Positions 1 to 52,543 of a stretch of DNA of 52,543 bases are shown here, in pieces. The notes under the pieces were generated by a model, which did no database searches, had not been told where the DNA came from, and saw only the letters and a program-made list of their open reading frames with translations. A program made the position numbers and the translations under genes. This DNA comes from Hydrolagus affinis (Eukaryota). The stretch's first letter is position 1. Each line of letters opens with the position of its first letter. The DNA lies in NCBI GenBank assembly GCA_012026655.1, contig JAAILG010002620.1:1-52543 (forward strand), read 5' to 3'.

Positions 1-1919
1 GATTAACCTGGGCCACAAGGAAGCGTATGGGGAAGCAGGCGTGTGGTAGCAACACGCTGTTTTAAATATGGGATCTGATACTTTGTCTTTGTTTAATACG
101 TACTTCTGCGTTTTCTACCTCACGCAAAAGCACAATTGCTTCAGGGTTATTTTCAGGCAAACGTGTTACAATTTTACCTTAACTTTAACGTTCACCCATC
201 GAGCGCATTCTGTTGGGGGAATTAGTTTCGATCGTTTGGCGTTTTGTGGCCCAAAGAAGGAACCATGAACTCTCCCCACTCCCCTCCTCCTCCTTCCCCC
301 GGTATAATATGTAAAGAACCATCAAACAATCACAGAATAATGCTTTTTTTTTTAAATGAGATACACTTACAAACCTACGGCGTTCACCGCCTCCACTCGT
401 GTTACTGTTTGTCTTCGAACAAGATCCGAGCATTTAAAAACGAAGGTAAGTTTCCACTTTCGGGAATTTTCTTTCAGCTTTGCGCATATTTCTGATAACG
501 TTACGCATGTTTTAAGATCAGTTAAAGTAAATTGTAACATAATATGACGGGGATGGAGCTGTGGTGTAAATATTCTCATTGTGCAGAGTTAAATCTGGAC
601 ACTCGCATTACATAAACAAACGCACTGGCGTCTGAGACTGTCGTGTGGGAGAACGTGCAATGTAATGGTGTTTTTAAAATCGCATTAATATAATTACTTT
701 GGTACAAAAATTGCAAGATTTCCGTCATGGTCGCCATAAATTCCCCCTTTAAATCGCTTGATCAAAACGTTACGATTACAAGTTCATTGACTGTAAAAGT
801 AAATGAATCCCTCAACATGGATCTCCTGAAACATAAGACGATTACGGCATCCTACTTGTCTGATTTCCCCATTATTTAAGAAGGCTGCTCGGCACAGGGC
901 ACACTGTGTGAAGCTCACACGCAGGCCTACTGAATTTTCCATGGATAAAGTCAGCTTTTAAGTTGGGCGAATGTGCGAATACCCTTATATTCAAGCCAAC
1001 GTATGTAGCCAAGCTTAACGGCGATCTCTTACTCGATAGCAATATCAATCTGATACGTTTGTATACATATATACAGTATGTTTGTTTAACGTGTGGCTTG
1101 GGTTTTAATTGTTATTGACTGTATAACAGATACATTTCCCGAGTATTGCACTGGGATGTTACTGCCTGTTGTGGTGGGGAGCTTTCCAGCTGTCCTCTCC
1201 TCAGAGCCCGCAAGTGAGAGAGCGAAACAAGAAGCCCAAGAATTTGCAGAAAAACCCGGTGGAGTTGTGCACCTGATGAAGAAATACATTGATAGCAGCG
1301 TTGGTATCTGCCAAGCAAAATCACACGTCGAATACGGAAGTGGTGATTAACTGTGCAGCACGGTAGGTTTGGGGACGGCTCGGGTTTGCCAACATGAGGT
1401 TTTACTGCTGAACCTGTTAAGAAAGGGAAACGCCTGGAGTATATTTTACGTGCGTTGCATTTACGAAGTTAGAGGGTCTCTCACAGCAGCAGGTAGACAC
1501 GCGACTTCCCAGAGGCGCGGTGCGGGTAACTTCACTGCAGATCTGTACTTGTTCAGGGCCCGTTTCTTTTAAGCAAAAAGCAAACCGGAGCAGGAATAAG
1601 AAAATACCTGTCCAAGCTCTGCGCTGGTTGCAGTTATCTGCGCCCCCCACCCCACCTCTGCCGTTTATAATTTCACTCGTTCCGTCGTCTTATTTTTTTT
1701 ATTTTTATTATTACGATGATGATGATGATGATGCGAAGGTTAACGATTATAAGGTGTTCGTTAAGAAAACGAGCCACTGATGGGAAGATTGATGGTGGCG
1801 TAAAATAGTCCCTGGGACGAGAGCAGCCGAAGAAGCCTCCTTTGAAACTCAGCTGGTCGTAATGAGAAGCCGCCCGAACACATAGAGGTGATTACATCCC
1901 TTTGCGTAAAAACCATATG

Positions 1920-2060
1920 GTGTTGGTGTATAAAATTATGGCTGTAAAACATTGACCCTGTAACAACCTGCGGATTGATTTATATTCCATTGTTGTTGTA
2001 TTAATCACGTGGGGGCCGCGGCCAATGGCGGGGCAGAGCGTCTGCACCATATTAACAGCC
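1920..2060 (+). promoter_or_regulatory. HoxA9 proximal promoter (Hox/Cdx and Pbx-Hox-like sites, E-box, CCAAT box)
   Basis: TATAAAATTATGG at ~1928, TGATTTAT at ~1976, CACGTG 2006-2011, CCAAT 2022-2026 and a GC-rich stretch, 100-230 nt upstream of the HoxA9 ATG; resembles the known E-box/CCAAT Hoxa9 promoter. Confidence 0.7.
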
Positions 2061-2148
2061 TGGACTTGTTCGGGCGGTAAGTTGTAATTGAATTCCGCTC
2101 TTTCATATTTTCACAGGGAGCTTTTGCCGGGGATTTTTTTTGCCGACA

Positions 2149-2689
2149 ATGTCGACGCCGGGGACCCTCAGCAATTATTATGTCGACTCCCTCATAATGC
2201 ACGACAACGAGGACCTGCTGTCGTCCAGATACGCACCGGGTCCACTGGCTCAGCCTCCGCCCAGGCAGCCGGCTCTCTCTGAGCACCCGGACTTCTCCTC
2301 CTGCAGCTTCCAGTCCAAAGCCACGGTGTTCAGCACCTCCTGGAGCCCTGTCCACAGCCAGAGCTCTGCCACCGTGCCCGCCGTGTACCACCCCTACATT
2401 CACCAGGCGCCCATCGCCGCGCCTGACCCCAGGTACATGCGCTCCTGGCTGGATCCCATCCCGGGCAGCCTGTCCTTCCCCGGGTTGCCGTCCAGCAGAC
2501 ACTACGGCATCAAACACGAACCCGTGACTGCCCGCAGGAATGACTGTACCACGTTTGAGACACACACGTTAGCCTTTTCAGAGTATACTTGTGGAGCGTC
2601 TGCTGGCGACAAACTTGTGAGCGAGGTTCCCTTGTCTGAAAATAAGGGAGAGGTTGAGTCAATCGCAGATAAGCTACGCATTGATCCAA
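2149..2689 (+). CDS. HoxA9: Homeobox protein Hox-A9, coding exon 1
   Basis: ATG 2149; MSTPGTLSNYYVDSLI...PDFSSCSFQSKATVF...RYMRSWL...RHYGIKHEP...RRNDCTTFETHTL is the Hox9 N-terminal domain with A9-type segments; phase-1 donor A|GTAAGT at 2689/2690. Confidence 0.96.
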
Positions 2690-3366
2690 GTAAGTGCGGG
2701 AAATCCCCCCACCCCCCCCTCCCACCCCCTTTTCATCGCTTTTCAGTGTGAATTATATATTTGAACCGTTATATATTTTTGTCTTATTCTTTCTAGCATA
2801 AACGTAGTTGTGATATTTCGTCACAGTCTTGTGCTGTGCCTTTTTTGTCACTACTGTGAAATACTTAACGTTGACACAGACCACCCCTCCTTCATTCCAG
2901 AACAAAACTGTAACGACTAATAACCGACTTGATAATACATATACTTATGTTGAGGGCAAACTCTAACGGATAACGAGTCCGCTGTATGAAGAAACACAAT
3001 CCATGTAAATACGCACGTAGATATCATTTTGATACTTAGTTTCTGGACGAATTCGTGTCGGGTTAATTGATCAATACAAAATGATAGATTCCCATCTAAT
3101 TTGTTTGCCTAATGAATGTTAGCTGTTCACAGGGCAAGCATGTGTGTGTTTATATATGTGCATGTGTAAATATATTCATGCTATGTGCAAACATACCTGA
3201 AGTTATAGCAACACGCCCCTATAATCCAATTTCTCTCCCTCTCCCCCCCCTCTCTCTCTTGTGTGCAGAACAGTCCCCATTCCGCGAACTTAAAACATGA
3301 AATAAACTTGAAAAAGGGGGGGGGGTTAAGGTGCAATAATAAAGTTATTTTTAAATATATTTCCAG

Positions 3367-3608
3367 GCGATCCTTCTGCCAATTGGCTACACGCGAGATC
3401 CACCAGGAAAAAGCGCTGCCCTTACTCTAAACACCAGACCCTGGAGCTGGAAAAGGAGTTCTTGTTTAACATGTACCTCACAAGGGACCGCAGATACGAG
3501 GTCGCCAGAGTGCTGACCCTCACCGAGAGACAAGTCAAAATCTGGTTCCAAAACAGGAGGATGAAGATGAAAAAAATCAACAAGGAACGACCGAAGGATG
3601 ATCGGTGA
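3367..3608 (+). CDS. HoxA9: Homeobox protein Hox-A9, coding exon 2 (homeodomain); spliced product 260 aa
   Basis: Acceptor TTCCAG| 3366; reads (S)[79 protein letters not shown], stop TGA 3606-3608; missed by the ORF track as it has no start codon. Confidence 0.96.
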
Positions 3609-3610
3609 CC

Positions 3611-3868
3611 GGGGGGCTGGGGGAGGGAGGGAGGGAGGGGGGGGAGGGGGCGAAAAGAATTGCAATAACAGGGTTTTCAAAAAAGAAAGGGGGGAAAAAA
3701 AAAGAAAACGATTTCATAATTACACCCGAAGTAGGCCTCACATCAAACAACAAGGAAAGGAAAAAACCACGGGGACGTTTTGCATTTGCAGGAGCACAAG
3801 TGATTCCTTTGCCAGTGTTTTGGACACTGTAATGGGGGGGGAGGGGGAGGGAGGGGTGGGGGGGGGAG
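3611..3868 (+). repeat. Two G-rich tracts (3611-3650, 3833-3868) in the HoxA9 3' UTR, G-quadruplex-capable
   Basis: Runs such as GGGGGAGGGAGGGAGGGAGGGGGGGGAGGGGG read directly. Confidence 0.75.
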
Positions 3869-3956
3869 TTGATACAGTTGTAGTTGGGAACCAAAGAAGG
3901 AGATATTTGCGGCAAAGTAAAAGTCTGTGGTTACGGAATCTACCTTTTATTTACAT

Positions 3957-4557
3957 GGAAACTACCTTCTCTTAATCCACTGTTATTCGTGGACAATAAT
4001 CTAGTGAATACTGTATTAGTGGTTTTACATGCAGCAAATGAGGCTGTCTATATACTTGAATCCTTGTGTCTGTCTGTTGTGGTAATTATCTATGTGACTG
4101 GGCCTCTGTGCTTGGGTGATGTCTGACTAGTGGTCGTGTAAACAAACAAAGGTCTCAATTTAACTCAGGATGTTTAATATAAGGTAACACCGCTGTGTAG
4201 TGCATATGAAATGTAGTTTCGTTGTGAACTTGGAACATATATTGTATTATTTTCACAGTGAATTACATTTAGAAAGCCCTGGGCTCACGCTGTCTTTGTG
4301 AGTACCGGCCTGGCCCAGGGTGCATGGTGATTGTGTTGTTCTTCAGAAATTATATGAAATTGAACTACATAGAATGCTAATATAAGTTTTATTTCAAAGA
4401 GCAGCGCTGAGCATTATGCTACCCGATACTTTTGTCTGTTGAAATAAAAGCACGAGTAAAGTTCTCAGACAACTTCGTATTTATCGGTGTTTTCGTGGTG
4501 CAACAACGTATGAATTTTAGTTTGAAACTACCTATATGTATAACTAGCAACTACCTA
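3957..4557 (+). promoter_or_regulatory. Three miR-196 seed matches in the HoxA9 3' UTR
   Basis: GGAAACTACCT 3957-3967, TGAAACTACCTA 4523-4534, ACTACCTA 4550-4557; complementary to the miR-196 5' end UAGGUAGUUUC. Confidence 0.8.
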
Positions 4558-4639
4558 TGTTTTGTGTGTGACTGTCACCCTTAATATTGTTTTGATGCAT
4601 TTATGAACGATTGAACAAATAAACGATATTGTCAATAAA
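4443..4639 (+). terminator. HoxA9 candidate polyadenylation signals
   Basis: AATAAA at 4443-4448, 4618-4623 and 4634-4639, with GT/T-rich sequence downstream. Confidence 0.55.
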
Positions 4640-5949
4640 TGTATTGTGTACAATACAAGTAAAACTCTCTGGGTGCAATAGTAAGAGCTTGTCAGGGTTG
4701 GCTTTGGACCTGTAGAACTAACGCATTTACACTGTATATACGTTTGAAATGAATACCTCCTGGCATATTGACCAAACTATGCTGTTTGCAATGAAATGTC
4801 ATTTTATTTGTTGTCTAATAAAATATATGTTTCACTATATTTACATAGGCTTTCGATTTAAAAATGCAACGAATATACTGCATCCAATTCTGCTAATTGT
4901 TGCTATTTGTTCATTCCTTAATCATTTTAAATTTTGTAAAAATACGCTGAACGCAAAAATCAGTTTCAGTTGCAATCCAGTCACTGCTTTCTGAGGCACA
5001 TGACGAAAGCATCAACCGCATCAGTAAAGCGGATATGCTTCGAAACCAAAATTGGGGAGTTCAAAGTTTAATGCAATAAAAATAATAAAACAATTGCTGG
5101 CAAGATTGCCCCTTTCTAGCGAATATATACAGTATTATTAAATACACAATGCTGGTTTCAAAATGTATATTGTGCACATTTCAACGTTAACATAACAACA
5201 AGAGTTACTGGAGTTGTGACAATCTTACGGTAGCATCATGCGTTTTCAAATTGAAACAATTAAAAAATTAACTGCAGGTTTGCGCCTTGTCCATCAATAT
5301 TAGGAAGAGCTTTATCACCTGAACAGCTACAGTGCAATATTTAGTGGGTCAATTCAATTGAACTGAAAATGTGATTTCTGATAGAAACAATAAATCCAAA
5401 CCACGGCTGCAACATCTTGTTAGTGAGATAAATTCACATAGATTTGAGCTTCACATGCAATTCTCACTCATTAGTTCTGAAAACGGAAAACTATTTAATA
5501 ACAAACGTTGTTAGTTTATTCGTATTTGCAGTTGTTTGTAACATTGGCTGTGAGTTATTTATTTAAGCCGTTGTTTTACTGGAAATGGAATGAGAACCTT
5601 AACTTGACTTTTGAAGCAATTTCAAAGTTCTTGGATTTAACCATATTATTAAAAAAGCAACGTTAAATAATGTCTTGGCAACAATCCTGCCGGTGCTTCT
5701 CAGCTGCCCAGCACTAGAGTCAAATACTTAGGAACCAAATAAAGTTAAATTAGTCTTAGACAGACATCTTACCGATATAAAATGTGCACCGCCTGCCCGT
5801 TTAGTCAACTTCCCTTCCAAGAATAAGGATGCCTAGTAGCTTTTTTTTAAATCCCGAAGACAGTTTGGATAGATTTAGTGGAACTCAAATGGTTTGGAAA
5901 CTGGACAGAAAGGCCCCAGTAGTTGTACGTCTTGGCAAAGGCTGTCGTT

Positions 5950-6026
5950 AGTAAAATTCTGAGTGGTGTACCGCAATAAAAGAAAATGACTGCTGTAAGC
6001 GTTTATGGGGTGTAAAACACTGGAGG
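5950..6026. promoter_or_regulatory. Cdx/posterior-Hox site cluster, candidate enhancer of Hox8-upstream type
   Basis: GTAAAA, GCAATAAAAGAAAATGAC, GTTTATGG and GTAAAA within 75 nt; resembles the Cdx-bound element between Hoxb9 and Hoxb8 as recalled. Confidence 0.5.
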
Positions 6027-6217
6027 TTAAGGGGCGAAGCACGTAAACAAGACACTGAGGATCACACATTTGGAGAATTCAGTGTGAGACTGCAGCTATT
6101 TGTATCGAGCCGCATCTATTGCAAAAATGCTCTTTTTTGGTGCGATATTAAAATAGTTGCTAAACGTGAACTGTCTTTTTTATTTTCGTCTTCAGTCCAG
6201 AGGGTTGTAAGGCTGAG

Positions 6218-6231
6218 GCGCCCTCTGTTGT
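6218..6231 (-). promoter_or_regulatory. Candidate CTCF site between HoxA9 and HoxA7 (C7|9-like boundary)
   Basis: Minus strand ACAACAGAGGGCGC matches 12/14 of CCASYAGRKGGCRS; a CTCF boundary is known in this interval in mammals. Confidence 0.55.
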
Positions 6232-6661
6232 TGCAGATCGAACTTCAAAGACTAAACGGGGAGACTCGCAATAAAATGAAGGGTCTGGCAAGTCGTCTGG
6301 AATTCAGGTTTTAATGAGTTTACAACTGTCCAGCTACAATCAGTATTTTTCCAGAGAAGGCCATCCATGTGTTTTGTCTGGCTGCTTAGACAAAAGGGTC
6401 TGCGGAAATAACGACCTTTATTAGTCTCGTCTCTAACGTGGGCCCCTCAAATATCCCTTTGCTAATTTATAGTCTGGTGTAAAAGGGTCTTTCGCAATGT
6501 TAGAGCAGGGCGGGAAGCAAACGATTCGGAATTAAATTTGATGTGGTCATATATAGTCACTAATTTTCATGTTTAGGCTGCAGATTGACAAAAACAAATG
6601 TATTTTTATTCATTCTCGTTGAAAGCGATTTCCTCTTGTCACTTCGCTTTATATCCAGCAG

Positions 6662-7400
6662 ATGGCAGTGTTAATCCACCGAAAAATACAAAAACAGTGC
6701 CACCAAGCTGTCAAAGAATGCAATCGCCACCTTAAGGTTGGATTTATTTATGCAGTAGCTTGTTAAATAGGACGAAAATATTCTCTACAAATGACACATG
6801 AGAACAAAATACTGAGGTCAGTGAAGTATACAGATTTGGAATCTAACAACATGTTTAAAGACCAATTTGATCACTTGGTTAACAAATCAATTTGCAGTTT
6901 TTTGAGTTTTATTCAATCTCGAATGCCGCTTGTTATTCCGGTTGCAGCAAGGGGAAATGATTCGTGGGTCTGATAAGGTTATACAGAGGCCTGATAAACA
7001 CATACTTTGGTTTTTTTTTGGGGGGGGAGTCGTACTGAAAACAATACGTATCTAAGTTTTAATTTGTGACTTATTCTTCAAGTCGGAGAAGTAACATCAA
7101 TATTATTCTACGCACTCTGCTTTATAATTAATATTCATATAGTTTCATATTTAATACGTTCGAATACATTTCCAGCAGAATTTTTAGAGGACACAACGTA
7201 ATATTTTACGGATATTACATTTGAAATAGATAATTACCAGGTACACCTTGTTTTCTGCAGGAAAAGCCAGAGGCAGAGCGATGCAGGTATAAAATAGAGC
7301 AAGAATCTAAAGATTTGTAGAATTATATTTTGTCCCTTTAAAGCAACGCACGATCATAGAAACAAACAAGATGAAGTGAGAGAAACAAAAAGATAAGACG
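6662..7400 (+). pseudogene. Highly decayed Hox paralogue-group-8 remnant (psi-HoxA8)
   Basis: Colinear fragments: VNPP/KYKNS (6670-6698), VKYTDLESNNMFKDQFDHLVNKS (6821-6889), acceptor TTTTCTGCAG (7251-7260), GKARGR, RYKIEQESKDL and MK*EKQKDK (7371-7397); correct position and strand for Hox8. Confidence 0.6.
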
Positions 7401-8603
7401 GGGTGGGTCTCTGTTAAAGCTTAAACAACATTCAAAATCCGTGTGTAATTATAGTATAACTGTGATATATTAAGTCATTGTAAACTGCGAGTTCACTATG
7501 TTTAAGTGTATGTTAACTGTCACAGCATCATCAGGATCCTTACGTCTCCGAAGGCAACAAAGAGGCTTGTTTGGGATGGGAAAATCCAGATAAAGCGTTT
7601 AAATGGTCCCCAAACAACACTGGTCAGTGGAGGTTGTTCAGTAAACTTGGGAGTGCACGGAATCTAGGTTTATTTTACAAATGGAGAGATTAATTTGTGC
7701 TGGTGTTTGAATGTATGTGATGTTGCGTAACATTGCAATCACTGTCTGACACTCAAGCGTCTTCCTTTTTATGTAAGGTGATTGTTACATTTCAATACAG
7801 TCACTTCATTTTCCTCACACACGAATCGAAATCTTTAGCTCTGAAATCCCATGAAAGGTTTCAAGTATTGTTCCACTCAATTCACATTTTAGATGGGGGA
7901 GGTACCAAATTGAACCCCAAATAAAGATTTCCGCTTACTTTCATTGTGACGATAATTATTCTTTCAGTTCATTTGTACCAAAGTAATATTCGGCTTTACA
8001 CTTTCTCGAAAGGTTCAGTGCAATTATAAACAAAAATGTCTATTTTATTTGCATATGTAATACAATCCGTTTAAATTATCTTGTTACATTTTAATCCAAT
8101 ATTACATAGAAATCAAAAGGTAGTGGGAAAATACTCTTATTTTTATTATAAATACATAATAATCATTTCTGGTCATACAATACGTTTCAATTTAGACCAA
8201 ATTATAAACAACATCAATATTTATATTTAACATTGTACAGAACATTGTACAGAATTCTTATTAAATCGTATATAAAATGGATAATATTCTATGATTACTT
8301 TGTTCCTTCTTTGCTGGTTAATTCCACCGTGATGGGTATCACGTTTTGATGTGCTATGTTCTGAGTAGCACAATAACAAGTGTTGCAAGCATTCTCTCGC
8401 GTTCTTGTCCTGGGTAAGTACATGATATCACATCTATTTTCAAATCAACTGTAATCATTCATTGGATTAACGCAGTGAAATATTAGTATAGAGCCTGTGT
8501 CCGTATCAATCAAAATGCAAAAATAAAAAGACTGCCTCCAACATCAGAAAAAATCTACAGTTAAATATACAAATATGGTCAAATGATTACGACGTGATTT
8601 TAA

Positions 8604-8824
8604 TATGTATGAATGCATGCGATGTAATACATACATATATGTATGCATGCATGCATGTATGTATGTATGCACGCACGCATGCATGTACGTATATGTATCT
8701 AAGTATATGTATGTATGTATTTTTGATTGTATGCATTTATGCATGTATGTATGCATGGTTGTGTGTAAGTGTTTGAGTTTGCATGTATCTTCCTCTATAT
8801 TTGTATACATACTTATGTTTGTAT
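8604..8824. repeat. Degenerate (TATG/TGCA)n tetranucleotide microsatellite
   Basis: tatgtatgcatgcatgcatgtatgtatgtatgcacgcacgcatgc...; explains the low-complexity ORFs on both strands here. Confidence 0.9.
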
Positions 8825-11449
8825 TCCTAATTTAAATTTCCACCTGGTCATACTTGCCTAAATTTCGAATTCTTAAAAAAATGATAACTATGATCTATAG
8901 CTCCAACTAATTTCGTCGTATTAATTTTAACTTTATCGTGGCATGTGGTTTCAGTCTTGATCCGCAAACATATAGAAACCTGCTGGTATATTCACAACAA
9001 CACAACGTTACACAGCTACAGACTTTACATGAGCAAGCTGGCAATTGAAATGACAACCGCAGCAATTTAACCATACATATATTTGTCTTTAATTAGCTTC
9101 AGGGCGATACACACACCAATGCGGTCGCAGTTTGTATTAATGAAGAAAAGTGGTTTGAGATTGTTTGCAGACCTGAGCGTATTTTTGAACGTTTTCTTAA
9201 CGGTGAAGGTTGTTGTAATGTGAAACAGTCCTGATTAAAATCGTGTACAAAATACCATATCGATGCTATATTTGTGGGGGGGGGAAACAAAGGCTGCTTA
9301 AAGCACACGAGTGGGACAGTGCAATAACAATACTCTCCTTACAAAGTGCCAAGAAGCTGACCGGTCTGCCAAGCTTTGGGTTTAAGGTCGGAGTAAATTG
9401 CAAAACAGAAGAGAAAAAATTCAGCTGTTTTTTCAAACCATCTGTTTTATATTATTGTGGGAATCTGCGCGTTTGTCCACCCTGGTAGTGAACGTTTCCT
9501 TAAGTTTACATCATTCTTTTGTTGAAAACGTGGCCATACAGTGCAACCAAATAAATCCACATCTATATTTCCCATGTGCTTCCTGATAAGGCATCTGATT
9601 TTATTCTCGCTGGGTGGATTTGTAGATATTCGAGTGTTTGCTTTGCTTGTACTTTCCATCGTTTCTTCGCTGTTTATCACAGAAAATATGATGTGTATCT
9701 GGCAACTTACTTTTCAGTGAGGTATTCTCAGACCTGAACACAAATGAAAACGTTTAAATTGCGCGAATTTCTCACCATCGACAGTAGAAATATCCATGAT
9801 GTTGTTGAGTGAAACTACTGAAATTTGGGAAAGAATTTTTTTTAAAAACAAAACAAAATTCGCACATCTCTCTCAATTTGGTAAACCACTTCAAAACTAC
9901 TGGGTCTTTTCAAGGAATATATTTCGGGGGGGAAAGTTCATTCGCTTCCCGGAACACTCCAATTACTATTCTGCTTAATCTAAGATGGAGATAACAGATA
10001 AATGTTCTGGGTTGAATGTTGTTTTGTCAAACGAAGATTGCTTCAAACGAGCGAGAGACGAATGTAGTTAGTACACTAACCCGCTAAAACATCCCCACAG
10101 TGAGGCAGACCCTGTCTGCTCAGCACAAAGGTTGCTTCTCGTTATAAGTGTCTCCAGAGATCAAACGAGAAAAATAATTTACAATATTAGAGGAAATGCT
10201 TTGGAATGGTTTGCGTGAGGATCCGAGCCGAAATCAGCGTTTTCTGATAATTATTTATGCCTATCCTTCAATACGCCAAACACATTGTTATGGAATGGTT
10301 ACTTTACACGGAGTTTCTATTGAGGCGAATACAAGGAATTCAGAATTCAGTCTTGTCCACTAAAATATAGTGGAATGTGGAGTGAACGCACACATGAATC
10401 ATTGGCATTGCGGGAAACCCTGCATTAAAGCGCAGAAAGCAGTCAGGAGAAAGCAGAATTTACAATAAAGTGTGTAAAACGGCTTCGGAAACAAGTTCTG
10501 TGATTTAATGAGAGGATTGAAAAAAAAGTTGTAAAACAGAAGGAGGAAATGATGCAGGGGCAATTCCCCTGCGGGGATTTGGTCAGATTACCTAGCAACT
10601 CGAAAAGATTTTCACAGAATAGTTGTTGCACTGGTAACAGCAGAAGGAAACATGGTCTCTTATCTGATATTATGCACTTTAGAGAATCAATATGCCACAC
10701 GTTTGGAAATCTTTAAAAACCCTCGACTGAAGAGCTAATAAGGAGGTACTGGCTTCACGGTGAAGGTCCCTGAGTGGTGCTGCAGTCTATATCCTTCTGC
10801 GTTTATAGCTCCGCTAAAACCCTGCAGTATCCTGTTCTATAATCCAGAGATTAGATCCCACTGATAATTAATCGACGGTGTTAACAGTTTCTGCGTTACT
10901 TAACCAACTCAAGTTTCTGTAGGGGATTGCAGCTCGTCGCAGGCGGAGAAAACAAGGCATCCGTCAGAAGAGCCGAAAAGCAGCGGAAATCTTGTGATAT
11001 ATAAAAAAAAGAGAGAACGCTTTTAACATTATGTATCAAAGCAAGTGCAAACACGGTTTGTAACCCTGAGGAATTAAGAGTGAGTGATTTATGCTTACGT
11101 TTCTTCAACGGGTTTAGTTTCTCGAGGGAGTGAACCCAGTGCCCACAGGTCCCCTCGTTGTTCACGATCGGGGCTAAACATTTTATTCAAATAAATTTAG
11201 AAATTTATTGTTGATCTGATTTTTCAAACCATACCTGTGATTCCCAAGCCTACACAGATGTGAGGGGAGGGTGGAAACCGGAATCACTCCCAAAGCTTCT
11301 GTTCTGCACATAATTATTCCTCTTTTTTTTAAAAAAGGGAAAGTCTGACCAGCACCTGTGTTGTTGTGACGCCAGACACGATGTTTGTATTTTGCTGCTT
11401 TTATTTTGAAAATCATCAGATAAGGTGATACTTGCCACTGGTGCCTCGG

Positions 11450-11623
11450 GATGCTATTGGATGGTGGGATCACATGGTGGGGGGGAGTCACGTGAATAGA
11501 AATAAGAGCGGCCGAAGGAAAATGGGTGTTTGGTGTAAATCTGGGTGTAATGCTGCCATATATCACGCTATCTCGTAAAACCGACACTGAATAGTCTCGG
11601 CCAACAAATCACCAGACAAAATT
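11450..11623 (+). promoter_or_regulatory. HoxA7 promoter / conserved 5' element
   Basis: ATTGG 11456-11460, CACATG, GTCACGTGA (CACGTG 11489-11494), then TTTGGTGTAAATCTGGGTGTAATGCTGCCATATATCACGCTATCTCGTAAAACCGACACTGAA, recognisable as the conserved Hox7-upstream block. Confidence 0.7.
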
Positions 11624-12017
11624 ATGAGTTCGTCGTATTATGTGAATGCTCTTTTTCCCAAATATGCGGCGGGGACATCCGTGTTCCAGAACGCGGGCGG
11701 CTTTACAGAAGCGACTTCTTGCGCCTTTGCCACCAACTCCCAAAGATCGGGCTATGGAGCGGGCGGCAGCGCCTTCCCAGCCCCGATGGCCGGGCTGTAC
11801 AATGTTAACAGTGCAATCTATCACGGCCCTTCCCTGTACAACACAGGTTATTCCCTAAACTCAGATTCCTACAACCTGCGCTGCTCCTCCCTAGACCAGA
11901 ACATTCCAGTTCTTTGCAGCGATCTGAACAAACAGGGTTGTGAAAAATTGGATCAGACAAACGTGCACCCTCAAGCAGAGAGCAATTTCCGGATTTACCC
12001 CTGGATGAGGAATGCAG
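11624..12017 (+). CDS. HoxA7: Homeobox protein Hox-A7, coding exon 1
   Basis: MSSSYYVNALFPKYAAGTSVFQNA...SCAFATNSQRSGYG...FRIYPWMR hexapeptide; donor G|GTATGA 12017/12018. Confidence 0.96.
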
Positions 12018-13124
12018 GTATGAGACATAAATGTAACATAGCTATGAGATGGCCATATAAATGGCCGGCTAGGATGAACGCCAGTACATCCTTAAAGTAG
12101 TTAAAGAGTTTTAATGATGGCTCAGCTGAGTTCCTCAAACGCATGTGGCATTGTATGCAGATAGCAATCATAAAACTTTTATTGCACAATTAATCAGTAC
12201 AATCCTCGTAAAAGCACTCGACTTCCGCTCCTTTAAAGTTAACAGCAACTCACATATTGCTTGTTTACCCCCCTTTTATTAGCATCAATGGGAACCCTTT
12301 TTAACCGGGGAAAATTCCTGTATTCACAAGTAAATATAGAAGTGATATGTTCCAGGACTAACACACGTTTAGAGAGAAAGCAATGTCGATTTGGCATTTA
12401 AGAAATTACTTTATTGCTTTTCACCTCAAGAAAGAGCCCTTGGCTCATATGAAGTTTCCTCCTTTGCTAGTTGTCTTTTTTTTCTTCTAAATTTACCATC
12501 GCAGTGTCTCAATACAGAGGAATTTCCCGTCAGTGGAAATGGACAATTTCCCTTTGCTGGCGTCAATAACAGCACATTTACACATTCAAAGAATCACACA
12601 TAGAATTACACCATTAAAACCTCGTTGGATTCAGCCTATCGAAAACCGGTGTCGAAATGTTCCTACTGTGACTGCTGGCAATTGTTAAAAGTTTTGATTG
12701 TTTTATATTGATATGAAACTTGTTTATTTGTGTTGATTGGCTTTTTGCCATCTGTATTTATTCATTTTTTTTACGCTGGCAAAGCTTCCATTCAGAAACA
12801 GCAAAAAAAAAACAGTTTGGTGCAACTTCAACCTTACCCCCATCTTAATTCATGTAAGGCAAAATTCGACAGAGTCTCACACGGAAAACAATGAGAATAT
12901 AAATCATTTATATTTCCTTCTCAGACTCATATATATCCCTACCATTGAAGCTTTGAAGACACAGAATGTGTAAACAATACCCCTGACTCAAAACAAGAAA
13001 CCGCCGAAATCTCCAAATATTGATGTGCATCTCAAACCTTACACTGGGCTGTTTATACATGGAAATCATTCAGCAATAAACATTAAAGCTTTTAATTATA
13101 AAACAGCGGAAACAAGAGACATAG

Positions 13125-13481
<357 letters not shown>

Positions 13482-13551
13482 GACTTCCCCATGAATCCAG
13501 AAATGTTTCAAATCTATGAAGTTGTTTTGCAACAGCTAACTATGACATTAA

Positions 13552-14570
13552 ACTACCTAACCACGATCGTGGACAGTTGAAGAAACCCTGTGCTTCGGCA
13601 CGCGTAATACTACCTATATGTCTTCGTAACCTCTTTCGTATTTATAATTTCAAATTGAATATAAGATTATTCTCTCTAGTACTGGACGCATAGACGCGTT
13701 GAGTAAAAGAAATAGGAATTGGGTTCAGAATCATAATGTCTGTCTTTAATATATTAACAATTATATATATAATTGTTATATATTAATATAACTCGGAAAT
13801 AGATTCGGAATCTGCGAATTAGTGAAATTAATTGGAGTTCGATTCGGAATGGGAATTAGACTCTGTGAGTGAAGCGGTAAACATAAATGGCATTAAATTG
13901 AGACTTGGTGTAGGGCAGAAGTAAACAATTTGAACTGAAATTCAGAATCCGCATTGGCAGCGATGAAATAAACGGTGAAGCACGCAGACATGGCGTGGGA
14001 GCCATCAAGATGAAAAGGATAAAATTGTGGCCTATTGATAAAATTATTAAGATTGGATTTAGAATCTGTATCTGCGTTAATCAAAGAAGAACGAATAACA
14101 GTAGCAAGCACAGAAAACAATTTTAACCACTATTCTAGTCTATCTAATACTGAACACTCCATGCTACTATATAATCTCTTGCACTGAACTATTCCTGAGA
14201 GTTATTCTCTCTACTTTTAAAAAAAACTTACAAATATACATTTTTACAAAAATATTCTGTTGATCACTTTGATTCACACGAGTACCAGTGCTATGATGAT
14301 AATCATTCATTTTAATTAAACTGGAAATTAAGCATTGAAACCACAAAAACAACAATTTCCACAATTAATGGAAAGCTGCAATGCTATTTTTCTTCTCAAT
14401 TTCTTTGTTTACTCAAACACAATTTTAGCAGGTTGTTCTCTCGATGTATCCGTTTACTCAGCAAATCACGGATCAATTAGCAAATAAAAGGTTGATTCGC
14501 AGAGCAATGAAATGTAACTACCTAAACCACTGTAGTGGATTACTTGCACATCAATATGAAAAACTACCTA
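13552..14570 (+). promoter_or_regulatory. Four miR-196 8-mer sites in the HoxA7 3' UTR
   Basis: ACTACCTA at 13552-13559, 13609-13616, 14517-14524, 14563-14570; HoxA7 is an established multi-site miR-196 target. Confidence 0.85.
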
Positions 14571-14716
14571 AATGTTTTAACAATCACCTCTTCTAGATAA
14601 TATTCGTTTATCGACAAATTGTTCTTACAGAGGTCCTGTTTTTTCCACATTCGTGGAATATAATCTGGCAGTTTTAAAAATGTGAATTATTCTTCGATGT
14701 AATTTTTTGTAATAAA
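14483..14716 (+). terminator. HoxA7 candidate polyadenylation signals
   Basis: AATAAA at 14483-14488 and 14711-14716. Confidence 0.55.
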
Positions 14717-15625
14717 GTGCACACTTTAAAACTTCGAAATAACCAGAACTACCCAGATCTCGGTTTGGCATTTGACGTGGAAAGAATGCTTTAGTACCGT
14801 GATAAAGACCTTTCTGTATAAATAAGCAGACATGTCACATTAGTGGATGGGAATTGCAACAAAACATAAAAATATACCTTTGTGTTATCAAACATGTACA
14901 TTTCCTAAACATTAAAAAAAACAGTATTGCTATAGGATGTATCCGTGTTAAATGTGTCGTGTTGGTTGTCTCATACATATGTACTGTACAAATGAAAATA
15001 AAGAAATGAAAAATCGAATCCCCAAATGTAATAGAAACCCGATTTTCACTGTTGATTGAATATGCTGTGGCTCTGTTTGAATACAGTATTCCGTGTGGTA
15101 TTTGTGTCAATCGAAAGTTTGCTTTGTAATTTGTGTACGTGTTGTTAAATAATACCTGATATTAAAAAGGTTCAAGGTGCAATCTATTTAAAAAAATGTT
15201 CGTTCCAGTCATGTATGCTTTAAATGAAATCTCTGTAGGAAAACAAAATATGAAAAACATTAAACGATTCTTGAATGCAATGCTTTCTTACTTCCTTGGG
15301 TGTCGAAAATAGTTGACACTAAATGAATATGCATATGGTGCATATACGTTTCTTTACAAATATATGAATTAATTAGTTAAGAATTAATTATTGTATAGGA
15401 TTCTTATAACAGTATTTAAAAGGAAATCACTATACACATAGTCGTTCAATCTCTGCACGTTGTATTTTTTTTCTAATTAAACATTTATCTATAACTTTAT
15501 GTAGACCTGCACATACGAATCAAATAGTGACTCCACTCATTTATACCACACATATGGAAATGGTAGGTAATACATTCAGGTGTTTTGCTACAATACACTT
15601 ATTGAAACATATTAATAGGAGAGAA

Positions 15626-15904
15626 TACTCTTTCGAAATTTAGGCAATCATAGAGCGAAAGGGGTCTATTAAATAATTTGGATTTAGTTTCAAATCATGT
15701 TCATATTTGTACTTCCAATAAAGAGTTAAATTAGCTGAGAAAAGCCCAGATGATTTTTTTCAGTTTTTGAAACATTAAAAGGAATCGTACACTTTCGAAA
15801 TTCAGATAATCAAAGAGTGAAAGGATCTTATTTAATAATCTGGATTTAGTTTCGAAGCATGTCCATATTTTCACGTCAAAAAAGTCTTAGATTATAGAGA
15901 AGCC
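15626..15904. repeat. Diverged tandem duplication: two ~120 nt copies, 162 nt period
   Basis: 15626-15746 versus 15788-15904; shared CTTTCGAAATT, GAAAGG, TGGATTTAGTTTC, CATGT.CATATTT; about 15 mismatches in the first ~83 ungapped positions by hand count. Confidence 0.85.
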
Positions 15905-16329
15905 AAGTCAATGTTGTATTCTTGTATTGCAGTTTAATCGTATTCAATTTTTTAAAAAGAGCCGAGTTGCCGCTCTCAAATCGAAACTGAACGAATTTTA
16001 GACCAGCCCGGCGATGTACATACTGCGGCACTTCTCCACTTGCAGCTTTCCTGATATAAAATTAACCCGGTTACGTTGCATCTGCAGAATATTAAAAAGG
16101 AGAGGAAACAAGTACATATCGATATATAAGATACGTGATTTTATGTAAACCCGATTAATGTATTAAAACAGCAGTTAGAATAGAGGAAACGTGTAGTAAT
16201 CGTTTAAAAAGAACATTTCCCCTCAACGTAATATTAATATAAAGTATATGGTTTTAAAATGGATTATTATATTCACAACCGTGAAAAATTCTTTAATAAT
16301 TTTACAATATAAACTTGTTTCTTTGTTAA

Positions 16330-16520
16330 AAATGGCGTCTAAGACCTGCCTCCTAATAGTCATGGGGAAATGTCATAAATCCGTTGTTGTTTTATGAAAA
16401 TTTACAACTTTGCAATAGAACTTTACGAGTTGTTCGGTTTTTCCATTGGCCGCTGACGGTCATGTGGATTGCAGCCGTGAACATGAACTTTTATAATTTC
16501 CCTTGCGAGTATAGAGCAGC
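16330..16520 (+). promoter_or_regulatory. Conserved non-coding element between HoxA7 and HoxA6, probable distal promoter
   Basis: YY1-like AAAATGGCG, GTCATAAAT...TTTATG, TTTACAAC, TTTACGA, CCATTGGCC, GTCATGTG and TTTATAA in promoter-like order; good donor AGG|GTAAGG at 16954/16955 downstream. Confidence 0.6.
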
Positions 16521-19500
16521 ATTCTTGTGCTTAGCGTGTCTAGGCTCGGATGTAGGAGCTTTGCAGCCTTTTTCAACGCATGATTTTTTTTTCCTTTGCG
16601 TTTTCTGTCTCTCTCTCTCTCTCTCTCGAGTACAGTGATTATTGCTCATGGAGCTTCAATGCAGCAAGCCCCTAAGCACGCACCTCATGGTTAGTAGCTA
16701 CGAATTCCTCCACGGAAGGTGGGACGCTGGATTTAAAAAGCCCCGGCTCAGATCTGCAGGGCAGTTTCCTGCTCCTCGTCACCCAACGCCGCCGGCAGAA
16801 TGGGGGAGCCATTGGTCTGGGATGGAGCTGAACAGACAGCTGTCAAAATGCCATGGGCTTTGCAAACAATGACAGGGGCTTCTGCAAACACTGCGGGCAT
16901 TGCAAATAAACTCGCCCACCAGACCAAGCCATGGACTGAGCAGTCAGCTGCAGGGTAAGGGCCTATTCGACATTCTCAGCAGTGTAAATTCTACTACAGT
17001 GCTCTTTAACTGGAATATTCCACCTTGTGTGCTTAAAGAACCTTTAATATGTCAAAGTTGAAAGACTGATGTGGCAACCGGATTAAAGATTTCCACAGTG
17101 TATTACTTAATTACTTAAGTTTTTATATATATAAACATACTTCCTCTTGAACCTTTTTTTTTACTCATTTGATGTGTTTTTCTCTGTTTTTTTTTAAAAA
17201 AGTGTAAAATGTATCATTGGAAGTTGTACGTTCGCTTTGCTTTGATCACCAAACGGCTAGTTGGTTCAGAATATTTTGGCCAAGGAACGCATTTTACAGA
17301 AGTAGATCGCAGCCTTAATGATGTTTTCAGAAACTGCCAGCAGGATCATAGAGGTGTAGCTTATTGTAGCCAATTAATTTGCATGGAATTCTCTATATTT
17401 TTAAAGAACAGAACATGAACTCATGTTAATTATGTGTAAATTGGTGTTTAGATTGATCGCGCTACAAGTCTTTTGGTGAATATTTTTTTCCTACTGGATA
17501 TCGCTTTTAAACGCCATGATTTTCGTTTAAGATTCTATGCAGTTTTTAATGTCGCTTTTTGAATATTTGTAACACATGAATAGATTGTACGTTGTCATCC
17601 AACATTGCAGGTTAGGTGATATTTCGGATATACGTTATCTGGTTTGGTAGCACTATTCGCTTAATCTGCGACTTTATTTTCACTGATATTATCAAGAATG
17701 AAAAATGATTATGAACGCAACCTTTGGATGTGCATCTGTTGTTATTTCTGACTTATACGAAGGGAAAATTCGCCCTTCTGGTATTCAGCCCGAGTCTGAC
17801 TTCAGCGTGTGTTGATATTTATTACCTATCCTTTTGGAATCTATGCTGCCACCGTGTGTTTGGAGTGAGGACAACCGCAGGTTGCTGCAGCATCGAGCAG
17901 TCATGTGTTGCTGATTAAGTGGTTGAGTTGCATTTACAAATTAACGGTTGTTAAACGTTGTATCCTTGTTTTGGGGTCGAAAGAAGTAAATTGTACTTGG
18001 CTCGCAGAGCATCCGGGGATATTGAACATTGAGCAAGTGGTATTTGTGTCTTGTTTAAAGATACAATGGTAGGAAATTGATTATTTAAAATGTAAAAATC
18101 ACGGAATGTATGAAATGAACTTTGAACTGTGATTAGATCTCCCCCCCTCTCTCCCCCCCACCCCCCCCCCCCACACACACCTTCGAATCGACACGTATAT
18201 ATTTGCTTGATCGTTTTGAGAATATGGGTAATCTATAGGCGAAATATCAGTAACCTACTAGCTGTTGGGATGCTTGGAACACTCTCGACATTGGTTATTC
18301 TGCCCGCTTTCACGTTTTGCAAATAGTTGATATACAACATACACAGCTCCTTAGCCGATAAGTTCTGACTGGTTATATGGTTCAAAATGTGTGCCCTCGA
18401 AGGTCAGTCCGCAAATTACCATTAAACAAAAGTATTTACATAATATGAGGGTTATTTAACTTATAATTGTTGAATTATAACAAAACGCCCTCTAAAAGAT
18501 AAAATACTACTTTCCTACTATATAGACCTTTGCTCGAGAAAGGTAAAGAGAACATGAATTTGAGTTTAAATTAGGTTTGGAAGGCAAGACTTTGGTTGAA
18601 TGTATAACAAACAACAGCGGTGTCCATTAAAAAGGTGTACAATGGCCATTTTGTGACGATAAAATATTGCATTTTTTATAAAGCCTTTTTTAAATAAAAG
18701 CCTTCTTAAAAATACAAGTAGACCGTAGCAATATTTCAATGAGATAGGATGTTTCCAAAAGACGATAGAGTTCTTTTAAAATTATTTCATTGCACGATTT
18801 GTACAATTCCTTAAAATAAAACAAAAGGTTTTTAACTATAGAGGTGGGAAACGGCATAAAAATAAAATTCCAGGCCAGTTTCCATTATGAGTCACTGGCT
18901 GGTATTTCGCGATTCTTCCGAAGTCATTTAAAGGAAAGGATTTTAAAAGAAGGATTAAATAGTAGATTAAATGTATATCGAGTTTCTTTTACCCCAAGTA
19001 TAATCGTTTGGACTGGCAAAGCGAATTTCGCGTTAAACTCTGGAACAAATAGAACATAGGCCTCAATTATTCCTAATAAGCGGGGACAAAAAGTTACTTC
19101 TAACTAAATTGTTGACTGATTAAGTTGCATCAGCTTTTATGACCTCTTGAACAAATAACAATTCGTCAAAAAATATACGCGTAACGTACTGGTAGCTACT
19201 TAACATCTGGGCATATTTTGTTTGCAATATATAGACTTTATCCTTTTGGAGAAAAAAATCGCTGATATTCTTTTAATGCAATATTCATTTTTAATTTCTC
19301 ACTGCCAGGATCCATACATTTTCTATACTTTATAATTTTATCAGTGTTGTTATGTTCAAGCCAATTAAACCGGCAACGGAAAGAACAAATCGCACTGAGG
19401 ATATTTTAACCATTGGGCTCCCAACTTTGTAAAACCGTCCTCAGCTACTTTGGAAGAAAAATATTTCTATAGTTGCTTTGTTTGCTAACCAGATTGAACT

Positions 19501-21968
19501 ATAAATGCAATAATTAGATAATGGGCAAGAAATGAAACAATGGAATGTATTTCTCAAATTATGTATATTTTCCAACCAAAAGGTGATTATAACCACATTT
19601 TTAATTCAATATTATTCGGTTGACTATCAAATTGACATATACTCTATGGAAATACAGTCCTATTTTATATTGTTTTTTGTCCGATTTCTCGAATAAAACG
19701 TGATCACGCCGCATTTTATTAGCTGTTTCACCTCATTGGGAAAAACAATAGCCATGCATTTCTCAATGCCCTTTTGTTGTGTATCGTTCAATATTTCCTT
19801 TCCTCGGGTGCATTTTGTCATTTGCACTATAATTATTCCGAAAAGGTTTACAAGTGTGCAAGAATTGTGGGGCAATTGCCCAAATCATGCCCCCCACTTT
19901 TATTTAAAGGTTTGACGAATGAACGTAAATTAAAAACCATTCAAAAAACAAATCATAAACAGAATAGATCAAGCGTTGATGGGAAAACTTAGAATTTATT
20001 AAACTGGTATGTACAATTAGCAAGAAAAAGGTACAATACAATATATTACACAACACAACAAGAGGCTTTTAGGACAGCAACCGAGGAAAGCGGCAAGCGT
20101 CGGCCTTTCTTTAAGAGGATTCGAACTCGCGTATTCTTGCACATTTCCCTCCACACTTGTGCTGCATTATACTCACTTCTTGAACAGAAACAGCTTTTGA
20201 TGTCGGCCAGCTTCAATTTGGCGATCAGTTTCGGCCTACAATTAAGAAGGAAAGACAAATATAAGACTTCAGGGTCGGAAATTAACCCGCTCATGACATC
20301 TAACCATTTGTGACCAATAAAGTATTTTGACCTGAAACAAGCCATATTTCCGACAGTCAACATGCAAAAAAAAACAGTCGACTAACCAAGAAACAAACGC
20401 GTGTACTAAATGACCTTTTCTAATAATAATTGGATCAGACTTGTTTGTTTTGAGGTGCTGTAACAATACTTGCAACAAAGCTTTAAATATTTGTCCTATT
20501 TAAATCAGACAATATATACATTAGGTATATACAGTACATATTATGCACGATGTCTTAGCAATGTCAATACGTGATGTAACCAATGTTGACAGGGAAGGAA
20601 AGCTGACGAGATCATGGGATCCTTAGCAAGGAGCCCTTGACTTCCGTCCTTTCCCTGCTTGTGAAGCCGCGCACTGAGTACAGCAAATGCTCTGTTATTT
20701 CAAACACAAATGCCTCCATCGAGATGTTCAAAAATGCCTAATTATTCCAAAAGAAACATTCCACTATTTTATGGTCGATAAAGCCTTAACAGGGTGTAAT
20801 TATGGAAAATCGAAGTTGGGATTTGGGGAGTATTAGCGAATTTCAACCGTATGCAATTAAAACAACATTGTGATGGAAGAGAGGCCAACATACAGGCTTA
20901 TCAAGTATGAAATGGAGCCTGTGTGGATCTGCAGCTCGCTTTGACGTCTCAACAAACCCCGTGAACATTGGTTAAATAGTTTTCTCCAGAAGTACTGTAG
21001 CGTTTGTATGCTAAATGCATGCGTGTGTATATGCATGGTTTAATGAAGAGCGCTGGTGCAATAACAATTGCTCCCCACAAACTACAGAAAAATTATTTTA
21101 AAGCTGAGATATCGCTTTGTGTTCATCTCTTAGGCTGTATTTTATGAGAATCAAAATTAAATCTATAAATCATCTTCTTTAATAATACACTTACCACTAC
21201 GATTTTTCTGTTTGTTTTCCCACTATGAATTTATTGACATAAACCAGTTCATGGAATCAAGAAAAATTTGATGTTTCTCAGTCCCAGCAATTGGAGAGGC
21301 TATTGTTCTCCAGCGCGTTTAAAAGAGGCTAGAAACACATATTATGCAGAGACTGTTGTCTGGTGTTTCTGAACTAGTCTAAGAAAGGTAACGAAAGGAA
21401 TTTTGATGTCTCGAAAAGATCCAATCAAGGGCTAAGTTAATAAGATGAATTAATCCTCACAACTGTTATTACCTTGTTCTGGTCTATCTTTCGCACTTAC
21501 CTATAAGCACATCCACTGAATTAATCATTTATCGATTTATATCCTATTATCCCCCATTTTGGATCATCTATCGTCTAATCACTGTTTATCAAGCTATTGT
21601 TGCATAGTTTATGCATATGTGACTCCCACACGCAAAACTGTATGAAATATATACAATTATACATCACAATATCTTGTAATGCAATAATGTTCTTATTCGT
21701 GCAATAATATTTTATTAGAACCACCCCTGTTTTAGTTCAGAACTGATTTGGTTGTTTGTAACTTTGCTGGTTCAGTCGTCGGTTCTCTGGGGAGCTTTTT
21801 GAACCAAAGTCGGTTTCTATTGGCCAGAGGCTGATCAGCTGGTTATATTTGCTGCTGTCGCTTTGGCGCTCGGCCACCCTGAAACAAACCACCTCGATGA
21901 CTACTAATAGCTAAACCACATTGTGTACTAATACATAACAAATCATATTACTACAGAGTGTGGAGCAA

Positions 21969-22398
21969 ATGAGTTCGTATTTTGTAAACCCTACTTTTCC
22001 TGTTTCACTGCCTAGTGGTCAGGACTCCTTTCTCGGGCAGATCCCACTCTATACAGCTGGGTATGATGCTCTGAGACACTTTCCAGCTTCCTATGGGGCA
22101 ACGACCCTCCAGGACAAGAGTTACTCGTCACCTTGTTATTATCAACAATCAAACTCAGTAATAGCTTGCAATCGTGCATCGTATGAGTATGGAGCTTCTT
22201 GTTTCTATCCCGAGAAGGATATAGCCAGTATATCGCCATCCAGTAGTGGAAAGCATAGAGCCCAAGATGACTTCTTTTCCTCAGATCAACATTACAAATC
22301 AGATTGTGCGCAAAACAAAATTTTAAGTGAGGAAGCAAACGACCGGAAGTACAGTACACCAATTTATCCTTGGATGCAACGAATGAATTCAAGTTCTA
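21969..22398 (+). CDS. HoxA6: Homeobox protein Hox-A6, coding exon 1
   Basis: [43 protein letters not shown]...[15 protein letters not shown]...[11 protein letters not shown]; donor A|GTGAGT 22398/22399. Confidence 0.97.
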
Positions 22399-22578
22399 GT
22401 GAGTATTTTCCTTTTTCGCAGAAAATAATAATAAAAAGTTTAGCTTAAAATGTTGTGCTTAATTTCAACGTTAAGTGGAATGCATACATATGCAAATATG
22501 TTAAATGTTACGTTTAGCGTTGTATAATTATTTTTGAAACAGCAAACTTGGAAAATGTACCAAATTTGCCAATAATAA

Positions 22579-22881
<303 letters not shown>

Positions 22882-24585
22882 CGTGCACATTCAAAATAAC
22901 TTAGTCTGGGCCTTTCTGTTAGATAGTGGTTTGTGTACTCAATCTGCTAAACAGAGCAGAAAAAAAATCCTATTAGTTTCCGTTACTATTCTCCATGAGC
23001 TTGTGTCTGTGTATAAGTGGTAGAAGAAGTATTTAAATAATTCCGCATTCCATAGGATACTATAATTATTCGACATAGGATTAATTGTTTTATAAATGTG
23101 AAATGTGAGTGTTTCTGCTTCTCTAGTGGTTACTCTGTGATGACTTGCTTTCCAAATAGTACTCCCAATTGTTTCAATCGATATTTTTCTTCGTGGATAT
23201 AATTTGACAGTTTTCAAATAAATGAACGCAATAGGTATGTCCTTTTGATACAGTTAAATACAGTGCTGCATTTTCCCTTATTTTATCTGATTATAATTTA
23301 TTATTGTCTTTGACAAATAAAAAGGGCATAGTGTTCAATCAGCATTTTATGCTCTCTCTGATAAGCAAAATATCTATATTTACTTTTATTTGGCTCCATA
23401 TTCGTAGGATAAATAATGCCAGGGTGCCAACAGTGTCGCCTCTAAATTGAAATTTCACAAAATCGTAACCCGATTTCAAAGTGCTTATTTTTAAGGTAAA
23501 GCTTTCACAAAACTTTATTTGGCACGGGAGGCCTTGCGAAATTGATCGGTAGATGTCCTTATTTCAAAGGAAAAAAAATAGAGAATATACGTGGTAAGAA
23601 TGACTATTCGGTTACTGGAAGCCATTAAATAGGATGATTTTCATTAAATCCGTAACTAAGGACGTAGCGGGAACCACTATTAAATTTATGAAGCATTTAT
23701 TCTTAATATTCATCACAGCAAATGTGTTCTGAACTTGGAAACGGTATCGGGCACAAAGCTCTCATTTTTATTAGGTGAATGACTTGTGTATTTCTAGAGT
23801 GGGTCTTTATAGTTAGATACAGCAATCTCCCATCTAATCTAACCCAACAGAAAGTGAGGCGTAAATAAATTGTTTCCCGGAAACCGAGGTACGAAGGAAA
23901 ATTTATTTACCGGTGGAAACGGGGTTCTGGTTTAGGCTGCACTGTAATAAAGTAGATTGGAACGATTTAAGCGCATTTTCCAATATACGTGACATGATTT
24001 TTAAGAGCGGGAAGATTGGTTTGATAGTTCAAATGTCTGTTTTCGAAATTTCAAGAAACACGCACAAAAACATTAATATCGCGGAATTGTGTGAACAAGA
24101 TACATAGTAGGGAAAACAGCGGTACAAGGCATTTTTGATCTGGTATAATTTCGCATTTTTCTCGAAATAATCAGCTATTGGTAGTTAACGCGTTCGAAAA
24201 AAAACATCAGATAACTGATCAAAATTAAATCCGATAGAGATTTTATTTGAAAAAAACACCCACTTTACAAGAAAATCTGAATTATTTTTGTAACACAATC
24301 CGCGATTGTACATAGAAAAAAATGATGTAGGCTGAGGAAAGGGGTGGTGGGGGGGGAGTGGGGGGGGGAGAGGCTGAACACCGCAAAATGATGGTCAGAA
24401 AAGCATCTGGTTTGGAAAGAAAGAAAAAAAAGGACCTTTTTTTTTTCCTCCCACTGTTTTTAATGGTGAATGTGATTTATTTTACGAAAATGTAACGGTT
24501 ACTTTTGAAATGTGCGGTAGCCTTAATCCGACCCGAGGCCGATTGCCCCGTTCATCATAACCAAAGGAAACTTAGCCCCCTGTCT

Positions 24586-24640
24586 CCAGAGGGTGGCGCG
24601 CAAGGACAACCCATAGCTGCGCCTGGGAGCCGGTGGCGCG
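24586..24640 (+). promoter_or_regulatory. Candidate CTCF site(s) upstream of HoxA5 (C5|6-like)
   Basis: CCAGAGGGTGGCGC 24586-24599 (12/14 to consensus) and a second weaker GCCGGTGGCGC at ~24629-24639. Confidence 0.35.
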
Positions 24641-24699
24641 CCCAATGCTCGTGCCCCCGATGGTGATTTCCCCGCTACCTTCCTGTTTGAAGCCACAGT

Positions 24700-24919
24700 G
24701 CCCGAGTTTACCTCTAGAGGTCATCAGCGAGAATTTACGACTGGACAACAAAAGCACGTGATTCCAAGTCGTACCCCATATTTGGGCGCCTACGTAGGAG
24801 GGAACGAAGTACATGTCCCAGTCATTTCCATAATTCATCATAAATTGTGCAGGGTGCTAGACGCACAAACGACCAAGAGCCACAAATCAAGTAAAAAATA
24901 AATAAATAAAAAAAATCAA
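24700..24919 (+). promoter_or_regulatory. HoxA5 promoter and 5' UTR, highly conserved block
   Basis: TTTACGA, CACGTG 24755-24760, CArG-like CCATATTTGG, CCATAATTCATCATAAATTGTGC; matches the recalled conserved Hox5 promoter. Confidence 0.75.
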
Positions 24920-25520
24920 ATGAGCTCTTACTTTGTAAACTCATTCTGCGGTCGCTATCCAAATGGCCCGGACTATCAGTTACATAATTATGGAGATCAT
25001 AGCCCGGTGAACGAGCAATACAGGGATTCTGCAACGATGCATTCCAGCAGGTACGGCTACGGCTACAATGGGATGGATCTCAGCATTAGTCGTTCAGCAT
25101 CTAACCATTTTAATGCCAATGAAAGATCTCGAAGCTACTCTGCAGCAGCAGCAGCAGCAACGACAGCAGCAGCAACAGCAGCAGCAGGGACAGGAGCAGC
25201 AGATACCAGGTACAGCCAACCTGCCACATCCACTCAGTCTCCTTCACCTGACCCTCTGCCCTGCTCCGCAGTGGTCACTCCGCCTGCCAGCGACAACAAC
25301 CACGGAATCAAAAACTCCATCACAAGCCCAACTACCTCCTCAAATTCCAGCAGCAGCAGCAGCAGCAGTCACATCAGCAGAGATGGGGTTGGCACGTCGC
25401 CTGGTACTGAGGATGACACCCCGGCAAGCAGCGACCCGCCAAGTTCACAGAACGGGCAAAACACAGCACAACAGCAGCCCCAGATTTACCCCTGGATGCG
25501 AAAACTGCACATAAGTCATG
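24920..25520 (+). CDS. HoxA5: Homeobox protein Hox-A5, coding exon 1
   Basis: [28 protein letters not shown]...[12 protein letters not shown]...PDPLPCSAV...[15 protein letters not shown]; donor G|GTAAAA 25520/25521. Confidence 0.97.
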
Positions 25521-25946
25521 GTAAAATCCCTCCTCTCTTTTATCTTTACATTAGTGGGATCCTAAATTATCACGGATGTTATAAATCAGGCGCTAAATGT
25601 GTAACCCCTAATGCTCCTTAATATCTCTGCAAGGGTCATGTTTTTAAGTTGCTATTGTATTTGAAGTCGTTGGGTGATGGAATATTAATTAATACGTTGG
25701 CTAGTTGAGCATCTGTAGTGTGAGGTTAAATAGGAACCGATTTTTTTTTTTAAAAACGTGTAATTGATTGAAAAAAAACACCTTTGACCAAGTGAACACT
25801 CAACATTTAGTTCCAGTTAAGTTTCTAAGACAGTTATTTTTAGATACAAGGGAGAGCGCAAAGCCAGCCGAGACATGTGAGTGATAGATTTCGGTCTGGT
25901 GCTTTCAGTTGGGCTTTATGAATTTTTACACCACATAATTTACTGA

Positions 25947-26243
<297 letters not shown>

Positions 26244-27674
26244 TCAATAGAAGTACTGGGCAGTAGCTGATCAATTAGCATAATGTCAATACAGTACTGA
26301 CTTCCAAAACTCTTTTCCCCTGTTACTTCTATGAAGAAAATCATTTCAGTGTTGCCGTACTCCAATCCTTGAATTGTTAGCCTGTTCTCTGGTCGTACTG
26401 TTGCCTGTACAAGTAATTTGCTTACAGTTGTTGTCTAGGAGTAGCATAACCTTGTGGATTATAGCTGTTTTAACTTATTTATATTAATACAAGCGGTGTT
26501 ACTTGAAGTAACTGTATAAATCGTCCAGTAAAGAAAAATGTAATTATGTGTTGCAGTCTTTCAAAGTGTATGTATGTGTTAGTTGCTACATGTCAAAATA
26601 GCTCCAAGCTTGCAATAAGTAATTTAATTTCAGACTATCGTCCTTTGTAATTGATATCGTAGTGTTATATCACTGAGATGCTACCTATTCTGTGTTATTA
26701 GTGAACAGTGAATTTTGTGAAGGATATTGCGATTTTGAACTGTATGTCTATGCTGTGCCTTGTATGACTTTGCACGAATTCCAATAAGTGGCTCTTAGCG
26801 CAGCGTCAGTGTATGTTTTTTTGTGACAAAGGATAAATATAAAGCCTAAAGTCTGGCAGCTTAAGAAATTCGTGATGAGCTTTTGTATTTGTTTTTAAGA
26901 CTGACTGGAAGTTAAAATAAAGTTTCTATAGTAACTTTCCTGGACTTTTGTGTCCCAGATAAGCATTCCTGTTGTGTGTTGTCCTGTGAATTAAATATTT
27001 TAAATGCTTCTGTTCGTCAACGTTTTAATATAAAATTCCGCTAAAACTAACAAACTGTGTCTATTCTGTACAATTTTGCACCATTCATTCAGATGGACAT
27101 GCTCCAGCTAATGTGAGTATCAGTGCTCACATGAAGCAAACAAGTTGCGCAAACTTAGGTCGAATGATTCAAATATGCATCTTTTGAACTCTGGTTATTT
27201 AATGTGGCGGAAAGCTGAACAATATCGACAACATTTAAACCCCCTTTTTTCTGTATTGGATGTTAGTACTTTACGTAATTCGAATTAATACGCTTGCCTC
27301 AGACTGTAACACACCTCAAACAGCATTTGCTAATCAGGTTCATTTTATGCTAAACACCAATTTCCCTTTCTTCCGTGTATTCATACAAGACCTTGTGTGA
27401 ACACCAAGATACTTTGAAAGTCTTTTGCGTTGATCCGGATAAAAAAGTGGGCATTGAAGTACTCCAAACACTTTTTGTTCTGCAGGTAGGCGTTAGTCAC
27501 GTTCCCCCTCAACTCCTCTACCAAAGTGTAGAGTAAATGTTTTCCAACAGGTATCTTTCGTTTTAGAGTTTACTTACCGCATGTAGGCAGAGCAGGAAAA
27601 AAAAGCAGGTCTTAGCTCCTGACATCAAGTAGGGATCAGCACTTTTACTCTTTCTGCTTACTTGGTGTCTGTCC

Positions 27675-27865
27675 TTTAAAGTTATAAACAGTAAACTTTT
27701 ATACACCTCAGTTCCGGCTATATGACATTTGGGTGCCAAATGAATAGGGTTTTGTCTATGAATTAGATCGTAAAATCATCCATAGCACAGACTGATAGCC
27801 TCACTGGCTATAAAAAATCACGTGGTGTCATTAAAGTAAGTTTTATGGTTTTGGGGAGTTGACAA
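27675..27865. promoter_or_regulatory. Conserved element 3' of HoxA5 (Cdx-site enhancer / promoter)
   Basis: TTATAAA...TTTTATA, CATTTGGGTGCCAAATG inverted repeat, TCGTAAAA, TATAAAAA, CACGTG 27819-27824, TTTTATGG; position agrees with the Cdx-dependent Hoxa5 3' mesodermal enhancer region. Confidence 0.65.
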
Positions 27866-30800
27866 CCAACAGTATATTCTACATAACATATAATCTCGTT
27901 GACGCTGGACTGCATTTGGCTCCTTTGCAGATTGCATGTGCACACAGGCCACTCAAATGGCTAATCTTCATGACCAGAGGACTATCCACACCAACTCCAG
28001 TGTACCAGAAAGTTATGTATTCTTGCCTCTGGAGGTAAGTTTTGTTGAAATATTATTGTTATTTACCATTGATGGGGGAAACTCGGCCCAGTAAATGGCT
28101 CCTCAGCACCACCCAGAGTGCATTGAGGCAGAAATGGGCCAGGGTGAATCAGTTGTGGCTTTCTTTGGGGGTTCACATGATCTCACTTGTTAAACAAGCC
28201 GAAAACAGAGAGAATGATTCTCATACGTGGAATAACTTAGAAAAGTTGAAACGATGGAGTTTCATTTGAAGTGAGGTGTATCTCAGAAGTTATTTTACCC
28301 TCTGGAGGATTTTCATTGAATTGACTGTTAATGACATCATTTTCATAAGGTTTGGCAGAAAATTTCTATTTGTTTCTCTCAAAGTATTAGTTTCTCAAAA
28401 GTTGTTTCAGTTTTATTTGTGCATTCATGTCTCGTAGAGGGGGTAATGCCTCTGTGCTAGCAGGAATTTATTCGTTTGAACAGTGTGTAGTTGTTACTGT
28501 TTCAAGTACAATAGAACATTAAGTTTTTATTGTCATGCTTAGAGAAGCTGCAGGGCATAAGTACTTTTTATGACTGTTGTAAGAGTGTTGAAAGCTTCCT
28601 CGTGTTGTTCTCAAAACTGCAGCTTGCTTTTTGATGACTCAAGTACACAGTATCCTTATTATATATGCCATCATTACCATTTCCTTTTAAGAAATCTCAT
28701 TATTTTATATGTAACTCTGGTGTCAACAGTTCTAACCATGTTCCATATGTTTTTTTTGGTGAAAGACAATTAAGTAAATGCAACAAAACTTAATTCAAAC
28801 AACTTCGAATGACAGCAATGTCTGCAATAGAGGTGCTGTACGGCTCTTTTTCCTGAAAACAACATGCATTTAAAACACAGCCAGCGGAAGAGTTACTTCA
28901 GCTTTAAATCTGAGTGTAGTAACACCAACATTGTTTTAGCTCAATTGCTGGGTTCCCACAGTTCTGACTGACCAACCATAAACTTTATGACCGGCGTTTC
29001 TTTTCTTTGAAGCTTCCGCTAGCCTAATATCCAGATCTACAAGAAGAGTGTTTGAAGTTACATTGTCTCTAACGAGTCCTTCAATGCGGAAGGTGGACAT
29101 TAGCCCCCAATTGGTGTGAGATTTTACATTGGCAAACCCAATCGTTAATATAGGAAATGGAGAGAGCAGGCGGCCACGTCGTTAAAGGGGGACAGCACGG
29201 TTGAAAGCAATTAGCCCATCCAGAATTTCTACTCAAAACATTCCACTGTAATTAGGTCAGTTTTACGATGTGCTATAAAGATCCAACCACAAATAAAGGA
29301 AATAGGGCCTGTATTGCTGCAGTGGTTCCGGATCGCCCAAGTCAATCGTGTCAATCAGTTGTAATTTCCTTTGTATTAGTTTACATTTAGATATGACGGT
29401 TTTAATATATCACTTGTCCACTTCACTTAAATAACTTTTACAACAAGACGAAACAGACTTTAGTTTCACTCAGATTAAGTGAATGCTATTCAACGCAACG
29501 TTATGTATCATTCACAAGATTTAAGTTGACTTTTAGCGGCAATTGCTTTCCCTAAACATCAATGATATTGTGATACGTTATTCAGTTTCAAATTGCATAA
29601 AGTTTGGGCTTAAAGTACCACTATTGGGCATGTTTATATTTCGTGGAGGTCTCCAACCTTTTCAATTTGAAGCTACGAGACTCTAAGGAGAAGTATCTTG
29701 GCAAAATTAAAGATTAAAATATGTAAATATTTACCTCATCCTCATTCGTATATATTATACACATAGATATTCTGCGGTGAATAACAATGGGCTAAAAGGC
29801 ATGAAAATGCTGCAAATACTGAATCCCTCTTTCTGTATTTTTCTTGATGAGGCCAAATGCATATTGCCTCAAATAAGGGGTCATCAGTTGTCATAGCTGC
29901 ACTTGCTGAACAAACTGCAGGGACAATGCGAGGGTTTTAATAAAATAATCAACGCGCATTATTTACTTATATGATTCACAGTGTCTTCTGAAAATAAATG
30001 TGTAGACATGATTCACGACACATTTTACTATGGCTGGTGCTATTAGTGGTACTTTTTAGACGGACTGACGTAATTATATACGAGGAAGTAAAGTACATTT
30101 TGAAAATTTCATCCGAAAGTTGTGTAGGAAAAGATAGAAATATACTTTAGCCGCTATCTCTTCCATGGCCCCAAAATGCATTTTCATTGGAATGTTTCAT
30201 TTCACACCCCAATATCTACAGTATAAGCCAAAGAGCTAGTTCAAAAATATAGTCACATTTATAAATTTACCTTCCACCTAAGCTAACACATCTGTAAAGT
30301 TTTGGGTAAACCATTTGATGTAGGCTATGAAATGTATCAAAAATTGTCCCTTTACACACCACCTCATAAATCAATGAGTAGATACACAGCAATACAGTAC
30401 TATTTACCGTTTTGCTGTGTTCCTGTGTGGAATAGGTTGGGGATTACAGTTGATTAAAAGAATAACATAATTTTGAAAAACATGATTAGTAAATTTAAGG
30501 GGTTTGGTACAGGATTGGTGGGTGTAAAATGTGGAATGTGATTTGTTTATGTTTCGCCAGAGTAAAGGGCAACGAGAGGACAACACGATTTTCAATAACA
30601 ACAAACTATACTAGTTTATCTTTTGGACACAGCAGACATCTTTTGCGACGTTTCTAACTGTGTCTTTCCCCTAAGTCCAAGGCAAAACGTCCAAACTCAT
30701 TGTTTTGTGTAACTCAGTCTATGTAAACTTATGCAGCATAGTATGTGAAAATGTAATCACTCTTCTCGATGTCTTTTCAGCAATCTCGAGAGTTCTGCAA

Positions 30801-32081
30801 CATTGTGATTTCCTGTTTATGGACAAAGTAACAGCTAATTGATTTGACGTTCATTAGAGAGAGTAAAATAAATGAAAGAGGAAGCACCCAATGCGGATTC
30901 CTTTGTAAACGTACACAAAACAAAACAAAACGGAAATTACTTTTAACGGAAGAGGAAAATTCATAGAAATTCACATTCAATAATATTTTGGAGCACATAA
31001 ATAGAATTAAAGTATTGTGTGACATAATAATCAAGCCTTTGCATGGTTTTAAAATTACATTGACTTTATCTCAATATCTGTAGCCTGCCTGGTGTGAAGT
31101 TTCATTTGAAATGCTTTGCATTCCAAAGATAGTCATGAAATATTTTATTGAGTATTATAATCGAAAATTAATTTAGGAAAAGTTTACAGGGGATAGGAAG
31201 TTCTATAATCACCACATGTTATTTTTTTTCATTTGATTTCAACTGTTCTATTCGCCAGTTACAAGTTTGATATTAATTGTTATTCAAAGGGCAGATTAAA
31301 TGGATAGAAAGGAAATCAAACGGATGTCTGAATAGGCCGATAGGAATTCCTCACCAATACGTTTGTGGTACAAATTGACCTCTTCTTGAAATAAGGGGTT
31401 GTTATTCTTCAAGAAAGGGGTGGAATAAACGTTGTGAACACAATATATCCTGGATCACATGTAAAATATCGCTGTGCCATTGCATCATTCTATCGTTGAA
31501 TTGGGTAGAGAAAAAAAAATAAAACCCACTACAAAAACCTATTGGCTTGTATTTTATTTTGCCAACACAATCGGTACATTAAATAAGGAAGTAAAAGTTG
31601 TGCAGTCGTAATCATATAACTTTTCTGAATAACGTATTATCACGTAAAATAGCGATATGATTTACGTTCACAATTTTGTATGCCAACACTGGAGCTTTTG
31701 ACGAAGGAAACTAATGCAATGAAGGTATCGTTTCGCGAAAAGGTCATATCTAATCAATGGAAAAAAATGATTTAAACCTAATTTATTATTTTCTGGGTTC
31801 TCAACTTGATAGTTTGTTATCGTTTGATTCAAAATCCTGAATGTACTGCCTGTGCTGCCATTACTGTTGTTAGTGGGATATCATAAATAATCTTGAGTGT
31901 GTAAGAAACGATTTCAAAGGTAGATCCCCAGATTCCCATTTTGCCTTATACCTGATAACTAGCAATGTGGATCATTTCATGGTGCTAGGATTTCTCGTTG
32001 CTTAAACCTGTTAAAGCATGTACTCGAGAGACAGAGAGAGAAAGGATTATCGGAAGATGTATCTGCACACCCTACAAGTCA

Positions 32082-32095
32082 CCAGCAGAGCTCGC
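32082..32095 (+). promoter_or_regulatory. Candidate CTCF site between HoxA5 and HoxA4
   Basis: CCAGCAGAGCTCGC, 12/14 to CCASYAGRKGGCRS. Confidence 0.35.
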
Positions 32096-32692
32096 TTTAG
32101 ACCAAGTTCACAGTCACATTGCATTAGTATGAACGTGGGAGCTCACACGTCTATTGTTCTATCAATACAGCGGAGAAGGAGAAAAGGACGTAAATATTAA
32201 AATAGTCTCATAACGTTAACGACTTTTTGTCAGGGTTATCTATAATTGCCTGTGGCAACTGCCGCAAAAAAACTTACCCATTTTGTATATCCAACTAAAT
32301 AGTAGAGCACTTGAATAAATAGCTTGCAGACAGCTGACGTTTCATGCCACGTTTGAGATTAATTTAAGGAAAAAGAAAAGGTTTCACTCATTTCAAAAAA
32401 AGTAACGATTCTCTCACTATTTCCAAACCTGAAATTAGTAGTACATCGTGAAAATAGTGAACGAAAGGGGAATATAATTTCAGTCCTCGGTGGCGCTTTG
32501 AGAGTGCTGTATCTCTGTATCCTGGTTGGCAGGGCGGTGCAACTGTAGGTCAAAAAGTTGAGGGTCAAAAGTTTACGTTTTGCACGACTTGTAATGATCT
32601 GCTCAGACAGAGTTTGATGTCAATGTTATAGCGCGATCTTGACTATCAGCACAAAAGATAAAATAGCTTTGAGTTACTCGTGTATCATACTA

Positions 32693-32709
32693 TGGACTCC
32701 AGGTGAACC
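32693..32709 (-). promoter_or_regulatory. Candidate DR5 retinoic acid response element
   Basis: Minus strand GGTTCA-cctgg-AGTCCA, one mismatch in the second half-site. Confidence 0.45.
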
Positions 32710-34992
32710 CTGGCGACTGAGCGACCTCAATTACTGACGAAAGGAAAGAAAAAATATTCTTTTCATGACCAAGACACGCTGTATTTCATCTTGAAAAATT
32801 GACCACGGTAATTTTAATGTCTGTTGTGTACGTGCAGCAGGTAAACCTTTAGCAACTGTACACAATTTAAGTGACTTGTAAACATATATTTGAATTGTTT
32901 TATTCAGTTTAGCTTTTTATCGTGTGCATTCTCGCTTGTTTTTAAACGGGTGAGATGGCGCAGCAGCGAAGCTGTTGAATTGCTCACACCATGGAAGCAA
33001 TCTCTGACTCCGGGCTAAGACCGGCATCAATTAGGTTAAAATTCACGTAGAGTTCCCCAGATAATAGACTTAGTTCAAAACTGTAGTGCATGTGATGTTT
33101 GTATTGTCTGAACATTTCAAAATCACGCTATTTTCAGTGATTCAATGAAAACCTAGTTTTAAGTACTTTTGATTATGAATGGCCTAACTTGTATTTCAAT
33201 CGATTTTAATGCGCTCGAGCATAGTGTGACACTCGATTGAGTGTTAAACTGTGAGGCCAAAAGTTCTTTCTTCAACAAAAATCCAGGAATGCGATTTATT
33301 TATAAGTGTTCAAAACTGACAACATTTGTTCATTTTTAAAACGTTGGGATCTGCCTTGATTTTTTTTACCACATATGTGTGATTCAATAATAATTGTAAG
33401 ACTCTTGTCAATGGAGTGAACATGATCAGAACAATTTAAAATGAAAATAAAGTGGTGCAATTAAATACCAGCTATTCCATTCAATCAATTAATATAAAAG
33501 GTCGAAGCAAGCAATGTGGTTTTGTGTGAAACTGCTTTCTAAACGTAATGCGGTAATTCCTGTTCACCATATGAATTTTAAAGAAACGTATTGACAATCT
33601 AACATAGGACTTAACTCCAATTAACCGATTGATTTAATTTTTATTTAAATTTAGTTGATTACAATCTGTTTGTTGGATAAAAAAAAAAGCAAAATTTATG
33701 TTACTCGTTTTTGCAAAATCGTGGAACTAGACAACTGAATTTATACCTTAATCCTCAGACTCGATTTTTTTTAATGAATAATGTTCCAAAATATTTCGTA
33801 AGCTTATGTTGAGTTGTTCTGCCTTACTCTGTAGCTTTTGAATCGAAGAATGTTTGTAGCTCAGAAAAACATATCAAACAAATCAAGCAAAGATCGCCTC
33901 ACATAAACAGAGTACAAAAAATGTAGAATTAAATAAACTGTATTGTTCTTAGGTTAGTTCAAAAAGATTCAACGACTTGGATTTTGCAGGTTAATACAAA
34001 GGCAAAATATATAATGTAACCAGCAGCAGTAATCATTTCTGAAGTCCCTTTTTATTTGGATTTGACGTGAAGGGATTTTGCAAAGACCAATTGAATTCTA
34101 AATGGAACTTCCAATTGAACTCCTATGGATCCATCTGTATGTTCGTGGTGTAGATAAATTATTGAATATAGATAGAAAGGATGCTCATTCTCACAGGATT
34201 TCCTTTTCACTGCGTTAAAGTAAGAGCAAAGAGAAAGCTTCAGCCACGTCTATCACATACAAACTCAACATTTCTCTCCTGTAATAAGAGGGGGTTAAAC
34301 ATGTCAGTATTCAACGAATAAATTCGTTTATCTGAGTTAACACTTGTTACTAGTTTTGTAACTTGTCCATGATTGTGTCATTATGGTTGTTAATCGGTTC
34401 ATCATAGTTCCCAGTTTAATGCTATTCTAGAAGCAAAGGTTTGTTGACACTCATTTAAAATTGGCAACTGCCCATTTCAAAGAAGAAACTTGCCCTAAAA
34501 AGTGATGATATTAACCTCAAACTTCTTTTATAACGCGATTTTGAATGACTTAACCCAGCCTGAAATGTTTGAACCCTGCAGCACACGTATAAAGACAGAA
34601 GCGAGAATTTGAAATGCAATGCAGATGTATTGCTAAAACAAAGCAGGCCTTTGTGTAAGTTTCTTGCAAGTTAAATTAATTTCAAATTCAGAAACCACAT
34701 TGTCCAACCACTGACATGGTTTTATTTAGTGTTTCCTCTACTTTGATTACTATCAATGATTTACCAAAGCAAAAATATCAAATTATTGCTTTTTTGAACT
34801 CCAAAATTGAGAACATTTTATTTAAAATATTTAAAGACGATTACCAAATAGGCTATTGAAATACTCAAGACTGCATTGAACCCATGCGATTTGCCTTGTT
34901 TCCCCCCTCCTCAAAGGTAATGACCTGGGCAAAACACCCTGGTATCTGAAAGAGCACTATAGACCTTTTAGAAATGGCTAAGTCCAAGGCCG

Positions 34993-35009
34993 AGGTGAAA
35001 TTCAGGTCA
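34993..35009 (+). promoter_or_regulatory. HoxA4 5' DR5 retinoic acid response element
   Basis: AGGTGA-aattc-AGGTCA, 2.9 kb upstream of the HoxA4 ATG; same half-sites and similar distance as the known Hoxa4/Hoxd4 5' RARE; TGTCA (Meis-type) motifs follow. Confidence 0.85.
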
Positions 35010-36357
35010 CCGCGTCTAACAAATATGAAAATGTCGCCTCACGAATGGCACGCCTTGTTACTTAACAAAGACTGTCAATGTATAAGATTAATAAGAAACA
35101 AAATGCACACGGTGTCACTTTTCGGTCACTTCCAAACTTAGCTTAGCGTATCCTTTGCGAAATCTAATTCATTGAATAAAAATGTTTTGTTTCGTTTCTC
35201 GTGTTGGAGCTCAATAAACGCGCAGTTGTGCAGCGCTGTGGGATGTGGAAGTCTGCTCGAAGATGTATCTTCGAAATATACCGTTTTACTTGTTTTATTT
35301 GGATGCTGAGGCGGACATTGGCTATTTTAACCATATGTCCCAGATAGAACTGGAGAACAATTACATTACCACCATGGCGCAACCTATGTGATAAACCCAG
35401 GGCAGTGCTGGCGGATTCAGACGCTAAATGAGGAATTTATGACACAATCAACCAAACTACTGTTTCCTGTTTGGAGGGGAAATTAAACTGGTAAAGTCTA
35501 ATCTCTGATTTATCAAACCACGAAACGATCTTCACTTAAGCAGTAAACGGATTCCTCGACACTTTCTAAATGTAAATTTGATATGAACGCTTTTAAAATA
35601 TACACCTTTCAAAATATTGTGTAAAAAAATGCTAACTTTGGCTTTATCTCGAAAATGGCTGTAAATCTAACCTTGCAGTAAAAATGTCAAATGTGCAGGC
35701 AGGCGAGATAACACTTGGGGGTCTTGGCTTCATCTCTGTTTATGAAGAGGAAACAAAATCTGCAAAGGCGACTGACCCGCGTTTACTTGTCCTAAGTAAT
35801 TTCTTGCGTGTATATGAGATGCAAACTTATTCCTCATTTTTCCTCCTAGAGCATCAAACACATATTTCTCAAGTTAATCAACGGGCGATATTATTTACCA
35901 GAAGATTACGTTATCAGATCAAAGTAATTTGCGCCACCCATGTTTAGAGAAACTCACGTCTTTTATTGGGTAGAAGTTAATTTTACTGTATTTTTGGAAA
36001 ACGAATAGAATGTTCTATTTACATTATAATACTTATTTTGGGGACATTTAAAAACATGAATTATTTAAAGAGGAAGAATTAAATGTAAACATCTGTACAA
36101 GCTGCTCTACGTAAACAACACAAAATATTAGGCCATCATCCATGGAGATAATCTAAACACATTCCATTTGTATATAAACTAGTGGAAATACATATTTGTT
36201 TCTTGGATTGAAAGTCGATTAATTTCACTAGTACGATATTTTATTGAAAGCGTTTCACTGGACGATTCCGTTGGGTGGCAAACAGGACAGTGGGATAAAT
36301 GCACCTTACAACTCGTGTTTCACAAAATAGTTCAAAGGGCTCGTTCAATTCAAACAT

Positions 36358-36412
36358 CACATTCAATAACCGAATTTGTAAGAAATCTTACAAATATTAA
36401 AATAGGGGCTGG
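36358..36412 (+). pseudogene. Degenerate mir-10 hairpin remnant (seed destroyed)
   Basis: 36358-36380 matches miR-10b-5p at 16/23 ungapped, including AACCGAATTTGT; 36391-36412 matches miR-10a-3p at 12/22 ungapped (CAAAT...TAGGGG at exact spacing); canonical mir-10 position and strand upstream of Hox4. Confidence 0.6.
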
Positions 36413-37749
36413 TAATGAATGTAAGATTGACAGGAACTGGCAGGGTGAACCCGCTATGTTTCAGAAAACAAGGCCCATTAAACATAATTACATTCCCAAA
36501 ATATAGTGGCGTAAAATTATCATTTTCGTAAAATATAACTAATTATTTATTGTTTGAGGTATTTTTAATATAAAATATTAAGTAATCATAACAATATTTA
36601 CTAAATTTGACAAAATATTGAAAATTCCACTTTTTGAGTGTGTGTTTCTATTCCGAGGAAAGAGAATCTTTAAAAGTAAATGAATACTAATAATTGTTAG
36701 TGGTTTATACATATATATCAAGCGACTTATATCTTGCAGTGAAGCAACGAATTATCATAGGTGCGGACCCCATAAAAATGAGAAAGCACTAGAAGCACCT
36801 GAAATATAAATTATTGATTGTGTGTTTTCCATATACACTCGCTCGGCAGGGGGAGGGGGACATGAAATACACCGATTTTGTTCAAAAATTCGAAATAACA
36901 ATTGAATGTCGGTTAAGTGTCTTGGGGAGGACTCCTGTTGAAATTAATCGTTTTGTTGAAGATTTGTTTTGTATTTTATTTATTTGCTTCAAACAAGAAT
37001 TACATTTGCTAGGCAATTATATTAATAGAAGGTTCGTTTGCATCATGTTATATTGTGTCCAATTAGATCAAATACAAGAATTAATCTCGTGAAATTGCAT
37101 TTCCATTACACAATGAAGGTATGCATCGAACGATTTAAGAATATGTTGTGCGTATTTGAGTACATTTAGAAGGGATCTGAAATGAATGTATAACTAAAAT
37201 AAAATATCTTGGCTATGGTCAGAATCCTCCACCATGTTCCTAAGTCAGAAATGTTTCAAACAAATCTACAGTGATATATGCCATGATACCCAGGACCCGA
37301 ATATTTTTTGGAATTTGTAAAATATAGTCATAATTTTAATGAAATTCGTACTATAATATCTGAAGCCCTTCGGAAACATTTTGACAGTACGTTTTACAAC
37401 AGAACCGAGAGCGAGAATGTTTGATTCTCGTATACTGCATTTATTTTTCCTGCAGAAAACACTGAGAAAATTACATGGAAAACTATTTTCAGATAGAAGA
37501 ACAATCCATTCAGACAACAAGCAATCTTTAATTGACGTTATTTATTATGTTTTTCCCCCACCGGCATACATTTGAAAACATTTATATTTTACAATATAGC
37601 GTTTTTCTTATTTCGAATCTTACATTGTGTTAAGTCACTAGTTTTCTTGCATAGCTGGAGGTTTTCCTTCCTATGCAAAAAAAATGTAATTTCAGGGTAA
37701 AATTAGATTTTGAATGATAATATAGATTTTTGGACTAGACTCCCTGCAT

Positions 37750-37916
37750 TCATCATTGGTGTATTTCCTTATCCGGGGCCCACAGGCAGTCACCCCATTG
37801 GCTGACTGCATCACATGAACAACTAACTTTGTACACTTGACAGCAAGTAGGAGGGTTCTTATGGAACAGAAAAACGACAACGCGAGAAAAATTAGTATTT
37901 TGCACTTCAGAAATTA
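37750..37916 (+). promoter_or_regulatory. HoxA4 promoter / 5' leader
   Basis: ATTGG 37755 and 37797, CACATG 37812-37817, TTGACAG, and the Hox4-typical leader ending CAGAAATTAATG. Confidence 0.7.
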
Positions 37917-38334
37917 ATGACCATGAGTTCGTTTTTGATAAACTCCAACTACGTTGAGCCAAAATTTCCACCTTGTGAGGAATATTCTCAAAATAACTAC
38001 ATACCAAGCCAGTCTCCAGAATACTACGAGCGGCCGCGGGACACTGGATTCCATCATGAGGCAGTATACCCACAATCAAACTACCCAGAGCCGACCTACA
38101 GCTTCAACAATGTCCAAGGCACTGGCAACCGAGACATGTCGCAAAGAGGTCATGTGCAGTCGCAGGCTAGTCTCCAAAATCACACACCGAGACAGAATCA
38201 GCTTTGTGAAGTGGTCCCAGTAGCCACACCAGCTTTGTGTAGCCAGAACGCGAAAATCCCCACTATCCAGAAAGGTACTCCCAGCAAAGAGCCTATAGTT
38301 TACCCGTGGATGAAGAAAATTCACGTTACCACCG
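37917..38334 (+). CDS. HoxA4: Homeobox protein Hox-A4, coding exon 1
   Basis: MTMSSFLINSNYVEPKFPPCEEYSQ...KEPIVYPWMKKIHV; donor G|GTAAGT 38334/38335. Confidence 0.96.
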
Positions 38335-38420
38335 GTAAGTAACTAAAAGCTGACTGAAGCAATTCAAAATCACTCGAAATCGGATGTGCGGAACCCTTTT
38401 CTGTAACTAGCCCTTTCATG

Positions 38421-38480
38421 AGATTTACGATCACCTAACTGTTAGGTCGGTAATTACAGCGCCCATAAATTTTATTGCCC
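38421..38480. promoter_or_regulatory. HB-1-type homeodomain-binding element in the HoxA4 intron
   Basis: GATTTACGA...TAATTACAGCGCCCATAAATTTTATTGCC, the cluster conserved in Hox4 introns. Confidence 0.75.
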
Positions 38481-38686
38481 TGGATCTTGCTCCTGGCCAT
38501 GTGTCTTTGATGCTTTTCTAACCTAAAAACCCAGGGCCATTTTATTGCAGTAGATTGTTCTCCGTTGTCAGTACCCATTGAAAGAAAAAGTCTTGTCTTT
38601 TATAACCTTCATTCACGTGCATCTAATCCCATTGTCAGATTCGTGTCTGTATCTGTACTTATGCTTGGTTACTTTTTTTTGTTCAG

Positions 38687-39012
38687 TGAACCCAAATTAC
38701 ACTGGAGGGGAGCCCAAACGGTCTCGAACTGCTTACACCAGACAGCAAGTCTTAGAGCTGGAGAAGGAGTTCCATTTTAACCGTTACCTAACCAGGCGTC
38801 GACGCATTGAGATTGCACATACTCTTTGCCTGTCTGAACGCCAGGTGAAGATCTGGTTTCAGAACAGAAGGATGAAATGGAAGAAAGATCACAAACTACC
38901 TAACACTAAGATGCGTTCTGCTAGCTCATCATCTTCTACCAGCCAGCAATCACAAGTATCCTCTCATGGCCCTCAGCCAGATGGTTCAACACCAAATTCA
39001 TCAAGTCTATAG
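38687..39012 (+). CDS. HoxA4: Homeobox protein Hox-A4, coding exon 2 (homeodomain); spliced product 247 aa
   Basis: Acceptor TTTTGTTCAG| 38686; (V)[28 protein letters not shown]...[36 protein letters not shown]; stop TAG ends 39012. Confidence 0.96.
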
Positions 39013-41635
39013 CTGATTCAAGTCACCAACCCCTCTCTCACAACATAGTTTGGACCAAAATGTGTTTGCTGCATAACAAACTTGAATATGGAGCGATTTC
39101 GTGCAGGGTACATGTTGTTAACTCCAAAAGAGACAAACATTTTTATTATGTTAACCCATTCTTTACAGACTCTCAGAGCCTTTCTGTGTGATTGGGTACA
39201 TGTTGTATCCTCCATTACCTCACAGTAACCGTTGTTGGGTTTTGTCAATGTGCTTTCCTCCTCCATAAAACCCAAAGCAAAATGAGCAACAGACATTGAA
39301 TAATAGATATTGTGAGGAACTGTAAGCGTCATTATTTCAACTCGTGTAGTCTGTTGGAATATCTTGTAAGGTCTGTAAGAATAAATCTGTTTTAGTAAGC
39401 GAGGGAGACAGCAATATGATTTTGTGAATATCGGAATGGTGTTAGACCGAATGAAACTGTCCAAATGCTACATATAAAGAAATAAATTATGTCACCGGCG
39501 TTATTTAAGGTGTTTTTTTTAATTATTATTTTATACATGTATCCTCCATAGAGTTATGGTACCGGAATCAGTATAGCAAATGTTCAAGGAGAGATTTCAG
39601 GCGAGTTGTATATTTAACAATCTTGGTACAGTCCAAACTGTGACGAAACCATACAAATCATTGGTAAGGTTTGTGTATATTTCTGTGGATATTTCAGTGT
39701 ACTATGTGCAGTGCCAAATGTTGCAAAAGCAAAATACATGAGCTGCAGTGTAAAAGAAAGCCCGTGAATTTAAATAAAATGTTAATTCAAGGAACATCAC
39801 AGTTCTTATGTGTACGATTTACTTCGTGTCAGGATTTCACAAAAACAGTGATGTCTTCTACTCCAAAACGTGACTATGCATTTCAATGCATTATATTTTT
39901 GTTTATATTTTATTTTCAAAATAAAAGCAGCTCTAAAATTCGGCTGCAACATATCTTGCGTGATTCTGAAGAATAAATGGGTGAAAGAGGATGAGTTACT
40001 GCCTGGATCCACAATTCGTCTTTTGCAGCTTTCTACATCAATTTCTACGTCACCAAGTCGTAAATAATGCAGTAAAATGTGAAGCGATTAAATAATAAGT
40101 GATCTATGTGGTGAAGAGCACAGCCTTTTATAGCCCCGAATGTTATATTTGCAATCCTAGAATACAGTATAATTGTCTTGCTTTCCTATGTAGATAATCG
40201 TTGTATCCTGTTGTGTTTTCTCACACAATCAAACATTTAGAGTAGTGATGACTTTCAAATAAAAAGATACACAAAATCAAGAACTTGGATCATCTTGCCT
40301 TTTATTGCTCATATATAGATTGTCATATAATATCTTAAATATATTGTCATATATATATAATATATCCAGATTAAATATACTACCAATTATACTACCAATA
40401 TATGCCAGTAATTGATTTTTTTTAGGACTATCTAAATACACTGACTAACGCGGTTAAAATGTGGAGTCGGCAATTGAACAAATAAAATGACTAAATATAA
40501 GATTTGAGCGTATGTCTTCCAGGTATATTGGGTTTGAAAATTCTGTTTTGGACAGATATATAATCTACAAAACTCGACAAATAGTAGGAATCCGAAAACA
40601 ATTCTAAGGATTTATTTATAACAAGCAATACCTTTTCTACTAAACCATCTTATCGATTTCGATATGTCTGTATGTCGTATCTACCGATTAAAAACGCAAA
40701 ACAACAAGATTCGTTCAAACCTTTCCCTTTCATCTCCAAATAATCCAGTTAAGAAAAAGAAGAAACATAGTTCAATGTACAGAGCACATAGTTGTTTCAG
40801 TGCTGGGAAAATCTCACTCCTTTTATTCAATATAATGGGTGTATTTTGTTTTCTTCTATATACTATTTTAGAAACGTGAACATTCGGAAATCTTGCCACA
40901 ATTTTCACATGCATTTCAATCAAATCGTTGTGTAATAATGTTAGTGAAATAGACTCACGTTCCACTTTCCAATCTTTTGGGGAGGACAAAAGTCGACGAA
41001 AATGCAAGGAATGATTTGTTTTTCTACAAATGCCATAGAAGAATCGAGTCTAATCGTTATCAGCCACTTTATATATATGTTCTGTAAAATTGCTTTAACG
41101 CGATTGCAAATAACCATTTAAAGGTTAGGACGATGATAAAATGTAGCTCCACTAGGCAGCCGTGGTTTGCTTATCTGTAAAAGGCATTTTAAACCGATTG
41201 AAAATACCAGATTTTACCCAGAATCATTAATCACCTCATTCAATAAATACTTCTTTGTATACTTCAACAGCAAGTCTGAAGGGCGTTCTTTTGGAAAAGT
41301 GTGTGTGGACACACTGGATTCTCCTGAATAAAATGTGGCCATCTCGTCTCACACCATGCGTTTATCTTGGAACAGTTCTGCAGGTTCTGGGTGGACTATG
41401 TTCATTACTGCGCATATTGTCAAAGACAAAAGGTAAATTACAGTATTTATAAACGCCTATTTTGTGTTTTAAAAAATGGTCGAGTCTATAGCAAATTAAG
41501 TCAAACTGTTTGCGTTACCCCTTGTGTGTTTCCGTCTGATGCATTTTTAAAGTGTTTTTTTCTCTCTTGTAAATTGAACGTCCTTTTTTGCAATAAGAAG
41601 TTTCATTGTTTGTCAACGGCGAGGGCAATCAGATG

Positions 41636-41652
41636 AGTTCACCAAGAGGACA
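41636..41652 (+). promoter_or_regulatory. HoxA4 3' DR5 retinoic acid response element
   Basis: AGTTCA-ccaag-AGGACA; same type as the 3' neural-enhancer RARE of Hox4 genes (RGTTCA-n5-AGGACA). Confidence 0.75.
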
Positions 41653-41829
41653 AATTTTCTGACCGATTAGCTGTTTTTAGCGTTGCAGACTGACCCCTCA
41701 AACCCTTGACCTTTAAAAAGATGGACAATCTTCTTTCTTCCATTTCCTAGGCCTTTAGCTCGGGGAAGAAAACACTACCTTAGAAAAAAAAGTAGAAAAA
41801 ATGTTCTTTTAACGTATTGCATTCCCTGC

Positions 41830-41860
41830 AGAGAGAGCGAAAGAGAGAGAGAGAGAGAGA
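41830..41860. repeat. (AG)n microsatellite
   Basis: agagagagcgaaagagagagagagagagaga. Confidence 0.85.
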
Positions 41861-42979
41861 TGTGGGGAATAGTATATATATTTTACGGTGTAGCATGTAT
41901 TGGTGGAAGGAGCACCCGCTGATAATTTATTCACAGGCTAGGGAATCTATTTGAACATGGTTTTGTATGTGGTAAGAAACATTAAATGTTTGGGTTAATT
42001 TCTCTTCATAAAGTTAATCGGTCGTTACGATTTTTTTAAAAAAAGGATCAAATCACTCACTTTTACTCTGTGATAATTTCACCTTATTTTTTGGTGTGAG
42101 GTGGGTGGGGGGGGTCGGGGGGGGGAGGGGGGGAGGGGGGTTGGGGGAAGGGGGGCTCTATTGTTCTGATTTTTGAAAAGAGGAATAAAATGTATTCCTT
42201 GCATCAAACACATGCTATTTCTGTTTCATATATATACATGTAAAAGCATATATATTTACAGATCAGTAATCTATTCATATAGTATGTGCATAGATTAGTG
42301 GCCATAGTCAATATACTATTTCAATTTCCAGATTTCTTTTGTAGATTAAAATGCAGAAAAGCGAATGTAGGTCTACCGTTTCACTAACCTTTAAAAACCC
42401 TAATTCGATAGAGTTCGTAAAACTGATGAAAAAAAACTCGCCAAAATCCCACTAACTATTCAGTTAATGGACAATATTTTCCAATCAGTTGACTGCACAA
42501 TACAGTGTTGTTTGCCATTGTTAACAGAATTTGTCTATGCAATATGGTAATTGTGGACTCCCCAAAACAAGATAGAAAAACTCTTTGAAAATTTGTACAA
42601 TATAATAAAATATCGACTGTGGCAAAGCGTCGATTTAGTGTCAATTTCAGCAACCTTGCGGGGTTGCAGCCATACATGAAAGAATAGCTTTACTTGTAAC
42701 TGTTATATATGGGAATTACTGTAACATTGAGGTTCAATATCAAAACTGTCAAACAGACAATAAAGACAAGCTTGAAGAAATACACAAGAATATTGGGCTG
42801 AGGCAGCTGGAACTATAGGTGACATCCATGGCAGCCCTGTCAAATATGGGATCAGCAGCACTGGCCAGCCAGTCACTTTTGCAATATCACTTACCAGCGA
42901 GCATCCACAGACTAAAAACAAAGTAAGACCAATAAAGATTCGAGCAAGAAGAGACGAAAAAAAACCCTCCACTCTCCCA

Positions 42980-43219
42980 AGATAAGGGGGTCACGCGTCT
43001 CCTCTGTGTATGTATTGAAATTTTAATCTCCCCAGTCACGTGACTCATTAAATAATTAATGCAGTCGGTCCGGAATAGATATGTAGTCGTCAGTATTCGC
43101 ACTAGATCTGTTTCAGTCTGATGTGAAAATGAACTTTCCTTAAAAAATAAGTCTATAATTGGAAGACAGGTGTTCTTAGAAAGAGGAGAGACACAAGTCA
43201 GGCAAGAATTGTGGTGAGT
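42980..43219 (+). promoter_or_regulatory. Probable distal HoxA3 promoter and first non-coding exon
   Basis: GTCACGCG, palindrome AGTCACGTGACT 43034-43045 followed by CATTAAATAATTAATG (recalled from Hox3 distal promoters); donor GTG|GTGAGT 43213/43214; HoxA3 coding exons are not in the window. Confidence 0.6.
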
Positions 43220-46200
43220 AGTCCCTGTGTGATCCGCGCTTTATGCTGTTTATGTTTTTTTTACCATTTTTTTATTTCTAAAGACTGTCATAAATGTGAT
43301 GAATAGCGCCCTTTAGTATTCAGATCTAAATCACGGCATGTCTGTGATGGTGTTTAGTCAGTCTCTCGCGTGTCAGTAATATTTTAGATTTTTTTCATGA
43401 TTAATTGCAACAAATACAAACACATATGATGATGTTCTAGTTCACAGTATGTATGCCTGGATACCACGGTGTAGCTGTGCTGCTTTGTTCAATTTTCCTG
43501 TCGTTAATAAATCACCATCTCTTACATGCGCAGGACTGAGAGGCAACTATAGGCAACACCGTTTGGAAATGAAGAGGCATAAACTAAATTCCTCTATGAT
43601 TCATTAATTTGAGCGATTTACAATAAGTGGCAGAGTTATGGTGCTCCAACAAATGCACTAACAGGTGTAATTTCGAGCGAAGTGCTGCACTTATTCTGAC
43701 CATGTCCTCCCTTCCCTTGTGCGTGAAAATAGTGTAACAATGAAATGGACAATGCAAACAAGACGAGAGACGTTCCCAGAAACGTTTGTCTTTATTGTGT
43801 TTTACTAGAAATTTCCGGCCCTCTGTGTTGTCCAAATACCTACTTAATACGTTACTAGTATAAGCACCGAATACATTTGGAACCAGTTTACTCTCATAAA
43901 AAGTTACATTTGCTCAATGCAATCATCGTGGTTTTATTCAAGAGATACATTTGGTGTTCTTACCTCGTGGTTGTATATCTAGAGAATGTGTATTGTTTGT
44001 GCTGATAATTAAATACTGCTCGCAATATTTACAATAAAAGCTCGTTAGTAAAAGCACATAGTCCTTAATTAAATGTCTCGTCGCTCTAGTCAAGTACGTT
44101 TTATTGTTTGTAGTATTGTATGATCAATCAAAACAGGTTGATGGCCATGGAATAAGGAGCTGCCACAATGGTTTCAGATTCCGGTCTGGCGTTCCTTAAA
44201 AAGCTTGCAATTGAAATCATCTCCTAGAATAAAACAAGACAAATACATTAAATAGTTACGATCAAGCAATCGATTATTATTGTATCAGTTTTCATGGCAA
44301 ACCATGTATTTTTGTTTCCATCTAGGCGCCCCTGTGTCCAGAAACAAGACTGCTTCCTGGATAGTGTGACAGGGCACGGGAATGAGCTTGAGCCCGAGCT
44401 GGAGAGGTAACAATATTTAGATTTTGCTTGCAATATGGGAATAGGATGCTTGATTTCAGATGTTTCCTTTATATGGTGTAACAGGTGGCTTTGAGCTGCT
44501 GTTCGTCAGAAACATGGATCACTAATGAAAATGTAGTTGCTTTTTGCAGCTCTGTTATAGGATGAGAGGTTACATGCACTAGGCAGACCGTATTCCCTCC
44601 ATGCTAAAATGTATTGCCCAGTTGTAAAAGGTAGTCATGGAGCCATTTCAGAGTGTCAATTCGGTGGTGATTTAAAGGAACAAAAGCCTCGGGTACTTCC
44701 TTTGTTTGGAGTTCACAGCAACCTCCAAGAATCCACTGGAGATACAAACATACAGCTTGATTTGCTTTAATTAAGATTGTAATAATTAACTATTTTTGGA
44801 AACGAAGAGTCGCTTTAGTTGCACCAGTATCGAGTTATACGTTTGACTCATAACTCAGTATAAATTTGAACGCTATTAAAAAGATTGACAGAAATCCTGC
44901 AAGGCAAAAAAAAAAATCCACGTTAGTTATTTCTTTAGATTGCCAGGTTTACGCATACCAACATTTCATGGCTGATACTCCACTTATTGCTGTATAGTAA
45001 ATGCAAATTATTTCAAGGGATTGTATCTCAGTGTCTGATTTTATACAGTACTGTGAAGATAGTGTTATGAATCTATTTTGAATTAATGGATAGCACGCGG
45101 ATCCTCGGCTACCGCTGTATGTTGAAAATGTCTGAATTCCTTTTTTTTAGGAAATCGAGTTAAAATTAAACAGGGTTTCTTTGTTTTTTGTGTGAAACTA
45201 GTGATGAAAATAGAAATAAGAGTGGTGCATGCAAGCCATTTCCGTGTTATCTGGTCTAAAATAAATCTAGATCTGTCCATTCTGATTTACGTATTCGTTA
45301 CACACAATAAACTATAAAATATTTGGAAGCTTTTTAACTCGGGTCATTGGAAATGCCGTAGAAATAGAATCTCGGCGTGTGGTGTATTTTATAGCGTGTA
45401 AAGCAAGAGTCATATTTTTATCTGCAACAAATAGGGAAAAATATCTAATTGAAAAAAAGAGGGGAAGGATATTTCACAAGTAGGTTAAAGACGAGGAAAC
45501 GACTAAGAGACGAAAATGGGATTAGCAGATGAAACGGTACAAAGCACCTTTAATCCGCCCACGACTCCATAAACAATGTGTTTGACAATGCAAACGTTAG
45601 AGGTATATTTTGCCTGTAGCAAGCAGGAATGAATGAAGGCGATGGGCTTTGCAAGTCTCAGCGTGATAAGAAAACTCAAATTTTCTGGGTTAATTTAAAG
45701 TACCGTTTGATAACTGGAGTCGTTTTACTGCTTAGAATGGGCAGGGCAATAAATTACTCTACTTTAATGCTTTGTTGTGATGGGTTTGTCAATTACACCC
45801 GCATGCAGAAATATCTGTTTCTACAAGGGGCACGCTTAAAATACAAAACAAAAAAAAGATTTAACGGGCTTTTTTGTTAAAAAGAAGAAAATACTTGCAG
45901 ATATCTTTATCTTAAAGATTATAATGTTTATGTTGAAATAAAATTATTTAATCGCGGCGATTGCTTTGCCTAACGATTTCCAGTGCTCCAACCAGGCCAC
46001 CCTATTCTCGTCAGATCAGCGCCTAATGTTTTATCCAATTATGTCCCTGCATTTTATTTATCAGTTTCAGAGACCAATGTTATCATTTTAAGGGTTTGTT
46101 TATTCAAAGTAGGCAAAGGAAACGAATTTTATTGAACTACGTGTATGCACCAACATAGTTTCACATCTTTTGAATGTAAGTCTACTTTCTACCCATAATT

Positions 46201-48879
46201 TTATACTTGGTATATGTTAATATCAGAATTTGGTTTAACTAAATAAATATATTAAAAAAAGGCAGAAGTAAAATAAAAGCGAGTGGCAGTGAGGACTGTT
46301 CAGATTGTATGTACTCTGCCCACGGCTTCAGGCTTACCTTACCAATCCACTGAGACTTACCACAGAAACTTTATTGTTCGTGACTAATAACCAGGATTTG
46401 ATCCAGATTCTGCAAACAATTATTTTAAGTCACGTGAACGGATTCCATAAGGTTTTTTCCCCCTCGATTTGGCCCTGCGTGTTTGCTGGACATTCACTGT
46501 CTCCTTCTCTTGAATACATAGTTCTCATAGTAAATCAGTATCTCAGACTTCTGCAGAAACCTACCAGGGAAAACATTGCAGCATTTGCAAGACGGCGAGT
46601 CAGTTCGAAAGAATTGGCCTTCATTTTTCGGCTTCCTTGATTTGAAAAGGCATTGAAAGCCTGCAAGGAAAAACTGCCTCGAGTAAACACAAAGCCAAAG
46701 ATTTTAAGGAGTCGAATAGTCTGAAGACTGCAGATACTTTACAGTGAATTGAAAGTTTACGCCCTTTAAAGTAGATTCTTAATATCACAACAATTTTATC
46801 TATCCTTTGATACTGCGTTCGGATATGGCTGAAGTAGCAGGTAAGGTGTAAGACTTCTTTTTAGCTCTGTCTATGTGCACTCAGGGTGAATTCCAGTCCA
46901 GATTGTAATTAATGGTGCAAAACTTGACCTAAGGAAAGGAAAGCCATTGGTTATCTCTGAACCGATAGCCCCATTCCTCGCAATCCTCTTTTCTAATGCA
47001 CAAATTGAGTTGCAGTTGTGGCTTCCGATCTCTCATTGATGCATTTGGGATTTTTCACAACTTTGTTATAACATGCAAAATTCTGAAGAAATGTAACCTT
47101 TCGTTGCCAAAACACAACGAGTAGTTAAAAAGACTTTTAGCCTTGAGAAGCATCTGTGAATTGTGATGGTGATTTATTGCCCGGAAGAGTTCTGCTTGCT
47201 CAACACTGCAAGTCCTAAAGGCATGTTTTAACTTTAGACGTAGAATAGTGTATAACGCCCTGCATCCTACGTTTATTTAGATTTGCTCAATTTGTAGAAA
47301 TGTGCCTTAATCATGGGAAGTGACCATATATTTCAAATAGTTTTAGTGTGAAAACTTCACTTAGGTCCTCTTCACAGCTGCCATCAATTATTCATTAACG
47401 TTTTACGTTGTTGGTGGAAAGTTAAGCTACGGCTTTAGTGAAAGAGCAAGGCATGGATTTTGTTCACCGAGCAAAGATCGTGGAGTGCGTGAAAATCTTT
47501 ATTCTGTCTTCCAACAATGAGAGACCAATCAATACAGTCTCCTAAATTCTGCACAGTGAGGTTTGATGCTACAGTAAAATCGTTAGTTTAGCTCATTCCG
47601 CCCGCAATCCTTTGTGAATCAGAAATGGAAGAGGGGAAGGTTCTAAATAAGTTTTAATATGTACAGTTCCCTCAGTGTGGAACATGAAAATCATCCCATG
47701 ATTAACTCTGGAGCAAATTACTGCTTACGTGGCGGAATAATTTGCTTCATTCCTTCTTTGAAAAAATAAGTATTTATACTGTGTAAAATAGAGCACAATA
47801 AAGAATCTATGGGCAATTTGTTATATGATGGACAAACAAGAAAGTAAAATTAACTGGTTTGAGATAGTAAATATTACTACGAGGAGTTTAGGAGAAAGGG
47901 GTGCAGAACAAAATAGAAACAAACGTGCGATATTACGTTCATGATACCTGCAAATGGATTTTAAAACTAAATTAAAATTAAGAACTTCGTGTGTTCAGAA
48001 TAGAAATACATCAGTTATTGTTCTCTAGAATGACATGCTTTGAAAACTTTAGTTGAACAAATATGAAGTTCTAGATGTATTTTGTTTCCTATATCTCTGT
48101 GAGTTGTTCCTCTTCCAAACTTTTATTAATACGAGTTGCACAAAATAAATGTTAAAATCCCCTCTCTGTTGGACTCGCTTCAATTCCATTAATGCACATT
48201 GGCTACTTTGTCCTAATGTGTCCAAATCACAAGTACAATCTTGCATCTAACCTCTTTCAAAGTTTCTCCACAAGAAACCAATAATTCTGTGCATCATTCA
48301 ATTGGTAGGAAACGCGTAAGCACACATTTCGCATGAGAGTCCCTATAGACACGTTTTGCGATTCCAGTAGAAAAAAAAACTCAGAACCCTCAAATCGCTG
48401 TCAAGTCCACTCCTCACCTCGCATTATACTGACTAAACCCCACTAAAGCCTTGCGTGACACTGCTTTGCCATTGTCAGGTAATGATAAGCCTTTTCTACT
48501 TTCCATAACTATCCCGGTGTAACGTGTGGGTGTTAAGCAAGCTGTGTACAATAGCGCTCTAAAGCACGCTCAGTTAAAGGAGATTCGCGTGCAATCTTAA
48601 CCACTGTGGCCCCCCTGCTTGTCCGGCAGTTTTTTTGCTCGAAAATGTGAAGTGCTTCACCTTTTTATAGGTCGATTTAAACTCCTGCTTCTGGGTTTAG
48701 TGCTTTGCAAACAGTTATTGATCTGTGCCAAGTAGTTCAGTCTACAGACTCCGGATAGAGGTCTTTGACAGGAGAAACAGACGACACAACTTACCTTATG
48801 GTGGATTTTCTGCAAAGAATTATCGCGGAGGAACGACCTGCTTCATCGCTAAACTGAGCCTAAGAAACTTCCTAGGTTT

Positions 48880-49020
48880 GGAGGGGGGGAAAAAAGTTAG
48901 GTTTCGCCCGAAAAAAAATGTTCCTTTAATTATTTCCCAAATTCAAATAAAAGGATTTAAGTTGACGTATGACCACGTGAGCACATAATACAGCGCATTA
49001 TTGTGGCATTTGGATGGGAG
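48880..49020. promoter_or_regulatory. E-box-containing element in the HoxA4-HoxA3 interval, candidate antisense promoter
   Basis: TTGACGTA, TGACCACGTGA (CACGTG 48974-48979); perfect minus-strand donor AAG|GTAAGT at 48795/48794. Confidence 0.4.
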
Positions 49021-52000
49021 ACCTATGCTGGCTTCGGCAGTGATTATACGCTTTTCCACTTTCTGTTAAGAGCCAGCTATTTTCTTCTGAAGAAATTGCA
49101 CTCTGGACGCTGGATTTCACATGAAGGATTATATGCGAGCGGGGAGATATGCTGCTTTTAGCGGAATGGATTTTATTTTGAGGTATTTCAAATGCTTCCG
49201 TTGATTGTTCATTAATGCGGTGAGTTATTGCTGTTCAAGGCAAAGGTCAGTGGAAAGGCTTACGGGTGTCAGATTGTGCCAGAACATGCTTAGTTTCCTC
49301 TTCTGTGCTAGCTTCAGCATATAATCAATTCCCAATAATACTTTCTCTTCATATCGTACACCCAAACACTTCTTTTATGGAATATTTTACGGAGCGTGTG
49401 CATGCCTTTATTCCTTAAATACCGAACCATTCCCCGTTGAAAGCCTGTCAATGGCCGCTTTCTATCCGGATCCGTGCAAACAAAACATCGTATTTTTAGC
49501 ACACAGGATTCAAAAATCAAGATATCTGGATGCAATCGCCGTTATAATAACGACTGCTGTACCACATGAACATAAATGGACACACATACATTCCGACAAT
49601 TTATTCATTATGGAGCCATTGAAAGATTGTTCGTCCATTTTAGAAATCCTATGAGCTAGTTTGTAATTTGTGCTACAGCATTATCTGTGGAACTAGGTTA
49701 TTGTGCGGTTAGTTACTCTGTGTAAAGATATTGGAATCTGAATGAATCGTATCTTTTAATGCACGGTTGTAAAATATGTGTGACGTGAAGTGATTTTATA
49801 TAAAAAAAACTAAAGACAGTTCTTCAGGTGTTGATTTTTAAATCATTGTTGTCCAAAAATTGCCCTTTGTTCAACCTTTCTATCGTAGCATCTGATTAAT
49901 GTAAGACATAAGGCAGGCCGAATCGGGAATTATTTACTAGCAGGCCATCATTGCTTTGGAATATTGATTGCCTTGAGAATTCAACGAAATAAATTAAAAG
50001 GTGATACAACCCGAAGCAAACTGCCATTACTTTTTTTAAAAAAATACAAAAATAGAAAGCGTGCGCGATGAATAAACAGGCAGGAAAAGCTCGTTATGTT
50101 ATGTTGTCGGTGCAAATGTTATATAAAATTGCATCCACGAGTGGGTCCTGCTCAGGAAAGGTCAGGATGTTGCGATTTGATTTATGTTTTCCGTGTGTTG
50201 GGACACCCGTGCCAATGCAATCTGCTTTAACGAATGCTATACTTCTCTTTTGTGTATAACTAACCACATTGGCAATTATTGATAGTTGCATCAGTATTTT
50301 AATGCAACCATTCTATTAACAATAAGAGATAACATGAAGGAAAAAAAATTGCAAATGAAAAAAAAGTTAATTTCTGCGTTCTATCCAGTCCTTGGCTGTA
50401 GCACCTACATCAAGGAAATATATTGGGAGAAACTCACTACTTTGAAAACTGTAGTTTGTCAAAAAATATATATCACGTGTGTGCCATTAATGTTATTGAG
50501 GTTGATCTACTTTCTCGCTAGAATTTGAAGGTTCATCCTTTATTCCAACTTTTACTATTATTCCATTCCTGAATCTTATACGCGGGGTTTTGTTCATTTC
50601 GATATATACGGAAGGCATTTTTTGCAGACGCGTTTATGATTTTTCTTGCAGTTTCGGTTTCATATTGTATCTTTTGATGTATGTCCGATTGTTAGTATAT
50701 TGTGAGGCTGTTGAACACACATAAGTATAGCAGACCCATTGCATAGTGTGTGAAAACAAGCGAAAATGAGTACACAAATACTAGGGATGATGCATAATTA
50801 ACTAAACATATTAAAAAGTACCCTATTTATGGTGGCGCACAATAAACAGATGACAAAAATGCTATTTGATACACGGATTTTCATTTAATGAGCCATTGGG
50901 TTGGGAGATTTCGTTCAATGTTTAATAAACGTCTTGGAAGATTTACATCATTGAAGAGAGAACATATTACCTTTTTAAAAAAAATACAAATATGAGTTCG
51001 GCTTATGTCCCATGTCCCTTTGTAATTCTGGTCCGCGAATTTCCGCACGAATGTCAGTTCTCCGGCGATTTTCTTTCACTCGGTGGCAATTAATCGTTTC
51101 TTGTTCCCGTTCCAGACTTTATCCCAAATAGACTCTGAACCCCGGGGCCCTTCAGTGAGACTGAACAAACTTTCGGTAAGTTTTGATATTTTCCAATAAA
51201 TAATACTGGCTACAAATCCGAAATGTAATAATTGCAAGGTGTTAGATTTGTTATCCCACGGCAGGCAGGCAGGCAGACGGGGTGCCAAAACATCTCGTAA
51301 AAACATAATAGGCGATTATGGTTAAGTCATAAGTGCGCGTTTACAGCAGTTGGGATACATAACAGCGATAAATCACACATACAAATATTACACAAGCATA
51401 CATTAGATACTGGGAAATGAACACCAGGTTGTATTATATATAGCATATTGGCTTATCCAGCAATAACAGCCTTAAAAATGGCTGGCGGAAGTGTGAAGTT
51501 TCGGCTGTGGTCTGTCATGGTATCTTTGAAATGGAAGTAAGGTTTTTTTTGCGATACAGTGTCACTTCGCACCTTGTAAAAGAATTGGCACCTATTGCTC
51601 ACATCAAACCAAACGTTTTCTCGGCTTGCTTTCTCTCCACAAAACTTCACAGCGGGCTGGAGGGCGAGTCGTCCACACCAAACACGTAAAACATTTTCTC
51701 ATCTAGTATTTTAGTTCGTTACACCTCGACATTCTTTCGGTGATTCCTAGCACCCTCTGGTAACAAGAGCTGCGCTTTCTGGTTTCTCTCCGATCGCTTC
51801 TTAACTTAAAACAAACTGAACCACAGAGAAGGGTTATCTGCCTGTCTTTTTTTTTAAAAAGAAATCCAGCATTCTTTGGCGTTAGCTTTTGTTTTGTCGT
51901 CTTCCTACGCTCTCGGAGGAAAAAAGGTTGGAATCAGCAATTGGAGGAGAGTGAAATGGTTGATCATTGACTACAAGGTACTTTTCTACAGATAAAACAT

Positions 52001-52543
52001 TCAGTGGCTCACTTGAAAAGTTGCAAACGAGGGAATTTTTACCCCTATCTTGCCTCCTACGCTGCTCGGCTTCCCCTTTCATGTAGTCCGATCGCAATAA
52101 GCAATAGGAGCAAGTGTTTTCTCTTTAGTGATCTGTTTACAGCCTTAGTGCATGAAGTCATAAATCTTACGTAGCCATAAACGACAGAAGCATTGGTATG
52201 CATAAGAGGTGACCATGGCTCATATACCTCTTTCACTGCTCGCCTTTCCCACTCGGTTTTGGTTTTGAAGCGTAACTTTTCTCTCCTGTGCCTGTACACT
52301 TTCACCTTAAGAGTTTTTAACACGTCCAAACTATGGATATTAGACTCGCCGTGGCTTTATTACTAATTGTGCTCCTTGAAAAGAGTCGGCATTTTATCTT
52401 TGTCCAATATTTCCTGCTAATTACATACGCCCTTTATTCCAAACAAAGGCCCTTCTTTACAACAAAGAGTTAATAAAACTTAATACAAACTACTTTTACA
52501 TTAAATATTAAGGTACTGATAAGAGGTTAGTCGGTTATTTTTT

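Follow-up and report, generated by a model that had tools for sequence, protein, structure and literature searches.

A candidate remnant of a HoxA mir-10 copy upstream of HoxA4 in a ray-like Hox cluster

A non-coding stretch of 55 bases upstream of HoxA4 (36358-36412) matches parts of both arms of miR-10 while leaving the seed unmatched, and we put at about even the probability that it is the decayed remnant of a HoxA copy of mir-10 left by the early vertebrate genome doublings. The stretch lies within 52,543 bases of DNA, referred to hereafter as the window. The first-pass annotation had described it as the decayed fourth mir-10 paralogue; the position, the strand and a two-arm likeness moderately above that of shuffled DNA spoke for that description, while the lack of a match to the Rfam mir-10 model and, under some models, equal or better scores elsewhere in the window spoke against it. 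The coordinates of the features discussed below are collected in Table 1.

The window contains open reading frames of Hox9-, 7-, 6-, 5- and 4-group genes, all in the same orientation. In a protein search, the exon 1 product of the Hox4 gene shared 94% identity with Hox-A4 of Hemitrygon/Hypanus, and none of the remaining 119 of the 120 matches listed exceeded 54%. The exon sizes agree with those of skate and horn shark Hoxa4 (PMC2746220). Because of this protein identity and these exon sizes, the window is, judging by its sequence, a HoxA cluster of ray-like, likely myliobatiform type. The Hox5-group gene is presumably HoxA5, a name that we take from the cluster order; its exon 1 product (24920-25621) contains an alanine/threonine-rich run and a serine run. 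Low-complexity open frames resembling simple repeats occupy 8490-8830, between the Hox9 and Hox7 genes.

Table 1. Features of the window: coordinates, strand and remarks
Feature	Coordinates	Strand	Remarks
Hox5-group gene (HoxA5 by position)	24920..26243	+	upstream edge of 11.7-kb gap before HoxA4
Second mir-10-like two-arm match	34044..34108	+	arm gap 21; upstream of DR5 element; 3873 bases from ATG
DR5-like retinoic acid response element	34993..35009	+	ends 2908 bases before HoxA4 ATG
5p-like arm	36358..36380	+	16/23 to miR-10b; exact 12-mer 36368-36379
Perfect 10-bp inverted repeat, 2-base spacer	36374..36395 (36374-36383/36386-36395)	.	inner half in would-be loop
3p-like arm	36391..36410	+	11/18 specified positions of either 3p consensus, counted by eye
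Outer-stem partner	36410..36422	.	pairs with 36359-36371, the part not matching the miR-10 seed
HoxA4	37917..39012	+	exon 1 37917-38334, exon 2 38687-39012; splice sites from sequence

The site begins 1559 bases and ends 1509 bases before the HoxA4 ATG on the sense strand, and so occupies the syntenic position expected of mir-10, just upstream of Hox4. These distances and that of the DR5-like element agree with an earlier placement of the site about 1.5 kb upstream of HoxA4 and downstream of the 5' RARE. We take the DR5-like element to be the known Hox4 5' RARE; in HoxB and HoxD, mir-10 sits between this RARE and Hox4. In the mouse, miR-10b is found immediately upstream of a position 1.1 kb ahead of the Hoxd4 coding region (PMC3185001). 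Four other DR5-like matches, each with one mismatch, were present in the window (31376-31392, 32536-32552, 32693-32709 and 41636-41652), and the total of five, compared to a shuffle mean of 2.95, is not an excess.

Direct reading against the oligonucleotides printed in PMC2148072 confirmed the reported likeness of the 5p-like arm to miR-10b, the matching positions being 2, 3, 6, 9 and 11-22; against miR-10a the same bases scored 15/23 with a longest run of 10. Only three of the seven seed positions (mature positions 2-8) match, in line with the description of the seed as destroyed. No other exact 12-mer of the 5p motif occurs on either strand of the 52.5 kb (expected 0.0019 per kb per strand), and a search of the window for a 20-letter mir-10 core with up to three mismatches gave no match. 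In the 3p-like arm, CAAAT (36391-36395) and TAGGGG (36403-36408) are separated by 7 bases. The same spacing occurs in three of the four medaka mir-10 3p arms, two of these reading CAGAT (PMC8321539), so the two 3p blocks do stand at the right spacing, as had been proposed. TAGGGG is found in none of the six salmon mir-10 rows shown, of 8, in PMC3728263. At the site the arms stand 11 bases apart, versus 18-22 in 10 fish precursors (6 of the 8 from salmon and 4 from medaka, in the same two sources), which bears out the proposal of a shortened loop. By eye, the conserved 5' flank of real precursors is matched at about 3-4 of 12 positions; also by eye, dropping about five bases makes 36411-36420 similar to the 3' flank of medaka mir-10b-1.

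The Mir-10-P1 paralogues b, c and d are assigned to HoxD (2-alpha), HoxB (1-beta) and HoxC (2-beta), respectively, in PMC8789304, which is based on MirGeneDB 2.1. In all columns of the same text, namely the gnathostome ancestor, elephant shark, coelacanth, human, gar and zebrafish, the 1-alpha slot is empty, as expected if mir-10 is generally absent from HoxA, to which we assigned 1-alpha by elimination. Because the slot is empty, one mir-10 copy is unaccounted for; because it was already empty in the gnathostome ancestor, a HoxA relic must be very old; and because HoxB (1-beta) is the sister of HoxA, such a relic should resemble the HoxB copy. The site departs from this last expectation, since position 12 carries the miR-10b/d letter (HoxC/D type), which is a single position and a weak indication. 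miR-10a and miR-10c are grouped together in PMC8321539, and miR-10c is located at hoxb4a in PMC3185001. Survival of a relic is plausible because chondrichthyan HoxA non-coding DNA changes slowly; that of skate and horn shark is described as strikingly conserved in PMC2746220.

Likeness to mir-10 was scored with a decayed-copy model made of two 20-letter arm motifs and a free gap of 5-35 bases, loops and flanks being unscored. Two 3p consensuses were used, from salmon at first and then a HoxB/D type from medaka; the HoxB/D consensus, which we judged closer to the ancestor, and the 1.2-kb zone were chosen after seeing the site. Depending on the 3p consensus and the loop penalty, the site ranked first to fifth on both strands of the window. 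With the HoxB/D consensus and no loop penalty it ranked first at 20.3 bits, and its score was reached by 3/3000 shuffles of the 1.2-kb zone, 10/3000 of the stretch from the DR5 element to the ATG and 17/1000 of the HoxA5-HoxA4 gap. A 4-bit penalty for the short loop lowered it to rank 2 (13/3000, 25/3000 and 42/1000 in the same three zones, respectively). In the first run, with the salmon consensus, the site ranked 4th to 5th, and shuffles reached it in 48/2000 (DR5 to ATG) and 62/600 (HoxA5-HoxA4) at a keep value of 0.5 and in 44/2000 and 69/600 at 0.7; holding the arm gap to 17-21 placed it 11th to 12th. The second salmon run gave 15/3000, 77/3000 and 114/1000 across the three zones, and the 4-bit penalty brought the site to rank 5 with 57/3000, 199/3000 and 274/1000. 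Column-permuted decoy models run on the real DNA reached the site in 2/3000, 10/3000 and 26/1500 cases (1.2-kb zone, DR5 to ATG and gap) with the HoxB/D consensus and in 22/3000, 70/3000 and 148/1500 with that from salmon. The shuffled controls proposed with the first-pass annotation thus reached the site in 3-57/3000 cases within the 1.2-kb zone and in 17-274/1000 over the whole gap, and other sites were as good.

The averaged likelihood ratio in the 1.2-kb zone was 10-17 with the HoxB/D consensus, 4.5-7.2 when the HoxB letter was set at position 12, and 1.9-3.1 with the salmon consensus; from the DR5 element to the ATG it was 1.0-7.4. The modelling is therefore suggestive of a moderate, model-dependent excess over chance, the ratio being roughly 3-10, short of proof. 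Simulated decayed copies keeping 40%, 55% or 70% of sites had median HoxB/D scores of 9.0, 20.8 and 32.5 bits, respectively, and the score of the site is close to the second of these. The matches are clumped, since under even decay 16/22 matches would include a run of 12 with a probability of only 0.019. As the local CpG o/e is 1.08, we did not weigh an intact CpG inside the 12-mer against decay. A pattern derived from the site found 8 stretches in a metagenome scan, none mir-10-like and 0/8 with an Rfam match, one chance match in a genome scan (a cyanobacterial MAG), none in a viral scan and none in 100 shuffles; its rarity was not used as evidence because it had been tailored to the site. 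Among 86 real 1.2-kb tiles of the window, the tile holding the site came 4th, outranked by the second mir-10-like match on each strand and by a tile located upstream of Hox9. At 1533 (+), upstream of the Hox9 gene, a 5p-like match of 17-18 bits equals the site under some models and is likely due to chance.

The perfect apical stem described earlier is present as the inverted repeat of Table 1, which in the predicted fold forms 9 bp closed by a 4-base loop. It is weak evidence for a relic because the loop of real precursors would fall on its inner 4-5 bp. Between the 5p- and 3p-like arms, 13/21 in-register pairs are available when G-U is included, but the best predicted fold keeps only 9 bp, and stability equal to that of the site is seen in 38.5% of 62-base frames across the gap. 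As had been claimed, the lower stem is lost: the best fold lacks an in-register hairpin and forms a different outer stem (36359-36371/36410-36422), out of the mir-10 register. With this outer stem included, the site becomes an imperfect inverted repeat of greater length that carries an insert on one side. The HoxA5-HoxA4 gap has further short hairpin-like repeats of this inverted kind at 30384-30420 and 34084-34116.

A covariance-model search, also proposed earlier, gave no support to the site. The Rfam mir-10 model (accession RF00104) found no match at the gathering level in the whole window and none at E<=10 on 2401 bases and on 96 bases around the site. Searching the first 2.2 kb of the window against Rfam gave weak unrelated matches only, so that the window has no microRNA to serve as a positive control for these negatives. 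Four sequencing runs were compared, one of which, from a near relative, covered the site; of the other three, X12 covered 36548-36840, and X5 and X16 gave short low-identity pieces elsewhere, which is no evidence either way. Over the parts covered, 19 substitutions and 2 indels were listed between the near relative and the window. One base at 36376, inside the 12-mer, was deleted in the contig of the relative (a single contig at depth 15.8, with the deletion 16 letters from the contig end), a change that fits a relic or chance, not constraint. The site likely makes no working microRNA because the seed is missing, the Rfam mir-10 model finds no match and the contig of the relative lacks a base of the 12-mer.

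The site could also be an AT-rich spacer with a short imperfect inverted repeat, in which a lucky 12-mer and a palindrome mimic both arms, and we regard this reading as a serious one with a probability somewhat below even. One 12-mer together with a palindrome can produce such mimicry because mir-10 is itself self-complementary, and the CAAAT block is not independent of the palindrome. Scores equal to or better than that of the site elsewhere in the window and the absence of an Rfam mir-10 match on 2401 or 96 bases are what chance would give. Parts of the site also recur nearby (36386-36403 versus 35015-35032, 89%; 36372-36400 versus 37311-37339, 72%). Perfect repeats of the size of the palindrome arose 0.18 times per shuffle of the HoxA5-HoxA4 gap (60 shuffles) and are found at 3 distinct places in the window, and the whole foldback was equalled or beaten at 81/11550 centres and by 27/648 GC-matched frames. 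However, the palindrome leaves TAGGGG unexplained, and both the zone and the strand of the match are those expected, and within that zone shuffles and decoys reached it in no more than 57/3000 cases under every variant tried.

Two further readings are much less probable. That the relic is instead the second match, alone or with both sites as pieces of an old local duplication, we consider improbable. This match was the top one of the first run with the salmon consensus, found without prior expectation, and under that consensus it scored 23.7 bits with 0/1000 shuffles and 2/1500 decoys over the whole gap; its arm gap is natural, it has 14/21 in-register pairs compared to 13/21 at 36358 and, by eye, it carries HoxB-type letters at positions 11-12. 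Under the HoxB/D consensus, however, it scored only 13.9 bits and was reached by 517/1000 shuffles and 743/1500 decoys, it lies upstream of the DR5 element and far from the ATG (Table 1), its fold was no better than shuffles (z -0.21 and -0.79), and Rfam mir-10 at E<=10 gave no match on 121 bases around it. The second match scores on both strands. The loop of amniote HoxB-type precursors may resemble the spacer between the arms at both sites. Because it outscores the site under one consensus, look-alikes of this strength do occur nearby, and we would treat it mainly as a warning that the model gives strong-looking matches off position and secondarily as a rival relic. A working element is highly improbable, whether a hairpin RNA with a shifted seed or a relic co-opted as a cis-element in the DNA near HoxA4. 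Clumped matches could reflect blocks that have been kept, and a trimmed 79-base frame folded with z -3.25 (1/200 shuffles); this fold was not counted as evidence for a microRNA because the frame was trimmed after the fold had been seen, and the first 91-base frame gave only z -1.41 (18/200 shuffles as stable). A large internal loop on one side sets the predicted fold apart from a microRNA precursor, and the base missing from the 12-mer in the near relative also counts against a function.

Returning to decay of a HoxA copy, the points counted in its favor were the position and strand, the lone 12-mer, the first rank under the HoxB/D consensus and the ratio of 10-17; those counted against it were the missing Rfam match, the salmon rank of 4th-5th, the HoxC/D-type letter, the clumping and the poor 5' flank. 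Our weighing combines the likelihood ratios with a prior of about 0.3 that a readable relic exists, which is a judgement and not a result. With Mir-10-P1 b, c and d the site shares a place between Hox5 and Hox4 on the sense strand, 1-1.6 kb before the Hox4 start, as well as the 3' half of the mature strand and two 3p blocks at their natural spacing. Unlike them, it has no seed, a short arm gap (11 versus 18-22), a 3p arm whose middle is lost, no in-register hairpin in its best fold, no covariance-model match and a HoxA location. Dead duplicates likewise recognized by position and residual likeness include Mir-10-P1d of Sphenodon, noted as a pseudogene (PMC8789304), the HoxD12 remnant of a caecilian (PMC4470032) and the Hox14 pseudogenes of elephant shark (PMC3707753). 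Those remnants, which are longer or seem to be younger, came to light in cross-species alignments, whereas the site is 55 bases long, would predate the gnathostome split and is known here from one sequence rather than from such an alignment.

A screen for hairpins in skate HoxA yielded four candidates, none of them mir-10, according to PMC2746220. A HoxA mir-10 remnant is reported neither there nor in the available portions of PMC2148072, PMC3707753, PMC4470032, PMC3541083, PMC4166920, PMC8321539, PMC3394115, PMC4510006, PMC4805430, PMC3185001, PMC2080641, PMC8789304 and bioRxiv 2021.09.01.458616. No report was found in the portions of the literature searched, an earlier mention in Tanzer et al. 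2005 or in supplements being possible.

If the site is a relic, the HoxA copy of mir-10 would have fallen silent before the jawed vertebrates split and then drifted, losing 7-11 bases of the loop and most of the seed end, and slow change of chondrichthyan HoxA non-coding DNA would have left the remnant faintly readable. The palindrome and the outer stem would have arisen afterwards through local change, possibly, and speculatively, by template switching on the old hairpin. The split of the jawed vertebrates lies over 400 million years back. We hold it just short of even that cartilaginous fish keep a readable fossil of the fourth mir-10, dead since before that split, that it fills the 1-alpha slot and that it decayed in place. 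The value of such a relic would be historical because no new mechanism comes with it and a function is unlikely. In PMC8789304, mir-10 is listed in three of the four gnathostome Hox clusters, HoxA being the exception; if the reading is true, HoxA lost its copy through decay in place and not by deletion. The site would then be a dated neutral marker inside a Hox cluster, with a second relic that may sit 2.3 kb upstream, and an unusually old non-coding pseudogene showing how the fourth copy was lost.
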